Positions 1-64,000 of a DNA stretch of 64,000 nt are shown piece after piece (position 1 is the stretch's first letter; each line of letters begins with the position of its first letter). This DNA is from Gemmatimonadota bacterium (GTDB lineage: Bacteria > Gemmatimonadota > Gemmatimonadetes > Palauibacterales > Palauibacteraceae): contig OZ220691.1 in NCBI GenBank assembly GCA_965116475.1, forward strand, positions 352,001-416,000, read 5' to 3'. Below the pieces are notes generated by a model. It made no database searches. It was not told the DNA's origin and was given only the letters and a program-made list of their open reading frames with translations. A program made the position numbers and the translations under genes.

Positions 1-498
1 CTGCGCGTCGCCTACACGCCCGGCCATGCGAAGCACCACGTCGCCTACTTCGAGGCGGACGGGGGGACCGCGTGGGTGGGCGATGTGGGCGGCATCCGCA
101 TCCCGCCGGGGGGCGTGATCCCGGTGACTCCAGTGCCCGACATCGACGTCGAAGCCTGGAACGCGAGCATGGAGCGGGTGATGGCGTGGGATCCCGCCCG
201 CATCGTCCCGACCCACTTCGGCGCGGTGGAGGATCCGGTCGCCCACTTCGCCGAACTTCGCCACGAACTCGCGCGCTGGGCGCGCACCGTGCGCGCGTCG
301 CTGGGGAACGAGGACCCGGCCGACCCGGACACGTCCGCCGACCCCGCCCGGGCGCGGACCTTCGCGGCGTGGGTGGAGGAAGACCTGCGCGGGCGCATGC
401 CGGCGGAGCCGGTGGACACCTACGTCAACGCGTTCGGCGCGGGCGACTCGTGGTGGGGCCTCGCCCGCTACTGGCGCAAGCGGGCCACCGCCACGTGA
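1..498 (+). CDS. MBL-fold metallo-hydrolase (5' truncated by window)
   Basis: Frame +1 is open from base 1: TPGHAKHH...GD...PTHFG, the C-terminal metallo-beta-lactamase motifs. Confidence 0.85.
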   Translation: MRVAYTPGHAKHHVAYFEADGGTAWVGDVGGIRIPPGGVIPVTPVPDIDVEAWNASMERVMAWDPARIVPTHFGAVEDPVAHFAELRHELARWARTVRASLGNEDPADPDTSADPARARTFAAWVEEDLRGRMPAEPVDTYVNAFGAGDSWWGLARYWRKRATAT

Positions 499-731
499 AG
501 CTGACGCCGCACACCGCGGGGTTCGCGAGCCTTCTCGTCCCGGGGCTGGGGCAACTCCTTCAGCGTCGAATCCGCGCGACGGGCGTCTCGCTGGCTAACG
601 CGGCCCTGCTCGTGTACGCGATCACCCATTGGCTCGCCGACGGCGAACCGCTCGACCTGATGTGCTCCATCGTCTGCGCGGCCGTCCACGTATTCCAGGC
701 ACTCGAAGCCGCCGAGCACGGCCGGCGGTAG
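495..731 (+). CDS. Small membrane protein (SLLVPGLGQ motif)
   Basis: GTG start overlaps the upstream TGA (GTGA); 78 aa with hydrophobic segments. Confidence 0.65.
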   Translation: MKLTPHTAGFASLLVPGLGQLLQRRIRATGVSLANAALLVYAITHWLADGEPLDLMCSIVCAAVHVFQALEAAEHGRR

Positions 732-753
732 CGGTCCTTTTCGGAGTCCTGCG

Positions 754-1776
754 TCAGCTGGCGGCGGGGCGGACCACGATGGTGATTTCCTCGTCGGCGA
801 AGAGGCCGCCGTCGTCGGCGCGGCCGCGGAGGATGTAGGTCCCGGGCTGCGGGAAGGTCACGGTGACGGTCCACCGGTCGTCTTCCGGCAGGTCCGGCGG
901 GCGCCAGAGCGGCGCCCACGGCGAGTTCGCGCCCGTGCGGGTGTCCTCCCACACCTTCACCTGCGGCGGGTCGAACGTCACCTCCCCTTCGCCGCGGTAG
1001 ACGAACCACGACATGAAGAGGCCGTTCACCTTCTGCACGGTCACGCGGGACGGGGGCCGGAGCTGGCGGCCGCTGAAGCTGGGGAAGGCGTTCGCGATCG
1101 AATCGACGCGCGCCGAGTCCTCCGCGGTCTCGGGCGGATCGGGCGGTCCCTGGCGGAAGGCCCGCAGCAGGCCGTCGTCCTCCACGATGACGCTCACCGT
1201 GACCGGCTGGCCGACGATCGCCTCGCGCGTGCGCTCGCCCTCGAGCGTGATCGTCGGCGGCTCGTTGGCCCGCATCTCGGCGTTGCTGGAACCCGCGCCG
1301 AGCGCGCCCGTCTCGGACATGATCACCGTGTTGTCGACGATGTAGTCCGGGCGCAGCGACGCGTAGGCGTGCTCGGTCACTCCGTGGCTCGTGAGCGTCC
1401 ACACGAGTTCCCTGTCGCCCCAGTCGGCGGGGACGCGGACCTTGAATACGAAGCGGTTGCGGCGCGGGAGGAAGTGGGTCGGCTGCCCCCGGTCGGCGGG
1501 TCCCGGCGAGAACATGTTGTCCTCCCCCACGGGGACGTCGATCTCCTCGAGCCAGTTCCGGTTCATGTACCCGAACAGGAAGTTGAACGAGCCGTCCTCG
1601 TTCCGTTCCCAGCCTTCGAAGGCCGGGGCCACGTTCTGACCCCGCGTATGGGTCTGGGCATCCGAGCCGGCGGGGAAGGCGGCGGCGGCGAGGATCAGCG
1701 CCAGAATCGGCACGTACGGCGGCACGGCCGGCGCCCCGGGCCGCGCGACCCGGGGCATGGAAACCGGTTCGGCCAC
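754..1776 (-). CDS. Conserved exported hypothetical protein with C-terminal PKD/Ig-like region
   Basis: Signal peptide; GQNVAPAFEGW..NEDGSF..FGYMNRN and GQPTHFLPRR motifs; C-terminal VTFPQPGTYILRGRADDG; starts 1 nt after the monooxygenase-like gene stop. Confidence 0.8.
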   Translation of the reverse strand: MAEPVSMPRVARPGAPAVPPYVPILALILAAAAFPAGSDAQTHTRGQNVAPAFEGWERNEDGSFNFLFGYMNRNWLEEIDVPVGEDNMFSPGPADRGQPTHFLPRRNRFVFKVRVPADWGDRELVWTLTSHGVTEHAYASLRPDYIVDNTVIMSETGALGAGSSNAEMRANEPPTITLEGERTREAIVGQPVTVSVIVEDDGLLRAFRQGPPDPPETAEDSARVDSIANAFPSFSGRQLRPPSRVTVQKVNGLFMSWFVYRGEGEVTFDPPQVKVWEDTRTGANSPWAPLWRPPDLPEDDRWTVTVTFPQPGTYILRGRADDGGLFADEEITIVVRPAAS

Positions 1777-1777
1777 G

Positions 1778-3382
1778 TTACCGTTCCCGGCGGTTGCCGG
1801 AGTCGCGGCGGTCCCCGGACCCCGACTGGCCGTCGCCGGAAGATTCGGCCTCGGTAGCGGCGTCGGGCTGCGCCCACTCGGCGTCCGCGAAGTAGCTCAT
1901 GTCCCCGTTGGCGGGGATGACCATGCACAGCGGGCAGCCGACGACGTGGTCGTTGGGGCCGAGCGCGAGTCGGTGGCGGCGCATGGCCATCTCCTCCACG
2001 AACTGTTCATCCGTCATCTCCACGCGCATGCCGAGGTCGATGAACATGTTCGCGACCGAACGGTTCCCCGAACCCTGCCAGTTGCGCGTATCCGGCACGT
2101 TCCGGTTCGCCTCGGAGGTGTCCATGTAGCCGACGATGTGGAGGATCGTCCCCTTCGGGAGGAGCGGCTGGTGGTCCTGCGCGTAGGTGTATCCGCGCAC
2201 CCAGTTGTGGTCGTAGCCGACGCAGTTCAGCGTCTCGACGTTGAAGCCCCAGATCGCCTCGAGGCACATGCGCATGCCGGGCGCGTGCAGGTGTGGCTCG
2301 AAGGTGACGATCTTGGTGTGCTGGTTCAGCACCTTGTAGGCGTGAAGCTCCTGCCCCGCCACGCCTGGCCGGATGTCGATGTCGCTCCCGTTGCCGAGCC
2401 CGAGGATGGTCCGCCGGTATTTCGGCTCGTAGTCCTCCGGATGGAAGCGGAAGCCGATCTCCAGATGGGCGCGCGTATCGCGGCCGTTGGAATGAAGGTG
2501 GACGGAGTTCGAGACTACGGAGGAGCCCGCCCTGAGCAGGCGGCCCGCGTCCTCGTCGAACAGGTCGGGTTCGCGGCCGACCTCGTGCACCGGCCACCCC
2601 GTGTCGGTGGAGGCGCGCCGCGAGCCGGGACCCGTCTCCTGGCCTTCGAGGACGCGCGTGCTCCAGATCATGTGGTGGACGACGAACCGGCCGCCGACCG
2701 TGTGGCGCCCGCCGTGTTCCCCGTCCCGGCGCTGCGGCACGTCGTTCACCTCGCGGATCTCGACGGACTTCACGTAGCGGTCCTCGGTGAGACCGGTGGG
2801 CACGCTCTCGATGTCCCCCCACCAGTCGGGCGCGTCGCCCTTCACGACCACCTCGGGGAGCCTGACGATGAGGTCCGGCTCGCCGGCGGCCCACACGACG
2901 TCGTCGTCGAACTCGAGCGGGGGAGGCAGGTCGGCGGGGTCGCCCTCGGGGGTGCCGGCGCGCCGCCAGGCGTCGAGCGCCTCGATCTCCCACTCGTCGA
3001 GCGACATGTCGTCCTTGAAGTGCTGGATGCCGATGTCCTTTTCGACGTACCACGGGGGCATGGCGCCGGCCCGGTCCCGGATCTGCGTCCGGCGGGCGAT
3101 CATGCTCGCGTAGGGCTGGACATCGTCGTACGTGACGAGCGGCATCGGGGCGACGCCGTTGTCCCGGTGGCAGCGGACGCACGCCCGCTGCAGGATTGGC
3201 GCGATGTCGCGGCTGAAGGTCACGTCAACCGCCTCGGCGCCCGGCGCATCCGTGGCGGCGTGGCGCGCCGTCTGGGCAGGCCCGCCGTTCTGCGCCGCGA
3301 TTCCGGTGGCGCAGAGCAACATAAGGACGGGCAGGACGGAAGATCTCCGGACGAGAGACAAGATCCGCGTCGCGTGCGGCAT
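1778..3382 (-). CDS. Cytochrome c fused to a copper type II (PHM/DBH-like) monooxygenase domain
   Basis: AGGAG RBS; signal peptide; CVRCH haem motif and MPPW; candidate Cu ligands VHHM, VHLH, PHLH and NMF. Confidence 0.75.
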   Translation of the reverse strand: MPHATRILSLVRRSSVLPVLMLLCATGIAAQNGGPAQTARHAATDAPGAEAVDVTFSRDIAPILQRACVRCHRDNGVAPMPLVTYDDVQPYASMIARRTQIRDRAGAMPPWYVEKDIGIQHFKDDMSLDEWEIEALDAWRRAGTPEGDPADLPPPLEFDDDVVWAAGEPDLIVRLPEVVVKGDAPDWWGDIESVPTGLTEDRYVKSVEIREVNDVPQRRDGEHGGRHTVGGRFVVHHMIWSTRVLEGQETGPGSRRASTDTGWPVHEVGREPDLFDEDAGRLLRAGSSVVSNSVHLHSNGRDTRAHLEIGFRFHPEDYEPKYRRTILGLGNGSDIDIRPGVAGQELHAYKVLNQHTKIVTFEPHLHAPGMRMCLEAIWGFNVETLNCVGYDHNWVRGYTYAQDHQPLLPKGTILHIVGYMDTSEANRNVPDTRNWQGSGNRSVANMFIDLGMRVEMTDEQFVEEMAMRRHRLALGPNDHVVGCPLCMVIPANGDMSYFADAEWAQPDAATEAESSGDGQSGSGDRRDSGNRRER

Positions 3383-3453
3383 CACATGGCTCCTTGCGGG
3401 AGGACTCGTCGAAAAAGGGTACGCAACGGGCAAAGCCCCGGTCAAACGCGAGG

Positions 3454-4860
3454 CTAGCGACCGTCGTCCGCGCCGCCCGGAGCCGTCGAGCCCAGCTCCA
3501 GGGGGATGGTCGCAGGCAGCCGTTTCAGGATGATCGTAGGGACATCGAACTCGTCCGTCTCGACGAAGGCGGCGAGGCCGCCGGGCCCGAACGCGTCGGG
3601 CATGGGCGTGTCCTCCAGCGACAGCGTGCCCATGTACTCGCCCTCCGGCGAGAGGACATCGATCCAGCCGGCCGCAGCGTCGTCCCCCTCCGGGCCTCCG
3701 CCCGCGGGTGCGGCCCGCGCATCGATCTGCGCCATGGGATCGCTCCCCCAGCGCTGGACCCAGATCGCCCCCTCCCAGGTCGTCCGAAGATCCCGCACGA
3801 TGGGCACCTCCGGCATGAAGCCCGCGTTCGCCACCGCGTCGCGCATGCCGGACATCATCTCCTCCATCATCGCCGCCATCTGCGCGCGAATGGCCGGCGG
3901 AAGATCGTCCGCCGACTGGCCGTTTACCTCGACTCGCGCCGAGGACTCCATGGATTCCAGCATCCGGGCCCGGGCGCGCTCCCGCAGCCGTTCCGTGACG
4001 GGTTCGGGGTGGAGGGGACGGCCCACGACACGGACTGGAGCGCCGGGGGCCGGCTGGAGCTTGATCGCGTAGGCGGAGGAATCCGAATACGCCACGCCCC
4101 CGCCGGGGAGGACATCGAACACGAGGTCGGGCACGAACCCCATGAACGCGTCGCCGAAAGCGTCGAACATGTCCGATGGATCCGCCGCCTCCATCGTGAC
4201 CTCCCGCTCCGGCTGCGCCTCCCACGCTTCGGCGAACGGCGTCGCGGCCGCCTCTTCCGCCTCGGCGAGCGACATGCGGTAGATGGTGCGGTCACCGGCC
4301 TCGATGGACACTTGCCCACCGCTGAAGCGCGCGTCCGGGCTTCGGGTCAGGAACAGCGTTTCTCCCTCCCGGGCGGCGCGCACGGCCAGCGCCGTAGCGG
4401 TCTCCGAGGCGCCCTCGATCGCGAAGCGGATCGCACGTTCGAACGACCCATCAGGGCCGAACAGGAGATGGGCCCGGTGACCATTGTCGACGATCACGAC
4501 CCCTCCGTCGGGCCGGGCCACCATGTGCCCCACCTCGCGAAGCTCGCCGGGGCCGTCGCCCCTGCGCCCGAACTCCGCCACCAGGCCGCCGACGCCGTCC
4601 ACGACCACGATGCGGGTGGAGGACCCGGCTTCGTCGCGGATGTAGAGCCGGCCGGCCGCATCGAAGGCCAGGTCCGCGATCTCCGTGAACGCGTCCCACC
4701 CCTCCGCCGCGATCCCTCCAATCCGGTACACCTCCTCGAAGTCGGTCGTGAGCGGAAGGTCCTCGTCCGGCGGCGGAGCGGCCGACCCCCCGGTCTCCCC
4801 CCCACAGCCGGCCAGCAGCGCGACCAAAACGGCAGCACGAACGCGCGAGAATCTCATCAA
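3454..4860 (-). CDS. 6-bladed beta-propeller (NHL-like) lipoprotein
   Basis: Lipobox LLAGC; FGRRGDGPGEL NHL-type motif; paralogue of 30520-31872. Confidence 0.75.
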   Translation of the reverse strand: MMRFSRVRAAVLVALLAGCGGETGGSAAPPPDEDLPLTTDFEEVYRIGGIAAEGWDAFTEIADLAFDAAGRLYIRDEAGSSTRIVVVDGVGGLVAEFGRRGDGPGELREVGHMVARPDGGVVIVDNGHRAHLLFGPDGSFERAIRFAIEGASETATALAVRAAREGETLFLTRSPDARFSGGQVSIEAGDRTIYRMSLAEAEEAAATPFAEAWEAQPEREVTMEAADPSDMFDAFGDAFMGFVPDLVFDVLPGGGVAYSDSSAYAIKLQPAPGAPVRVVGRPLHPEPVTERLRERARARMLESMESSARVEVNGQSADDLPPAIRAQMAAMMEEMMSGMRDAVANAGFMPEVPIVRDLRTTWEGAIWVQRWGSDPMAQIDARAAPAGGGPEGDDAAAGWIDVLSPEGEYMGTLSLEDTPMPDAFGPGGLAAFVETDEFDVPTIILKRLPATIPLELGSTAPGGADDGR

Positions 4861-4864
4861 TTGG

Positions 4865-6244
4865 TCACCAGGTTGTAATGCGGAGGTTGCGCCAGCGGAC
4901 CTTGATGCCGCCGCCGTCGTGGATCTGGAGCGCGACGGAACCCTCGGCGTCGCCGATCCGCTCGTCCTCGAAGTCCACCATCTTCGTGCCGTTGAGCCAG
5001 GTGGCGACGCGGTCGCCGTCGGCGCGGATGCGCATCGTGTTCCACTCGCCCATGCGGAGCGCGCCGTCGAGTTCCGGGTCGGGCTGTACGAGCCAGCCGC
5101 GGCCGTACGACTCGTAGATGCCGCCGGTGAACAGGCCCGGGGGCGCGACCTCGGCCTGCCAGCCGCTCACGGTCGTCCCCTCCACGCTGGAGCGCAGGAA
5201 GACGCCGCTGTTGCCGTCGGCCTCCTGCTTGAACTCGACGGTGAGGTCGAAGTCGCGGTACCTCGCCTCGGTCACGAGGTAGCCGTACTCCGCATCGGGA
5301 CCGCTCTCGCATACGATTTCTCCGCCCTGTTCCCCGTCCTGTTCCCCGTCCTCCACGTACCAAAGTTCCGTCCCGTGCACGCGCCAACCCTCGAGGTTCT
5401 CGCCGTTGAAGAGGGAGACGGACTCCAGCGGAAGGATGCGGATGTTGCGGTACCAGACGTTGCGCCCGTGGTCCTGGAGGCCGATCGGCCCGGAGGCGGC
5501 TCGTCCGTAGCGGGGATAGGGGGCGAACTTGCTCGCCGCGACGAGCGCCTCCCACGCGGGGGACCCCAGTTCGTACTCGACCGTCTTCGTCCCGTTCAGC
5601 CAATGTTCGACGAGGTTGTTCTGGATGCGGATGCGGCCCTCGTTCCACTCGCCGGGACCGCGGAGCGTCTTCTCGCCGGAGGCGTGGAGGTCGTAGTTGT
5701 CGCCCGTCAGGTGCGTGTGCATGTCCATCGTGCCCATCTCGATGTACGCCGGGTCGTCGAGCACCTGGTATTCGGGCGCGTTGTACCAGATCGCCGCGCC
5801 CTCCTCCTCGATCACGCGGTAGAGGACGCCGCTGTTGGCGACCTCCGACAGCATGAACTCGAACTTCAGGTCGAAGTCCGAGAACGATTCGGTCGTGACG
5901 ATGTCGCCGCCGATAGCCACGTCGGGGTCGGTGGCGGTCGCGCCCACGACGAGCGCGCCGTCGATCACGGCCCACCCGGTGTCGGGGAAGATCTCCAGGT
6001 TGTAGCCGCGCCAGCCGGCCGTCGTCTCGCCGTCGAAGAGAAGGCGCCAGCCAGCCTCGCGTTCGGCCGCCGTGAGCGTGTTGGGCGTCGTCTCCGCGGC
6101 GTCCGTCCCCCCCGTGTCCGGCGGGGGCTCGGGCGCCTCCGTGCATCCGGCGGCCAAGACCATGGCCAGGGCCCCAAGGAGGGCCGGAGTGGACCGCAGG
6201 CCGGGGCCGAGTGCCGCAGGCGGGAGTCGTCGCGGGGCGCGCAT
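4865..6244 (-). CDS. Tandem DUF1080 (3-keto-disaccharide hydrolase-like) lipoprotein
   Basis: Lipobox LAAGC; two domains, each with LF(D/N)G..GW, NSGV, GEWN and LQxH...WxRNxRI. Confidence 0.85.
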   Translation of the reverse strand: MRAPRRLPPAALGPGLRSTPALLGALAMVLAAGCTEAPEPPPDTGGTDAAETTPNTLTAAEREAGWRLLFDGETTAGWRGYNLEIFPDTGWAVIDGALVVGATATDPDVAIGGDIVTTESFSDFDLKFEFMLSEVANSGVLYRVIEEEGAAIWYNAPEYQVLDDPAYIEMGTMDMHTHLTGDNYDLHASGEKTLRGPGEWNEGRIRIQNNLVEHWLNGTKTVEYELGSPAWEALVAASKFAPYPRYGRAASGPIGLQDHGRNVWYRNIRILPLESVSLFNGENLEGWRVHGTELWYVEDGEQDGEQGGEIVCESGPDAEYGYLVTEARYRDFDLTVEFKQEADGNSGVFLRSSVEGTTVSGWQAEVAPPGLFTGGIYESYGRGWLVQPDPELDGALRMGEWNTMRIRADGDRVATWLNGTKMVDFEDERIGDAEGSVALQIHDGGGIKVRWRNLRITTW

Positions 6245-7659
6245 CAGACGAGCCTCATGGCGTCGGGATCCCAGCGCACGATGCGGTCCTCGAAGTAGGA
6301 GAGGTTGCAGGCCAGCGCGGGGGCGGCCGCGCGCAGCCCGAACGTCGCGTCCTCACGCACGGGCGGTCCGCCGCGAATCGCCTCGAACCAGTTGAAGAAG
6401 TGGTCGACGTGGGCGCCGCGATATCCGCGCTCGACCTCGTACCGGACCTCGGCCGGAGGAAGCATCCGGACCCGGGGCGGAAGCCCGTCCGCCGACGCCG
6501 CGGCCTCGGCCATCTTCTCCTGCGAGAAGGCGTCCATGGGGTCGACGGCGACGTTCTTGCGGAGGATGACCTCGGTCCACGTCACGTCCATCGCTCCTTC
6601 GCTCCCCACGAGCCGCAGGAAGGTGCTGCCCGAGGTCCCGTCCACGAAGTTCACGCGCAGGGAGAGGTTGAAGCCCGGGTGCGTCTCGGTCTCGGGATAG
6701 TCGAACACGCCCAGGAGCACGTCCGGCACCTCGCGCCCGTCCTTCCAGTAGCGGAGCCCGCCGGCGGCCTGGATCCGGGTGGGGCCGCGAGAACTCACGA
6801 CGAAGTGAAGGCTGGAGAAAAGGTGGACGAAGAGGTCGCCCGCCACGCCGGTCCCGTAGTCACGGTAGTTGCGCCAGCGGAAGATCCGCAGCGGGTCGTA
6901 CGGCCGGTCCGGCGCGGGTCCGAGGAAGCCCTTCCAGTCGACGGTCTCCTCGGAGGCCCCCGCGGGAATGGGATACTGCCAGGCCCCGATGGGGTCGTTG
7001 CGCGCCCAGAAGCCCTCGGCGTAGTTGAGTTCGCCGATCGCCCCCTGCTCGTACAACTCCTTCGCCTTCTCGTTGCCGAGCGAACTCATCCCCTGGCTTC
7101 CCACCTGGAAGACGGACCCGGACTCCTGCTCGGCCCGGATCAGGTCGTGCCCCTCCTCGATCCGGTGGACCATCGGCTTCTCGCAGTAGACGGCCTTGCC
7201 GGCGCGGAGGGCGTCGACGGAGATCGGCTGGTGCCAGTGGTCGGGCGTGCCCACGATGACCGCATCCACGTCGTCACGGGCGAGCACCTCCCGGTAGTCG
7301 CGGGTGGTGAAGATGTCGCCGTGCCGCTCGCGGACGGCTTCGAGCCGTCCGTCGAACACATCGCAGGCGGCGACCAGGTTCACGCCCGGAATGCGCAACG
7401 CGGTGGACACGTCCGCCATGCCCATCCCGCCCGCGCCGACCACGGCCAGGCCGAGGTCGTCGGAAGGCGCCGCGCGACGGGACTCGGGGGCTCGGGTGAG
7501 CGTGCGGCGGACGGCGGACGGGCCACCGGACTCGGCTCCGGCGAGGAGCGAAGGCGCCCCGGCGGCAAGCACGGAGCCGGCGGCCACTGATTTGACGAAG
7601 CTCCGGCGGTCGCGATCGGGGGGTGGCCGGGAACCGGGTTCTCTCTTTTCTTCGCTCAT
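6244..7659 (-). CDS. Tat-exported Gfo/Idh/MocA family oxidoreductase
   Basis: RRSFVK twin-arginine signal; GAGGMG Rossmann motif; TPDHWH; YCEKP; GDLFVH. Confidence 0.9.
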   Translation of the reverse strand: MSEEKREPGSRPPPDRDRRSFVKSVAAGSVLAAGAPSLLAGAESGGPSAVRRTLTRAPESRRAAPSDDLGLAVVGAGGMGMADVSTALRIPGVNLVAACDVFDGRLEAVRERHGDIFTTRDYREVLARDDVDAVIVGTPDHWHQPISVDALRAGKAVYCEKPMVHRIEEGHDLIRAEQESGSVFQVGSQGMSSLGNEKAKELYEQGAIGELNYAEGFWARNDPIGAWQYPIPAGASEETVDWKGFLGPAPDRPYDPLRIFRWRNYRDYGTGVAGDLFVHLFSSLHFVVSSRGPTRIQAAGGLRYWKDGREVPDVLLGVFDYPETETHPGFNLSLRVNFVDGTSGSTFLRLVGSEGAMDVTWTEVILRKNVAVDPMDAFSQEKMAEAAASADGLPPRVRMLPPAEVRYEVERGYRGAHVDHFFNWFEAIRGGPPVREDATFGLRAAAPALACNLSYFEDRIVRWDPDAMRLV

Positions 7660-7762
7660 GGCGGATACGCATTCATCCCGTGGGTTCGAGGGCGAGGTTC
7701 GCCCGGGGCTGGCTCGAAAACGTAAGGTTGTGTCGATCCCGTCAGCAAAAGGAGGGACAAGC

Positions 7763-8398
7763 GTGCGAACTCGATGGGCTCTCTGGATGATTGCGGCCAC
7801 CGTAGTGGCGCTCGGTGCGGGCGCCGTAGTGGCGCTCGGTGCGGGCGCCGCTGGCGTCGCCTCCGTCCCGGCCGCGTCCGGGGATCCGATCGTCGTCGTC
7901 GTCGAGACGGAGATGGGCGCCTTCGAGCTCGAAGTGGACATCGCCCGGGCGCCGGTCACGGCGGCCAACTTCCTCCGCTACGTGGACGGCGGGTTCTACG
8001 ACGGCGGCACCTTCTTCCGGACCGTGCACGCGGACAACCAGCCCGACGACTCCATCCGGATCGCCGTCGTCCAGGGCGGGCGGAATCCGGATCTGGCGGA
8101 GGAATCCTTCCCGCCGATCCCGTTGGAACGCACCTCCGAGACGGGACTCCGGCACGAGGACGGGACGATTTCGATGGCGCGCGGCGGACCCGACACCGCC
8201 ACGCAGAGCTTCTTCATCTGCATCGGCGCCCAGCCGTCCCTCGACTTCGGCGGCATGCGCAACCCCGACGGCCAGGGTTTCGCCGCGTTCGGGCGCGTCG
8301 TGGCCGGAGTGGACGTAGTGCGCGCGATACACCAGTCACCCTACGAGGCCCAGCAACTCACCCCACCCGTGCGGATCACGAGAGCGTACCGGAAGTAG
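7763..8398 (+). CDS. Cyclophilin-type peptidyl-prolyl isomerase, exported
   Basis: GGAGG RBS; APVTAANFLRYV..GFYDG..FFR, QGG, GTISMAR, SFFI, FAAFGRVV. Confidence 0.9.
   Translation: MRTRWALWMIAATVVALGAGAVVALGAGAAGVASVPAASGDPIVVVVETEMGAFELEVDIARAPVTAANFLRYVDGGFYDGGTFFRTVHADNQPDDSIRIAVVQGGRNPDLAEESFPPIPLERTSETGLRHEDGTISMARGGPDTATQSFFICIGAQPSLDFGGMRNPDGQGFAAFGRVVAGVDVVRAIHQSPYEAQQLTPPVRITRAYRK
7800..7847. repeat. Exact 24-bp tandem duplication in signal-peptide coding region
   Basis: ccgtagtggcgctcggtgcgggcg x2, encoding VVALGAGA twice. Confidence 0.95.
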
Positions 8399-8436
8399 AG
8401 GACTGACCGCCGGCATCTGGTCTTGGCGAGCCCGCG

Positions 8437-8688
8437 CTATCCTCCGAACAGCTTGTTCCGGACCTCGTGCTTATCCAAATCATGGGCTTCCGCAACGTCG
8501 GACACGATTGCGCCAAGCGTACCTACGCTCAGATGACGATGCCGCGGAACAGTCACGCTGTGAGATCGGCCTTCGATCGTGGCGGTCAGCGTCATGTGGC
8601 TGCCGCTCTGCCGGACCAAGCGGTAGCCGAACTGACGACGGAGCAACCGGCTGAAGCGTTCGCCCGACAGGTCGCGCGGCAGCTTCAT
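8437..8688 (-). CDS. hicA: HicA family toxin
   Basis: MKLPRDLSG...GY..VRQSGSHM...VTVPRH..L.VGTL..I; ATGA overlap with the upstream antitoxin. Confidence 0.88.
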   Translation of the reverse strand: MKLPRDLSGERFSRLLRRQFGYRLVRQSGSHMTLTATIEGRSHSVTVPRHRHLSVGTLGAIVSDVAEAHDLDKHEVRNKLFGG

Positions 8689-8897
8689 ACCGCCATGGCT
8701 TCGTCCCTCACGAGGTGGAGCCGGATGATCTTGGGTCGGGCGTCCGTCTCGAAGTGGCAACGCACGGCGTCTCTTACCATGGCCTTGAGGTCAGCCCAGT
8801 CTTTTCCCTGCGTGAAAATACTGTGGCCGAGGGCTCGGGCATCGTAGCCGCCTTCGGCAGCCTCCGTCACTTCGAAAATGATCTCGGCGGACGCCAT
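8685..8897 (-). CDS. hicB: Short HicB family antitoxin
   Basis: EGGY.ARA...IFTQG....L..MVRDAV; 70 aa; GGAGG RBS; translationally coupled to hicA. Confidence 0.8.
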   Translation of the reverse strand: MASAEIIFEVTEAAEGGYDARALGHSIFTQGKDWADLKAMVRDAVRCHFETDARPKIIRLHLVRDEAMAV

Positions 8898-9059
8898 GGT
8901 AGTTCCTCCTGGGTTCTCCGTCCCCGGAAGTTACGGCTCTGCGGCGACCGGTGCAGCGACACCGACTCGCTGGCAAACCTGCAACGAGGGGACAGCCCGT
9001 GTTGCGCACCGTAGGTTCGTGCCCGGGGAAACCGCAACCATTCGGAAAGGAGGACCCCC

Positions 9060-10178
9060 ATGCCGATCGCCCGCCACGCCGGAATCCGTTCATCGGCCCA
9101 CGCGAGCCACGCGCGACCGGGCCGCCGGCTCTTCGCCGCCACCAGGGTCCTCGTCGCCGCGACGGCCCTGGCCGGTGCCGGACCCGTTTCGGCGCAGACG
9201 GAGCCGCCCGAGGAGCCTCCGGCCGACTGGGAGGCGACCGCGATCGACTACAGCAACGTTCCCTATCCGCACCCGGTGTCGTACCTCGATGTGGAGGTCT
9301 ACGGGAACGACTATCGACTCGCGTACATGGATGTCGCTCCGGCGGGCGCACCGAACGGCCGGACGGTCGTCCTCTTCCACGGGATGAACTTCTTCGCGGC
9401 GGGGTTCCGGCCCACGATCGAAGCGCTGCGGAACGAGGGATTCCGAGTGATCGCGATCGACCGGCTCGGCTTCGGCCGCTCCTCGAAGCCCATCATCCAT
9501 TACAACCTCCACATCCCCGCCCGGAACGCGAAGCGGCTGCTCGACGCGCTGGGGATCGAGCGCGCCGCGATCGTCGGACACTCGATGGGCGGGATGGTGG
9601 CGACCCGTTTCGCCTCGACGTATCCCGAGACCACGACCCACGTCGCCATGGTGAACCAGATCGGCCTCACCGACTCCCGTCCCGGCCGGGGGTGGACCGA
9701 CGCGGATGAAAATTATGCTTCGGTGCTCAACGGGACGACGTACCAGTCGGTCCTGCGCGGGCACATGCGGTACTACCCGAACGGCTGGCGCCCGGAGTAC
9801 CTCGAGTGGGTGAAGGTCCAGTACGGCCTCACGCTGAGCGGAGACTGGCCGCGCATGGCACGGGTGCGGGCGGCACAGCGCGCGATCCTGTACGAGGACC
9901 CGGTCGTCTACGAGTGGCAGCACATCGCGACGAAGGCGCTCGTCATCGGCGGCGCGGACGACCGCCTCGTGCCCGACTACCCGGCGCGCGCGCGCCATGT
10001 CGCCGAGGAACTGCAGAACGCGGAACTCTTCCTCTTCCCGGAGATCGGACATTCGCCGCAGTTCGAGATCCCGGAGCGCTTCCACGCGGAGTTGATCCGC
10101 TTCCTGCGCTCCGACCCGGACGAGCCCGCCGACCAGTTGTGGCGGGAAACGGACGTCGGCCGGCCGCCGGGTTCGTAG
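9060..10178 (+). CDS. Exported alpha/beta hydrolase
   Basis: AAGGAGG RBS; LFHG, D.LGFGRS, GHSMGG nucleophile elbow, C-terminal GHSP. Confidence 0.9.
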   Translation: MPIARHAGIRSSAHASHARPGRRLFAATRVLVAATALAGAGPVSAQTEPPEEPPADWEATAIDYSNVPYPHPVSYLDVEVYGNDYRLAYMDVAPAGAPNGRTVVLFHGMNFFAAGFRPTIEALRNEGFRVIAIDRLGFGRSSKPIIHYNLHIPARNAKRLLDALGIERAAIVGHSMGGMVATRFASTYPETTTHVAMVNQIGLTDSRPGRGWTDADENYASVLNGTTYQSVLRGHMRYYPNGWRPEYLEWVKVQYGLTLSGDWPRMARVRAAQRAILYEDPVVYEWQHIATKALVIGGADDRLVPDYPARARHVAEELQNAELFLFPEIGHSPQFEIPERFHAELIRFLRSDPDEPADQLWRETDVGRPPGS

Positions 10179-10213
10179 CGCAGGCGTCGGCGACGCGAAT
10201 AGGTTCCCCGGCC

Positions 10214-10768
10214 ATGAAGAACTCCAGGCTGCCGCTCTTCACGCTTCCGCTCCTCGCCCTCCCGATTGTCGCGGGCTGTACCGGTGAGGCGCCGGAGCGG
10301 CCGGTCCCCGTCGCGGACATGCAGGAACTGATGGTCTCGGTGCTCGAACCGGCGGCGGAGGCGTACTGGGACGGCGTGGGCGAGGTGCTCACCGAAGCGG
10401 GCGTGCACCAGTTCCGGCCCCTGACCGAGGAGGACTGGACCTCGCTTCGCAACGCCGCCTTCGTCCTCGCCGAATCCGGCAACCTGATGATGATGGACGG
10501 CCGCGCCCGCGACCGCGGCGATTGGATGGACCACTCGCGAACGATGGTCGAGGCGGGCCGCCTCGCGCTGGACGCCGTGGATCGCCGCAACCCGGACGCC
10601 GTGTTCGACGCCGGCGCGGAGGTCTACTACGCGTGCCGCGACTGCCACGCCCGGTACGCGGTGGAAACGCTCAGGCCGAGCGATCCCCACAGCGCTCCGG
10701 GACCTGAAGAAGCTCCGGATCCCGGCGCGCCCGCGACGGACGCGACGGACGGCGGCGAAGGGCGCTAG
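10214..10768 (+). CDS. Cytochrome c'-like lipoprotein
   Basis: Lipobox VAGC; helical body with near-C-terminal CRDCH, the class II cytochrome c arrangement. Confidence 0.72.
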   Translation: MKNSRLPLFTLPLLALPIVAGCTGEAPERPVPVADMQELMVSVLEPAAEAYWDGVGEVLTEAGVHQFRPLTEEDWTSLRNAAFVLAESGNLMMMDGRARDRGDWMDHSRTMVEAGRLALDAVDRRNPDAVFDAGAEVYYACRDCHARYAVETLRPSDPHSAPGPEEAPDPGAPATDATDGGEGR

Positions 10769-10780
10769 GCCTCCCGGCCC

Positions 10781-11335
10781 ATGGAACGATTCCTCGAGTG
10801 GCTGGGGAACACCCCCTGGAGCATCGCCCTGCTGGAGTCGACGCTCGCGTGGCCGCTCATCGAATCCTCCCACGTCCTGGCCGTGGCCCTCTTCTTCGGC
10901 ACCGTGATGATGAACGACCTCCGGCTGCTGGGCTGGACGATGCGGCGCGTGCCGGTGTCGGAGGTTACGGGCCGGCTCCTCCCCTGGACCCGGATCGGAT
11001 TCACGATCATGGTCGTCACGGGGCTTCTCATCTTCTACTCGAACCCGGTCCGCTACTACCACAACATCTTCTTTCGACTGAAGGTGATCCTGTTCGTGGT
11101 GGCGGGGCTCAACGCCTTCGTCTTTCACCGCGGGATCCACCGCCGCGTGCTGGAGTGGGAACGTCTGCCCGTGCTTCCGGGACGGGCGAGGGCGGCGGGC
11201 GCCATCTCCCTCGCGGCGTGGGCGCTCATCATCGTTGCGGGCCGTCTCATCGCCTACAACTGGTTCGACTGTGACATCCCGGGACAGCCGGACTGGGTGA
11301 ACTGGGCGGCGGGCTGTGCCGTGGCGGGGGACTGA
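10781..11335 (+). CDS. DUF6644-like membrane protein (copy 1)
   Basis: About 4 TM helices; WL..T..S...ES...WP.IE..H...DLRLLG and F.LK motifs. Confidence 0.75.
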   Translation: MERFLEWLGNTPWSIALLESTLAWPLIESSHVLAVALFFGTVMMNDLRLLGWTMRRVPVSEVTGRLLPWTRIGFTIMVVTGLLIFYSNPVRYYHNIFFRLKVILFVVAGLNAFVFHRGIHRRVLEWERLPVLPGRARAAGAISLAAWALIIVAGRLIAYNWFDCDIPGQPDWVNWAAGCAVAGD

Positions 11336-11835
11336 TGGGAGGGCGTCAGTTCGCGCCGGAAGCGTGGCTCCCCTTCTTCGAGCGATTGGAGAACACGGGC
11401 CTCGGGACGGCCGTGCGCGAATCGATCTGGGCCTTCCCCATCATCGAGGCGGTACATCTGCTGGGGCTCGGGCTCCTGGGCGGGGCGGTCCTGCTCGCCG
11501 ATCTCCGGCTCCTGGGGACGGGGCTCACGCGACAGCCGATCGCGAACGTGGTGCGGCACGCGCAGCCGTGGCTCGTGGCGGGCGTGGCGCTGATGTTCCT
11601 GACCGGGATCCCGCTGTTCCTGTCGGAAGCCGTGAAGTGCTACTACAACACGTCCTTCTGGGTGAAGATGATCTCGCTCCCCGTCGCACTCGGGTTCACC
11701 TTCGCGGCCCGGAAGTGGGTGGTGGCCGCGGCGCCGAGTCGGGCGAACTGGCGCACGCGGCTCATCGCCGCGATTTCGCTGGGGCTCTGGTTCACGGTCG
11801 CCGCGGCCGGACGCTGGATCGGCTTCTCCGCCTGA
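11335..11835 (+). CDS. DUF6644-like membrane protein (copy 2)
   Basis: Paralogue with RES.WAFPIIEAVH...DLRLLG and GRWIGF end; TGATG overlap with copy 1. Confidence 0.75.
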   Translation: MGGRQFAPEAWLPFFERLENTGLGTAVRESIWAFPIIEAVHLLGLGLLGGAVLLADLRLLGTGLTRQPIANVVRHAQPWLVAGVALMFLTGIPLFLSEAVKCYYNTSFWVKMISLPVALGFTFAARKWVVAAAPSRANWRTRLIAAISLGLWFTVAAAGRWIGFSA

Positions 11836-11857
11836 GCGCTTCTCAGCGCCTGTCCGG

Positions 11858-13519
11858 TCAGCGCCCGTCCGGACGCCTGTCCGGCGGCTCCACCCGCATC
11901 AGGATATCGGGGTAACCTGTGACCGCAGCGGCCGGAGCCGACGCGGCCATGTCAGCGGAGGGGAGCGCGTAGTCCTCGGCCACCGACATGTCCACGACCC
12001 AGCCGAAATCGGCGAGCGCCCCCAGCGTGATGGCCGAGACGGCGTTCAACTCCTCTCCCGGACAGTTGCCCCGGGTCATGATCTCGCCGCACATCACATT
12101 CCGCCAATGCCCGCCCGCGTCGGCATCTTCGGCCGGATCGTTCGTCAACGGCACCTTGGCGCCGGCGTAGCCGCGCCCGCCCGCCTCATCGAACGCCGCG
12201 ACGGCATTCGGGCCCGGAAAATGGGTATCCACGCGCCTCGCACTGCTCGGGAGGTTCACGAGCCGCACGTCGCCATAGTACCAGTAGGTCCCGATGCCGA
12301 ACACATGCCCCAGTTCGTGCAGCATGACCTCGTAGGTGAAGTTGTCCGGGACGCGGCCGAACGGCGCGGTGTATGGGCGGTCCCGGGTCCAGGAGATGGC
12401 GCCGGCGGGGAAGTAGAACCCGTTACTCCCGGGCCGGTTCACCAAGGGTCCGCGCGGCCCGCCGCACGCGACACCCGGGCACTCTTCGTTCCCGTCGAAC
12501 ACGAAGACCGTGAAATCCGCGGGGCTCGTATTGTCCTTCAGCGCGGCTTCGTAGAATCCCACCGCGTGATCGAACATTGTCCTGGCGCAGCGCGACCAGT
12601 CGTCCGGTTCGTCATACGCCAGCTCAACCCGAAAACCGGTGGAGGCGCGGTCGTAGAGGGGGCGGCGCTCCAGCTCCGGAGCATAGCAGTCATCGACGGC
12701 CGTGAGCATGCGCCCCGTGCTCAGCTCGAACGCGGACGAAAGTGCCCGGTAGTGCAGGTATCGCCGTCCCGGTCGGAGCGCCGTGATCTCCAGCTCGCCG
12801 CTGTCGTTCTGCCTGACGTCGAGGATGGGTGGACCGCTGACCGGGGCCTCGCCTACGTGGAACTGGTCGATCGGGAAGTCGCCCACGTAGAAGTCGTAGG
12901 AAATGTCGGCACCGGCGCGCGAGGCGAACCAGTCAAGCGGCGTGGACACGCTCTCCCCTGCGTGGTCCAGGGTGACGCCCTCGGGCAGCCTCCCTGGAGC
13001 CGTGGCGGTGTCCAGCGCGGTCGGGAGAATCACGACGAGGCTGTCGGCAACGTTCCCCAGCCTTGCGGTGACGGTGAGAATCTGCGCCTCGGCGGGCGTG
13101 CCCAGGTCGAAGATGGTCCAGAGCCGGGGGCTCTCCCGCTGGAGCCATATCTGCGTCAGGCTGTCACCGACCAGCGTGCGATACGTCACTTCCTGCGTGC
13201 CCGTCGTGAACCGCACTGCCGGTTCCGCGCCCGTGACGGGGCTCCCGTCTTCCTGTCGAGCGGTGACGCGGATGACGGGCGAGGTGAGGCCGGGACGGAT
13301 GATAAGGGTGTCCGTGCCCGCCCATTCGCTGAAGTTCAGATCGATGCCGCTCAGGAAGTCCAGCTCGATCTTTCGTGTCTCGATGACCACGCTGGCCGCG
13401 ATGGGCGCCGGCGGAGGCGCCGGCGGGGGAGACGGCGCCGGCTCGGGGTCCAGCGCGTCGCCCCCGCCACAGGCGGCAAGGAAGACAACCCATCCGCTGA
13501 GCCGACGTGGTCCTGTCAT
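11858..13519 (-). CDS. Lipoprotein with leishmanolysin (M8)-like zinc metalloprotease domain
   Basis: Lipobox LAAC; Pro-rich linker; HELGHVFGIG, distal GHWR, EIMT Met-turn, SAITLGALAD.G. Confidence 0.8.
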   Translation of the reverse strand: MTGPRRLSGWVVFLAACGGGDALDPEPAPSPPPAPPPAPIAASVVIETRKIELDFLSGIDLNFSEWAGTDTLIIRPGLTSPVIRVTARQEDGSPVTGAEPAVRFTTGTQEVTYRTLVGDSLTQIWLQRESPRLWTIFDLGTPAEAQILTVTARLGNVADSLVVILPTALDTATAPGRLPEGVTLDHAGESVSTPLDWFASRAGADISYDFYVGDFPIDQFHVGEAPVSGPPILDVRQNDSGELEITALRPGRRYLHYRALSSAFELSTGRMLTAVDDCYAPELERRPLYDRASTGFRVELAYDEPDDWSRCARTMFDHAVGFYEAALKDNTSPADFTVFVFDGNEECPGVACGGPRGPLVNRPGSNGFYFPAGAISWTRDRPYTAPFGRVPDNFTYEVMLHELGHVFGIGTYWYYGDVRLVNLPSSARRVDTHFPGPNAVAAFDEAGGRGYAGAKVPLTNDPAEDADAGGHWRNVMCGEIMTRGNCPGEELNAVSAITLGALADFGWVVDMSVAEDYALPSADMAASAPAAAVTGYPDILMRVEPPDRRPDGR

Positions 13520-13539
13520 GGCGCACCAGGTTCGTGCGG

Positions 13540-14058
13540 TTAGTCGTGCTCCTCAAGGATGCTGTGGCTCGTGACCTCCACCACCTCGCCGTCCCAGCCC
13601 GGGGGCGGCTGACAGGGGTTGGCGTCGTAGGCGGGATCGTTGGGCCGCGGCGCGCCGCCGGGCGGGGCGCCGGCCCCGGATGAACCCATGAAGAACTTGC
13701 TGCCGTCCGTGAAGGTCACGTCACGCCCGTTCGCTCGCTTGAGAGAGTGATCCTTGGCCTGATACCCGTCCACGATGAGCTCGGTTCCGGGCGCGAGGCA
13801 GTCCCGCTGGAGGCCGCGGCGCAGGAGGGTGTTCGGCGTCCCGCCCTCGACCATCCAGACCTCGGAGCCCGCATCGGTCTCTACCTCGAGGTGAATCCAC
13901 GTGTGCGGGTTCACCCATTCGAGCCGCACGACGGCGCCCCGGAGCCGGATGGGGGCGTTCCGGTCGAACTCCGCGCCGAAGGCGTGGTGCGCGATCAGCG
14001 GCGCGGCGGCGGCCAGCGCGACCCCGCCCGCCAGGAGGTACAGAGGCAGCTTCCTCAT
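13540..14058 (-). CDS. DUF6152-like exported protein
   Basis: Signal peptide ending LIA, then HHAFGAEFD; conserved W.NPH and W.VEG..PN.L.R.G. Confidence 0.8.
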   Translation of the reverse strand: MRKLPLYLLAGGVALAAAAPLIAHHAFGAEFDRNAPIRLRGAVVRLEWVNPHTWIHLEVETDAGSEVWMVEGGTPNTLLRRGLQRDCLAPGTELIVDGYQAKDHSLKRANGRDVTFTDGSKFFMGSSGAGAPPGGAPRPNDPAYDANPCQPPPGWDGEVVEVTSHSILEEHD

Positions 14059-14163
14059 CGATCTCACCCGTGTCCTTGACCAACAATCCGGCGCTACAGC
14101 GCCGACCGTTCCACGATTCATTCAGAGTAACAGGGTCGCTCGATTCTGCGCGACCGGACGCCG

Positions 14164-14502
14164 TTACGGGGCGAACATGCGCTGCAGCACGTTGAGAATC
14201 TCCGTCATGACGCCGGGAGATAAACAGCCGAGTCGCCGCAGCAGGCGGACGCGGTCGACGGTGCGCAACTGATCGGCTACGACGACGCCGTCTCTACCCC
14301 GGAACCGGCAAGCGACGCGGAAGGCACAGGGGCGACCGCCGGTGGTCATCGGCGCCACGAGATAGGTGCCGAGGGCCGGATTCAGGTCATCCGGAGAGAC
14401 GATGACGCAGGGGCGGGTCTTCCTGATTTCCGAGCCAAGGGTGGGATCCAGCGCAACCAGATATACGTCACCCCTTCGCGGTTCCGTCACTCCCATTCCC
14501 AT
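14164..14502 (-). CDS. mazF: PemK/MazF family toxin
   Basis: RGDVYLVALDPTLGSEIRKTRPCVIVS, APMT, DQLRTVD; start may be 14502, 14496 or 14490. Confidence 0.93.
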   Translation of the reverse strand: MGMGVTEPRRGDVYLVALDPTLGSEIRKTRPCVIVSPDDLNPALGTYLVAPMTTGGRPCAFRVACRFRGRDGVVVADQLRTVDRVRLLRRLGCLSPGVMTEILNVLQRMFAP

Positions 14503-14738
14503 TCGGAAGCATCGAAGGCCGTTGGCGACGGGTCATCCAGGAGTCCGCTCTCACCACGGTCCCGGAGTTCTCTCGCCGCTTCCGCCCAACCCTCCCTGGG
14601 GTTGTCCGCGCGTTCGATGAGCAGACCCGAGTCCACGACCCTCAGTCGCAGCGGCGTATCGAGCCCGGCCGCTTCGACCAGGGCTTTCGGGATCCGAATC
14701 CCGCGCGAGTTTCCGATCTGAATGAGCCGCGTCTCCAT
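14487..14738 (-). CDS. mazE: AbrB/MazE family antitoxin
   Basis: IGNSRGIRIPK swapped-hairpin motif; C-terminal EWEW; overlaps the toxin start. Confidence 0.92.
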   Translation of the reverse strand: METRLIQIGNSRGIRIPKALVEAAGLDTPLRLRVVDSGLLIERADNPREGWAEAARELRDRGESGLLDDPSPTAFDASEWEWE

Positions 14739-14754
14739 TTCACCGTATCTCCGC

Positions 14755-14803
14755 CATGTTACCGCTTGGTCAGTACATTACCGTAAATACAAAGTAATCA
14801 CAT
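14755..14803 (-). promoter_or_regulatory. AT-rich promoter/operator region of mazEF
   Basis: AT-rich island with an imperfect palindrome GTAAATAC-aaa-GTAATCAC (14783-14801) and repeated TTACCG. Confidence 0.55.
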
Positions 14804-14834
14804 CGGCGATGAGCGCCAAACTACACGCAACAGG

Positions 14835-15878
14835 CTAGCGCTCCTGGGCGCGGGCGCCGCTGAGGACGTTGGAGAGGGCGTAGTTGCCTTCGTGGCAGGC
14901 GTACTCGTAGAGCTGGCCGTCGAGCCGCGTGAAGGGCACTTCCCCGCCCCAGCGCTCGACGAACGTGTCCGGGTCCTCGACGGTGAACTCGTAGTGGATC
15001 GTGTGCTCGTCCGCGCGCGTGAAACGCTCCGTCACCGTCATCTTCTCCGAGCCGGGGCCGAACAGATAGACGTAGGCCGCCATCTGATCCGGGTTCAGGT
15101 TCGTCGTCCGCACCACGAGCGTATCGCCCGCCCAGCGGCCCCACGATTCGCCGAACCACGGACGCACGCCGTCGGCGGCCGGCTTCGGCTCGCCCATGCG
15201 GATGATGCGCACGTCGTGCACCATCTCGGTCAGCATCATGATGTGGTCGGGCGTTTGCACGATCGTGTAGTTGTTGTTGTAGAAATAGTTCGGCAGCATC
15301 GGCGGGCCGGCGTTGGAGCCGAAGGAGAGGATGCAGCGCTCGCCGACGGGGCGGTTCTCCGGGTTGTCGAACTCGCCCGCCAGCCGCCCGTAGGCCTCGA
15401 ATCGCCGCCGCCGGCCCTCGGGGGTGAGTTCGGGGATGCGGCCGTCTTCCGGGTACGTGACGAGCGAGCTTCGGGGCTCGCCGTCGAAGACCGCGACCCG
15501 GTCGCCCGCGTCGATCCAGAAGTAGTTGTAGCCGCCCACGCCGCCGGCCGCGCCCGTGGAGCCGTCCCCTCCGACCGGCGGAGCCTCGCGGTCCGGGTCG
15601 CTGGGCGCGTTCCGGCCGTCGATGTACTCCTGGCGCCGTCCCTCGCGGACCGCGACTTCCTCCGCCGTGAGCACCAGCGCCTCGCCCTCGGGGCGCTGCA
15701 GCGGCGTCATGGTCCCGTTCGTCCAGTCGCCCTGCAGATCGGGACGCCCGTCGGCGGTCCGCGGGACGACCCACCCGTCACCGTCTCCCCGCAGGGCGTC
15801 GCCACTGCCGTCGCAGGCGGCAAGCGAGCCGGCTCCGAGCAGCGCGCCGAGCAGCAGGACGCAGCGGGGCTTTGCCAC
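14835..15878 (-). CDS. Conserved hypothetical lipoprotein (PRTADGRPDLxGxW family)
   Basis: Lipobox LAAC; PRTADGRPDLQGDW, ERC, GES.GRW.GDTLVV, YEYACHEGNY. Confidence 0.8.
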   Translation of the reverse strand: MAKPRCVLLLGALLGAGSLAACDGSGDALRGDGDGWVVPRTADGRPDLQGDWTNGTMTPLQRPEGEALVLTAEEVAVREGRRQEYIDGRNAPSDPDREAPPVGGDGSTGAAGGVGGYNYFWIDAGDRVAVFDGEPRSSLVTYPEDGRIPELTPEGRRRRFEAYGRLAGEFDNPENRPVGERCILSFGSNAGPPMLPNYFYNNNYTIVQTPDHIMMLTEMVHDVRIIRMGEPKPAADGVRPWFGESWGRWAGDTLVVRTTNLNPDQMAAYVYLFGPGSEKMTVTERFTRADEHTIHYEFTVEDPDTFVERWGGEVPFTRLDGQLYEYACHEGNYALSNVLSGARAQER

Positions 15879-15889
15879 GGGCCGCCCGG

Positions 15890-16777
15890 CTACCGGATCG
15901 GGTTCTTGCGGAGGTGGCCGTACATCAACTCCTCCACGAAGGGGACGCACTTGAACTGCCCCAGCCGCGCGTCCGGATCCACGTTCCGGTAGAGCGGCAG
16001 GCGGATGGTCCACGGCTCGGAGAACGTCTCGGGGTCCTCCATCGTGGCCTCGTACATGAGGTGGTCGGGGCCGAGCATCGTCCACCGTTCCGTGACCGTG
16101 AGCCGGTAGCTATGGTGGTTCCCGGCGCGGTCGAACCAGGTCTGGCCGTTGAACCCGTTCACGGTGACGACGAAGGTGTCCTCCTCCCAGCGCCCCACCG
16201 ACTGCCCCATCCACGAATCCACCTGCGGGGGGCCGGGATCCTCGAGATAGATGTCGCGCACCGCCCCGGCGTACTCGTAGGCGATGAAGAACTTCGACTC
16301 GCTCTGGAAAATCTGGAACGGGAGATGCATGTAGTTCGCGCGCGGGACGCCGGGCAGGTAGCAGCGGATCTCGGGGTCGCGCTCGAGCCAGCGCTCGCGG
16401 TTCTCGTCGCGCCGCTCCAGGGCTTCCGGGAGGTAGGGGATGCTCCCGCCGACCACGATGCCCTGCCCCGACGGCACGGAGCCCACGGCGCCGAGCGCGA
16501 CGACCTCGTTGGCCGGGACGGGCACGACGGGGCCCTCCTGCATGGCGAGCGCCGGACGCGCCATGTGGGGTTCGACATCCCAGTACGCGTTTCCGAGCGC
16601 CGCCCAGATGCCGTTGAAGTCGGGACGCCCCGAAGCCGTTCGCGGGATGTCGTCGCCTGGCGCGCAGGCCGCGACCGTCCCCAGCCCCAGGATGAGAAGG
16701 GCAATCGGGACACGCCTCCCGCGACAGGGGTCTCGCTCCGCGCGACGCAGCTCGCGCCTCCTCGGGAAGTTCGCCAT
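15890..16777 (-). CDS. Conserved hypothetical lipoprotein, distant paralogue of the downstream gene
   Basis: Lipobox VAAC; PRTASGRPDFNGIW, DP..RCYLPGVPR, GQSVGRWEEDTFVV; start uncertain. Confidence 0.75.
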   Translation of the reverse strand: MANFPRRRELRRAERDPCRGRRVPIALLILGLGTVAACAPGDDIPRTASGRPDFNGIWAALGNAYWDVEPHMARPALAMQEGPVVPVPANEVVALGAVGSVPSGQGIVVGGSIPYLPEALERRDENRERWLERDPEIRCYLPGVPRANYMHLPFQIFQSESKFFIAYEYAGAVRDIYLEDPGPPQVDSWMGQSVGRWEEDTFVVTVNGFNGQTWFDRAGNHHSYRLTVTERWTMLGPDHLMYEATMEDPETFSEPWTIRLPLYRNVDPDARLGQFKCVPFVEELMYGHLRKNPIR

Positions 16778-16943
16778 CGGCACCGACCTCCGGTTTGACC
16801 GTTCCGTGCGCGTCGGATCGAAACTGCGACCCGGCCCATTCTCTGGCCAGATCGACGGTCCGAAGGCACATTTCAAGATTCGAGAGACGGGACGACGGAC
16901 GGCGGGGTACGGGTTGCGCAACACCGAACGACCGGGAGGAGAC

Positions 16944-18062
16944 ATGAAGAACGTGCGCATAACCGGGCTGGCACACCTCACCGCACTGGGGGCCGTCTTC
17001 CTCGGCATCGCGGCCTGCGGCCCGGAGGACGCCGCGGAAGACGAGATGATGGATCCGGCCGAGGTCACGGACCCGGCGGCGGCGGGTCTCCCGAACCCCA
17101 CGCCCAACGTCATCAAGGACTGGGCGCCCCTTCCGGACGGCCGCGAGTGGGGTTCCACGGCGGGCATCGACATCGACCCCATCGACGGCCACATCTGGGC
17201 CTACGACCGCTGCGGCGGGATCGCGCTCGCCGGTGGGTGCGCGGAGAACCTCGTCGACCCCGTGTTCAAGTTCCATCGCGAGACGGGCGAGGTCATGGCC
17301 AGCTTCGGGGCCGGCCTCTTTGTTCTTCCGCACGGCATCCACGTGGACAGCGACGGCAACGTGTGGATCACCGACTCCATGGGCACGCTCGACAAGGGGC
17401 ACACGGTGGTGAAGTTCTCGCCCGAGGGGGAGGTGCTGATGACGCTCGGCGTGCCGGGCCGGGTGGGCACCGAACCGGGCTACTTCAACGGGCCGTGCGA
17501 CGTGATCACCGCCCCCGACGGCTCCATCTTCGTTTCGGACGGTCACAGCGGGCAGAACGCGAACCCGCCGGAAGGCTCCACCGGCCGCATCATCAAGTTC
17601 TCGCCCGAGGGCGATTACATCATGGAGTGGGGCGTGATCGGAGATGGACCGGGCGAATTCCGGACGCCGCACGCGCTGGAGTTCGATTCGCAGGGGCGGC
17701 TGTTCGTCGCGGATCGCGGCAACCACCGCATCCAGATCTTCGACCAGGAAGGGAACCTGCTCGATACCCATTACCAGTACGGCCGGGTGAGCGGACTGTT
17801 CATCGACGACGAGGACAACGTGTACGCGATCGACTCGGAGTCGAACCCCAACACGCACTCCGACTGGCTGACCGGTGTCCGCATCGGGCACGCCTCGGAG
17901 GACGTCGTCACGGCATTCATCCCGCCGCACGAATCCGACGACCCGCAGGGCGAGGCGGGCGAGGGCGTGGCGGTCGACGCCGACGGCAACGTCTACGCCG
18001 CCGAGGGACCGAACTCTCGGGCCGCCGCGGAAGGCGGAATCACGAAGTACACGCGCAACTGA
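16944..18062 (+). CDS. NHL-repeat lipoprotein, peptidyl-alpha-hydroxyglycine alpha-amidating lyase (PAL)-like
   Basis: GGAGG RBS; lipobox IAAC; PHGIHVD, PHAL, ADRGNHRIQIF NHL repeats. Confidence 0.8.
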   Translation: MKNVRITGLAHLTALGAVFLGIAACGPEDAAEDEMMDPAEVTDPAAAGLPNPTPNVIKDWAPLPDGREWGSTAGIDIDPIDGHIWAYDRCGGIALAGGCAENLVDPVFKFHRETGEVMASFGAGLFVLPHGIHVDSDGNVWITDSMGTLDKGHTVVKFSPEGEVLMTLGVPGRVGTEPGYFNGPCDVITAPDGSIFVSDGHSGQNANPPEGSTGRIIKFSPEGDYIMEWGVIGDGPGEFRTPHALEFDSQGRLFVADRGNHRIQIFDQEGNLLDTHYQYGRVSGLFIDDEDNVYAIDSESNPNTHSDWLTGVRIGHASEDVVTAFIPPHESDDPQGEAGEGVAVDADGNVYAAEGPNSRAAAEGGITKYTRN

Positions 18063-18114
18063 GGCGCGAATTGATGCACCACGGACGCAGGGCTGCTGCA
18101 GGAGAGAAGACACC

Positions 18115-18825
18115 ATGACGACGAGAAGATTCGCTTCGGGGATGGCGGCGGGTGCAGTGGCGCTGGCCCTCACGGGGTCCGCCGCCGCCCAGGAACTCAA
18201 CGAGGTGTGTCCGGACTCGCCGGACATGACGGGCGCCCTGTGGGGGCTTGTCTCGGACGGGGACACGCAGATGGGGCTGCCCAGCGCCAACGTCGTCGCC
18301 ACCTGGGAGCAGGACGGCGAGTCGGGGCAGATGGAGGGACAGACCGCGCTCGACGGCAGTTACACGCTGTGCTACGTGCCGCTCGGCGTCGAGATCTCGG
18401 TTCAGCCGGTGTTCATGGGCACGGGAGGGGCCGCGACGACGGCCAATCTCACCGAGCAGATCACCCGCCTGGACCTCACGTTTTCCCTCTCCGCCGTCGG
18501 TGGTGGCGGCGGCGGCGGCGACGACCGCATCTGGGCCTGCTTCGGAGGCACCACGGACAATCAGATTAACCTCCAGAATTCGCGACTCCTTCGCTGCGAC
18601 CCCGGATGGGAAGGAATCGACCGTTGTCCGAAGGACTCGGAACACGGCCAGGTGCAGGCGCAGATGGCGGGCGCCGGGACCGGACAGTTCCGTGAAGCGC
18701 TCGAGAGGCTCGTGGCCGACGCGCAACGCGTAGGCGCGAACGCACTCATCAACTGGCGGAGGACCGGGAATTCCTTCACCGCCGAGGCGGTCACGATCTC
18801 CGTCGATCCCGCCACCTGCCGCTGA
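18115..18825 (+). CDS. Exported hypothetical protein (carboxypeptidase-regulatory-like plus YbjQ-like domain), copy 1
   Basis: Signal peptide; G.VSDG.T..GLP.A.V...W...T..DGSY.LC; C-terminal ALE.L.ADA...GANALIN; 6 Cys. Confidence 0.7.
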   Translation: MTTRRFASGMAAGAVALALTGSAAAQELNEVCPDSPDMTGALWGLVSDGDTQMGLPSANVVATWEQDGESGQMEGQTALDGSYTLCYVPLGVEISVQPVFMGTGGAATTANLTEQITRLDLTFSLSAVGGGGGGGDDRIWACFGGTTDNQINLQNSRLLRCDPGWEGIDRCPKDSEHGQVQAQMAGAGTGQFREALERLVADAQRVGANALINWRRTGNSFTAEAVTISVDPATCR

Positions 18826-19565
18826 TGCGAAGGATCGCCGCGGGGATCGCCGGGGGGGCGGCGGCGCTCGCTCTCGCGGGACCTGCGGCGGTTGCTCAGG
18901 AAATCAACGAGGTATGCCCGGACTCGCCCGAGATGACGGGCGCGCTGTGGGGACTGGTCTCGGACGGAGCCACGCAGATGGGACTCCCCGGCGCGACCGT
19001 CATCGCCAGTTGGGGGAACGACGGCCAAGAGGGGCGGAGGGAGGGACAGACGGCGCTGGACGGCAGCTACACGCTGTGCTACGTGCCGCTCGGCGTCGCG
19101 ATCTCGGTGCAACCGGTGTTCCTGGGTACCGGAGGCGCTGCCGTCGCCGTGAGTCTCACGGAGGAGATCACACGGCTGGACCTCGGCTTCTCTCTCTCTG
19201 GCGTCGGCCCGGGCGACGACCGGATCTGGGCGTGTTTCGTCGGCAACACGGATAACCGGATCAACCTCCAGAATTCGCGGCTCCTTCGGTGCGACCCGGG
19301 GTGGGGCGGGATCGACCGCTGTCCGAAGGAAGAGGAACACGGCCAGGTGCAGGCGACAGTTTCCATGTACTACGTCATGTCGGATACGATGGCCGTGGAA
19401 GGAGGCAGGCTGGCCGGGAGCTTTGAACTCCGCGGAGCCCTCGAGAAAATCATCGCCGACGCCAGACGGCTGGGGGCGAACGCGTTGATCAATTGGCGGA
19501 TGAACCGAAACTCGGTGACCGCCGAAGCCGTCACCATCTCGGTCGATCCCGCCACCTGCAACTGA
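18825..19565 (+). CDS. Tandem paralogue of 18115-18825, copy 2
   Basis: Long identical blocks (ALWGLVSDG, EGQTALDGSYTLCYVPLGV, INLQNSRLLRCDPGW, TAEAVTISVDPATC); TGATG coupling. Confidence 0.8.
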   Translation: MRRIAAGIAGGAAALALAGPAAVAQEINEVCPDSPEMTGALWGLVSDGATQMGLPGATVIASWGNDGQEGRREGQTALDGSYTLCYVPLGVAISVQPVFLGTGGAAVAVSLTEEITRLDLGFSLSGVGPGDDRIWACFVGNTDNRINLQNSRLLRCDPGWGGIDRCPKEEEHGQVQATVSMYYVMSDTMAVEGGRLAGSFELRGALEKIIADARRLGANALINWRMNRNSVTAEAVTISVDPATCN

Positions 19566-19570
19566 TGCCG

Positions 19571-19614
19571 CCGGCGGGGGCGGTCTCGCGGACGTGAGCC
19601 CGCCCCGCCGCCGG
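19571..19614. terminator. GC-rich hairpin between convergent genes
   Basis: ccggcgggggcgg...ccgccccgccgccgg imperfect inverted repeat; no U tract. Confidence 0.4.
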
Positions 19615-19623
19615 TCGCACCCG

Positions 19624-22600
19624 CTAGGGTCGCCGCACGCGGATCGGGAAGGGCGGCCGCCTGGGCGTCGCCACCGGTGACGCCTCGAGTTGCTCCAGCA
19701 CGACCTCGATCGCCTTCTCCAGCTGCGGGTCGACGCCCGCGATCACGTCGGCCGGCCACTGTTCCACTTCTATGTCCGGCGGCACGCCCACGTTTTCGAC
19801 GATGAACCCGTCCTCGGTCCAGATCGCGAGGTTCGGCGCCGTGATCGACCCGCCGTCCATCAGGACCGGGAAACCCAGGACGCCCACGAGCCCGCCCCAG
19901 GTGCGGCGCCCGATGAGCGTGCCCATTTCGAGCTTGCGGAACATCCACGGCAGCATGTCCCCGCCGGAACCGGCGGTCTCGTCGATGAGCATCACCTTCG
20001 GGCCCGGGATCGCGCCCTGCGGCGTGACGAGGTCGGCCCCGTAGCGCATCGCCCAGTGCGACATGTACGGCCGCCGGAGGATGTTGATGTAGTAGTCCGC
20101 GATCTGGCCGCCCCCGTTGTGCCGCTCGTCGATGATCACGGCCTCCCGGTTCGTCTGCGGAAAGAAGTAGCGCTTGAAGTATTCGTGTCCCGCGCCGGCC
20201 GTGTTGGGCACGTACACGTATGCGACGCGCCCATCGGTGGCCTCCTCGACGCGCGCGAGGTTGCCCTCCACCCAGTCCCGGTTCCGCAGCGCCCCCTCGT
20301 TCGCCACCGGCACGACGTCGACGGCGCGTGACCCCATCCCGTCCGGCGACGGGCCGACGGTGATGGAGACGATCCGGCCGGCCGTGTTCTCGAACCGGCT
20401 GTAGACGTTCTCCGGCGCCGAGAGCGCGACCCCTTCGACCGCCAACAGGTATTCGCCCGCTTCGACCTCGACTCCCGGCTCCGTGAGCGGGGACCGGAGC
20501 CCCGGATTCCAGTTGAGGCCGCCGTACACCTTCTCGAACCGGTATCGCCCCTCGTCGACGACGAAATCCGCACCCAGGAGGCCGCCCGGCACATCGTCCG
20601 TCTCATGCAGGAAGTCGCCGCCGCCGCCCCGGTGATGCCCCACCGCAATCTCGGAGTGGAGCCATGTCATGAGCCGGTTGAGGTCGGCCCGCGAGGTGAG
20701 GTGGGGGAGGAAACCGGCGTACTTCTCCTTCATGGCAGGCCAGTCCGCGCCGTGCATGTTGGGGTCGTAGAAGTAGTCCCGGTTGATCCTCCAGGCCTCA
20801 TCGTAGATCTGACGCCACTCCGCCCGCGGGTCGATCCTCACCTGCACGTCTGCGACGCGGAGCCGGTCCGCGCCGGATCCAATGTCCGTCCCGCCGGCGT
20901 TGCCGATGAACCAGCCGCCGGACGTCGCGTACAGCACGTTCCGGCGGTCCGCCGACAGGTCGTAGAAGCGCGTGCCGCCGACCACCGTCGCCGCTTCGCG
21001 GTCGGCGAGGGAGAAGCGCTGGAGGCTGGGGCCCGCACCGGGGCTTCCAAACCCGCTGGCCGTCTCGCTTCGGACGTAGAAGAGCTGGCCCGGGTCGCCG
21101 GGCTGCAGGTTCGCGTAGCCGGCTTCGGGCAGCGGCAGGGCGAGGATCCGCTGGTCGAGTCCGTCGAAATCGATGCGGACGGTAACGTCGTCCGCGTCGC
21201 CGGCTGACTCCCCACCCCCGGCTCCCCCCGCTCCCGGTTCGGCCTCATCCCCCGCCTCTTCGTCGCTCTCCTTCGCGAGCGGGGACGGCGTGCCCTTCTC
21301 GAGCACCGCGAGATAGATCGCGTTCGTCATCTCGAAGTCGTTGTTCGACTGGGCGAACCACTGGACGACGGGGCCCGCGTCGGTGGAGGACGTCAGGTAG
21401 AGGTACTTGCCGCCGGCGTCGAAGACGGCCTCGGACACGTCGCTGAGCCCGTCCGTGACCGCCGTCGTCTCGCCCGTTTCCAGGAGGTGTACGTAGGCGG
21501 TGCGGATGTTGGTCTCGTTGTTGCGCGTGTAGACGAGCCAGCGGGAGTCCGGCGACCACGCGTGCGAGGGCGGAGGCAGCGGCCCGTACATCACGTCGGC
21601 ATCCACGCGGTGGGTGTTCCCGGAAGCGAGGTCGATCCAGTAGACGGCCCGCGAGTTGTCCGTGTAGCTGATCTTCGTGCCGTCGGGCGACCACACCGGG
21701 TCCGCGTAGAACCCGGCACCGTCCAGCGCGTAGCCGCGCGCTTCTCCCGCGCCCGACTGCGGAGCCACGTACAGCCGGTACTCGCCCGAGGCATCGGAGA
21801 ACCAGGCGATCGACTCGCCGTCGGGCGACCAGGCGGGACTCCGCTCGTGGGCGGCGGTCGACCGCGTGAGGTTGCGGTCGTCCCCCTTGTCGCGCGGCAA
21901 CGTGACGATCTCGCCCCGGAACTCGAAGACGGCGCGGGTGCCGGAGGGCGAGAGGCTCGCGTTGCGGACGAAGTTCTCCCCGCTGGCGTAGCGGGGCCGC
22001 ACTTCGAGGAGATCTGTCGCGATCCGCACCGGCACCGGGTCGCTCGCACCCGAGCCGGGATCGAGCAGGTGCAGCCGCCCCGCCTGCTCGTAGGCGATCC
22101 GGCCGGCGCCGGCGGACGCGCTCAGCACCGGGAAATCCTCGTGCGCGGTAACCCGCGAGACGTGTCCGGTCCCCGGGTCGTAGCCATGGACGTTGAACTC
22201 CCCGTCGCGATCCGAGCGGAAGTAGACGCGGTCCCCGATCCACATGGGATCCGTATCGTTCGAGCGGCCCTCGGGCTGCGGAATCTGTACGACCGAATGG
22301 TCCGCCACATCGTAGATCCAGATCCGCGTCGTCGTCCCGCCCCGGTAGTTCTTCCACTGTGTGAAGGCTTCGTACAGCGGCGTGTAGGCGATCTTCGCGC
22401 CGTCCGGCGAATACGTCGCCTTGAACGCGTGCGGAATGGGCAGCTGCTCGGGGTGTCCGCCGCTCGTCGCGACCGTGAACAACTGCTGGTGGCGGCCCGT
22501 GTACGCGTTGCGCCCGGACGAAAAGAGCACCGCCGACCCGTCGGGCGTGAAGCTCTGGACGACATCGGCTCCCGGGTGCCAGGTGAGCCGCGCGGGCACG

Positions 22601-22935
22601 CCCCCCTCCGCGGGCACGAGGAAGACATCGGTGTTTCCGTCGTATTCGCCGCTGAACGCGATCCACTGGCCGTCCGGTGAGAAGCGCGGATTGAACTCGA
22701 CGCCGACGTGCGAGGTCAGCCTGCGCGGTGAACTCCCGTCGATTCCCGCGGTCCACAGGTCCCCGGCGTACGCGAACGCGATCCGGTCCGCGCTCACCGC
22801 GGGCTGGGCGAGCATGAGGGTGCCCGCAGCGTCCTGTGCCGAGGCGGGACGGAACGAGGCCGCGAGGAGCATGGCGGCGAGGGCCGTGAGGAGGAGTGAG
22901 CGTGCTTTCAGACTTGCCTTCAGACGTGCCTTCAT
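19624..22935 (-). CDS. Tricorn protease (S41 family)
   Basis: N-terminal PD40 propellers, PDZ region, IDERHNGGG, AGSGGD catalytic Ser, RTWGG, ENVGVPPDIEV. Confidence 0.93.
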   Translation of the reverse strand: MKARLKASLKARSLLLTALAAMLLAASFRPASAQDAAGTLMLAQPAVSADRIAFAYAGDLWTAGIDGSSPRRLTSHVGVEFNPRFSPDGQWIAFSGEYDGNTDVFLVPAEGGVPARLTWHPGADVVQSFTPDGSAVLFSSGRNAYTGRHQQLFTVATSGGHPEQLPIPHAFKATYSPDGAKIAYTPLYEAFTQWKNYRGGTTTRIWIYDVADHSVVQIPQPEGRSNDTDPMWIGDRVYFRSDRDGEFNVHGYDPGTGHVSRVTAHEDFPVLSASAGAGRIAYEQAGRLHLLDPGSGASDPVPVRIATDLLEVRPRYASGENFVRNASLSPSGTRAVFEFRGEIVTLPRDKGDDRNLTRSTAAHERSPAWSPDGESIAWFSDASGEYRLYVAPQSGAGEARGYALDGAGFYADPVWSPDGTKISYTDNSRAVYWIDLASGNTHRVDADVMYGPLPPPSHAWSPDSRWLVYTRNNETNIRTAYVHLLETGETTAVTDGLSDVSEAVFDAGGKYLYLTSSTDAGPVVQWFAQSNNDFEMTNAIYLAVLEKGTPSPLAKESDEEAGDEAEPGAGGAGGGESAGDADDVTVRIDFDGLDQRILALPLPEAGYANLQPGDPGQLFYVRSETASGFGSPGAGPSLQRFSLADREAATVVGGTRFYDLSADRRNVLYATSGGWFIGNAGGTDIGSGADRLRVADVQVRIDPRAEWRQIYDEAWRINRDYFYDPNMHGADWPAMKEKYAGFLPHLTSRADLNRLMTWLHSEIAVGHHRGGGGDFLHETDDVPGGLLGADFVVDEGRYRFEKVYGGLNWNPGLRSPLTEPGVEVEAGEYLLAVEGVALSAPENVYSRFENTAGRIVSITVGPSPDGMGSRAVDVVPVANEGALRNRDWVEGNLARVEEATDGRVAYVYVPNTAGAGHEYFKRYFFPQTNREAVIIDERHNGGGQIADYYINILRRPYMSHWAMRYGADLVTPQGAIPGPKVMLIDETAGSGGDMLPWMFRKLEMGTLIGRRTWGGLVGVLGFPVLMDGGSITAPNLAIWTEDGFIVENVGVPPDIEVEQWPADVIAGVDPQLEKAIEVVLEQLEASPVATPRRPPFPIRVRRP

Positions 22936-23161
22936 CGGGTCCTTCGCAATCCGGGGTGGTTTCGAGTCGAGCCGTGAACGACACCTGATTGTACGTCGGG
23001 AGGCGTCGAAACCGGTACTCGTGACCAGCCGTATCGTCCCCGTGTCGACCCCGTATTGGCCCCGTGTTGGCGTCGTCGAGCGGTTGCCCGCTCGAGTCGG
23101 GCCTCCTTACCGTCCCTTGCGAGTGTCCTTGTCCGCTTCGAACCCGCCCCGGAGTTACCCA

Positions 23162-25204
23162 ATGAACACGCGTTTCGCCTGCCGCCCTCGTCCCCCATTC
23201 CGCTCCGTCGGATCCGCGCTTTGCGCCGGACTTCTCGCCCTTCTCGCGACCGCGGAGATCGCGGCCCAGAGCACGGAACTCGAGGTCGGCCGCACGCTGC
23301 CGGGCACGCTCGCCCCGGGCGACACGGCGCGCTACACCTTCGAGACGGCCGAGAACGACTTCGTCCTCGGCGAGGTGGACCAGATTTCCGTCGACGTGAC
23401 GGCGCGCGTCCTCGATCCCGAGGGGACGCAGGTCGGCCGCTTCGGCGGCCTGGGGCGCGGCGTCGAGCGCTTCGGCGGGCGGACGTCCGACGCGGGAACG
23501 CACACGCTGGAGCTGTTCGTGGCGGGTGACGATCCCGAGGCCGGCGGACGCTACGAGATCACGCTGCTGCGGCACGAGGCCGTCGCGACGGACCCCGAAG
23601 CGCTCGCCGACCAGATCATGTCCCGCTTTGACGGTCCGCATTCGCCCGGGGGCGCGGTCCGCGCGTGGCGCGACGGCCACACGCTCTTCTCGAAGACCTA
23701 CGGGATGGCGAACCTCGCCTACGGCCTCCCCTTCGAGGAGGACACGCGCACGAACATCGGCTCGACCTCGAAGCAGTTCACCGCCTTCGCGATCGTGCTG
23801 CAGGCGGAGCGGGGGCTCCTGTCGCTGGACGACGACATCCGCAAGCACATCCCCGAGCTTCCGGAGTTCGATCACACGATCCAGGTGAAGCACCTGATCA
23901 CGCACACGTCGGGCCTGCGCGAATTCCTGAACCTGTTGCGGATGACGGGCCGCCGCCTCGACCACGGGGACTGGATCGACCGCTCGGAACTCATCGACAT
24001 CGTCCAGCGGCAGCCGGCGCTCCAGAACGAGCCCGGCGCCGAGTGGAACTACAACAACACGGCGTTCGGCCTCGCCGCCGTCATCGTCGAGCGCACCTCC
24101 GGACAGGACTTCCACGTCTTCATGGAGGAGAACGTGTTCGGGCCGCTGGGGATGACCGGGACCATGGTGCGGCCCTCGACGCGGCACATCGTCCCGAACA
24201 TGTCCGAGGGCTACACCCCGGGCCCGGACGGATACCGCCAGATCGGCGACCTCGGCGGCGCGGTCGGCGCGGGGGCGATCTACAGCACGATCGGCGACCT
24301 GCAGATCTGGGCCGAGAACTACGCGAACCCGCGCGTGGGCTCGCGGGAGAGCGTCGACGAGATGATGACGTCGTTCGTCCTCAACGACGGGGAGGAAACG
24401 GGGTACGGGTACGGGCTCTCCATCGACGAGCAGCGTGGGCTGAAGCGGGTGAGCCACGGGGGCGCGGACGTCGCGCACCGCTCGATGTTCGTCTACTTCC
24501 CCGAGATCAACGCCGGCCTCACGACCCAGAGCAACCACGCGCAGTTCAACAGCGGGGTCGCGTACGAACTCGCCGCGGCGTTCTTCAAGGACGCGATGGA
24601 GGAGGAGGAAGAGGATGCTGCGGCGGAGGCCGGCGAGTTCGATCCCGCCGGCTACGACCCCGAGGCGTTCGACGAGTTCGTCGGCCGCTACGCGCTCGAC
24701 GCGGCGCCGAACTTCATCCTCACCTTCACGCGCGAAGACGGCACCTTCTACGCGCAGGCCACCGGCCAGCAGCGACTCGAGATCGTCCCCACCTCCGACT
24801 CGACCTTCCGCCTGCTTGCCGTCGAGGCCTCCGTCACGTTCCTGCGCGACGAGGAGGGCGATGTCGAAGGACTCACGCTGCACCAGAACGGGGACAACCA
24901 CGCCACGCGCCTCGAGGGCGATGAAGCCGACGCATGGGAGCCGGCGGAGGAGGATCTCGCCGACTTCGCCGGCCGCTTCTTCAGCGACGAACTGGAGACG
25001 TTCTACGCCTTCACCGTGGAGGACGGGACGCTCGTCCTCCACCAGCGCCGGCTCGACAGGGCGGAACTCGAGCCCGGAGAAGAAGACCGATTCTCGGGCG
25101 GCGGCCTGTCGTTCGCCTTCGAGCGGGACCGCAACGGACAGGTGATCGGCTTTTACCTCTCCAACGTTCGCACGCGCGACGTCCGCTTCGGCCGCGTACG
25201 CTGA
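23162..25204 (+). CDS. Serine hydrolase (beta-lactamase/PBP fold) with N-terminal PPC-like and C-terminal DUF3471-like domains
   Basis: STSK (SxxK), YNN, HGG, LITHTSGL; signal peptide. Confidence 0.88.
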   Translation: MNTRFACRPRPPFRSVGSALCAGLLALLATAEIAAQSTELEVGRTLPGTLAPGDTARYTFETAENDFVLGEVDQISVDVTARVLDPEGTQVGRFGGLGRGVERFGGRTSDAGTHTLELFVAGDDPEAGGRYEITLLRHEAVATDPEALADQIMSRFDGPHSPGGAVRAWRDGHTLFSKTYGMANLAYGLPFEEDTRTNIGSTSKQFTAFAIVLQAERGLLSLDDDIRKHIPELPEFDHTIQVKHLITHTSGLREFLNLLRMTGRRLDHGDWIDRSELIDIVQRQPALQNEPGAEWNYNNTAFGLAAVIVERTSGQDFHVFMEENVFGPLGMTGTMVRPSTRHIVPNMSEGYTPGPDGYRQIGDLGGAVGAGAIYSTIGDLQIWAENYANPRVGSRESVDEMMTSFVLNDGEETGYGYGLSIDEQRGLKRVSHGGADVAHRSMFVYFPEINAGLTTQSNHAQFNSGVAYELAAAFFKDAMEEEEEDAAAEAGEFDPAGYDPEAFDEFVGRYALDAAPNFILTFTREDGTFYAQATGQQRLEIVPTSDSTFRLLAVEASVTFLRDEEGDVEGLTLHQNGDNHATRLEGDEADAWEPAEEDLADFAGRFFSDELETFYAFTVEDGTLVLHQRRLDRAELEPGEEDRFSGGGLSFAFERDRNGQVIGFYLSNVRTRDVRFGRVR

Positions 25205-25279
25205 CAGAAACCGGGGCTCCGCTTAGTTTGTAACGCAGGGATTGCCGGCAGGTCAAACCGAACGTGGGAGGCGCTCGCG

Positions 25280-28210
25280 ATGACGGGATTCGGAGTTCGT
25301 TTCGGTCGTAATGCTGGGCGGGGAACCTTGCTTCTGGCGGCGGTCATTGCGTTCGGGGCTCTCCCCGGCGCCGCGTGGGCGCAGGGTCGAATCGCGGGCT
25401 CGGTCACGGATGACGCCACGGGCGCGCCCCTGGCGGCCGTGCTGGTCGAAGTCCTGGACGCGCAGGGCGCGGTGGCGGCACAGGCCACCACCGGACCGGG
25501 CGGCACCTACGCCATCGACGGCGTGTCGGCCGGCTCGTATTCGCTCCGGTTCACCGCGCCGGGCTGGGTGACCGTCGTCATGGAGTCGCAGGCCGTCACC
25601 GCCGGCCAGTCGACGTCCGTATCGACGACCATGGATGAGCAGGCCTACGAACTGAACCCACTCACGGTGACGACGTCCCGCACGTACGAGAAGGCGCTGG
25701 ACGCGCCGGCCGCGGTGGAGGTCGTGTCGCTGCGCGACCTCGAGGAACGCCAGGTGGCGTCTCCGATCGAGCATGTGGAACACCAGCCGGGCGTGGACGT
25801 GGCCCGTACGGGGATCCGCGGCCGCACCGCCGTATTGCGCGGCTTCAACAACGTCTTCTCCAGCCGCACGCTGTTCATGACGGACAACCGGATCGCGCGC
25901 GTGCCGTCGCTGCGGGTGAACCTCTTCTACCTGAACCCGACGTCGGAACTGGACATGGAGCGGGTGGAGACGGTCCTCGGGCCCGGATCGGCGCTCTACG
26001 GACCGAACGCCGCGGGCGGCGTCGTCCACTACATGACGAAGTCCCCCATTCGCTCGCCCGGGGCCAGCTTCTCGGTGGGCGGCGGCCTCCGTCAGCAGGG
26101 CAACGACGCGGGACTCGGCAGCGGTCCCATCCAGGGCGGGGACGCGGGGCTGTTCCAGTTCGACGGGCGCATCGCGGTGGCTCCGAGCGACAAGTTCGGG
26201 TTCAAGATTTCAGGCCAGTACTTCGACGCGACCGAATACGTGTTCAACGACCTCGAGGAGGCGCGGGTGCAGGGCGCCGGGCAGGCCTGTATCGGAGCCG
26301 GCTTCGACCCCACCTCGCCGGCCTGCCAGCCGTTCACGTCGGGACTCGACCTGACCAACCCGGCGGATCAGGGCATCCTGGCGCAGTCGGCCCGGAACGT
26401 GGCCATGGGGCGCGATGACGGGCACAGGAACTGGGGCGTGGACGCGCGCATGGATTTCGAGCCGTCGCCCGGGACGTCGCTCATCCTCGCCGCCGGGCGC
26501 AACGTCGCCGCGCAGGCGACGGAACTCACGGGGCTGGGCGCGTCCAACGTCACCAACTGGGGCGTCAGCTACGGGCAGGCACGGTTACGGCACAAGGATC
26601 TGTTCGCGCAGCTCTTCTACAACTACAACTCGAACGACGAGGCCTTCCTCCTCCGCTCGGGCCGCCCGATCTACGACAACTCGTCGCTGTTGGTGGGACA
26701 GCTCCAGTACCAGTCGCGGATCGGATCGGCGCACCGGTTCATCTACGGGGTCGACTACCTCGGGACGGACCCGGACAGCCAGGGCACGATCAACGGACAG
26801 TTCGAGGACGACGACCAGACGACCGAGATCGGCGGCTACGTCCAGTGGGAGTGGGCGCTGAGCCCCAAGTTCGACTTCACCGGCGCCTTCCGGTACGACC
26901 ATAACAGCAACCTCGCGGATCCCGTCTTTTCGCCGCGCGCGGCGCTGGTCTTCAAGCCGGACGCCTCGAACTCGTTCCGGCTCACGTTCAACCGGGCGTT
27001 CTCGACGCCCACGTCCACGAACCAGTTCCTGGACATCTCGGGAGGCACGGTCCCCATCACGGGCACGCCGTTCTTCTACGACCTTCGGGCCACGGGATCC
27101 GCGGGCAACGGGCACATGTACATGCGAGAGAACGGGATCCCCATGCACATGTCGCCCTTCAACGTGCTGGCGGGCGGAAGCCCGCGGCAGTTCCTGCCCA
27201 CCACGACGGCGCAGTTGTGGGCGACGGCTACGAACCTGATCGGCGCGCTCCTGCCGCAGGCTGCCCCACTGGTGCCCCTGATCCCCGTTCCATCGGCGGA
27301 CCAGGTCGGCGTGCTGGCGCTGCTGCTCGATACGGAGGTCGCGGGCGGTGGCGCGCCGCCGCCGGGATGCGTGGCGCCCCCGTTCTGCGAAGCCGTCGAC
27401 CTCGCGAATCTCCAGGACATCGAGGCCCTGGGGCCGACCGTCCGCAACACGTTCGAGTTCGGGTACAAGGGCGTGTTCGGAGACAACGTCTCCGTCGGGG
27501 CCAACGCCTGGTTCACGCGCTACGACAGCTACATCGCGCCGCTGCGGCTGATCTCCCCGCACGTCTTCCTCAACGGTCCGCAGCTCGGGGCCTACCTCTC
27601 CAACGTGTTCCGACAGTTCGTCGGCGTGGCGTTCGCGACGGAGGCGGAGGCGCTGGCGATGGCGCAGTTCATTGCGGACCAGGCGGCGCAGATTCCGCTC
27701 GGGGCCGTGACTCCGACGAGCGCCGGCGGCACCGCCGCCACGGTGGTGGCCGGATACCAGGACGCCGGCGGGTTCGACGTCATGGGGGGCGAGTTCGGCG
27801 CCGGGTTCCTCCTCAGCGACCAGCTGGAGATGGCCACGTCCCTCTCGTTCATCAGTCGCAACACGTTCGAGACCGCGGGCGAACTGCTGAGCGAGGTGTC
27901 GCTGAACTCGCCGACGGTGCGGGGGACCGCGTCGCTCACCTATCGGAACGACGATTCGGGGGTCAACGGCGGCCTGCGCTTCCGGGCGCAGAACGGCTAT
28001 CCGTTCAACTCCGGGCCGTGGGTGGGCGACCTCGCGGCCGTCACCACGCTGGACGCGAATTTCGGCTTCCGCATCCCGGGATACGAGGACCTCTGGTTCC
28101 AGGTGGACGTGTCGAACGTCTTCGACCAGGCGTACCAGAGCATGGTTGGGGCGCCGGCGATCGGCCGCGTGGTGCTCGCACGGATGCGCTGGGATTTCAA
28201 CCCGTTCTAG
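25280..28210 (+). CDS. TonB-dependent receptor
   Basis: Signal peptide; carboxypeptidase-regulatory-like N-domain; plug motif ERVETVLGPGSALYG.NA.GGVV; C-terminal F. Confidence 0.92.
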   Translation: MTGFGVRFGRNAGRGTLLLAAVIAFGALPGAAWAQGRIAGSVTDDATGAPLAAVLVEVLDAQGAVAAQATTGPGGTYAIDGVSAGSYSLRFTAPGWVTVVMESQAVTAGQSTSVSTTMDEQAYELNPLTVTTSRTYEKALDAPAAVEVVSLRDLEERQVASPIEHVEHQPGVDVARTGIRGRTAVLRGFNNVFSSRTLFMTDNRIARVPSLRVNLFYLNPTSELDMERVETVLGPGSALYGPNAAGGVVHYMTKSPIRSPGASFSVGGGLRQQGNDAGLGSGPIQGGDAGLFQFDGRIAVAPSDKFGFKISGQYFDATEYVFNDLEEARVQGAGQACIGAGFDPTSPACQPFTSGLDLTNPADQGILAQSARNVAMGRDDGHRNWGVDARMDFEPSPGTSLILAAGRNVAAQATELTGLGASNVTNWGVSYGQARLRHKDLFAQLFYNYNSNDEAFLLRSGRPIYDNSSLLVGQLQYQSRIGSAHRFIYGVDYLGTDPDSQGTINGQFEDDDQTTEIGGYVQWEWALSPKFDFTGAFRYDHNSNLADPVFSPRAALVFKPDASNSFRLTFNRAFSTPTSTNQFLDISGGTVPITGTPFFYDLRATGSAGNGHMYMRENGIPMHMSPFNVLAGGSPRQFLPTTTAQLWATATNLIGALLPQAAPLVPLIPVPSADQVGVLALLLDTEVAGGGAPPPGCVAPPFCEAVDLANLQDIEALGPTVRNTFEFGYKGVFGDNVSVGANAWFTRYDSYIAPLRLISPHVFLNGPQLGAYLSNVFRQFVGVAFATEAEALAMAQFIADQAAQIPLGAVTPTSAGGTAATVVAGYQDAGGFDVMGGEFGAGFLLSDQLEMATSLSFISRNTFETAGELLSEVSLNSPTVRGTASLTYRNDDSGVNGGLRFRAQNGYPFNSGPWVGDLAAVTTLDANFGFRIPGYEDLWFQVDVSNVFDQAYQSMVGAPAIGRVVLARMRWDFNPF

Positions 28211-28308
28211 CAGCCGTTCCAGCGGCCTGGGCGGGCGTGTGAGGGGCCGGCGCGGATCGCTGCGCCGGCCCCTCATCGATCCACCCGGCAGCTCCGGGAG
28301 AACCGTGA

Positions 28309-28393
28309 TGCCGGGGGTGGGGCTCGAACCCACACGGGGATGGACCCCCTCGGATTTTAAGTCCGATGCGTCTGCCAATTCCGCCACCCCGGC
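28309..28393 (-). tRNA. tRNA-Leu, anticodon UAA
   Basis: GCCGGGG/CCCCGGC acceptor stem, GGAATTGGCAGAC D arm, TCGGA-CTTAAAA-TCCGA anticodon arm, long variable arm, GTGGG-TTCGAGC-CCCAC T arm; CCA not encoded. Confidence 0.97.
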
Positions 28394-28496
28394 GCGCTCG
28401 GCGGGCTTGAAGCTAGTGTCGTCTCGCCTTGCGAACCACGCGGCGGCGGGGCCAGCATGGGTCAGGGACTTCCACGGATTTCGCCGGGAGGCCACG

Positions 28497-29144
28497 ATGA
28501 TCCGATTCCTGAAGCGGCGCGCGGGCTCAGCCGCCGTCGCGCTGCCGATCCTGCTCTTCACCGCCGGCGCCGCGCTCGCCCAGGCGCATCCGAATCCGGC
28601 CACGCCCGACTCGCTGCGCCAGATCCAGACGATGGAGCCGCGCATCGGGCCGCCGGGCACCGAGGTCAGTCTCTACACCGAGAACATCCCGCTCCAGGCG
28701 AGGGTCGTCGTCGGCCTGGGAGCCATCGGCACGGGCTTCGAGGAACTGGGGACCGGCGATCAGGGCGAGTTCGGCGAGATCGGAGCCACGGTGAGCGTGC
28801 CGGAGACCGCGACGTGGGACCGGGCGGTCGTCTTCATCATCTTCAACGGGAACTTCGCGCCCACGGGACTCTCCGACCCGTTCCACGTGACGGATGAGGC
28901 GGGCCGGATTCAGCGCACCGGCACGATCGCGGGGCAGGAGAACGGTTGCGTGACGTTCGAGGATCGGGACGGGTACTTCTACACGCTGGCCGGCGACGTG
29001 GGAGACGCGGAGACCGGGGGTTACTTCGTCGTCGAGGGGGCCGCGTCGCGTTCCGTGGCCTGTCCGCACGCGGACACGATCGAGGTCGACCGCATGGAGG
29101 AAACGGAGCCGTTCGAGCGCCCCCACCCCGAGCCCGTCCGGTAG
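28497..29144 (+). CDS. Exported hypothetical protein (Ig-like plus small Cys-containing beta domain)
   Basis: GGAGG RBS; signal peptide ending ALA; C-terminal G.I...E.GC.......Y.L.G...V.G.....C pattern. Confidence 0.7.
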   Translation: MIRFLKRRAGSAAVALPILLFTAGAALAQAHPNPATPDSLRQIQTMEPRIGPPGTEVSLYTENIPLQARVVVGLGAIGTGFEELGTGDQGEFGEIGATVSVPETATWDRAVVFIIFNGNFAPTGLSDPFHVTDEAGRIQRTGTIAGQENGCVTFEDRDGYFYTLAGDVGDAETGGYFVVEGAASRSVACPHADTIEVDRMEETEPFERPHPEPVR

Positions 29145-29197
29145 CCTGCGGTGACCTGCGGTAGCCTCCGGTAGTGTACCCGCCGGCGCGGAGCGCT

Positions 29198-29293
29198 TCA
29201 GCGCCGTGACGAGCCGGTGACTTCGACGAGGAAGATGACGACGAGCGTGATCAGGACGGGGATGGCGAGCAGCCATTCCTTCAGTTCGGGCAT
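29198..29293 (-). CDS. 31-aa single-pass membrane peptide
   Basis: TAAGGAG SD overlapping the dut stop; MPELKEWLLAIPVLITLVVIFLVEVTGSSRR*; nearly all codons end in G/C. Confidence 0.7.
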   Translation of the reverse strand: MPELKEWLLAIPVLITLVVIFLVEVTGSSRR

Positions 29294-29305
29294 CGTGTCT
29301 TCTCC

Positions 29306-29884
29306 TTATCGTTTGCCGGTGCTGCCGAGCCCGCCGGCGCGATCCGTCGAAATCGAGACCAGCCCCTCCTCCCAGCGCGCGACCCGGTACCTGTGGAGGA
29401 CGACCTGGGCGATCCGTTCGCCGTGTTCGATCCGAATCGGGTGCGGTGCCGAGTTGAGGACGAGGACGAACCACTCGTCCGGATAGTCGGCGTCCACGGT
29501 ACCGGGTGCGTTGGGCACCGTGAGCCCGCGCTTCCACGCGAGCGACGACCGCATGCGGATCTGCGCCTCGTAGCCGTCGGGCAGCCGGGCGCGGAAGCCC
29601 GTGGGCACGAGCGCCCGGTCGCCGGGTTCGAGGACGATCGAAAGCGCGCCGTTCCCGGTGGAGCCCGCGGTCACGGAGATGGTCTCGCGGCTGGTCCCCC
29701 GATGGACCCGGATCGGTCCGCACGTGAGATGCGCCCGGATGTCGTAGCCGGCGGACTGCTCCGTGGCTCGCGTCGGGACGCGAACATCTTCCGCCAGCTT
29801 CTCGAAGATGACGCACGCACCGTCGGCGTCGGACAAAATCCCTCCCCCACCTGCCTGATCGTTCAGCGGAACCGACGTGCCCAT
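29306..29884 (-). CDS. dut: dUTP diphosphatase
   Basis: Five trimeric dUTPase motifs: SAGYD, RSS, GTVDADY, RIAQ, RAGGLGSTG. Confidence 0.93.
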   Translation of the reverse strand: MGTSVPLNDQAGGGGILSDADGACVIFEKLAEDVRVPTRATEQSAGYDIRAHLTCGPIRVHRGTSRETISVTAGSTGNGALSIVLEPGDRALVPTGFRARLPDGYEAQIRMRSSLAWKRGLTVPNAPGTVDADYPDEWFVLVLNSAPHPIRIEHGERIAQVVLHRYRVARWEEGLVSISTDRAGGLGSTGKR

Positions 29885-30417
29885 TCTGCGGCGGCGGACA
29901 TGAATCTGTCGAGATGCTTGCCGGTCGCTTCATCCGCCAACTCGAGATCGTCGTCGAACACGGCGCCCGCCCCCGACAGCAGGACCCGGGGCTGCGGCAT
30001 CACGTGCGCGTTCAGCCCCGCGAGCGACTCGCGCAGGGAGCGCTGGGCCAGCGCCGTCCCCAGGCGGCCGGGCGTCGCCCCCATGATCGCGACGGGCTTC
30101 CCGTCCCACGCCTGCGGACGCGGGGGCCGCGACCCCCAGTCCACCGCGTTCTTGAGCACGGCCGGCAGACCCCCGTTGTACTCCGGCGTCACGAGCAGTA
30201 CGAGGTCCGCCGCATGAACCGCGGCCTTGAATTCCGAGACGACGTCGGGGTCGCCCGCGGCCTCCACGTCTCCGTCATAGAACGGCAGCCGCGATGGATC
30301 GAAATCCCGGATCTCGACGCCTTCCGGCGCCCGCGCGATGGCGGCCCGCAGAAGCGCCCGATTGAACGACCGCCGCCGGCAGCTGCCCGCAACGGCAAGC
30401 AGGGAGAAATGATTCAT
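29863..30417 (-). CDS. NADPH-dependent FMN reductase
   Basis: GS.R..SFN, TPEYNG..PAVLKNA.DW.SR, KPVAIMGA. Confidence 0.92.
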   Translation of the reverse strand: MNHFSLLAVAGSCRRRSFNRALLRAAIARAPEGVEIRDFDPSRLPFYDGDVEAAGDPDVVSEFKAAVHAADLVLLVTPEYNGGLPAVLKNAVDWGSRPPRPQAWDGKPVAIMGATPGRLGTALAQRSLRESLAGLNAHVMPQPRVLLSGAGAVFDDDLELADEATGKHLDRFMSAAAEWARRFR

Positions 30418-30519
30418 GGGTCGGGAGAGTGCATGGCCGCGGCACGCCGCGCAAACCGGGCGCGGCGGCAGGCCACCGACGTTCCCGCGGGAACGCGGCG
30501 GGACCGTTGTCCGGGGCCG

Positions 30520-31872
30520 CTATTCCCGCATGGCCTCCGGCACCCGCCTCACGACGACGGTCGGTACGTCGAATGCGTCCAGGTGCACATACGCCACGAG
30601 CCCGTTGGGCCCGAAGGCGGCCGGCATCCCGGCATCGGGTAAGGTGCCGACGTAGCCATCCTCGGGCGTGAGGATGTCGATCGGACCCGGACGGCGCGGC
30701 TGCAGGCCGGGCGGACTGCCCGTGAGGGCCGACATGGCCTCGCCGAGCAGGTCGTAATCAGGGAAACCATCGGCTGGCGTACGGAGCACCCAGACCTTCC
30801 CCTCCCAGGAGGTCGCCAGCGCCTCGACGACCTCGATCGCGCCACTCAACTCCGTCTCGTCAAACCATGACTCGAAACGGCCCCCGCCCCCCATCAAACC
30901 GGCGATCTCGGCGGCGGCGCCTCCCCGCTCCACCTTCTCTCGCGCCCGGCCCGCGACCTGCTCGACGAATGTCCTCCTGTTTCGGTCGTTCCAGCGTCGG
31001 GTTGGGAACGGACGCGAGAGGATGCGGATCGCGCGCCCGTCAGGCCCGACAATCCTGAGGGCGTAGGCCGTCGAATCCGAGAGGACGATGCCCCCGCCCG
31101 GAAGCGGGGCGAACAGAAACTTCAACGGCGATGCACCGCCGGATTCACCGTGTACCGACCCGGCGAGCGGCTCGGCACGAGCTTCCTGGCCGTCGAAGGT
31201 CATCCGATCCACGGTGCGCGGCCCGTCCACGATGCTCACGCGACCCGGCCTCCCGTCGGCCCCCATCTGCACCTGCCACACCGACGTGACCCGGGACAGG
31301 AGGCCCCCTCGGTAGTCGCTCCGGTAGCTGCGGGGGTTCGCCGAGGGGGTCATTGCCATGGGGAGATCGTGGGCCGGACCCACGCCTTCGAACCTCACCA
31401 TGCGCTCGAATTCGCCATCCGCGGTGAAGAGGTGGTAGCCGAAGTGGGCCCGGTCCGGGACGACTGTACGTCCGTCAGCGAGGGCGAAGGCCTGCTTCGC
31501 TTCGCGGAACTCGCCGGGACCGTCTCCCTGCCGTCCGAAGGCCGACACGAGGGCCCCTGTCGAGTCGACGACGACGACGCGCAACTCGTCCCCCACCAAA
31601 TCCGCAATGTGAAGGCGGCCACGCGCGTCGAATCCCATCGAGGTCAAACTCGAGAACAACTCCCATTCCCGGCCGCGATCCCCCACCCGGTACACCTCCG
31701 GGAAGTCCTCGGCCAGGATCCGGTCTGCGAGCGGCAACTCGATGACCCGCTGCGCTGCGGCGTCCCCGGCGACGACGGCGAATCCGGCCCACACACACGC
31801 CGTCGCAGCCATCGCCGACGTCCGGCGTCGGGCGCGGGGTCTTTCGTGCTTCGACGTATGGAATGTATGCAT
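30520..31872 (-). CDS. 6-bladed beta-propeller exported protein
   Basis: FGRQGDGPGEF; C-terminus PAAFGPNGLVAYV..DAFDVPTVVVRR matches 3454-4860; start uncertain (31872 or 31812). Confidence 0.72.
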   Translation of the reverse strand: MHTFHTSKHERPRARRRTSAMAATACVWAGFAVVAGDAAAQRVIELPLADRILAEDFPEVYRVGDRGREWELFSSLTSMGFDARGRLHIADLVGDELRVVVVDSTGALVSAFGRQGDGPGEFREAKQAFALADGRTVVPDRAHFGYHLFTADGEFERMVRFEGVGPAHDLPMAMTPSANPRSYRSDYRGGLLSRVTSVWQVQMGADGRPGRVSIVDGPRTVDRMTFDGQEARAEPLAGSVHGESGGASPLKFLFAPLPGGGIVLSDSTAYALRIVGPDGRAIRILSRPFPTRRWNDRNRRTFVEQVAGRAREKVERGGAAAEIAGLMGGGGRFESWFDETELSGAIEVVEALATSWEGKVWVLRTPADGFPDYDLLGEAMSALTGSPPGLQPRRPGPIDILTPEDGYVGTLPDAGMPAAFGPNGLVAYVHLDAFDVPTVVVRRVPEAMRE

Positions 31873-31939
31873 CGACACGGAATCGTCCGTTTCGGTTTCG
31901 GTACAGCCAGCCACCACGACGCCACGAGGAGTCCGACTG

Positions 31940-34900
31940 ATGAACGATCATCCTATCCTGCTACACGCTGCGCGCGGGGTCTACTCCCTGGCGCTCGGTC
32001 TCGGGCTCATGCTCGCCACGGCGGGCGGGGCCTCCTCGCAGGAGGCCTCGAACGGGGCCGAAGGGCCGGATAACGAGGATCTGCCGTTGCCGGTCGACCG
32101 CACGGTGGCGCTGGACATGACGGAGGGGAGCTGGATCTCTCTCGACGTGAGTCCGGACGGCGAGACGATCGTCTTCGATTATCTCGGGAACCTCTTCACC
32201 ATCCCGATCGGCGGCGGGGATGCGACGCAGCTCACGTCGGGGATGGCCTTCGACGCCCAGCCGCGCTTCTCCCCGGACGGGACGCGGATCGTCTACACCT
32301 CCGACTACGACGGCGGGCAAAACATCTGGATCCGCTCGCTCGATGGCTCCGACACGACGCAGATCTCCCGGGGTTCGGCCAATCGCGCCGAGTCCCCCGA
32401 GTGGCTCCCGGACGGGGACTACATCGTGGCGTCGATGGGCGGCTTCCGCGGGGGCGGGCTACCGAAGCTCAAGCTGTTCCACGTGGACGGCGGGAGCGGG
32501 ATCGAACTCGTCTCGGAACCGGACAACCTGAAGATGCTCGGGGCCGCGGTCTCCCCCGACGGCCGCTACATCTGGTACGCGCGCCGCACCGGCGACTGGA
32601 CCTACAACGCGCAGTTCCCCCAGTACCAGCTCGAGGCATACGACCGCGAGTCGGGCGAACGATACACCCGCTCCTCGCGGTACGGCTCCGCGATCCGGCC
32701 GGTGCTCTCGCCCGACGGCCGCTGGCTCGTGTTCGGGACGCGTCACGAGGCGCACACCGGGCTCGTGATCCGGGACCTCGAGAGCGGCGACGAGCGCTGG
32801 CTCGCGTATCCCGTGCAGCACGACGACCAGGAGTCGCGCGCCACGCTGGACGTGCTTCCCGGCATGTCGTTCACGCCGGACTCCCGGCACCTCGTCACCT
32901 CCTACGGCGGGAAGATCTGGAAGCTCCCGGTCGACGGGGGCGACGCCGAGGAGATCCCCTTCCGGGTGCAGTTCGACCTCGCGCTCGGACCACGCGTCGA
33001 CTTCGACTATCCGATCGAGGACACGCCGACCTTCACCGTGCGCCAGATCCGCGACGCGGCGCCCTCCCCCTCCGGCGACCGGCTCGCCTTCACGGCGCTC
33101 GACCGCCTCTGGGTGTCGGCCGCCAACGGCTCGGACCCCGAACGCCTCACCGACGCGGACATGTCGGAGCACTTCGCGACGTGGTCGCCGGACGGCGCGT
33201 GGATCGCGTACTCGACGTGGGATGGGAACGCGGGACACCTCTACAAGGCGCGGAGCGACGGCGGCGGGGACCCGGTGCGGCTCACGCGCGACGCGGCGAC
33301 GTACTTCGCCCCCGCGTGGGGGCCGGGCGACCGGATCGTGGCCGTGCGGGGGCTCGTGCGGGCCTACGAGACGCAGGGCGAGGGCGGCGCGCCGGGCACG
33401 GAGATCGTGTGGGTGTCGGCCGACCCGGACGGCTCGGACGGCGGGCCGGCGACGCTGATCGCGCCCACGGACGGACGGGCGAATCCCCATTTCGTGGAGG
33501 AGAACGACCGCATCCATCTCTTCCGTTTCCCCGACGCCCTGGTCTCGATTCGCTGGGATGGGACGGACGAGAAGGAGCATGTGAAGGTGCGCGGGCCCAC
33601 GCCTCAGGGTTCGACGCAGGGGCTGTCTCCGTCGACCATCGAGATGGCGCCGCGCGGCGACCAGGCGCTCGCGGAGATCCAGCGCGAGATCTACACCGTG
33701 ACGGTGCCACGCGCCGGCGTGACGCCGACGATCAACGTCTCCAACCCGGACAACGCCTCCTTCCCCGCCCGCCGCGTCACCGATATCGGCGGCGAATTCC
33801 CGGCCTGGAGCGGCAACGGCCGCACGGTGCACTTCTCGCTGGGCAATGCCCACTTCTCCTACGACCTCGACGCCGCGCAGGCGCACGAAGACAGCGTGGA
33901 GGCGGCCGGAGCGGCCGAAGAGGAAGAGGAAGAAGAAGAGGCAACTGAAGAAGAAGAGGAGGACGAAGGCTACCGCGCCGTCGAACACCGCATCCTCATC
34001 GAGGCGCCGCGCGACATCCCCGCAGGCATCGCGGTACTCCGCGGCGGGCGCGCGATCACGATGAACGGCGACGAAGTCATCGAGAACGCGGACATCGTGG
34101 TCCGGAACAACCGGATCGAGGCGGTGGGCGCGAGCGGTTCGGTCGCCGTGCCGGACGATGCCGTTGTCTTCGACATCCGCGGCCGGACGGTCGTCCCGGG
34201 CTACGTCGACACGCACGCGCACCTGCGGGCGCGCGACCAGCTCCACCGCACCGACGTGTGGCCGTACCTCGCCAACCTCGCGTACGGCGTGACGACGACG
34301 CGGGATCCGCAGACCGGGAACACGGAGGTCCTCTCCTATGCGGACATGGTCCGCACCGGGAGCGTGCTCGGGCCGCGGGTCTACTCGACCGGGCCGGGCG
34401 TCTTCTGGCAGGACGGGATCGACACGGAGGAAGAGGCGAGGGACGTCCTCTCCCGCTACGCCGACTACTTCGACACGAAGACGATCAAGATGTACGTGGC
34501 CGCGGCCCGGAAGGGGCGCCAGCACATCATCATGGCGGCCCGCGAACTCGAGCTCATGCCGACGACCGAGGGGTCGCTGAACCTCCGGCAGAACCTCACG
34601 GAGACGATCGACGGCTATCCGGGGCTCGAACACTCCATCCCCGTCTTCCCGGTGTACGACGACTACGTGCGGCTCTTCGCGGAGACGGAGCGGGTCTACA
34701 CACCGACGCTGCTGGTGTCGTACGGGGGCCCGTGGGCGGAGAACTACTTCTATTCCCGCGAGAACCCGCACGACGACCCGAAGCTGCGCCGCTTCGTCCC
34801 GCACGATGAGGTGGACTCGCGCACGCTCCGCCGGCCGCAGTGGTTCCGCGAGGACCAGCACGTGTTCGTGCAACACGGCGAGTTCGTCAGGAACCTCGTC

Positions 34901-35281
34901 GACGCGGGGGGGAAGGCGGGCGTGGGGAGCCACGGCCAGCTGCAGGGGCTCGGCTACCACTGGGAGCTGTGGGCGATGGCGGCCGACGACATGGACGAGC
35001 ACGACGCATTGCGCACGGCCACGATCTTCGGGGCCGAAGCGATCGGCCTCGACCGGGATCTCGGCTCGATCGAAGCCGGCAAGCTCGCCGACCTCGTGAT
35101 CCTGACCGCGAACCCGCTCGACGACCTGCGCAACACGAACGCGATCGAGCAGGTGATGCTGAACGGGCGCCTGTTCGACGCGGATACCCTCGACGAGATC
35201 CATCCCCGGCAGCGGCCGCTGGCCCCGCTCTGGTGGTGGGACGACGAGCCGGAGGGGGTCCCGGGCGTGACGTCCCGCTGA
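31940..35281 (+). CDS. PD40/TolB-propeller plus amidohydrolase fusion protein
   Basis: Repeated SPDG propeller motifs; PGYVDTHAH, GVTT.RD, GSIEAGKLADLVIL. Confidence 0.9.
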   Translation: MNDHPILLHAARGVYSLALGLGLMLATAGGASSQEASNGAEGPDNEDLPLPVDRTVALDMTEGSWISLDVSPDGETIVFDYLGNLFTIPIGGGDATQLTSGMAFDAQPRFSPDGTRIVYTSDYDGGQNIWIRSLDGSDTTQISRGSANRAESPEWLPDGDYIVASMGGFRGGGLPKLKLFHVDGGSGIELVSEPDNLKMLGAAVSPDGRYIWYARRTGDWTYNAQFPQYQLEAYDRESGERYTRSSRYGSAIRPVLSPDGRWLVFGTRHEAHTGLVIRDLESGDERWLAYPVQHDDQESRATLDVLPGMSFTPDSRHLVTSYGGKIWKLPVDGGDAEEIPFRVQFDLALGPRVDFDYPIEDTPTFTVRQIRDAAPSPSGDRLAFTALDRLWVSAANGSDPERLTDADMSEHFATWSPDGAWIAYSTWDGNAGHLYKARSDGGGDPVRLTRDAATYFAPAWGPGDRIVAVRGLVRAYETQGEGGAPGTEIVWVSADPDGSDGGPATLIAPTDGRANPHFVEENDRIHLFRFPDALVSIRWDGTDEKEHVKVRGPTPQGSTQGLSPSTIEMAPRGDQALAEIQREIYTVTVPRAGVTPTINVSNPDNASFPARRVTDIGGEFPAWSGNGRTVHFSLGNAHFSYDLDAAQAHEDSVEAAGAAEEEEEEEEATEEEEEDEGYRAVEHRILIEAPRDIPAGIAVLRGGRAITMNGDEVIENADIVVRNNRIEAVGASGSVAVPDDAVVFDIRGRTVVPGYVDTHAHLRARDQLHRTDVWPYLANLAYGVTTTRDPQTGNTEVLSYADMVRTGSVLGPRVYSTGPGVFWQDGIDTEEEARDVLSRYADYFDTKTIKMYVAAARKGRQHIIMAARELELMPTTEGSLNLRQNLTETIDGYPGLEHSIPVFPVYDDYVRLFAETERVYTPTLLVSYGGPWAENYFYSRENPHDDPKLRRFVPHDEVDSRTLRRPQWFREDQHVFVQHGEFVRNLVDAGGKAGVGSHGQLQGLGYHWELWAMAADDMDEHDALRTATIFGAEAIGLDRDLGSIEAGKLADLVILTANPLDDLRNTNAIEQVMLNGRLFDADTLDEIHPRQRPLAPLWWWDDEPEGVPGVTSR

Positions 35282-35314
35282 CGGACCCGGCCCGCGGGGG
35301 CTCGGAGCCCGCCC

Positions 35315-37339
35315 TCAGTCCTCCGGCGTGAGCGCGAGCCGGATGGCGCCGAGCGGGCGGTCGGCCGTGTAGAGCGCGAGTTCGATCCGCCCGGCCATGA
35401 GGTCGTCAAGGTGGGCGGCGCTCAGCGCCACGCTGCCCTCGGCCGACGTGTGGCCCGGGCCGGAGAGACGTCGCACGACCGCGTTCGGACGCGTCCCGCT
35501 TCCCCGCCGCTGGAGCACGATCGCGTGGGCGTCGGCCGGCCCGAGGCCGGACGTGGTGATGAGGTATCCCAGCGTGCCGCGCGGCAGGTCGAGGCTGAAG
35601 CTGCCGTGGAGCCGAGGGGCGGCGGGCCGCCCGGCCCATCCGCCGTCGCCGGCGACGCTGAAGCGGAGCGGTTCCGGCGCGCGGCCGTCCACGAGCGGGG
35701 GCGTGCGGGGTGGCGCGCGGCGCGGCTGGATCGCCCGTTCGAGCGCGTACGCGAACGAGACCAGGCGCGCATCGTCGAACGGGCGGCCGATCAGCTCTAC
35801 GCCGGTCGGCATCCCGGTCCGCGTGAAGCCCGCGGGCGCGCTGATCGCCGGGAGCCCGCTGTGCGCGGCCAGCTGGCACGTCCCGCCGACCGGCGGCGAG
35901 CCGATCCGCGCAGGGTCGCGCCGCAGCGTGGGATAGGCGATCGCGTCGAGCCGCTCTTCGTCCATGAACGCCACGATCGCCTCCCGCAGCGCCGTCTGCC
36001 GCTCCAGCACCTCGGCGTAGGCCGCCTCGTCGCGCGGGCCCGCCGCGCTGCGCCGCCGGAAGGTGCCGTCGAGCTGCTCGTGGTGCAGCCCCAGTCCAAC
36101 GATCTCCCCGAGCGACGCCACCGGCCCGCCGCCGGGCGCGGCCAGGTACGCGGCGAGATCCACGGCGAATTCGTGCCCGATCACCCCCGTGTTCGCGAGC
36201 AGCGAGTCCTGCGCGGGGATCTCGACATCGACGATCTCCGCCCCCGCCGCGGCCATCGCGTCGAGGGCGGCGCGAACGGCCGCCGTGACCGGAGCTTCCG
36301 CGCCCGAATCCGACAGCCACTCCGCCAGGGCCCCGATGCGCGCCCCGGCCAGTGACTCGGCGTCGAGCGCCGCGCGGAAGCCGATCGGCTCCCGGTCGCG
36401 CATCGCCTCCGTGGCCGGATCCGCCGCGTCCGCGCCGACCGTCGCGTCGAGGGCGATCGCGAGATCTACGACGGAGCGCGCCAGCGGCCCGCCCGTATCC
36501 TGCGTGTGCGACAGGGGGATGATCCCATCGATGCTCGACAGCCCCTTCGTCGGCCGCAGCCCGACGAGGTTGTGGACCGACGACGGGATGCGGATCGAGC
36601 CGCACGTGTCGGACCCCCATCCCACGGCGCCGAAGCTCGCCGTCACCGCGGCGCCCGTGCCGCCGGAGGAGCCGCCCGGATTCCGCGCCGGATCGTACGG
36701 GTTGCGCGTCTGTCCGCCGAGCGAACTGATGCTCGTGATCCCCGCCGCCAACTCGTGCATGTTCGTCTTGGCGAGGAGGATCGCCCCCGCCTCGCGCAGC
36801 TTCCGCACCTGGAAGGCGTCGTCCGGCGGCGTCCAGCCCGCGAGCGCGACCGTCGATCCGGCCGTGGGCATGTCGAAGGTGTCGTAGTTGTCCTTGAGGA
36901 GGATGGGGATTCCGTGCAGCGGGCCCCTCACCTGCCCCGCTGCGCGCTCCGCGTCGAGCCGCCGCGCCTGTTCCCGCGCCGTGGGATGGAGGCGGATGAT
37001 CGCGTTGAGCGTCGGCCCCGCCCGGTCGTACGCCGCCATCCGGGCGAGGTAGGCGTCCACCAGGCCGATGGAAGTGACGCGGCCCAATTCGAGCGCCGCC
37101 TGAAGCTCGGGGATCGAAGCCTCCCACACCTCGAACCGCGCCGACCCGGCGGCGGCCGCCGTCTGGGCCGAGAGCCGTGCCGCCGGCGACGCGCACAACG
37201 CGCCCGCCGCATACACGAGACCCCACGCGACGAGGCGACAGACGACGCGGCCGCCGACGGCGGGGCCGCCGACGGCGGGGCCGCAGACGACGGGTCTCCG
37301 GGCGCCGAGGATCCGAGCGACGGCCTTACCGGGTTCCAT
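35315..37339 (-). CDS. Amidase-signature enzyme with C-terminal CHRD-like domain
   Basis: GPLHGIPILLKDN, GGSSGG, GSDTCGSIRIPS; C-terminal L..L.AG......T...P.G.IR pattern. Confidence 0.88.
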   Translation of the reverse strand: MEPGKAVARILGARRPVVCGPAVGGPAVGGRVVCRLVAWGLVYAAGALCASPAARLSAQTAAAAGSARFEVWEASIPELQAALELGRVTSIGLVDAYLARMAAYDRAGPTLNAIIRLHPTAREQARRLDAERAAGQVRGPLHGIPILLKDNYDTFDMPTAGSTVALAGWTPPDDAFQVRKLREAGAILLAKTNMHELAAGITSISSLGGQTRNPYDPARNPGGSSGGTGAAVTASFGAVGWGSDTCGSIRIPSSVHNLVGLRPTKGLSSIDGIIPLSHTQDTGGPLARSVVDLAIALDATVGADAADPATEAMRDREPIGFRAALDAESLAGARIGALAEWLSDSGAEAPVTAAVRAALDAMAAAGAEIVDVEIPAQDSLLANTGVIGHEFAVDLAAYLAAPGGGPVASLGEIVGLGLHHEQLDGTFRRRSAAGPRDEAAYAEVLERQTALREAIVAFMDEERLDAIAYPTLRRDPARIGSPPVGGTCQLAAHSGLPAISAPAGFTRTGMPTGVELIGRPFDDARLVSFAYALERAIQPRRAPPRTPPLVDGRAPEPLRFSVAGDGGWAGRPAAPRLHGSFSLDLPRGTLGYLITTSGLGPADAHAIVLQRRGSGTRPNAVVRRLSGPGHTSAEGSVALSAAHLDDLMAGRIELALYTADRPLGAIRLALTPED

Positions 37340-37796
37340 GTGCCAGGTGTCCCTCCCTGATGGCCACGAACGTTCCCGAACAGGTGGCCGTGCATTCGCC
37401 ACCGGAAAGCAGTTCGGCTTCGACCACGACCCTGCGCTCGCCCGCTTCGGCGATCCGCGCCCGGAGCTGGACCGGAGCGTCGGAGGGCGTGGGCTTCCGG
37501 AGCCGGACCGTGTATTCCGCGGTCACGGTGACGGGCGGATGGTCCAGGCCGCGAGCCCGCATGAAGTAGTGCGCGGCGCACCAGTTGCACTGGCAGTCGA
37601 GCAGCGTCCCGATGATCCCTCCGTTGAGGATGCCCGGGAACGACCGGTGGTTCGGCCCGGGCGTCCATTCGGCCACCACGTCGTGGCTGCCGTCCGCCGC
37701 GGGGAAGCTGCGCAGCCGAAGCCCCTCCGGATTCGCGTGGCCGCAGCCGAAACAGATCGACTCGGGCGCATACTTTTCCTGCAGCGCCTCGCTCAC
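37326..37796 (-). CDS. PaaI family (hotdog) thioesterase
   Basis: CFGCG..NPEGL.L, G.LNGGII.TLLD, VTA...V...KPTP. Confidence 0.88.
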   Translation of the reverse strand: MSEALQEKYAPESICFGCGHANPEGLRLRSFPAADGSHDVVAEWTPGPNHRSFPGILNGGIIGTLLDCQCNWCAAHYFMRARGLDHPPVTVTAEYTVRLRKPTPSDAPVQLRARIAEAGERRVVVEAELLSGGECTATCSGTFVAIREGHLAHGTR

Positions 37797-39382
37797 GACG
37801 CCGCGGTCCGCTCGCGCTCGACGAGGAACCGCCGGAGAATCTTGCCCGACGCCGACTTCGGGATCTCATCGAGAAACTCCACGGCGCGGACCTTCTTCTG
37901 CGGGGCCACGCGCTCCGCCACGTACCGCATGATCTCCTCGCCGCTCACGTCTCCCGCCCGCACGACGCACGCCTTCGGAATCTCTCCCGCCTCCTCATCC
38001 GCGACCGGAATCACGGCCACGTCGGCCACGTCCGGGTGCGAGAGGAGAAGGTCCTCGAGTTCGGCCGGCGCCACCTGGTAGCCCTTGTACTTGATGAGTT
38101 CCTTGGCCCGGTCGACGATCGTCACATACCCGTCTTCGTCCGCGCGCCCCACGTCGCCCGTATGCAGCCAGCCCTCGGCGTCGACGGTGCTCGCCGTCGC
38201 CTCCGGGTTGTTGAGGTAGCCCTTCATCACCTGCGGGCCGCGCACCCATACCTCCCCTTCCCGGCCGGGTCCCAGCGCTTCTCCGGACTCGATATCGACG
38301 ATCATCATCTCGGTGCTCGGGATCGTCGGCCCGATCGTCCCGATCTTGTCCGCGTCGACGTTGTCCCCGAAACAGACGTGCGTCACGGGACTCGCTTCCG
38401 TGAGGCCGTAGCCCTGAAACACGCGGCACCCGAGCCGCTCCTGGCAGGCGAGGGCGATCTCCTCTCCAAGCGGGGCCGCCCCGGACATGATCCAGTTCAC
38501 CGACGAGAGATCGTAGCCGTCGACCGCGGGGTGCTTGGCGAGGCCGAGCACGATGGGCGGAACGAGGTAGAGGCAGGTGGCCCGATACTCCTGAATCGCG
38601 CCCAGGAACTCCTCGAGATCGAAGCGGGGCATGGTGACGACGGTCGCGCCCGCCTTCAGGGCGCCGCTCATGACGACGACCATCCCGTAGATGTGGAAGA
38701 AGGGGAGGACGGCGAGGACGACATCGTCGGCGTCCACGAGGCCGACGGCGCTGAACTGCTCGATGTTCGCGACGAGGTTCCGGTGCGTGAGCATCACGCC
38801 CTTGGAAACGCCCGTCGTCCCGCTCGAATACGGGAGAGTGAGGAGGTCCTCGGCGGGACTGCTGATGCCCGCGGGTTCCGCATCCGTCCCCGTGCCGCCC
38901 TTCACTCCGTCCGCGATGAGGTCGGCGAAGGCCGTGGCGCCCTCCGCCTCGCCGAAGACGAAGATCTCTTCGATGCCCGTTCGTGCCGCGACGGCTCGCG
39001 CCCTCTCGAGGAGCGGGGGGACGGTGATGAACCAGCGGGCGCCGGAATCGTTCAACTGGGAGACGAGTTCGTCATCCGTGCTGAGCGGGTTCAGCGTCGT
39101 GCTGCAGCCGCCGGCCATGCCGGCCGCGAGGAACGCCGTTGCGTACTCGGGCAGGTTGGGGCTGCAGATCGCGACCACGCCGCCCCGTCTCAGCCCGCGG
39201 GCCGCGAGGCCGCGCGCCGCGGCGCCCGCCTGATCCCGGAGCTGTCCGTAGGTCACCACCCGGCCGCTCGGTCCCTCGATGAACGCGGGTTTGTCCCGGC
39301 GGTCCCCGAGGGAACCCAGGAGATAGTCGGAGAACGACTGCTCCGGAACGACGATCGGGGGGTGTGGGCTCTCGAAAATCAT
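37793..39382 (-). CDS. 4-coumarate-CoA ligase-like acyl-CoA synthetase
   Basis: LPYSSGTTGVSKGVMLTH, QGYGLTE, GWLHTGD, DR.KELIKYKGYQVAPAELE, IPKSASGKILR. Confidence 0.92.
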   Translation of the reverse strand: MIFESPHPPIVVPEQSFSDYLLGSLGDRRDKPAFIEGPSGRVVTYGQLRDQAGAAARGLAARGLRRGGVVAICSPNLPEYATAFLAAGMAGGCSTTLNPLSTDDELVSQLNDSGARWFITVPPLLERARAVAARTGIEEIFVFGEAEGATAFADLIADGVKGGTGTDAEPAGISSPAEDLLTLPYSSGTTGVSKGVMLTHRNLVANIEQFSAVGLVDADDVVLAVLPFFHIYGMVVVMSGALKAGATVVTMPRFDLEEFLGAIQEYRATCLYLVPPIVLGLAKHPAVDGYDLSSVNWIMSGAAPLGEEIALACQERLGCRVFQGYGLTEASPVTHVCFGDNVDADKIGTIGPTIPSTEMMIVDIESGEALGPGREGEVWVRGPQVMKGYLNNPEATASTVDAEGWLHTGDVGRADEDGYVTIVDRAKELIKYKGYQVAPAELEDLLLSHPDVADVAVIPVADEEAGEIPKACVVRAGDVSGEEIMRYVAERVAPQKKVRAVEFLDEIPKSASGKILRRFLVERERTAAS

Positions 39383-39478
39383 CGCGGGAAGATCGGCGTA
39401 TCGGCGGCGGTCCGGCAAGGCGGCGGCGAACCCGCAGACGGCTGCGTTCGCCGCCCCGAGCGGATAGACTCGTGTGCC

Positions 39479-40279
39479 GTGACCATCAACCGAAGGATCC
39501 TGCTGTGCGCCGTGGCCCTCGCCCTGGGGGCGCTCTTCATCCGTTTCGGCTTCTGGCAACTCGACCGACATGGGGAACGGAGCGCCGGGGTGCGCGCGCG
39601 CGCCGAGCGCGCCGACGCCCCGCGGCTCGAGTGGCTCGTCCCCGGCGACGTGCCCCCGGACACGACGGGCCTCATCGGCCGCCGCGCGCGGCTGGCCGGC
39701 CAGTGGGACCGGGCCGGCGAAGTCATCCTCCGGAGTCGCACCCTGGACGGGCGGGCCGGCGCGGAGGTGCTGACCCCGCTCCTGGTCGGCGGCGACGCCG
39801 GGTCGGTCGTGATGGTCCTGCGCGGCTGGCTGCCCGCGCCGGATGGCCTCCGCCCCGATCTCGCGTCCGGGTGGATGGGGTTCCCGGACTCCGCGGACGG
39901 CGCTGCGGACCCCGCGAATGCGACAGACCCGGCCGAGGTTCAGGGGGTCTTCGTGTCCTCGCGGGACGGACGCGGCGGGCAGCCGCTCCAGGCGGAGGTC
40001 GCCGGCGCGCAGCACCTCGCCATCGCGGGGCTCGACCTGGCTCTGATCCGCGAGCAGACCGCGCTCGAGCCCACGCCCCATGTCCTGCGCGCGGACGATC
40101 CTCCCCCGGGCAGCGTCCTCCGCCCCGCCCGGGCGCTCGAGACCGATGCCGGCCCGCACCTGTCTTACGCAATCCAGTGGTTCGCGTTCGCCGTCATCGG
40201 GCTCGGCGGGACCGCGATCCTGCTCCGCTCTTCAGCCGACAGGAAGTCCGACAGAAAGTCCGAAGGGAAGCGATCGTGA
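39479..40279 (+). CDS. SURF1 family protein
   Basis: N-terminal TM with GFWQLDR; VLTPL, V.RGW; C-terminal HLSYAIQWF TM. Confidence 0.88.
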   Translation: MTINRRILLCAVALALGALFIRFGFWQLDRHGERSAGVRARAERADAPRLEWLVPGDVPPDTTGLIGRRARLAGQWDRAGEVILRSRTLDGRAGAEVLTPLLVGGDAGSVVMVLRGWLPAPDGLRPDLASGWMGFPDSADGAADPANATDPAEVQGVFVSSRDGRGGQPLQAEVAGAQHLAIAGLDLALIREQTALEPTPHVLRADDPPPGSVLRPARALETDAGPHLSYAIQWFAFAVIGLGGTAILLRSSADRKSDRKSEGKRS

Positions 40280-40581
40280 GCCATCGAAAGTTCTCCGACC
40301 GCCAGGGGAATCGCTGGGAGGTGCGCGTCGCCTCCCGGTCCGAATGGCGGTTCGAACCGCTACGCGGGAATCCGGGCAGGCCGCACCGCGTCCGCCCCCC
40401 GCTCTACGCCGGGGACGATCCGTTCGAACTCAGCGAGCAGGAACTCCGGTCCATACTCGGCGCCGCGACGCCGGAGGCGGGGACCGGGCGCGGGACTCCG
40501 CGTACTTCGCCCTTCGGGGAGGCCTACGAACCGAGCCGGAAGAAGTCGCCCTTCCTCGACGATCTCGCGAACGATGACTGA
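40276..40581 (+). CDS. Small hypothetical protein
   Basis: GTGA overlap with the SURF1 stop; RKF.D..G..WEV and ELSEQEL..IL pattern. Confidence 0.65.
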   Translation: MSHRKFSDRQGNRWEVRVASRSEWRFEPLRGNPGRPHRVRPPLYAGDDPFELSEQELRSILGAATPEAGTGRGTPRTSPFGEAYEPSRKKSPFLDDLANDD

Positions 40582-40612
40582 ATCAACCGAATCAACCGAT
40601 CAACCGAATCAA
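40580..40612. repeat. About 9-bp tandem repeat (aatcaaccg) x3.5 directly before an RBS
   Basis: gaatcaaccgaatcaaccgatcaaccgaatcaa followed by AGGAGG. Confidence 0.9.
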
Positions 40613-40624
40613 AGGAGGCATGTG

Positions 40625-41389
40625 ATGTCTGAAACGCCGCTCGGCCGCTTCTGCTGGTACGAGCTTCTCACGACCGATCTCGAAGGCGCGCAGGACTTCT
40701 ACCGGCAGGTGGTCGGCTGGGAGACCGGAACATGGCAGGGCGAAGGCCCGCCCTACATCACGTGGAACAACAACGGCACTCCGATCGGCGGCGTGATGCA
40801 GCTGCCGGAGGACGCCCTCGCCGGGGGAGCCCCTCCCCACTGGCTGCCCTACCTGTCGACGCCGGATGTGGACGCGACGGTGGGGCAGGCGGAGCGGCTG
40901 GGAGGTAGCGCGATCCACCGCATGGAGATCCCCGAAGTCGGCCATATCGCGGTCATCAGGGATCCCGGCGGCGCCGTGTTCACGGCCTACCAGCCGTCCG
41001 ACGACACGCCCGGACACGACGGGCCGCCCACTCCGGGAGAGTTCTCCTGGCACGAACTGATCGCCGCAGACATCGACGCGGCGTGGTCCTTCTACTCGGA
41101 TCTGTTCGGGTGGGAGAAGACGACGCAGATGGACATGGGCGAAGCGGGCATCTACCAGATGTACGGGCGCGACGGCAAGGAACTGGGCGGCATGATGAAC
41201 CGGAGCGACGACATGCCCCCGCCGTGCTGGGGGCTCTACATCCTGGTGTCCGACGTGCACGCCTCGGCGGAGCTCGTGAAGGAGCTGGGCGGGTCGGTCG
41301 TCGTGGGGCCGATGGAAGTTCCCGGCGGCGAGTTCATCCTGCAGGGCATCGACCCGCAGGGAGCCGCCTTCGCCCTGCACAGCCGGTAA
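40625..41389 (+). CDS. Two-domain VOC (glyoxalase/bleomycin-resistance) protein
   Basis: F.W.EL...D...A..FY....GW occurs twice; DP.GA.F; AGGAGG RBS. Confidence 0.92.
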   Translation: MSETPLGRFCWYELLTTDLEGAQDFYRQVVGWETGTWQGEGPPYITWNNNGTPIGGVMQLPEDALAGGAPPHWLPYLSTPDVDATVGQAERLGGSAIHRMEIPEVGHIAVIRDPGGAVFTAYQPSDDTPGHDGPPTPGEFSWHELIAADIDAAWSFYSDLFGWEKTTQMDMGEAGIYQMYGRDGKELGGMMNRSDDMPPPCWGLYILVSDVHASAELVKELGGSVVVGPMEVPGGEFILQGIDPQGAAFALHSR

Positions 41390-41416
41390 GCCCGAGAGGG
41401 CCCCGGCCCGGCCGAT

Positions 41417-42034
41417 TCACACGTTCCGGTCGTCGGACAGACCCGGCGGCGTCCCGAGGATCTCGGACAGGATCACGGCCCGCGCGAGCGAGGGATAGCG
41501 CTCAAGACGTTCCAGCGGACCGCCCTGCCGGGCGGAGGCACGCCGACTTGCCTCGATGGGCCCCTGCGGTCCGCGGCGCGGACTCGCCGCCGCGAGCCCT
41601 GACGGCGGTCGCCGCCGGCTTTCGCGCTCCGGAGGAGGCGCCGGCGCCGGTGCGCGGCCCACCGGGCGCGGATCGGGCGCCGGAGCCGGCCGGATGAACG
41701 GGGGAGGCTCGGGGGTCTCCTCCGGGTCCACGTGCCCGACCATGCTGCCCGGCCGGCCCTCCTCCGCGGCCTGCTGCATCTGCTGCTCGAGCTGGCGGCC
41801 CATATCGCGCAACTGTTCGCGCAACGTCGGGCGCCGCTCCGGCGCCGCCTCGCCTCCGGCGGGCTCGGCGGCCTGAACGCCCGACGGCTCGGCTTCGAAC
41901 TCCGGGACCGCCCCCTCCTGCTCGAGCGCCTGTTCCTGCCGCTGGCGATTCTTCTTCATCGCGGCGCCGATGCTGCGCACCCAGAGGAAGATCATCAGCA
42001 GGATGAGGGGCAGCGCCCCTTCGAGATCGGGCAT
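41417..42034 (-). CDS. Hypothetical membrane-anchored protein downstream of floA (YqfB-like position)
   Basis: N-terminal TM, Pro-rich middle, C-terminal RAVILSEILG.P. Confidence 0.7.
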   Translation of the reverse strand: MPDLEGALPLILLMIFLWVRSIGAAMKKNRQRQEQALEQEGAVPEFEAEPSGVQAAEPAGGEAAPERRPTLREQLRDMGRQLEQQMQQAAEEGRPGSMVGHVDPEETPEPPPFIRPAPAPDPRPVGRAPAPAPPPERESRRRPPSGLAAASPRRGPQGPIEASRRASARQGGPLERLERYPSLARAVILSEILGTPPGLSDDRNV

Positions 42035-43026
42035 CAGTCGTTCTTGTCGCTCTCCGGCGGCTTCGCGATCGACCTGCGCATCTGCGTATCGCTCTGGATG
42101 TTACGGTACTTCATGTAATCCATTATACCGAGGTTGCCCTCACGGAACGCTTCGGCCATCGCGAGGGGCACTTCCGCCTCCGCCTTCACGACCTCGGCCT
42201 GCATCTGCTCGACGAGCGCCCGGTTCTCCTGCTCCGACGCGACCGCCATCGCCCGGCGCTCCTCGGCCTTCGCCTGTGCGATCCGCTTGTCCGCTTCCGC
42301 CTGGTCCGTCTGCAGCTCCGCGCCGATGTTCTTCCCCACGTCGACATCGGCGATGTCGATGGAGAGGATCTCGAACGCGGTCCCGGAGTCGAGCCCCTTG
42401 GCGAGCACGGTCTTCGAAATGTTGTCCGGGTTCTCGAGCACGGCCTTGTGAGACGACGCCGACCCGATCGTCGACACGATGCCTTCGCCGACGCGCGCCA
42501 GGATCGTCTCCTCCCCCGCCCCACCCACGAGCCGGTTGATATTGGCACGCACCGTTACGCGCGCCGTCGCGATGAGCTGGATCCCGTCCTTGGCCATCGC
42601 GGCGACCTTCGGCGTCTGAATCACCCGCGGGTTGACGGAGACCTGCACCGCGTCGAGCACGTCCCGTCCCGCAAGGTCGATCGCCGCCGCCTGCCGGAAC
42701 GGCAGTTCGATCTGCGCCTTGTCCGCCGAGATGAGCGCGTTCACCACCCGCTCGACGTCGCCCCCGGCGAGGAAATGCGACTCCAGTTCGTTCGTGTGGA
42801 GCGGAAGCCCCGCCTTGTAGGAGCTGATGAGCGGATAAACGATCCGCGGCGGCGGGATCTTCCTCAGGCGCATCCCGACCAGGCTGCCGAGGCCCACGCG
42901 GACTCCGGACGCGAGCGCCGTGACCCAGAGCCGGATCGGCACGATCCACGACAGAATGAGCAGGCCGAGGGCTGCGACCATGAGGAGGATGATGCTGCTT
43001 CCCGCGAATCCATCGAGTCCTTGCAT
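42034..43026 (-). CDS. floA: Flotillin-like protein FloA
   Basis: [56 protein letters not shown]. Confidence 0.95.
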
Positions 43027-43027
43027 A

Positions 43028-44491
43028 TCAGACCTCGTTCCCGTCTTCGGATGTCTGGGGCCTCTTGGCGCGGCGCACGAGTACCCGTCCGCTCGCGACC
43101 TCGAGGACACGTATCGGGGTCCCGGCCTCGAGCCAGGGACCCTCGGTTACGACATGGATGCGTTCATCATTGATGATCGCGACCCCCGTGGGCCGCAGGT
43201 CCGTCGATGTGACGCCGAGTTCGCCGACCAGATCGTCGCGCTCGGGCGCGGAAAGATAGCCCGTCTCGCGGCTTGTCGAGTCGCGGAGGAAGAGACCGGA
43301 GAAACGTCGACTGCGCGGAAGGTGTCGCACAAGCGCCCACGTCGCGACCCCCACGAGGAGGATCGAAAGCGAGACCAGGCCGGCCGCGTTGAACACCTGG
43401 TCGAAGGTCGGCACCTGGCCGACCATGCCCATGACGGCCGCCCCGAGCACCGCGACCGTCCCGAGGATCCCGGCGACCCCGAAGCCGGGGATCACGAAGA
43501 CCTCGAGCGCGATCAGCACGACGCCCGCCCCGAAGAGCAGGATCTCCTCGATACCCGCGAGATGTACCAGGTGGTGCGCGCCGAAGAACGCGGCCAGCGA
43601 CGCGAGCCCCACCGCTCCCGCCACGCCGAAGCTCGGCGTTCGCACCTCCACGATGAGTCCGAGGAATCCCAGGCTCAGGAGGAGAGGCGCGACCGCCGGG
43701 TTCGTCAGGAAGCGGACGATGGCCTCCGCCCAGTTCGGACGGATCTCCCGCACCGGAGCCGCCGGGAGCCGCGTGACCTCCAGGAGTTCGATGAGATCCC
43801 GGACCTCGGCGTCCGCGACGCCGATCGCCGTGGCCTCGTCGGTCGTGAGCGTGAGCAGCCTGCCGGCTTCGATCACGCCGGGGACCTCGATGCTCTCGTC
43901 CACCATCGCCTCCGCGACCAGCGGATCGAGCCCCCGCTCCTCGGCCAGCGCCCGGAACTCCGAGCGCATGGCGCTCACCATCTTCTCCGGCGCCCTCTCG
44001 CCCTCGCCGGTGACCGGCGTGGCCGCGCCGATCGTCGAGCCCGGCCGCATGTAGATCCGGTCCGTCGCGAGCGCGATCATCGCGCCCGCCGAGAGGGCGC
44101 GGCGGTTCACGTAGGCGTAGGTCGGGACCTCGGCGTCGCGCAGGTCGTCGATGATCTTCCACGCCGCGTCGACCCGCCCCCCCGGCGTGTCGAGTTCGAT
44201 GATCACCGCGGGCGCTCCCGATTCGGCGGCTTCCGAGAGCGCGCGAGCCACGAACGGGGCCACGCCGAGTTCGATCGTGCCGGAGATCGGCACCCGGACG
44301 ACGGTGGCCGCGGACTGCGCGGACGGCGCGGACGGCACGACCGGCGTGGATCGCGCGAAGGCAGCGCCGAGTCCCGGCGGCACGGGTCCGCCCGACGCGG
44401 AGGCCGCCACCACCGCCAGCCCGAGGGCGAGCACCGGCGCCGGCAGCCCCGTCATGGGTGATTTCATCGTTCGTCTCGTCGTGTGTCGCAT
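43028..44491 (-). CDS. nfeD: NfeD family membrane-bound serine protease (YqeZ-like)
   Basis: DTPGG.VDAA, A.SAGA.IALA, TM region, C-terminal TDLRP.G OB domain; start uncertain. Confidence 0.9.
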
Positions 44492-44549
44492 GGCCGCAAT
44501 CTATCGGTGCCCTGGGTCGGCCGCCCGCCGGCCGCGCGTCGGGAGCCCG

Positions 44550-47500
44550 TCAGCCGCCCGGCCGGTCCGGGAGCGGGATCGGCTCGCCCGCCGCCGGCCG
44601 CACGCCCTCCGCGTAAAGCTGGGCGTTAAGCGCCGGCACGCGCGTCTCGATGAGCACGTTGAGCCGGTCCAGCAACTCCGGCATCACGTTCCACACCTCG
44701 TCGACCTGCCACAGGTGATCCGCGGTGGGAACCGTCGACGAACCCTGGATGGCGTTCGCGACGCCGGCGTTCCGGCGCGCATCCCCCAACTCGTCGCGGA
44801 TCTCCTCGATCTCCTCCTCGATCGCCTCCAACTCCTCCTCCAACCCTTCCGGCGCCTCGTCGGCGCCCTCGATGAGGTCCTCGGCGGCCGACAACTGCTC
44901 CTCGAGCGCGTCGAGGGCCTGGCCGGCCTCATAGATCGGGCCCGCCATGGCGTGGAGGCTCATGAGCGCCTCCTGCCGCGCCATCCGGTCCGCGCGGCTC
45001 ATCGGCCGGCGCGGCTCCGCGACGACCTCGACCGTGGCGGAAAACGTCTCGCCACCCGCCTCCATGCTCACCGTGTACGAGCCCGGCAGGACGATCGGTC
45101 CCTGCGGCGCGCCGCCGAAGAAGAAGCCGCCTCCGCCGCCACCGCCCGGACCGCCGCCCTCACGCTCGTACGGCGCGTCGTGACGCCAGTCCCAGATCAC
45201 CTCGTTGACGCCGACCTCCGCGGGCGCCTCCAGCGTACGTACGTGTACCCCCGAGGCGTCGCTGATCTTCAATGAGAAGGCGTCCGGGCCGCCCTCCCCG
45301 TCGTCACCTGCGTCCCCATCCTCCGAACCATCGGCGTCCTCGTCCCCTTCCCCGTCATCCCTGTCGCCGTCGTCATCGTCGCCCTCGGCGTCCTCTCCTT
45401 CGTCGTCGTCGGCGGTCATGTCCCCGGCCGGGGCGTCGCGCAGGTAGTAGCGGATCCGGGCCCCGCGCGGCGGGTTCGGCGCGCTGTACGTGGCGCCGTA
45501 GAAGGGCCAGTCCCCGCGCTCCGTCCACATGATCGACCGGTCTCCGAACACGCGTCCCGCTTCGGCCAGCATCCCCTCGGAAAGGGCTTCGAGCGGCGCC
45601 ACGTCGGCCAGGATCCAGGCGCTGCGCCCGTGCGTGCCGACGATGAGGTCGTTCTCGCGCGGGTGCACCAGGATGTCGTCCACCGGCACCGTGGGCAGGT
45701 TGTTCTTGAGCTGGACCCAGCTCTCGCCGCGGTCCACGGAGACGAACACGCCGACCTCGTTCCCGATAAAGAGGAGGTTCGGCGCGCGGTGGTGCTCGAC
45801 GATCACGTTCACCGACCACAGGTCCGGCAGCCCGTCCGCGATCGCCCGCCAACTCTGACCGTAGTCCTCGCTCACGTAGGCGTAGGGCGCGTAGTCGCCG
45901 TTGCGGTGCCCGTCGAAGGTGGCGTACACGCGCCCATCCACGTGGTGCGACGGCTCCACCCGGCTGACATAGGTCCGCTCCGGGAGGCCGGGGATGCGGT
46001 CGACGACGTTTTCCCACGTCGCCCCGTCGTCGCGCGACACCTGCAGGTTCCCGTCATCCGTCCCCGCGTAGATCAGCCCCCGCACGAGCGGCGACTCCTC
46101 CACCGAGGTCAGGTTTCCGTACGTCGAGATCCCGTCGTTGAGCGACATCTGCGGCTCGGAGCCGGGGACGCCCATGATTTGCAGCTCCTCGCGGTCGATC
46201 TGCTTCGTGAGGTCGAGCCCCCCGACCTCCTCCCACGACATCCCGTAGTCCCGCGAGCGCAGCAGGTAGTTCGCGCCCAGGTAGACGGTGGCCGGATCGT
46301 GCGGCGAGAGCAGGAGCGGCGAGTTCCAGTTGTAGCGGTAGGCCTTCGTCGTGTCCCCGTCCGCCCGCGGCCCGACGATGGGGCGCATCGGGATCTTCTC
46401 CCCCGTCGTCAGATCGTAGCGGTTCATGTTCCCGCCCTGCGACTCGGAGTAGACGATCGTCGAGTCCGTCGGGTCCACGATCGTGAAGAAGCCGTCGCCG
46501 TACGCCGTCTCGTACCAGTCCTGGTGCCGGATGCCGTGGAAGGAGCGCGTGTCCGAGGGTCCGCACCATGCGTCGTTGTCCTGCAGCCCGCCGCACACGG
46601 CGTAGGGGGTCCGCATGTCGTACCCGATGGTGTAGAACTGGCCGAGCGGGATGTTGTCGAACATGCGCCAGTGCGCGGCTCCATCCCACGAGGCCGCGAC
46701 CCCGCCGTCGCTGCCCAGGATCAGGTGGTCCGGGTCCTCCGGGTTGATCCACAGCTGGTGGTGGTCGACGTGGATCTGCACGGCGCCGTCGTTGCGGAAC
46801 GTCCGTCCGCCGTCATCCGAAATCGAGAGCTGCGTGCCGAGCACGTAGATGCGGTCGGGGTTGCCCGGGTCGATGCGGACCTGGGAGTAGTACATCGGCC
46901 GCGGGTTGGTGTCCGACACCTTCTCCCACGTCTCGCCGCGGTCCGTCGACCGGAAGAGCCCTCCCTGGCGCGGGCCGCCTCCTCCGCCCCCGAAACCCTG
47001 GCCGGGCCGCCGCGGATCCGCCTCGACGAGCGCGTAGACGAGGTTGCCGTCCTGCCGGTAGATGTCGATCCCGATGCGGCCCTTGTCGCCCTCCGGCAGC
47101 CCCTCGGTCAGTTCCGTCCAGTTGTCGCCGCCGTCGACCGTCCGGTAGAGGCCGCTCCCGGGGCCGCCCCCGTTGAACCCCCAGCCCGTCCGCTGCCGCT
47201 GGTACATGGCCGCGAAGATCGTGTTCGGGTCGGCGGGATCCATGGCCAGGTCGATGGCCCCCGTGTGGTCGTCGACGTACAGCACCTTCTCCCACGACTC
47301 CCCGCCATCGGTCGTGCGGAAGACGCCGCGCTCGGGGTTGGAACCCCAGAGATCCCCCATCGCGGCCACATGGACGATGTCGGGGTTGCGCGGATGGATG
47401 AGGATGCGGGCGACATGCTTCGTCGCCTCGAGCCCCATGTGCATCCACGTGTTCCCGCCGTCCGTCGACTTGTAGACGCCGTTTCCCCACGGGGAGGACT

Positions 47501-47858
47501 GGCGGTTCTGCGGCTCGCCCGTCCCCACCCACACGAGGTTCGGGTTCGCCTGGTGGAGCGTCACGTCCCCGATCGAACTCGTCGGCTGGTCGTCGAAGAG
47601 CGGGGTCCACGAGGTGCCGTGGTTCTCCGTCTTCCACAGGCCTCCGCTCGCGGTGCCGAGGTAGAAGATCTGCGGTTTGGCTTCGACGACATCGAGGTCG
47701 GCGATGCGGCCCCCCATGAGGGCCGGGCCGATCTCACGGTATTCCAGGTGGGAGATGGCCGTCTCGAGCGCGGACTGGGCGACGGCGGCCGGTGCGCCGG
47801 TCGTGGCGCCGAAGAGGAGACCGGCCGCGGAGAGCGCAAGGACTCGGGCTGCTTTCAT
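44550..47858 (-). CDS. VPS10/BNR-repeat (sortilin-like) glycosyl hydrolase-type protein
   Basis: REIGPA.MGGRI, many S.DGG.TW Asp-boxes, GGLQDN, THGRS.W; signal peptide; acidic linker. Confidence 0.88.
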   Translation of the reverse strand: MKAARVLALSAAGLLFGATTGAPAAVAQSALETAISHLEYREIGPALMGGRIADLDVVEAKPQIFYLGTASGGLWKTENHGTSWTPLFDDQPTSSIGDVTLHQANPNLVWVGTGEPQNRQSSPWGNGVYKSTDGGNTWMHMGLEATKHVARILIHPRNPDIVHVAAMGDLWGSNPERGVFRTTDGGESWEKVLYVDDHTGAIDLAMDPADPNTIFAAMYQRQRTGWGFNGGGPGSGLYRTVDGGDNWTELTEGLPEGDKGRIGIDIYRQDGNLVYALVEADPRRPGQGFGGGGGGPRQGGLFRSTDRGETWEKVSDTNPRPMYYSQVRIDPGNPDRIYVLGTQLSISDDGGRTFRNDGAVQIHVDHHQLWINPEDPDHLILGSDGGVAASWDGAAHWRMFDNIPLGQFYTIGYDMRTPYAVCGGLQDNDAWCGPSDTRSFHGIRHQDWYETAYGDGFFTIVDPTDSTIVYSESQGGNMNRYDLTTGEKIPMRPIVGPRADGDTTKAYRYNWNSPLLLSPHDPATVYLGANYLLRSRDYGMSWEEVGGLDLTKQIDREELQIMGVPGSEPQMSLNDGISTYGNLTSVEESPLVRGLIYAGTDDGNLQVSRDDGATWENVVDRIPGLPERTYVSRVEPSHHVDGRVYATFDGHRNGDYAPYAYVSEDYGQSWRAIADGLPDLWSVNVIVEHHRAPNLLFIGNEVGVFVSVDRGESWVQLKNNLPTVPVDDILVHPRENDLIVGTHGRSAWILADVAPLEALSEGMLAEAGRVFGDRSIMWTERGDWPFYGATYSAPNPPRGARIRYYLRDAPAGDMTADDDEGEDAEGDDDDGDRDDGEGDEDADGSEDGDAGDDGEGGPDAFSLKISDASGVHVRTLEAPAEVGVNEVIWDWRHDAPYEREGGGPGGGGGGGFFFGGAPQGPIVLPGSYTVSMEAGGETFSATVEVVAEPRRPMSRADRMARQEALMSLHAMAGPIYEAGQALDALEEQLSAAEDLIEGADEAPEGLEEELEAIEEEIEEIRDELGDARRNAGVANAIQGSSTVPTADHLWQVDEVWNVMPELLDRLNVLIETRVPALNAQLYAEGVRPAAGEPIPLPDRPGG

Positions 47859-47982
47859 GGTACTGCCTCGGAAACGGGGAGATGACGGGGCTTCCGCCCG
47901 CAAACTGCACCGCAGAGATGCCCGCGCAATACGCCGCTGGCCCGCCCTCGGAGCGACGTGCGTCCACCGGCGTGCCCGCGCG

Positions 47983-48071
47983 CCGTTCTCGTTGCTCGCT
48001 GGCGGGGATACCGTCCAGATTGGCTGGACGGTCGGCGATGGTCGTGCACTCGGGCATGAAAGCGAGAACGG
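47983..48071 (+). other. Candidate structured leader RNA (three-way junction)
   Basis: ccgttctcgtt/agcgagaacgg outer stem enclosing accgtccag/ctggacggt and tcgtgc/gcatga hairpins. Confidence 0.45.
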
Positions 48072-48103
48072 AATGCGTGACGGCATGCGTGACGGAATGC
48101 ATG
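48068..48103. repeat. 12-bp tandem repeat x3 directly before an RBS
   Basis: acggaatgcgtg acggcatgcgtg acggaatgcatg, then AAGGAG. Confidence 0.9.
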
Positions 48104-48114
48104 AAGGAGACAGA

Positions 48115-49221
48115 ATGAGAGCAGGAGTCGTGAGACGTTTGCCGGCGGTGACCGCCCTGGCGCTCGTGGCCTTCCTTTCCGGCGTCCCGGTCCTCCCCGT
48201 CGCGGGGCAGTCGATTACCGTCGTGTCCTGGGGCGGCTCCTACGGTCGCGCCGTCAACGAGGGCGCCAACATTCCCTTCACCGCGGCGACCGGCATTCGT
48301 GTCGGCGTGGAGGACTACAACGGCGGCCTGGCCCAGATACGGGCGCAGGTGGACGTCGGCAACATCCATTGGGACGTGGTCGACCTGGAGATGGCCGATG
48401 CCGTGCGCGGTTGCGACGAAGGGCTGCTCGAGCTGATCGACATCGACGATCTGCCTCCCGGCCCCGACGGCACTCCCGCCGCCGACGACTTCGTGGCGGA
48501 GAGCCAGACCGAGTGCGGAGTGGGCAATCTGTACTGGTCGACGGTGTACGCGTACAACGACGAGAACTTTCCGGGCGACAAGCCCGCCACCATGGCCGAC
48601 TTCTTCGACCTGGAGAAGTTCCCGGGCCGCCGCGGGATGCGGCGGGTGCCGCAGGTGAACCTGGAGTTCGCGCTGATCGCCGATGGCGTGCCGCTCGACG
48701 AGGTGTACGCCGCGCTGGCGACGCCGGAGGGCCTGGACCGGGCCTTTGCCAAGCTCGAAACGATCAAGGACGAAGTGGTCTGGTGGGAGGCGGGCGCCCA
48801 GCCGCCGCAGATGCTGGCCGACGGCGAAGTGGTCATGAGCACGGCGTACAACGGCCGGATCTTCAATGCGCAGATCATGGAAAACCAACCGTTCGTGATC
48901 GTGTGGGACGGACAGCTGCTGGACGTGGGCCAGGTCGGGATCGTCGCGGGGACGCCGAGGCTGGAAGAGGCGCTGAGATACGTGGCCTTCAGCACCAGCG
49001 CCGAATCTCTGGCGCGGATCGGGCGCCGCATCTCCTATTCGCCGGCGCGGAGGTCGGGCATGCCACTTGTGACGACCCATGTCGTCGCAGGGATCGACAT
49101 GGCGCCCCACCTGCCGGCCAGCGCGGGCAACGTGGATCGTGCGCTGCGTTACGACTGGGCGTTCTGGGTCGACTACCAGGACGAGCTGAACGAGCGCTTC
49201 AGCGCCTGGCTGGCGCGTTAG
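48115..49221 (+). CDS. ABC transporter substrate-binding protein (polyamine/opine PotD/YdcS-like)
   Basis: VVSWGGSY, WDVVD, DFFDLEKFPGRR, LEFALIADGV, AYNGR; signal peptide. Confidence 0.9.
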   Translation: MRAGVVRRLPAVTALALVAFLSGVPVLPVAGQSITVVSWGGSYGRAVNEGANIPFTAATGIRVGVEDYNGGLAQIRAQVDVGNIHWDVVDLEMADAVRGCDEGLLELIDIDDLPPGPDGTPAADDFVAESQTECGVGNLYWSTVYAYNDENFPGDKPATMADFFDLEKFPGRRGMRRVPQVNLEFALIADGVPLDEVYAALATPEGLDRAFAKLETIKDEVVWWEAGAQPPQMLADGEVVMSTAYNGRIFNAQIMENQPFVIVWDGQLLDVGQVGIVAGTPRLEEALRYVAFSTSAESLARIGRRISYSPARRSGMPLVTTHVVAGIDMAPHLPASAGNVDRALRYDWAFWVDYQDELNERFSAWLAR

Positions 49222-49237
49222 CAGGTGTACGCGCGCG

Positions 49238-51475
49238 TCAGAACACCACCCGATAGCTGACGTTCAGGCCTCGCGCGGCCTCCGGCATGATCTCCTTCAC
49301 CCGGGAGAGGTGGTTGCGGTACTCGGTATTCGTGGCGTTGGCGAGGCTCACGGTCAGGACGTTCAGACGCCCGCCGAACGTAAACCGCACCCCTGCCGCG
49401 GCGTTGAGGACGGTGTACCCGCGCGTGGGCGTCTCGAATTCGCCCACCCGGTCCTGCCGGTCGGCCATCTCGACCTCCGCCCGGACATACCACGACGGCC
49501 TCTCGTACTTCAGGGCCACATGTCCCTTGAGCGGAGGCACGAGAGGCAAGGGCCGGCCGGTCTCCTTGAGGCTGCCTTTCACCGCTGAGGCCACGCCCTC
49601 CAGCGCCAGCCCCCGCCCGGCGTCAAGGTCGACGCCGGCTTCAAAGCCGCTGAACACGGCGTCGTTGCCCTGGAACTGATAGACGGGGAGGCGCACGCGG
49701 CTCAGGCGGCCCGTGTCCTCCCCGTAGATGTGGTTCCTGATATCGTTGTGGAAGCCGGTCACCTCGGCCCTCAGCCGGTCGGACTCGAAGCGGACGAAGA
49801 CATCCAGCCCGTGCCCGACCTCGCCCTCCAGCGACGGGTTTCCGACCTCGAAGACGTACGCCGCCAGATGCGGCCCTTCCGAATAGAGTTCGGCGATGTC
49901 CGGCGTGCGAAACGCCCGGGCGACGCTGGTTCCGAGCACGAGTCCCGTGGCGGACTTGTAGAGGACACCCAGCGATCCCGACAAGGCGTGGAATCTGCGC
50001 TCGCGAATCTCGCCGATGTCCGACACCCGATCTTCCCCTGGATCGACCCGGGCCCAGTCGTAGCGCAGCCCCGACTCGACCAGGACGGCGCCGAGGTCGA
50101 CCTCCTCGAGCAGGTACAGGGCCGCCCTGAACCGACGCGTGTCCGGCGTGTGAAGGGACCCCCCATATGCGAAATCCTCCCGGGAGGCACGGCCGCCCAT
50201 CGCGCCCGCCGTGAACGGTCCCCAGCTCCCGTGCCGACCCAGGACGTCCGCGCTCGCGCTCTGTTGATCGAAGAGCGTGCCCAGAATGCCCCCCGCTTCG
50301 ATCTCGCGGTGCGTGTACGAGGTGTGCGTCGCGTCGAAGCGGAGGTTGTGGAAGGACCCGACCGGCTCATCGACGACGGTCCGGAACTTCGCCGCGACCC
50401 GCTCCATTTCGATGCGCACCCCCTCGGCGTGCCCACCCACGAATCCACCCGGGATGCCGTAGTAGTTGCGGTAGCCGCGGAAGGACGCCCCGAGACGGCC
50501 CCAATCGGCCACGTAGGCCGTGCCCGCCCCTCCGCTCAACAGTTCGCCGTCGGTGTTGAGAAGCCTGCCGGCGGGGGTCTTCAAGTCTCCAGCGGTCCGT
50601 GCGGTCACCTCCACGCGCAGCGGCACGCGCTCCGCGAGGGGGAACACGGTCGACGCGCTGCCCGCCAGCGAGCCGGTCGCGGTCTCCGTCTGCAGTGTCG
50701 CGGCGCCCGTCAGCCGGTGCGGCATCGCCGAGGGAATCTCGTCGCGGATGACGTTGATGACCCCGCCCAGCGCGTTGCCCCCGTAGAGCAGCGCGCCGGG
50801 ACCCCGCACAACCTCGATTCTCCGCGCCGACGACGGATCGAGCGCGGTGGTGTGGTCCGCGCCCGAGTTGGAAGCATCCCCGACCGCCGTCCCGTCCTCG
50901 AGCATCAGCACCCGATCGCCGCTCAACCCCCGGATCACGGGTTGCGAGACCGATGGGCCCATCCGGGTGGCGGCCAGCCCCGGCATTGACGCCAGGGTTC
51001 CGGCGACGGTCGCCGTCATCTGGCGCTGCAGGTCATCGCCCGTCATGACGCTGACCGGCCGCAGCGCCTCGGCCGCGGTGCGCTCGCTGATTGTGGCCGT
51101 CACGACCAGCTCCCCGAGCGCGATGGGAGACGGCGACAACTCGATCACGACCTCTGCCGACTCCGCCACAGCTCGGCGCGCGCGCACGGCCCCCACGGTG
51201 ACTTCCACGGTGGCGCCGCGGTATCCCAGGCGATCGGCTCGCACCGTGTACACGCCCGCCGCCATCCCGGTCAGGTGGAAGGTACCGTCCGCGCGGGTCA
51301 CGGCACGGGTTTCCCTGCCGACCACCGATACCCGCGCTCCCGCCAGGGGGAAGCCGGTATTCGCGTCGCGCACACTGCCCTCGAACACATGCCTTTGCCC
51401 CGGCTCCTGCCCGTCGACTCGGGGAACGACGAGCGCGGGGGCTACCGCAAATAACAGGACAAGCGCTTTCCGCAT
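49238..51475 (-). CDS. TonB-dependent receptor, ZnuD-like (metal uptake)
   Basis: PVIRGL.GDRV, GADH, IEVVRGPGALLYG..A.GGVIN, ELYSEGPH.A...EVGNP.L, Y.NHLS, terminal F. Confidence 0.88.
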   Translation of the reverse strand: MRKALVLLFAVAPALVVPRVDGQEPGQRHVFEGSVRDANTGFPLAGARVSVVGRETRAVTRADGTFHLTGMAAGVYTVRADRLGYRGATVEVTVGAVRARRAVAESAEVVIELSPSPIALGELVVTATISERTAAEALRPVSVMTGDDLQRQMTATVAGTLASMPGLAATRMGPSVSQPVIRGLSGDRVLMLEDGTAVGDASNSGADHTTALDPSSARRIEVVRGPGALLYGGNALGGVINVIRDEIPSAMPHRLTGAATLQTETATGSLAGSASTVFPLAERVPLRVEVTARTAGDLKTPAGRLLNTDGELLSGGAGTAYVADWGRLGASFRGYRNYYGIPGGFVGGHAEGVRIEMERVAAKFRTVVDEPVGSFHNLRFDATHTSYTHREIEAGGILGTLFDQQSASADVLGRHGSWGPFTAGAMGGRASREDFAYGGSLHTPDTRRFRAALYLLEEVDLGAVLVESGLRYDWARVDPGEDRVSDIGEIRERRFHALSGSLGVLYKSATGLVLGTSVARAFRTPDIAELYSEGPHLAAYVFEVGNPSLEGEVGHGLDVFVRFESDRLRAEVTGFHNDIRNHIYGEDTGRLSRVRLPVYQFQGNDAVFSGFEAGVDLDAGRGLALEGVASAVKGSLKETGRPLPLVPPLKGHVALKYERPSWYVRAEVEMADRQDRVGEFETPTRGYTVLNAAAGVRFTFGGRLNVLTVSLANATNTEYRNHLSRVKEIMPEAARGLNVSYRVVF

Positions 51476-51617
51476 GGGTTCTCTCCGGGGGGATGACGGT
51501 TCAACTCTTGGCCTTCCCGGGCAGCCTTCGCAAGCTGCATGCCTTCGTGCCGGGCGTCCCGGGCGTAGAGAACCGCCGGTTGAAGCTTCCACCGCCGAAC
51601 CGAGAGGAGGACCCGCC

Positions 51618-52868
51618 ATGGGTCGCACACACCGCCGCAGGATCTCGTCCCGCCTCGCGGGCCTGGGCGTTTGCCTCGTTCTGGCCTGCGGTGCGCCGCC
51701 GGAGGCGGGCCGGGAGGGGGCGACCGAGACGGAGCGCTCGCTGTCTGCGGAAGCGACCGCGGCGCTCGTCGAGGCCTTCCAGGCCGAACTCGACGCGGCG
51801 TGGGCGCAGGCCCGGGAGACGGACGAGAACTTCCCGGGGGCGACCGCCGCGTTCATCCTCCCGGACGGGCGCGTGTTCGGGTTCGCGACCGGCCTGTCGG
51901 ACGTGGACGACGAGATCCCGATGACACCGGACATGCGCATGGGCTCCGGCAGCATCGGCAAGACGTACGTCGCGGCAGTCGCCCTGCAACTGGCCATGAG
52001 CGGAGAGCTGGATCTCGACGCGCCGGTCTCCACCTGGCTCGGCGGTGAGGCGTGGTTCTCGCGGGTCCCCAATCACGCGGATCTCACGGTGCGCAACCTC
52101 CTGAACCACACGGCCGGCATGATCCAGCCCTACTTCGAGGACCCCGACTTCGCCGTGCGGCTGGGCGAGGTGTTCCGCGATCCGGACGCCTACATGACCC
52201 CGGAGGAGTTCATCGCCGAGACGGTGCTGGACGCGGAGCCGCTCTTCCCCGCCGGCGGCGGATACCACTACAGCGACGTGCACTACACGCTGGCGGGGCT
52301 CGCCATCGAGGAGGCGACGGGCCGCGCCTACTACGATCTCCTCGACGAGTTCTTCCTCGACCCGCTCGGCCTCGACCTCACGCTGGCGGCCGACCGGCGC
52401 GACCTGCCCGGACTCGCGCAGGGCTACGCGCACCGCAGCTCGCAGCTGTACGGCACCCCGCTCGAGGTCGTCGTGGACGGCCGGCTCATCCTCCATCCCC
52501 TCCAGGAGTGGACGGGGGGCGGCCTCGTGAACAATCCGCAGGCGATGGTGCGCTGGGCGAAGCTCCTGTACGAGGGCGAGGCGATCGAGGGGGACGACCT
52601 TCCCCATTTGCTCGACGTCGGGTTCCCGCCCGACAGCACGAAGCCGCACCTGGGATACGGGCTCGCGGTGTCGGTCGCCGAGGGCGAGCACGGGCTGACG
52701 TACGGCCACGGGGGCTTCTGGCCCGGCTACAACTCGCTCCTCGCGTACTACCCGGACCACGGCGTGGCCGTCTCGATCCAGATCAACTCCGACGACTCGC
52801 GGATGCGCGACCACCTGCCGAAGCTGGCCGGCGTGGTGCTGGAAGCTTTGGGGGCCGCCGGGGGATAA
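51618..52868 (+). CDS. Serine hydrolase (beta-lactamase fold) lipoprotein
   Basis: GGAGG RBS; lipobox VLAC; SIGK, LLNHTAG, YSD, HGG. Confidence 0.88.
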   Translation: MGRTHRRRISSRLAGLGVCLVLACGAPPEAGREGATETERSLSAEATAALVEAFQAELDAAWAQARETDENFPGATAAFILPDGRVFGFATGLSDVDDEIPMTPDMRMGSGSIGKTYVAAVALQLAMSGELDLDAPVSTWLGGEAWFSRVPNHADLTVRNLLNHTAGMIQPYFEDPDFAVRLGEVFRDPDAYMTPEEFIAETVLDAEPLFPAGGGYHYSDVHYTLAGLAIEEATGRAYYDLLDEFFLDPLGLDLTLAADRRDLPGLAQGYAHRSSQLYGTPLEVVVDGRLILHPLQEWTGGGLVNNPQAMVRWAKLLYEGEAIEGDDLPHLLDVGFPPDSTKPHLGYGLAVSVAEGEHGLTYGHGGFWPGYNSLLAYYPDHGVAVSIQINSDDSRMRDHLPKLAGVVLEALGAAGG

Positions 52869-52898
52869 CGGCCAAAGGGGGATAACGGCCGCCGGGGG
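52853..52898. repeat. Nested direct repeats at a convergent gene junction
   Basis: gggggataacggcc x2 (52860-52873, 52877-52890) and ggccgccggggg x2. Confidence 0.85.
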
Positions 52899-54275
52899 TC
52901 AGTCGGCGCGCGGGCCGGAGATCCGGGCTCCGGCGCCGAGGACGAGGATCGAGGCCAGGAGGAGGGCGGCCGCCGCCGGGAAGCCGGCCCGTGTCGCGCT
53001 CTCCTCCAGGACGGCCGGCTCGAAGGCGGGCACGCCGTCCCAGTCGACGGCATCGATCGGCGCAGCGTCGAAGAAAACCGGGTAGAAGTAGGTCTTCAGC
53101 CGCTCGTGGTGTCGGCGGACGGCGTCCTGGTAGGCGAGTTGGGCGGACAGATCGGTGGCGGCGAGGCGGTCGAGGGCAAGTTGGGCCGCGAGCGGGGGCA
53201 CGAAGAGGGACCACCGCCGGGCCCACGCTTCCCGCTCCCGCAGCACGTCCCGGTACGCATGCGAGGCCTCGCGCGCGGCCTGGTCGCCCCGGTGGTTCAT
53301 CGCGTAGTACCAGGCCCACGTGAAGACGTCCTCCGGGACCGTCCGGTCGCTCCACTCCGGGTAATCCGCGAAGAAACCGTCCATCGTCTCGGCCTTCGTC
53401 AGGTCCCAGGCCTCGTGATATCCCTGCCGCTGGCGCACGGTGAGTTCGAGCGCCTCCGGGGCGGGATGGAGGATCGCGTTCGCGAGGCTGAGCGCCGCGG
53501 GAGCCAGCAGGGTGAACCCGACCCACGTCCCCACCAGGATCATGGCGTTCGCGGTGGAGGACCGGCGCCGGGACGCGACGCAGAGGCAGAGCGCGAACCA
53601 GAAGAGGATGTGCAGCGCGATGAGCGCCGTCGCCCAGCCGGCCCGGCCGTCGAAGCTGAACCCCGCCAGCGACGCCGCGACCGCGACCGGCACCGCAACC
53701 ACCGCGCCGACGACGCAGGCGCGCGACGCGAGCTTCACGGCGAGGAGTCGCCGCGGGCGGGCGAAGAGCCGGACGAGATTCCAGGTGCCCCCCTCCCGCT
53801 CGCTGGAGACGAGGTCGTAGGTGAGGGCGATGATGAACAGAGGGAGGAGCGCGATGAGCAGGAAGGCGATGTCGAGATCGCCGGCCGCGGCGAGGCGAGG
53901 GTTCACCGTCTCGTGCTCGTAGAGTTGTCCCTCGAGCGCCAGGAGCCGGATGCGCAGGCTGGCCGCCTCGACTTCCGTTCGGCCCCGCGCAAGCGCGGCC
54001 AGAGGCAGGGACGGCTGGGGGGCCGGAAAGGCCAGGTAGTAGAGCATCTCCCCCGCTTCCGTCGCGGGAGGATAGCTGGAGAGGAGGTAGGCCAGCTGGT
54101 CGCGGTAGGCAGTCTCGGCGGCGACCGCGGAGGACTCCGCCGCTTCGATGTTGCGGCCGCCGCGCCACGCCGCGTAGAACCCGATCGCCAGTAGAAGGAC
54201 GACGGCGACGGCCACGCCGCGGGAGCGCGCCAGCCGGAGCAGTTCCAGCCTGAGGAGACGAAGCCAGACCCTCAC
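52899..54275 (-). CDS. ABC-2/DUF3526-type permease (type B, copy 2)
   Basis: GTG overlaps the upstream stop; NP.....G..D.AF...LLPL, SSEREGGT, P..L. Confidence 0.85.
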   Translation of the reverse strand: MRVWLRLLRLELLRLARSRGVAVAVVLLLAIGFYAAWRGGRNIEAAESSAVAAETAYRDQLAYLLSSYPPATEAGEMLYYLAFPAPQPSLPLAALARGRTEVEAASLRIRLLALEGQLYEHETVNPRLAAAGDLDIAFLLIALLPLFIIALTYDLVSSEREGGTWNLVRLFARPRRLLAVKLASRACVVGAVVAVPVAVAASLAGFSFDGRAGWATALIALHILFWFALCLCVASRRRSSTANAMILVGTWVGFTLLAPAALSLANAILHPAPEALELTVRQRQGYHEAWDLTKAETMDGFFADYPEWSDRTVPEDVFTWAWYYAMNHRGDQAAREASHAYRDVLREREAWARRWSLFVPPLAAQLALDRLAATDLSAQLAYQDAVRRHHERLKTYFYPVFFDAAPIDAVDWDGVPAFEPAVLEESATRAGFPAAAALLLASILVLGAGARISGPRAD

Positions 54276-55720
54276 GATGCGGCCCGATCCACCCCTACTC
54301 GCGCCAGCCGCCCTCGTGCGATGCCGAGGCCGAGCAGGGGAAGGAAAATCCACAGGCCGAGCGCGGCCAGAGAGAGCGCGCGACCGGCGAGCGCCCCACG
54401 GAGCGGGGGCGGCCGCGTCCCGAAGGTCGGGAATTCCGCCCAATGTTCGCGCGGCAGGCGCTGGGCGCGGTCGTTCTCGTAGTGGATCTGGCGGATGTGG
54501 AGATCGTTGAGGCGCTGGATGAGGTCGTACCGGTGGGCTTCCGCCTGCGCCCGGAAGGCCTCCACGGCCTCCGGCCCGGTCCCGGACACCGCCATCGAGA
54601 GGTCCCGCGCCGCCAGGTAGGGCGACAGGAGCCCCGCCCGGGACAGGACGCGGTCCTGACGGCGCTGGCCCGCGACCAGGTCCTGCTGGTGCTCCTCGTG
54701 GATCCGGCTGCTGATGGCCTCCCCTTCGCGGCTCACCACGCCGCCCCAGTTCACGGGAAGCTCCTCGACGGACGCGACCTCGTAGCGCGCCAGGTACTCG
54801 TCCCGCAGCGAGCGGAAGAAGGGGTCCTCGGGATTGTGGCTGTCCCCGACCTCGTTCAGCGCGCGTTCCACCTGGGCGGTGAACTCGGCTCGCGAGGGCA
54901 GCGGGTGCAGCGCCCCCGCGACGGAGGCCCCGAGGCGCGGCACGGCGACGCAGAAGACGACCCAGATCGCGATCAGTTGCGCGAGGGCGCTCCGCGAGGA
55001 GGCCCGGAAGGAGGATGCCAGGACGGTCAGCAGCACCCAGCCCGCCAGGTAGGCGGCGTAGATGCCCGCCAAGCCGGCCATGCGCCCGGCCGAGACCGGG
55101 CCGACCGACCCGGATCCGGCGATCACGACGGTGGCGACACCGATGGGAAGGGCGGCGAGGGCCGCCACCGCCGCCGTGCCCAGGACCTTGCCCGCAAGGA
55201 TCTGGCCCGGCGTCGCCCCCTGGGCGAGGAGGAGTCGCAACGTACCGCGCTCCCGCTCTGCGCTCACGGAGGCGAAGCCCGCGACGACGACGAACAGCGG
55301 AAGGAGGAGGGAGAGGACGGCCGCCGGCGTGAGGCGGCCGAAGCGCAGCATCCCGGTCGCATGGCGGGCATCGCCGAAATTGGCCGTGTTCTGCCGGTGT
55401 CCCTCCAGGAAGAGCGAGGTCCCCGCCCACGCGCCGACCCCCGGGTCGAAGAAGGCGAGCGGCGCCTCCTCCCGAAACACGAGGAACCCGTAGTGGATGA
55501 CCCGGTGCGGGTGACGGTCCGGCTGCTCCACCCACTGGCGCTCGACCATCGCCTGGTACCGGGCGCGCTGTTCCGCCTCGCTCGCGGCGTGGTGCCGCGC
55601 TCCGAGGACCGCGACGACGCCGAGGGCGATGACGAGCCCCAGCAGGAAGACGACGTACCGGTCCTCACGGACCGCACCCACCTGCCGGCGGGCGACGAGC
55701 AGCATGTTGCGGAGATTCAC
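54272..55720 (-). CDS. ABC-2/DUF3526-type permease (type A, copy 2)
   Basis: RHPHRVIHYG, FLEGHRQN, ERERGTL, LSMA.SGT. Confidence 0.88.
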   Translation of the reverse strand: MNLRNMLLVARRQVGAVREDRYVVFLLGLVIALGVVAVLGARHHAASEAEQRARYQAMVERQWVEQPDRHPHRVIHYGFLVFREEAPLAFFDPGVGAWAGTSLFLEGHRQNTANFGDARHATGMLRFGRLTPAAVLSLLLPLFVVVAGFASVSAERERGTLRLLLAQGATPGQILAGKVLGTAAVAALAALPIGVATVVIAGSGSVGPVSAGRMAGLAGIYAAYLAGWVLLTVLASSFRASSRSALAQLIAIWVVFCVAVPRLGASVAGALHPLPSRAEFTAQVERALNEVGDSHNPEDPFFRSLRDEYLARYEVASVEELPVNWGGVVSREGEAISSRIHEEHQQDLVAGQRRQDRVLSRAGLLSPYLAARDLSMAVSGTGPEAVEAFRAQAEAHRYDLIQRLNDLHIRQIHYENDRAQRLPREHWAEFPTFGTRPPPLRGALAGRALSLAALGLWIFLPLLGLGIARGRLARVGVDRAAS

Positions 55721-55721
55721 G

Positions 55722-57152
55722 CTAGTCGGCGCCTCGCACGCGGCTGAGCCCGATGCCCGCACCGGCACCCACCAGGATGAGGAGCGCGCCCAGGACCCCG
55801 AGGGGCAGGGCGGCGCGGCGCGCGACCTCGCCGGACGCCTCGTCGGCGAGACGGAACTGCGGTACGCGGGAAAGGACACCGGGGTCCATCTGCTCGCCGG
55901 CAACGATCGCGGGCACGAAGAAGTCACGCCATCGCTCGGCGAAGGCGCGGACCTGCGACTGGAAGGCGGCGAAGCGCGCATCTCCCGTCCCCGCCGCATC
56001 GCTGAGCACCTCCTGGGCCAGGAGCGCGGGCGACAGGAAGCGGTAGCGGCGCACGAGGGCGATCTGCTCCGCGCGGCGCGCATCGTGCTCCGCCGTCACT
56101 TCCTCGAGGCGGCGGTTGACGGCGTCCGTGGCGGCCCACGCGAGCGCCCCCAGGCCGGGCTCGTCGGCCACCACGCCCTCGGCCATCTCGGGATGGTCCT
56201 CCAGGTAGCGGGCGAGGAGTTCGCTGCGGCGATTCACGGCCTCGTTCGAGGCCTCGCGCTGGGCGGTGATCATCTGCACGCGCGACGGCAACGGGTGCAG
56301 CAGGCCCGCCGCGATGTTGATCGCGGCCGGCAGCACGACGACCAGGACCAGCCACGCGCCCACCAGTACCGTGGCGTTCCAGGCGGAGGACCGCCGCAGG
56401 CCGTTCACCCACGCCGCGAGCGCGAACCAGAAGAGCGCGTACGCGACGACCGCGGCGCACCAGAGAAGGATCCGGCCGGGCGCGCCGAAGCCCCCCGTGA
56501 CGAGGAGCCCGACCAGCGACACCCCCAGCACCATGCCCACCGCAAGGAGGGCGCGGAAGGCGAGCTTCGCCGCCACGACGCCCCGCGCCGACACGGGCTG
56601 CGACAGGGTCAGCGCCAGCGTCCCCTGTTCGCGCTCCTCGGAGAGGACGTTGAAGCTCAGGGCCAGCACGAGCAGCGGCAGGAGGTAGATGACCACAAAG
56701 GCCAGGTCGAAGCGCCCGACCATCAGGTTGAGGGGACTCTCCACCTCTCCGTTCTGCTGGAACGACGACTCGTTCGTGTAGATGTTGACGTCGTAGTAGT
56801 ACGGGAGCAGGTCGCCCTGTCCGACCGTCAGGGCCGTCAGGGGGCCAGGCGCCAGCACCGCCGTGTGGCGCCCCCGCGCCCCGCCGAGCACGTTCGGGAG
56901 CCGCGGATCCGAGAAGCGCGAAGCGGGTTCCGCGCCGTTCTCGATGTCGGCCAGTTCCTGCGTGAGAGCTTGTGTGCGCTCGACGTTTCCGGCCTGCGCG
57001 GCCTCCGCCGTGCGCTCCTGAAAGCGCGTCCAGACCACGCCGTTGGCCAGCGCGTAGACCAACAGGAGCGCGAAGAGTCCGAGCGCGATCCGGAGCGGAC
57101 GATCCGCCATGAGCAGGCGCCACTCGTTCCGGAGTACGGTGCGCGCGGTCAT
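55722..57152 (-). CDS. ABC-2/DUF3526-type permease (type B, copy 1)
   Basis: GQGDL.P, P.NL..GRFDLAFV..YLLPL, EEREQGTL, AGT. Confidence 0.88.
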   Translation of the reverse strand: MTARTVLRNEWRLLMADRPLRIALGLFALLLVYALANGVVWTRFQERTAEAAQAGNVERTQALTQELADIENGAEPASRFSDPRLPNVLGGARGRHTAVLAPGPLTALTVGQGDLLPYYYDVNIYTNESSFQQNGEVESPLNLMVGRFDLAFVVIYLLPLLVLALSFNVLSEEREQGTLALTLSQPVSARGVVAAKLAFRALLAVGMVLGVSLVGLLVTGGFGAPGRILLWCAAVVAYALFWFALAAWVNGLRRSSAWNATVLVGAWLVLVVVLPAAINIAAGLLHPLPSRVQMITAQREASNEAVNRRSELLARYLEDHPEMAEGVVADEPGLGALAWAATDAVNRRLEEVTAEHDARRAEQIALVRRYRFLSPALLAQEVLSDAAGTGDARFAAFQSQVRAFAERWRDFFVPAIVAGEQMDPGVLSRVPQFRLADEASGEVARRAALPLGVLGALLILVGAGAGIGLSRVRGAD

Positions 57153-57153
57153 C

Positions 57154-58578
57154 CTACGTCACCTCCGCGCGCCGCACGCGCGCCGCGGCGAGCAGGATCG
57201 CGCCTGCGAGCCACCCCCCGAGCACGACGAGCGACAGGATCCGGTTGCCCAGCACCCAGGCCAGGGTCGGGGCATCGTACCGCAGCGGCGGCGTGGACTC
57301 CCAGAGCTCGGCTCCGGCCTGGTAGGAGAAATCGCCGCTGCGGGAGTTCTCCGTGAGGTCGCCGTTCATCCGCCGCATCAGGTCCCGGCGGTACGTTTCC
57401 GCGGCGCTCGCGAAGTGCCGGTGCTGCTCGACATCGGTTCCGGCCAGTCCCATGGACAGGGCGCGCACCGCAAGCAGCGGCGCCGCCACCGCGACCATCT
57501 CGTGGACGGCCCCCTGGCGCTCGAACGTGTCCCAGAGCGCGCCGTAGTTGCGGTCGAAGATCCGGTTGCCAAACTCCTCGCTCGCCTGGAGCAGGACGCC
57601 CGACTGGTTGATCGGCAGGTCTTCGACCCGCTCGACCCCGTACTCCGCCAGCAGGCCCTCCGTCAGCGCCTCGTTGTCCGGACGAGCGATGTCCTCCGTG
57701 CCGGAGGCCATCTCCCGTTCCACCGTGCGGGCGAACTCGAGGGCGGAAGGCGTGGGGTGCATCCACTTCGACAGGTCCACCGCCACGCGCGGCGCCACGA
57801 GTCCGTTCACCACCCACACGCCCAGCAGGATCACCAGGGCGGTGCGCGTCGAACGGGTCCAGGCGGAGACGGCCAGCGAGAGCGCCACGAAGGCGGCAAA
57901 ATAGACCAGGTAGACGACGGCCAGGACCGCGGCCCGGGCCACCGGGGACGCCGCCGGACCGGGGCTCCCGACGACGAGTGCCGCCGCCCCCACCGCCGCC
58001 GCGGGCACCAGCAGAAGCGCCAGCGCGCCCGCGATCCCGAGCGCCTTTCCGAGCGCCAGATCGCGCCGCCCGACCCCGGTCGCGAGCAGTTGACGAAGCG
58101 TGCCCCGTTCCCGCTCGCCGGCGAGCGCGCCGAAGGTGAGCAGGATGATCAGCAGGGGCACGAGGTGCTGCAGTACCTGCGCCGCCGTGAGGGCCCCGAT
58201 GCGCTGGGCCGCCGTCGCGTCCTGGGCGGGGCGCAGCAGGAAGTCGTTCTGCCGGTGCGCCTCCAGCCACACCGATGTCCCGGTGTAGGGGTCCACGCCC
58301 TCGTCCACGAAGGAGAGCGCGAGGCGGGGCTTGAACGCATAGACGCCGTAGTGAGCCGCGGAATGGGGATTCTTCTCGCCCTGCGACTCCCAGTGATCGC
58401 GAGCCGTCGCCTGTGCGGCCGCGTGCTCCCGCTGCGCCTCCCGCGCCTGGACCCACCCGTGGCCCAGGGAGACGAGCAGCAGCGCTCCAACGAGGACGGA
58501 GCACCACCTGAAACGGCCGTCCCGAAGTACGTCTGTGAATTCCTTGCGGATGATGTGGCGGATGCTGTGCCTGATCAT
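57154..58578 (-). CDS. ABC-2/DUF3526-type permease (type A, copy 1)
   Basis: KNPHSAAHYG, WLEAHRQN, ERERGTL, LSMGLAGTD..H..F...AE.YR. Confidence 0.88.
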   Translation of the reverse strand: MIRHSIRHIIRKEFTDVLRDGRFRWCSVLVGALLLVSLGHGWVQAREAQREHAAAQATARDHWESQGEKNPHSAAHYGVYAFKPRLALSFVDEGVDPYTGTSVWLEAHRQNDFLLRPAQDATAAQRIGALTAAQVLQHLVPLLIILLTFGALAGERERGTLRQLLATGVGRRDLALGKALGIAGALALLLVPAAAVGAAALVVGSPGPAASPVARAAVLAVVYLVYFAAFVALSLAVSAWTRSTRTALVILLGVWVVNGLVAPRVAVDLSKWMHPTPSALEFARTVEREMASGTEDIARPDNEALTEGLLAEYGVERVEDLPINQSGVLLQASEEFGNRIFDRNYGALWDTFERQGAVHEMVAVAAPLLAVRALSMGLAGTDVEQHRHFASAAETYRRDLMRRMNGDLTENSRSGDFSYQAGAELWESTPPLRYDAPTLAWVLGNRILSLVVLGGWLAGAILLAAARVRRAEVT

Positions 58579-58596
58579 CTACGCCTCCCAGTCGTG

Positions 58597-59337
58597 CTAG
58601 TCGTGCATGTGTTCCAGGTAGATGCGCTCGAGATCCGCGTGGCCGATCTCGTCCGTGCTCATCTCCGTGACGAGGCCTCCGTAACGCATGATGCCCACGC
58701 GCGTCCCGGTCTCCTTGGCGCGAAACAGGTCGTGGGTCGCCATGAGCACCGCGACCCCGCCGTGCCTGAGCCGTTCGATCAGGGCCGAGAACTCGTTGGA
58801 GGCCTTGGGGTCGAGGCCGGACGTCGGCTCGTCGAGCAGGAGGGCGTCCGCTTCCTTGGCCATCGCGATCGCGATGCCGACCTTCTGCCGCATGCCCTTG
58901 GAGTACTCGGACACGCGGCGGTCGACCGCGTCGCGCTCCAGACCGGCTTCGACGAGGATGTCCGCGAGCCGCTCGCGCCCCAGCGACCCTTTCCCCCCCA
59001 GGGCGGCGAAGTACTCGAGGTTCTCGAGTCCGCTGAGGTTGCGGTACAGCATCACCTGCTCGGGGATGTAGGCGAGCCGGCGCTTCGTCTCGCGGTCGTG
59101 GGCGGACACGTCCAGCCCGGAGACCAGGGCCTGGCCTCCCGACGGCGACACGAAGCCGAGGAAAAGGTTGATCGTCGTGGTCTTCCCCGCCCCGTTGGGG
59201 CCGAGGAGGCAGTAGACCTCTCCCGGCTCGATGGCCAGGTCGAGGGAATCGAGGGCCTGCGTGGCGCCGTAGCGCTTGCTGAGCCCGCGGGCCTCGAGGA
59301 GGGGCGGCTGCCCCGCTCTCGATTCGGCGGTCTGCAT
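58597..59337 (-). CDS. ABC transporter ATP-binding protein
   Basis: Walker A GPNGAGKTT, signature YSKGM, Walker B LLLDEP, H-loop TH. Confidence 0.95.
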   Translation of the reverse strand: MQTAESRAGQPPLLEARGLSKRYGATQALDSLDLAIEPGEVYCLLGPNGAGKTTTINLFLGFVSPSGGQALVSGLDVSAHDRETKRRLAYIPEQVMLYRNLSGLENLEYFAALGGKGSLGRERLADILVEAGLERDAVDRRVSEYSKGMRQKVGIAIAMAKEADALLLDEPTSGLDPKASNEFSALIERLRHGGVAVLMATHDLFRAKETGTRVGIMRYGGLVTEMSTDEIGHADLERIYLEHMHD

Positions 59338-59341
59338 GGGT

Positions 59342-59455
59342 CTCCATCTCTCGCGTTGGCCGCGCCATCAGCGGCGCGGTCGACAAGTCTCCTGCCGGTC
59401 TCCGGACCGGGAGAGCGGCTCTTCGCTACAGACTTTCGCTACAGAGAGATGGGAA
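59342..59455 (-). promoter_or_regulatory. RBS-sequestering mRNA structure between leader ORF and ABC ATPase
   Basis: mRNA CCAUCUCUC (59452-59444) is complementary to GAGAGAUGG (59352-59344), overlapping the GGAG SD; internal hairpins at 59395-59410 and 59360-59379. Confidence 0.7.
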
Positions 59456-59756
59456 GCGGGGGAGCCCGGCTGCGGTGAGGAGAGAGATGGACCGCCCGGA
59501 CATTCAGCCGGTGTCCGCGAAGCGCCGGAGCCGGCACGAGACGGGGACCGCCGACAGTCGGCGTCACCGTGGACACCACCGGGTCCGCCTTGTGCGTCAG
59601 TTCGCATATCGAACACGCCGCCGGCGAATCGGCGTCGTCGTCATGCGAATGCGTACCCTCCGCGAGGCCGACGACGACGAGCGAAAGGCCCACCAGGATT
59701 CCGGGCAGCCAGCGCATGTGGCGCCTGGGTCCTCCGGCATCAACCTGGTTTGCCAT
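59439..59756 (-). CDS. DUF2946/CruR-like leader protein with CxxC and RAPP arrest motif
   Basis: GGGAGGGGAG RBS; hydrophobic signal segment; THSHDDD; CSIC...H; C-terminal SRAPPLPISL*. Confidence 0.8.
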   Translation of the reverse strand: MANQVDAGGPRRHMRWLPGILVGLSLVVVGLAEGTHSHDDDADSPAACSICELTHKADPVVSTVTPTVGGPRLVPAPALRGHRLNVRAVHLSPHRSRAPPLPISL

Positions 59757-59818
59757 GGCTCCCCTCCCGTCCCGCGAATCGGCGCGCCGGCCCGCCCGGA
59801 AGCGGCCGCGGCGGCGGC

Positions 59819-59853
59819 ACCTTAGAGAACGCACGATGCCCGGTCAACGTTGA
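59819..59853 (-). promoter_or_regulatory. Sigma70-like promoter with a palindrome over the -35 box
   Basis: TTGACC (59847-59842), 17-nt spacer, TAAGGT (59824-59819); perfect palindrome TCAACGTTGA at 59844-59853. Confidence 0.6.
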
Positions 59854-59880
59854 GCCCAATGACGTGGAGCTAGTGTGGGG

Positions 59881-60360
59881 CTAGTAGAGCGTGCGGTCGC
59901 GCTTTCGGGTCCAGCGCTCGAAGGCGACCCCTGCCCGGTCGGAAGGGATGCGCACGAGCGAGACGATCCGGCGCTCCGCGGGCGGCAGGGAGAACTCGTC
60001 GTAGATGTCTTCGTCGCTGAACCGGATACGGGCCGCGTCCTCGCGGGTGTTGGCGTAGTACACGCGCCGGATCCGGCTCCAGTAGATCGCCCCCAGGCAC
60101 ATCGGGCACGGCTCGCAGCTCGCGTAGAGCTCGCAGCCGCCGAGATCGAACGTGCCCAGGAGCTCGCAGGCCGTTCGAATCGCCCGGATTTCGGCGTGGG
60201 CCGTGGGATCGTTGTCCAGCGTGACGCGGTTCGTCCCCTCGGCGACGATCTCGCCGCCCTTCACCACGACGGCGCCGAACGGCCCGCCGCCCTCCTGGAC
60301 GCTGCGCTCGGACAGCTCGATGGCCCGCTCGATGGCCCGCCTCATGAACTCGTCATGCAT
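59881..60360 (-). CDS. guaD: Nucleoside/guanine deaminase (cytidine deaminase fold)
   Basis: GGPFGAV, NDPTAHAEI.AIR, SCEPCPMCLGAIYW, F.D..IY.E. Confidence 0.88.
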   Translation of the reverse strand: MHDEFMRRAIERAIELSERSVQEGGGPFGAVVVKGGEIVAEGTNRVTLDNDPTAHAEIRAIRTACELLGTFDLGGCELYASCEPCPMCLGAIYWSRIRRVYYANTREDAARIRFSDEDIYDEFSLPPAERRIVSLVRIPSDRAGVAFERWTRKRDRTLY

Positions 60361-60514
60361 CGCGACGCTCGTTTCGCCGGGGCGTGTGCGTTCGACTCCG
60401 GCCCGTCGCCGCGCGGCGGTCGACGCCCGGAGCTGTCCCGGAATATACTCAGCCCGTCCCATCCCCGGTTTCCCGCCGGGGCCGCCGTCTCCCCATACGT
60501 CACGGCGTACGCGA

Positions 60515-61447
60515 TTGACGAACTCGAAGGGTGGCCGCCCGTCCCGACCGCGTCCGCGCGATCTCACGGTGGACCTCGGACTCCTGCTCACCGCGATCAT
60601 CTGGGGCATCAACTTCTCCGTCGTGAAGATCGTCCTGCGATGGGTCGATCCGCTGGCCTTCAACGCCGTGCGCTTCCCGTTCGCGGCGCTGGCCGTCTGG
60701 TTCCTCCTCCGGGCCACGGGACGCCCCGTCTTCCCGCCGCGTAGCGAGTGGCCGCGGATCGTGGGACTCGCGGTCGTGGGACACGTAATCTTCCAGGCCG
60801 CTTTCATCTACGGGATCGACCTGACGCTGACCGGGAACGCCGCCCTGCTCCTCTCCACGAGCCCCGTGTGGGTGCTCCTGATCGCGTCCGTGCTCGGGCG
60901 GGAGCGGTTCAGCCTCGCCATCCTCCTGGGTGTCGTCGCCACGCTCGCCGGCATGGCGATCCTCGTTACCGGGGGCACGGAGGAAGTCGGAGGTGCGGGC
61001 CTCGGCGACCTGCTCGTCCTCGGGGCCGCGCTCTCCTGGGCGTCCTTCACCGTCTTCGGACGGCGCATCACGAAGCGACGCGGGGCGCTGGAGGTGACGG
61101 CGTGGACCCTCTGGGCCGCCCTTCCCGTCATCGTCGTCATGGGGATTCCGGATCTGATGCGCGTCGACTGGGGCTCGATCCCGACGGGGATCTGGTTCGC
61201 GTCGGCCTACACGGGGGTCTTCGGGATCGCCATCGCCTACCTGCTCTGGTCGCGGGGCATGAAGACGATCGGACAGAGCCGGACGGCGGTGTACCAGAAC
61301 CTCGTCCCGGTGATCGCGCTCGCAACGGCGTGGATGTGGCTGGGGGAGACGCCCACGCCGCAGCAACTGGCGGGCGCCGCCGTCATCCTCTCGGGCATCG
61401 CCGTGGCGCGCGGCCTCGCCGGGCGACGGCGCCGCCGCGCGCCGTGA
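60515..61447 (+). CDS. DMT/EamA family transporter
   Basis: About 10 TM helices in two EamA repeats (IWG.NF...K; GD.L.L.A...WA; LGE); start uncertain. Confidence 0.88.
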   Translation: MTNSKGGRPSRPRPRDLTVDLGLLLTAIIWGINFSVVKIVLRWVDPLAFNAVRFPFAALAVWFLLRATGRPVFPPRSEWPRIVGLAVVGHVIFQAAFIYGIDLTLTGNAALLLSTSPVWVLLIASVLGRERFSLAILLGVVATLAGMAILVTGGTEEVGGAGLGDLLVLGAALSWASFTVFGRRITKRRGALEVTAWTLWAALPVIVVMGIPDLMRVDWGSIPTGIWFASAYTGVFGIAIAYLLWSRGMKTIGQSRTAVYQNLVPVIALATAWMWLGETPTPQQLAGAAVILSGIAVARGLAGRRRRRAP

Positions 61448-61475
61448 ACCGAATCACAGGGAGTGACCCGAACGG

Positions 61476-62339
61476 ATGAAGACGCGAGCCACGACCGCCG
61501 AACTCGTCGCCGCCATGCGCGCCCGGCATCAGCGAGACCGGGTCCGCCTCGTGGAGGATCCCTACGCCCTCGGCCTGTGCGGCTGGCACCTGCGCCTTCT
61601 CGTCAGGCTCCGGCCCATCTCCTGGTTCCTGATCAACCATGCTCTGCGGGACCTGCGCCCCAGCATGCTGGGCGTGCTGATCCGGGCGCGGTACGCGGAG
61701 CATGCGCTGGAGGCGGCCATCCGTGACGGGATCACGCAGTATGTGATCATCGGAGCCGGCCTGGACGCCTTTGCGTTTCGCCGGCCCGACCTCATGGAGC
61801 ACCTGCAGGTGTTCGAGATCGATCTGCCCGAGATGCAGGCGATCAAGCGGGAGCGGCTGCGGAAGATGGGCGTGGAGCGACCACCGGGACTCCACTTCGT
61901 CGCGGCGGATCTCGGAGAGGTGCCCGTGATGGAGGCGCTCGCGATGTCCTCGTTCGACTCCGGCCAGCGAGCGTTCCTCTCCCTGCTCGGGGTCACCTAT
62001 TACCTGCCCACGGACGTCATCGCGGCGACCGCCCGTTCGATCGCCTCAGGGGTCGCGCCCGGTTCCCGCTTCGTGCTCGACCACATGCTCGACGACGGCA
62101 GCGCGTGGCCCGAGCACCGTGAGAAGCGGGCAGCCCTCAAGGCGTACGTGGCGAAGCGGGGCGAACCGATGCACGCCGACTACAGTCCGGAGGAGATGAG
62201 CGAACTGATGGCCGGGGCGGGCTTCCGCACGCTGGAGGCCATCACGATGATGGACCTCGGCGACCGGTTCACGAGAGAACTGGGGCCGCTGCCGTTCGAG
62301 ATACCGGGCATCTTCGCCTGCGGCCTCTACGAGGCGTAG
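61476..62339 (+). CDS. SAM-dependent methyltransferase (LCM-like family)
   Basis: TA...A..RA.H, DPYA, QYVIIGAGLD.FA.R, FEID.P, GVTYYL. Confidence 0.9.
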   Translation: MKTRATTAELVAAMRARHQRDRVRLVEDPYALGLCGWHLRLLVRLRPISWFLINHALRDLRPSMLGVLIRARYAEHALEAAIRDGITQYVIIGAGLDAFAFRRPDLMEHLQVFEIDLPEMQAIKRERLRKMGVERPPGLHFVAADLGEVPVMEALAMSSFDSGQRAFLSLLGVTYYLPTDVIAATARSIASGVAPGSRFVLDHMLDDGSAWPEHREKRAALKAYVAKRGEPMHADYSPEEMSELMAGAGFRTLEAITMMDLGDRFTRELGPLPFEIPGIFACGLYEA

Positions 62340-62376
62340 AGGCCGGACTCGCGACGGCCTCCGGCGGCGGTCTACC

Positions 62377-63021
62377 TTGGAGCGCATGTCCGTCGAATGC
62401 AGTGTAGCGGGGATCGTGCTGGCCGCCGGGTCGTCGACCCGCATGGGGCGCAACAAGCTCCTGCTGGCCGTCGGCGGCGAGACGCTCGTGCGCCGCGCCG
62501 CGCGCCTCGCGGGTGAAGCCGGCCTGGACCCCGTCATCCTCGTCACCGGGCGTTTCCGGGAGGCCGTCGCGCGGGAGGTCGAGGATCTCGCCTGCACACC
62601 GGTGTTCAATCCGGACCACGAAACGGGCATCCAGACCTCCGTGGCCTGCGGGGTCGCCGCGGTGCCGGCGGCGTGCGGGGCGGCTGTCGTGGTGCTGCCG
62701 GACATGCCCTTCGTGACCGCGCGCATGGTGCGCACGCTCGTGGAACGCCGCGCGGAGACCGGCGCGCCGCTCGTCGTGTCCCGCTACGGAGGCGAGGTCA
62801 ACGCGCCGCCGATCCTCTACGACCGCAGCCTGTTCGGCGAGATCTCCCGCATGCGGGCGGGCTGCGGGCGGGAAGTCGTCCGACGGCACCACGAGCGGGC
62901 GGTCCTCGTGGAGTGGCCGGCCGACCGCCTGCGCGATCTCGACCGCCCCGACGAGTACGAGTCCCTGCGGCGGGAACTCGCGGGAGCCGGCTCCCGCTCC
63001 GGCTCCGGGGATCTCCCGTGA
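62377..63021 (+). CDS. Molybdenum cofactor cytidylyltransferase (MocA-like)
   Basis: LAAGSSTRMG.NKLL, NPD...G...S, DMPFV, D.D.P..Y; start 62377 or 62386. Confidence 0.88.
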   Translation: MERMSVECSVAGIVLAAGSSTRMGRNKLLLAVGGETLVRRAARLAGEAGLDPVILVTGRFREAVAREVEDLACTPVFNPDHETGIQTSVACGVAAVPAACGAAVVVLPDMPFVTARMVRTLVERRAETGAPLVVSRYGGEVNAPPILYDRSLFGEISRMRAGCGREVVRRHHERAVLVEWPADRLRDLDRPDEYESLRRELAGAGSRSGSGDLP

Positions 63022-64000
63022 ATCGCGACCTGCTCGACTTCGCGGCGCGGCTGACCTCGGAGCGCCAGCCGTACGCGCTCGCCACGGTCGTGCGGAGCGA
63101 GCGCCCCACGAGCGGGAAGCCGGGCAACATGGCGCTGATCTCAGCGGACGGCGTCATGCACGGCTGGATCGGCGGCAGTTGCACCCGGTCGGAGGTCATC
63201 CGCCACGCGCTGGAGACCCTGGACCAGGGGGAGCCCAGGCTCCTCGCCTTCGGGTCGAGTCCCGGGCGTCCGGACGACCTGGTGCCCGTACCCATGTCCT
63301 GCAGCAGCGGAGGGAAGGTGGAGGTACACGTGAATCCGGTTCTGCCGGCCCCCGTCCTGATCGTGGCGGGCCGCTCGCCCGTCGCCCGCGCGCTGGTGCG
63401 CCTCGGCGGGGCGATGGGATACGCAACCGTGGCCGAGGCCTCCGAAGACGAGGCGCTGGCCGCAGCGGCCGACGAGGTCGCGGAGGATCTGGCGGAGACG
63501 GCGGCGCGCTACGCCGAACGCCCGCGCGGCTGGAGGCTGTACGGAGTCGTCGCCACCATGGGACGGCGAGACGAGCGGGCGCTCGCGGAGTTGGCGGCGG
63601 CAGCCCCGGACTACCTGGGCGTGATCGCCTCGCCCACCCGCATGGAGGAAGTGCGCCGCGTCCTGGCCGCCCAGGGACTCGACGCGGAGCAGATCGCGCG
63701 AGTGCGCGGCCCCGCCGGGCTCGACATCGGCGCCGAGAGCCCCGAGGAGATCGCCGTCAGCATCCTGGCGGAGATCGTCCAACGGGTGGCGCAGCCTCGG
63801 GAACCGGAGACCGTCGACGCCGATGACGCGTTGGCGGACGAAGCGACGGACGAGCCGGCGTCCGCGACGCGGGCGACCGACCCCGTGTGCGGTATGAGTG
63901 TCTCGATCTCGGGGTCTCCGTCCTCGGTATTCGAGGGGGAACCCGTCTACTTCTGCTGCGAGGGCTGCCGAACCCGATTCGACGCATCGCCGGAGGCGTA
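63018..64000 (+). CDS. XdhC/CoxF family Mo-enzyme maturation factor with C-terminal YHS domain (3' truncated)
   Basis: GTGA overlap; ALATVV, GWIGGSC, PAGLDIGAESPEEIAVSILAEI, then DPVCGM...YFCCEGC...F; absent from the ORF track because it has no stop in the window. Confidence 0.9.
   Translation, partial: MNRDLLDFAARLTSERQPYALATVVRSERPTSGKPGNMALISADGVMHGWIGGSCTRSEVIRHALETLDQGEPRLLAFGSSPGRPDDLVPVPMSCSSGGKVEVHVNPVLPAPVLIVAGRSPVARALVRLGGAMGYATVAEASEDEALAAAADEVAEDLAETAARYAERPRGWRLYGVVATMGRRDERALAELAAAAPDYLGVIASPTRMEEVRRVLAAQGLDAEQIARVRGPAGLDIGAESPEEIAVSILAEIVQRVAQPREPETVDADDALADEATDEPASATRATDPVCGMSVSISGSPSSVFEGEPVYFCCEGCRTRFDASPEA

Follow-up and report, generated by a model that had tools for sequence, protein, structure and literature searches.

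Background

The closest described systems are CruR of Bordetella pertussis, published in 2022 (PMC9426467), and CutF of Rhodobacter capsulatus, published in 2023 (PMC9973294). The text that describes CruR (Bp2923), the prototype of the DUF2946 family, defines the family by a CXXC motif, a C-terminal RAPP motif, a gap of about 45 residues between the two that is conserved to within 1-2 residues, an export signal, and the first place in an operon (Roy et al., PMC9426467). According to the same text, CruR, the RAPP-bearing member that has been studied, is switched off by metal. Ribosome arrest at RAPP, its position relative to the P and A sites, and its resistance to EF-P are reported as experimentally established for ApdA/ApdP and CruR (PMC12992588; PMC10951233). 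The toeprints reported in PMC12992588 place the arrest with the third residue of the motif (Pro3) in the P site and the fourth (Pro4) in the A site.

Here we describe a locus in a stretch of 64,000 nucleotides (the window) from a bacterium of the phylum Gemmatimonadota. Its sequence makes it likely, on balance, that the five genes of an ABC-2/DUF3526 transporter operon are controlled by a leader that acts in cis, senses metal and arrests its own ribosome, in the manner of CruR/CutF (DUF2946). Coordinates of all features are collected in Table 1. The host is sponge-associated, and its closest named relatives are the sponge-associated Candidatus Palauibacter.

Table 1. Features of the leader, the transporter operon and the nearby receptor, in window coordinates
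Feature	Position	Strand	Details
Candidate operon promoter	59847-59819	minus	TTGACC 59847-59842, 17-nt spacer, TAAGGT 59824-59819
Leader Shine-Dalgarno	59768-59759	minus	GGGAGGGGAG, 2 nt 5' of leader ATG
Leader ORF, 105 codons + TAG	59756-59439	minus	ATG 59756, TAG 59441-59439; DUF2946/CruR-type candidate arrest peptide
Hydrophobic export/anchor segment, aa 17-31	59708-59664	minus	top 15-residue Kyte-Doolittle window, mean 2.45
Candidate metal-ligand region	59651-59592	minus	H36-S-H38 59651-59643; C48-S-I-C51 59615-59604; H55 59594-59592
C-rich, G-poor mRNA stretch, candidate Rho-loading region	59545-59425	minus	60-nt windows: C 0.38-0.48, G 0.20-0.35
Arm 1, upstream copy of CCAUCUCUC	59490-59482	minus	codons V89-H90-L91-S92, other frame than arm 2; can pair with the SD arm in its place
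RAPP codons, aa 97-100	59468-59457	minus	CGG GCU CCC CCG; invariant in 45/45; predicted arrest site
Arm 2, CCAUCUCUC	59452-59444	minus	codons P102-I103-S104-L105; 5' arm of the predicted SD-masking helix
Structured spacer (predicted)	59438-59360	minus	outer stem 59438-59430 with 59390-59381; hairpin 1 59413-59392; hairpin 2 59379-59360
3' arm and ATPase SD	59352-59342	minus	3' arm GAGAGAUGG 59352-59344, overlapping GGAG 59345-59342
ABC ATPase, 246 aa	59337-58597	minus	ATG 59337; PF00005 at 9.1e-28
Four ABC-2/DUF3526 permeases	58578-57154, 57152-55722, 55720 (or 55705)-54272, 54275-52899	minus	PF12679 and PF12040 in all four
TonB-dependent receptor	51475-49238	minus	Pfam match; own start region, no leader; outside the ABC operon

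The leader ORF and its family

The leader ORF is real and conserved, with 44 homologues at E values from 5.5e-51 to 3.5e-11. The ORF, its ribosome binding site, the hydrophobic segment, HSH, CSIC, His55 and RAPP all lie where a first-pass annotation of this DNA had put them, and basic residues precede the hydrophobic stretch. Across the 45 leader sequences the invariant residues are R15, E33, the putative ligands H36, H38, C48 and C51, and then S92, R95, S96, R97, A98, P99, P100 and S104; at least 90% of the sequences also have H55. Divergence is concentrated in the middle of the protein, and the final 17 residues are nearly invariant. The gap between CxxC and RAPP is exactly 45 residues in 45/45 homologues and in 13/13 leaders that are linked to receptor genes (see below). 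Five codons separate RAPP from the stop, and the tail has this length in 44/45 homologues.

The first-pass annotation had proposed comparison with the DUF2946 profile (PF11162). A match is indeed found, though a weak one (E = 6e-4, 21.0 bits) that falls short of the 23.7-bit gathering cut-off; 22 of the 45 homologues match at E <= 0.001. The profile is too insensitive for six-frame searches of genomes, in which it found 22/301 genomes and missed the window's own copy. Some leader homologues carry the name DUF2946 at their source. NCBIfam offers no specific name for the leader, and none for the ATPase or the permeases. With its CxxC, its RAPP, the gap of about 45 residues, and its place at the head of an operon, the predicted leader protein has these defining features of the DUF2946/CruR family, and its hydrophobic stretch is a candidate export signal or anchor. 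The arrest is predicted to occur with Pro99 in the P site and Pro100 in the A site, a position borrowed from the ApdA/ApdP-type motif (PMC12992588).

The transporter operon and its expression

The leader heads a tight operon of the ATPase and the four permeases, whose genes abut or overlap. The nearest NCBIfam model for the ATPase is DrrA-type, below its cut-off, and the best bacterial relative of solved structure is NosF (1.1e-43). The sole solved relative of the permeases found by sequence is NosY, at a marginal E = 4.9e-4. These four proteins are the only DUF3526 matches in the genome, and among 14 control genomes the domain occurs only in Caulobacter.

An alignment of the upstream regions in the closest group shows TTGACC in 11/12 loci and TAAGGT in 9/12, and a GGAAGGGGAG-like block is kept at the leader Shine-Dalgarno (SD). 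We infer from this conservation that the TTGACC/TAAGGT element may be the operon promoter. This candidate was found by alignment alone; a strict consensus scan for promoters and terminators over 59250-59950 called 0 sites of either kind. The interval between leader and ATPase, covered by the same scan, has no promoter-like or terminator-like site; a separate ATPase promoter there had been named in the first-pass annotation as counter-evidence. An RNA-library run (X4) contains an 888-nt contig of a related strain that covers 59189-59853 and spans the leader, the spacer and the ATPase start. This contig is weakly informative as a sign of transcription or attenuation, because a DNA run (X3) contains the same contig and depth ratios are flat.

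A predicted helix that masks the ATPase Shine-Dalgarno

CCAUCUCUC at the end of the leader (59452-59444) is exactly complementary to GAGAGAUGG (59352-59344), which overlaps the GGAG located four bases 5' of the ATPase ATG. This complementarity, and the two hairpins in between, had been claimed in the first-pass annotation and prove correct to the base. The spacer from leader to ATPase is 101 nt long, and both of its hairpins are G+C-rich and part of the consensus structure. A 127-nt stretch folds at -53.6 kcal/mol (z = -2.73), a value equalled by 1/200 shuffles. The earlier reading also hung on orthologues that keep RAPP and the complementarity; besides the motif, they keep the masking helix, which occurs in the minimum-energy fold of 25/25 loci that share this gene order. 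No change is seen in the 3' arm across these 25 loci or in a more distant one (L052), within non-coding spacer that is variable on both flanks.

Covariation of the helix had been suggested as a check, and its outcome is divided. In 24 distinct sequences, 99.1% of the cells between arm 2 and the 3' arm are paired, versus 32-51% with the partner slid by 1-3 columns. However, the closing helix shows no compensatory double changes among these 24 sequences. Both arms are almost invariant, the sole change being A-U to G.U in 6/24 sequences, and because of this invariance no covariation is demonstrable for the closing helix. Compensatory changes are limited to the two inner hairpins (4 pairs, 11 cells). 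The predicted closing pairing is backed by conservation and complementarity, not by covariation.

The window's own fold also contains a GGCGGUC...CAU pairing at the ATPase start codon, which is unconserved in relatives and was dropped. A comparison of 59200-59950 with Rfam gave no family at threshold; its only hit, to the viral pseudoknot RF01109 (26.4 bits versus a gathering score of 33), was treated as chance.

Codon usage in the arms suggests that they are under selection at the RNA level. Ser104 is encoded by UCU in 25/25 loci, whereas UCU makes up 2/165 Ser codons (1.2%) in seven neighbouring genes. In contrast, the codons of invariant residues outside the arms (C48, H94, R95, S96, A98, P99) vary freely. 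This selection at synonymous sites is found together with an invariant, complementary, non-coding 9-mer, and the two point to an RNA function. They speak against an explanation in which the ORF is not a regulator but encodes a small protein, exported and metal-binding, that acts as a partner of the transporter, the complementarity being incidental. Such an explanation draws on the conserved His/Cys residues and the export segment, and small periplasmic partners do head many operons. However, it leaves a protein whose middle diverges freely while its end hardly changes, and a RAPP motif that ordinary proteins are reported to avoid strongly (PMC12992588), so we consider it highly improbable.

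In relatives in which a leader of the same subfamily precedes a receptor gene, the duplex between leader tail and SD is at -13.9, only a little stronger than the -10.1 +/- 4.0 of shuffles, and 16% of shuffles are as good. Since the tails of the two types hardly differ, those of the receptor type form an equally good or better duplex with the SD region of the ABC type (-18.0).

A second anti-Shine-Dalgarno copy and its possible consequences

The 9-mer of arm 2 has an identical copy 30 nt upstream (arm 1), overlooked in the first-pass annotation, so that the two copies flank RAPP and arm 1 sits just behind a ribosome positioned there. Between arm 1 and the 3' arm 98.1% of cells are paired, with one mismatch in 4/24 sequences, and the mean duplex energy is -18.5 kcal/mol versus -11.0 +/- 3.9 kcal/mol for shuffles. 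His90 within arm 1 uses its minority codon CAU (usage 15%) in 21/24 sequences.

The first-pass annotation held that a ribosome stalled at RAPP covers the 5' arm and thereby frees the SD. Judged from coordinates, a ribosome whose P site holds Pro99 does extend into arm 2 with its front edge. However, in constrained folds with a ribosome on RAPP, arm 1 takes 78% of the pairing and the SD stays closed, with a mean unpaired probability of 0.17 versus 0.14 when the RNA is free. Only when arm 1 is blocked as well does this probability rise, to 0.38-0.44. In these models, arm 1 takes the place of arm 2 and keeps the SD closed when a single ribosome occupies RAPP; blockage of arm 1 during arrest is an assumption.

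The leader stop codon lies 3 nt from the masking helix, and the closed junction would put a terminating ribosome beside the SD and the AUG. This arrangement would suit plain translational coupling, in which the ribosome opens arm 2 as it finishes the leader, the helix hands it on to the ATPase start, and arrest at RAPP lowers expression. However, with a ribosome at the stop codon the modelled SD still remains closed (unpaired probability 0.18, 70% of the pairing via arm 1), the 101-nt spacer is long for reinitiation, and an invariant arrest motif is hard to account for as a mere brake. Coupling of this sort is very unlikely to be the main mechanism.

Perhaps the two 9-mers that flank RAPP act as a filter on the duration of the arrest, although we hold this idea only tentatively and think it less probable than its negation by a good margin. 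The SD would then be exposed only by an arrest that lasts long enough for both copies to be covered, the downstream one by the arrested ribosome and the upstream one by a queued ribosome or by the bulk of the stalled one. A ribosome that passes, pauses briefly or terminates would leave one copy free and the SD re-closed. If true, the lifetime of the arrest, which would depend on the metal carried by the nascent chain, would be converted into a sharp on/off decision in translation, which would be undescribed before, and the uncharacterised DUF3526 ABC-2 family would be linked to TonB-dependent metal uptake. The natural duplication of the anti-SD arm would offer a clean, testable system for the readout of arrest duration by an mRNA switch.

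The C-rich stretch spans the codons of the arrest peptide and the end of the leader, so the output could instead be mainly transcriptional, as in CruR. The arrested ribosome would shield a Rho-loading site, relief would lead to Rho-dependent termination in the spacer, and the SD helix would be secondary or basal. Rho is encoded in the genome (2 matches to PF07497 above cut-off), no intrinsic terminator was found in the scan of 59250-59950, and this mechanism is reported for the sole studied RAPP-type member of DUF2946 (PMC9426467). However, it leaves unexplained the invariant 3' arm and the two complementary coding 9-mers with their rare codons; and the cruR region is described as unstructured, with a spacer of 162 nt, whereas the fold here is compact and conserved. 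We regard a mainly Rho-based output as unlikely. The Rho output and the SD-masking output are compatible and not mutually exclusive.

Proposed mechanism

In the reading that we favour, a leader that controls the SD of the ATPase, the nascent peptide would arrest its ribosome when metal is absent. The arrested ribosome would sit on arm 2, while its bulk or a queued second ribosome would block arm 1. With both arms blocked the SD would open and the transporter would be made; the C-rich stretch on which Rho could load would be covered as well. Metal bound by the emerging His/Cys residues would relieve the arrest, and the ribosome would terminate. Either arm could then re-close the SD, Rho might terminate transcription, and the operon would be off.

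The cargo and the sign of the response

A TonB-dependent receptor gene near the operon is likely the partner of the ABC system and not a member of the operon. Its product is 52% identical over 741 residues to a receptor encoded behind a leader of the same subfamily (locus L018). Its best solved relative is ZnuD (8.8e-30), as is its best NCBIfam model, whose score of 200 bits is a long way short of the 950 required. In relatives, TonB receptors follow leaders of the same subfamily in 5/5 cases tested, and these receptor-linked leaders keep the SPHRSRAPP arrest block. Four records or assemblies contain both arrangements, leader-ABC and leader-receptor. In a genome of the same genus (G177), the ABC operon is interrupted between its two pairs of permease genes by a TonB receptor gene that has a leader to itself. 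Given that TonB receptors follow leaders of this subfamily and that the G177 receptor lies inside the ABC operon, the window's operon probably serves metal uptake and is turned off in the presence of ample metal. The cargo most likely belongs to a TonB-dependent route of metal acquisition, with zinc or copper as leading candidates.

ABC-2 systems are usually exporters, those with DrrA/NosF-type ATPases typically so, and the nearest solved relative of this one is NosFY, with NosY the only solved relative of the permease. Because of this, the opposite sign retains a small probability: metal on the exported sensor would strengthen or prolong the arrest, open the SD and induce an ABC-2 exporter with a role in detoxification or in the traffic of metal in the periplasm. 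Fur-family-like palindromes, which are typical of uptake genes, occur upstream in relatives and argue against it. So do the SPHRSRAPP leaders of the same subfamily that control TonB-dependent importers, whose induction by excess metal would be maladaptive, and the motifs themselves, which are RAPP and CxxC, as in CruR, and not PPP and CxxxC. CutF is reported to respond with this sign by means of an SD-masking stem-loop (PMC9973294; preprint 10.1101/2025.02.05.636593). We judge induction by metal to be unlikely, and metal-repressed uptake remains our preferred reading.

Comparison with known systems

As far as the text on CruR describes it (PMC9426467), CruR and the window's leader are both small first genes of operons with a CXXC, a 45-residue gap and RAPP near the stop, and the export signal of CruR has a candidate counterpart in the hydrophobic segment of the window's leader. 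Both also have a C-rich 3' part, and the C>G bubble mapped in cruR parallels 59545-59425. The cruR gene precedes a TonB receptor, as do relatives of the window's leader. In contrast, the next gene in the window encodes an ABC ATPase, with four DUF3526 permeases behind it, and the leader has an additional invariant HxH. The account of CruR gives Rho-dependent termination in the 162-nt spacer and reports no SD-masking helix, whereas in the window the SD appears to be masked by two coding copies of a 9-mer. That text does not list Gemmatimonadota among its taxa.

CutF, of the R. capsulatus cutFOG operon, is likewise reported as a nascent, exported metal sensor that acts in cis, its stall melting an mRNA stem that shields an SD (PMC9973294; 10.1101/2025.02.05.636593). 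A stem that shields the downstream SD within reach of a stalled ribosome is found in silico in the window as well. However, the published CutF has CxxxC and PPP, with a stall relieved by EF-P, whereas the window's leader has CxxC and a RAPPLP tail and lacks PPP, the RAPP type being reported as EF-P-resistant. In CutF, copper is described as inducing the stall and turning on a copper oxidase; the window's leader precedes transporter genes, probably responds with the opposite sign, and comes with two anti-SD arms that can stand in for each other.

The RAPP/RGPP arrest peptides, among them ApdA, ApdP and the products of the Streptomyces lividans uORFs, are described as small secreted or membrane proteins with RAPP near the C-terminus, encoded upstream of a regulated gene (PMC12992588; PMC10951233). 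Peptides of this type are reported to monitor Sec/YidC or other functions, whereas the gene downstream of the window's leader encodes an ABC ATPase and not a protein for protein localisation. The phrase 'ABC transporter' is absent from the main text and the searched supplementary files of PMC12992588, and the searched supplements of PMC9973294 and PMC12992588 make no mention of ABC, DUF3526 or Gemmatimon.

A candidate likeness in cargo is offered by ZnuK and ZnuGHI of Caulobacter crescentus, where an ABC-2 ATPase and permeases accompany a TonB receptor (PMC4176598) and where ZnuH and ZnuI may be the DUF3526 proteins. ZnuGHI is repressed by Zur at its promoter, whereas the operon in the window would be controlled by its leader. 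The ATPase and permeases also match NosF and NosY of the copper-trafficking complex NosDFY (PDB 7o0y) by sequence, the similarity to NosY being marginal (4.9e-4). Unlike NosDFY, the window's locus is without NosD or NosL.

The first-pass annotation claimed too much novelty: a module of sensor and arrest, and an SD masked in the next gene, are both already in print for CruR and CutF. What appears to be undescribed is confined to the target (ABC-2/DUF3526), the phylum and the second copy of the anti-SD arm; literature searches on DUF2946, RAPP-motif uORFs and CruR found no ABC-linked leader, and a search on DUF3526 found no papers. For the DUF3526 family, its ties to ZnuD-like TonB receptors, through shared regulation and through gene position, would be a first functional hint, pointing to metal acquisition. 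The locus would extend nascent-chain metal sensing, as known from CruR and CutF, to Gemmatimonadota and to an uncharacterised, NosY-like DUF3526 ABC-2 cargo, and it would join a sensor and arrest module of the CruR type to an SD-masking output of the CutF type.

A putative diverged DUF2946/CruR-type leader

The leader ORF lies upstream of an ABC ATPase gene. This ORF, its hydrophobic segment, HSH, CSIC, His55 and RAPP were each found where the first-pass annotation had placed them (see table). A search of 5.8 billion proteins returned 44 leader homologues, and the named ones belong to Candidatus Palauibacter or to other Gemmatimonadota. In their alignment H36, H38, C48, C51, S92, R95-S96-R97-A98-P99-P100 and S104 are invariant, the middle part is divergent, and the tail, VHLSPHRSRAPPLPISL, is nearly invariant. 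The gap between CxxC and RAPP is exactly 45 residues in 45/45 leaders, and likewise in 13/13 leaders linked to receptors.

As to the connection to DUF2946 drawn earlier, 22/45 homologues match the profile at E <= 0.001, and the window leader matches it weakly, at 21.0 bits against a Pfam cut-off of 23.7. Roy et al. (PMC9426467) characterise such leaders by CXXC, RAPP near the C-terminus, some 45 residues from one to the other, an export signal and a place at the head of an operon. On its motif architecture we file the leader as a putative diverged member of the DUF2946/CruR family. Of 301 genomes sampled from the phylum, 35 have the subfamily; it was found only in the family of the window (14/22 genomes) and in one other (20/47), and in none of the other 232 genomes.

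Features of the leader and its surroundings
Feature	Position	Strand	Remarks
Leader ORF	ATG 59756 to TAG 59441-59439	minus	105 codons
Sequence before leader ATG	59768-59759, 2 nt before ATG 59756	minus	GGGAGGGGAG
Hydrophobic stretch of leader	aa 17-31	minus	best 15-residue window, mean hydropathy 2.45
His/Cys residues of leader	H36-S-H38, C48-S-I-C51, H55	minus	ORF translation
RAPP of leader	aa 97-100, 59468-59457	minus	five codons remain before stop
Candidate promoter	59847-59819	minus	TTGACC-17-TAAGGT, from alignment of upstream regions, closest group
Cytidine/deoxycytidylate deaminase-family gene		minus	upstream of leader, same strand
Beta-lactamase-fold gene	about 51618-52868	plus	downstream, convergent to ABC operon, divergent from receptor
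TonB-dependent receptor, ZnuD-like	51475-49238	minus	beyond beta-lactamase-fold gene

Gene content and arrangement in relatives

Four ABC-2 permeases come after the ATPase (PF00005) without gaps; every one has PF12679 and DUF3526 (PF12040), and DUF3526 has no other match in the 3.62-Mb genome. Related loci numbered 39. Next after the leader comes the same ABC ATPase in 24, which with the window give 25 type A sequences, and a protein of about 750-820 residues in 13 (type B). L027, which ends at a contig edge, and L039, which matches weakly and belongs to a Caldilineaceae record, were left out. All five type B downstream proteins tested are TonB-dependent receptors.

Both arrangements occur together in four records or assemblies. 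In G177, a genome of the window's genus, the leader and ATPase are followed by a first pair of DUF3526 permeases, a second RAPP leader, a TonB receptor and two more DUF3526 permeases. At this locus (L063, G177:C35, 1-13400, minus strand) the inserted second leader (tail RSRAPPLPTSP) and the 802-aa receptor split the ABC operon. The insertion falls between the second and third permeases; therefore the four permeases form two pairs, and the receptor lies in the same transcription unit. The window's genome has a single leader, and its nearby receptor shares 52% identity over 741 residues with the leader-controlled receptor of the type B locus L018. Because of these gene orders, the G177 insertion and the similarity to L018, the ABC-2/DUF3526 system and this type of TonB receptor appear to belong together. 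The window's receptor has no leader and is set apart from the ABC operon by the beta-lactamase-fold gene, whereas receptors of relatives have their own RAPP leader.

Two variants were seen among related loci. In receptor-linked L012 (about 3415-3510), and at the same relative place in L023, L028, L035 and L038, the SD-like GGAGAC after the hairpins does not precede the receptor; 100-190 nt are inserted after it, within which a CCACCCGGC block is conserved. The L012 insert forms a 23-codon mini-ORF starting MTPPPGEP, and inserts of this type may represent another small leader rich in proline, or what is left of one. In L025 (3289-3541), the receptor-linked leader runs about 80 codons past RAPP, owing to one additional base within a run of C that shifts the frame; either the leader is broken or the homopolymer was misassembled.

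A consensus scan of 59250-59950 found no promoter-like or terminator-like site. In the upstream alignment of the closest group, TTGACC of the candidate promoter is kept in 11/12 loci and TAAGGT in 9/12. Between this promoter and the leader SD, the 5' untranslated region contains a G+C-rich hairpin (59775-59815, minus strand), whose sequence differs between two groups of ABC-linked loci and whose stem is kept in both. More distant ABC-linked loci (among L014-L022, L031, L032, L036) have the palindrome TGATTGCA-A-TGCAATCA upstream of the leader promoter, and receptor-linked L018, L023, L024, L028-L030 and L033 have a Fur-box-like TGATAA...TTATCA. These conserved palindromes, which lie just upstream of the promoter or over it, suggest a second, transcriptional layer of control by Fur-family regulators in relatives. 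No such palindrome or Fur-like box is present in the window's own upstream region.

A helix that may mask the ATPase ribosome binding site

No Rfam family exceeded its threshold at the leader region. As the first-pass annotation had noted, CCAUCUCUC (59452-59444, codons P102 to L105) is exactly complementary to GAGAGAUGG (59352-59344), which overlaps the GGAG four bases before the ATPase ATG (59337). Folding of the 127-nt stretch gives -53.6 kcal/mol (z = -2.73; 1/200 shuffles as good) and a predicted three-branch structure closed by this pairing, and the closing helix is in the minimum-energy fold of 25/25 type A sequences.

Covariation, proposed earlier as a check on the 9-bp helix, is not seen in that helix itself. 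Pairing is kept in 99.1% of cells (24 distinct rows), versus 32-51% with the partner slid, but no closing-helix pair is changed on both sides in these rows: six pairs never vary, one goes from A-U to G.U in 6 rows, and each of the two end pairs is lost in a single row. Compensatory changes occur only in the inner hairpins (4 pairs, 11 cells). Around the 3' arm the spacer varies, but the arm itself is unchanged throughout the 25 type A sequences and also in L052, a more distant locus.

Codon choice offers a separate view. In seven neighbouring genes, the synonymous-site background, UCU accounts for 2/165 Ser codons and CAU for 15% of His codons; Ser104 of the leader is UCU in 25/25 sequences and His90 is CAU in 21/24. 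The invariant C48, H94, R95, S96, A98 and P99 use several codons. This bias is independent support for RNA-level pairing, with counts drawn from related genomes that are not independent events.

In receptor-linked loci, pairing of the tail with the SD is weak (-13.9 vs -10.1 +/- 4.0 for shuffles; 11 loci, with the frameshifted L025 and the duplicate L034 left out), and a GUCUC(U)CUGU:CAGGAGAC helix is in 10/13 minimum-energy folds.

A duplicated arm and the arrested ribosome

The identical 9-mer, overlooked in the first pass, occurs again at 59490-59482 in another frame (codons V89 to S92). Its pairing with the 3' arm is kept in 98.1% of cells; 4/24 rows have one mismatch, caused by CGG or by the synonymous CAC in place of CAU. 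The upstream copy pairs as strongly as the downstream copy, with duplex energies of -18.5 and -19.2 kcal/mol, respectively. Shuffled partners average about -11 +/- 3.6, and the share of shuffles that reach the two means is 4.2% and 1.7%. Receptor-linked loci show no complementarity between the upstream copy and their own SD region (-9.4 vs -9.2 for shuffles). Just upstream of this copy in the window's genome lies GGCGGUC...CAU (59491-59500), which would extend the long-range helix over the ATPase start region, AUG CA GACCGCC (59326-59337). This pairing occurs in this genome only and was rejected, not being kept in relatives.

Because in RAPP arrest the P site holds Pro3 and the A site Pro4 (PMC12992588), an arrested ribosome would span roughly 59476-59447. 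It would sit on the beginning of the downstream arm, with the upstream copy left some 5 nt to its rear. Constrained folds of 25 loci gave the mean unpaired probability over 12 nt around the SD. It is 0.14 in free mRNA, 0.17 with one ribosome on RAPP, where the upstream copy takes 78% of the pairing, and 0.18 with a ribosome at the stop codon. When the upstream copy is also blocked, it is 0.38-0.44. Thus, the earlier proposal that a stalled ribosome frees the SD fails in these equilibrium models, because the upstream copy takes over the pairing. Opening of the SD would need steric occlusion of that copy or a queued second ribosome.

A Rho-dependent component in leader output is also plausible. 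The genome encodes Rho, and the mRNA is C-rich and G-poor at about 59545-59425 (C 0.38-0.48, G 0.20-0.35), a stretch that, like its counterpart in cruR, includes the codons of the arrest peptide. Such a component is compatible with SD masking.

Sign of control and candidate metals

In relatives, subfamily leaders located before importers have the same HxH/CxxC sensor and SPHRSRAPP arrest block. Because such leaders control importers and CruR is switched off by metal, an operon that is off when metal is replete is somewhat the likelier sign. Among solved relatives of the receptor, ZnuD ranks first (8.8e-30), with heme receptors and OprC behind it, and the receptor's best NCBIfam match is also ZnuD (200 bits, far under the 950 cut-off). 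Among 14 control genomes, DUF3526 is found in Caulobacter only; the Zur-repressed ZnuK/ZnuGHI of Caulobacter is described as a receptor paired with an ABC-2 system (PMC4176598). The permease resembles NosY (E = 4.9e-4) and the ATPase NosF (1.1e-43). From these similarities zinc and copper are the leading candidates, although the hints are weak.

Relation to known leaders

No paper on DUF3526 was found in a literature search. RAPP uORFs are reported before genes for TonB receptors, YcnI, PCuAC, PepSY, DsbA and thioredoxin (Fujiwara et al., PMC12992588). No mention of an ABC transporter, DUF3526 or Gemmatimonadota was found in the text passages of these leader studies that were consulted. The novelty claimed in the first-pass annotation was overstated, since the CruR/CutF class is known; within the scope of those passages, the cargo, the phylum and the doubled arm appear to be new. 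The overall reading was right in kind, but its mechanism was incomplete without the duplicate 9-mer.

In the absence of copper, Bordetella CruR is stalled at RAPP; copper relieves the stall, allowing Rho-dependent termination (Roy et al., PMC9426467). For Rhodobacter CutF it is established that stalling of the nascent metal sensor can open a stem by which the next gene's SD is shielded. CutF differs in its motifs, CxxxC and a PPP sensitive to EF-P, and in being copper-induced (PMC9973294; 10.1101/2025.02.05.636593). With all function inferred from sequence, the locus in the window is a putative CruR-type sensor and arrest module joined to a predicted SD-masking output with a duplicated anti-SD arm, in a new phylum and with new cargo.
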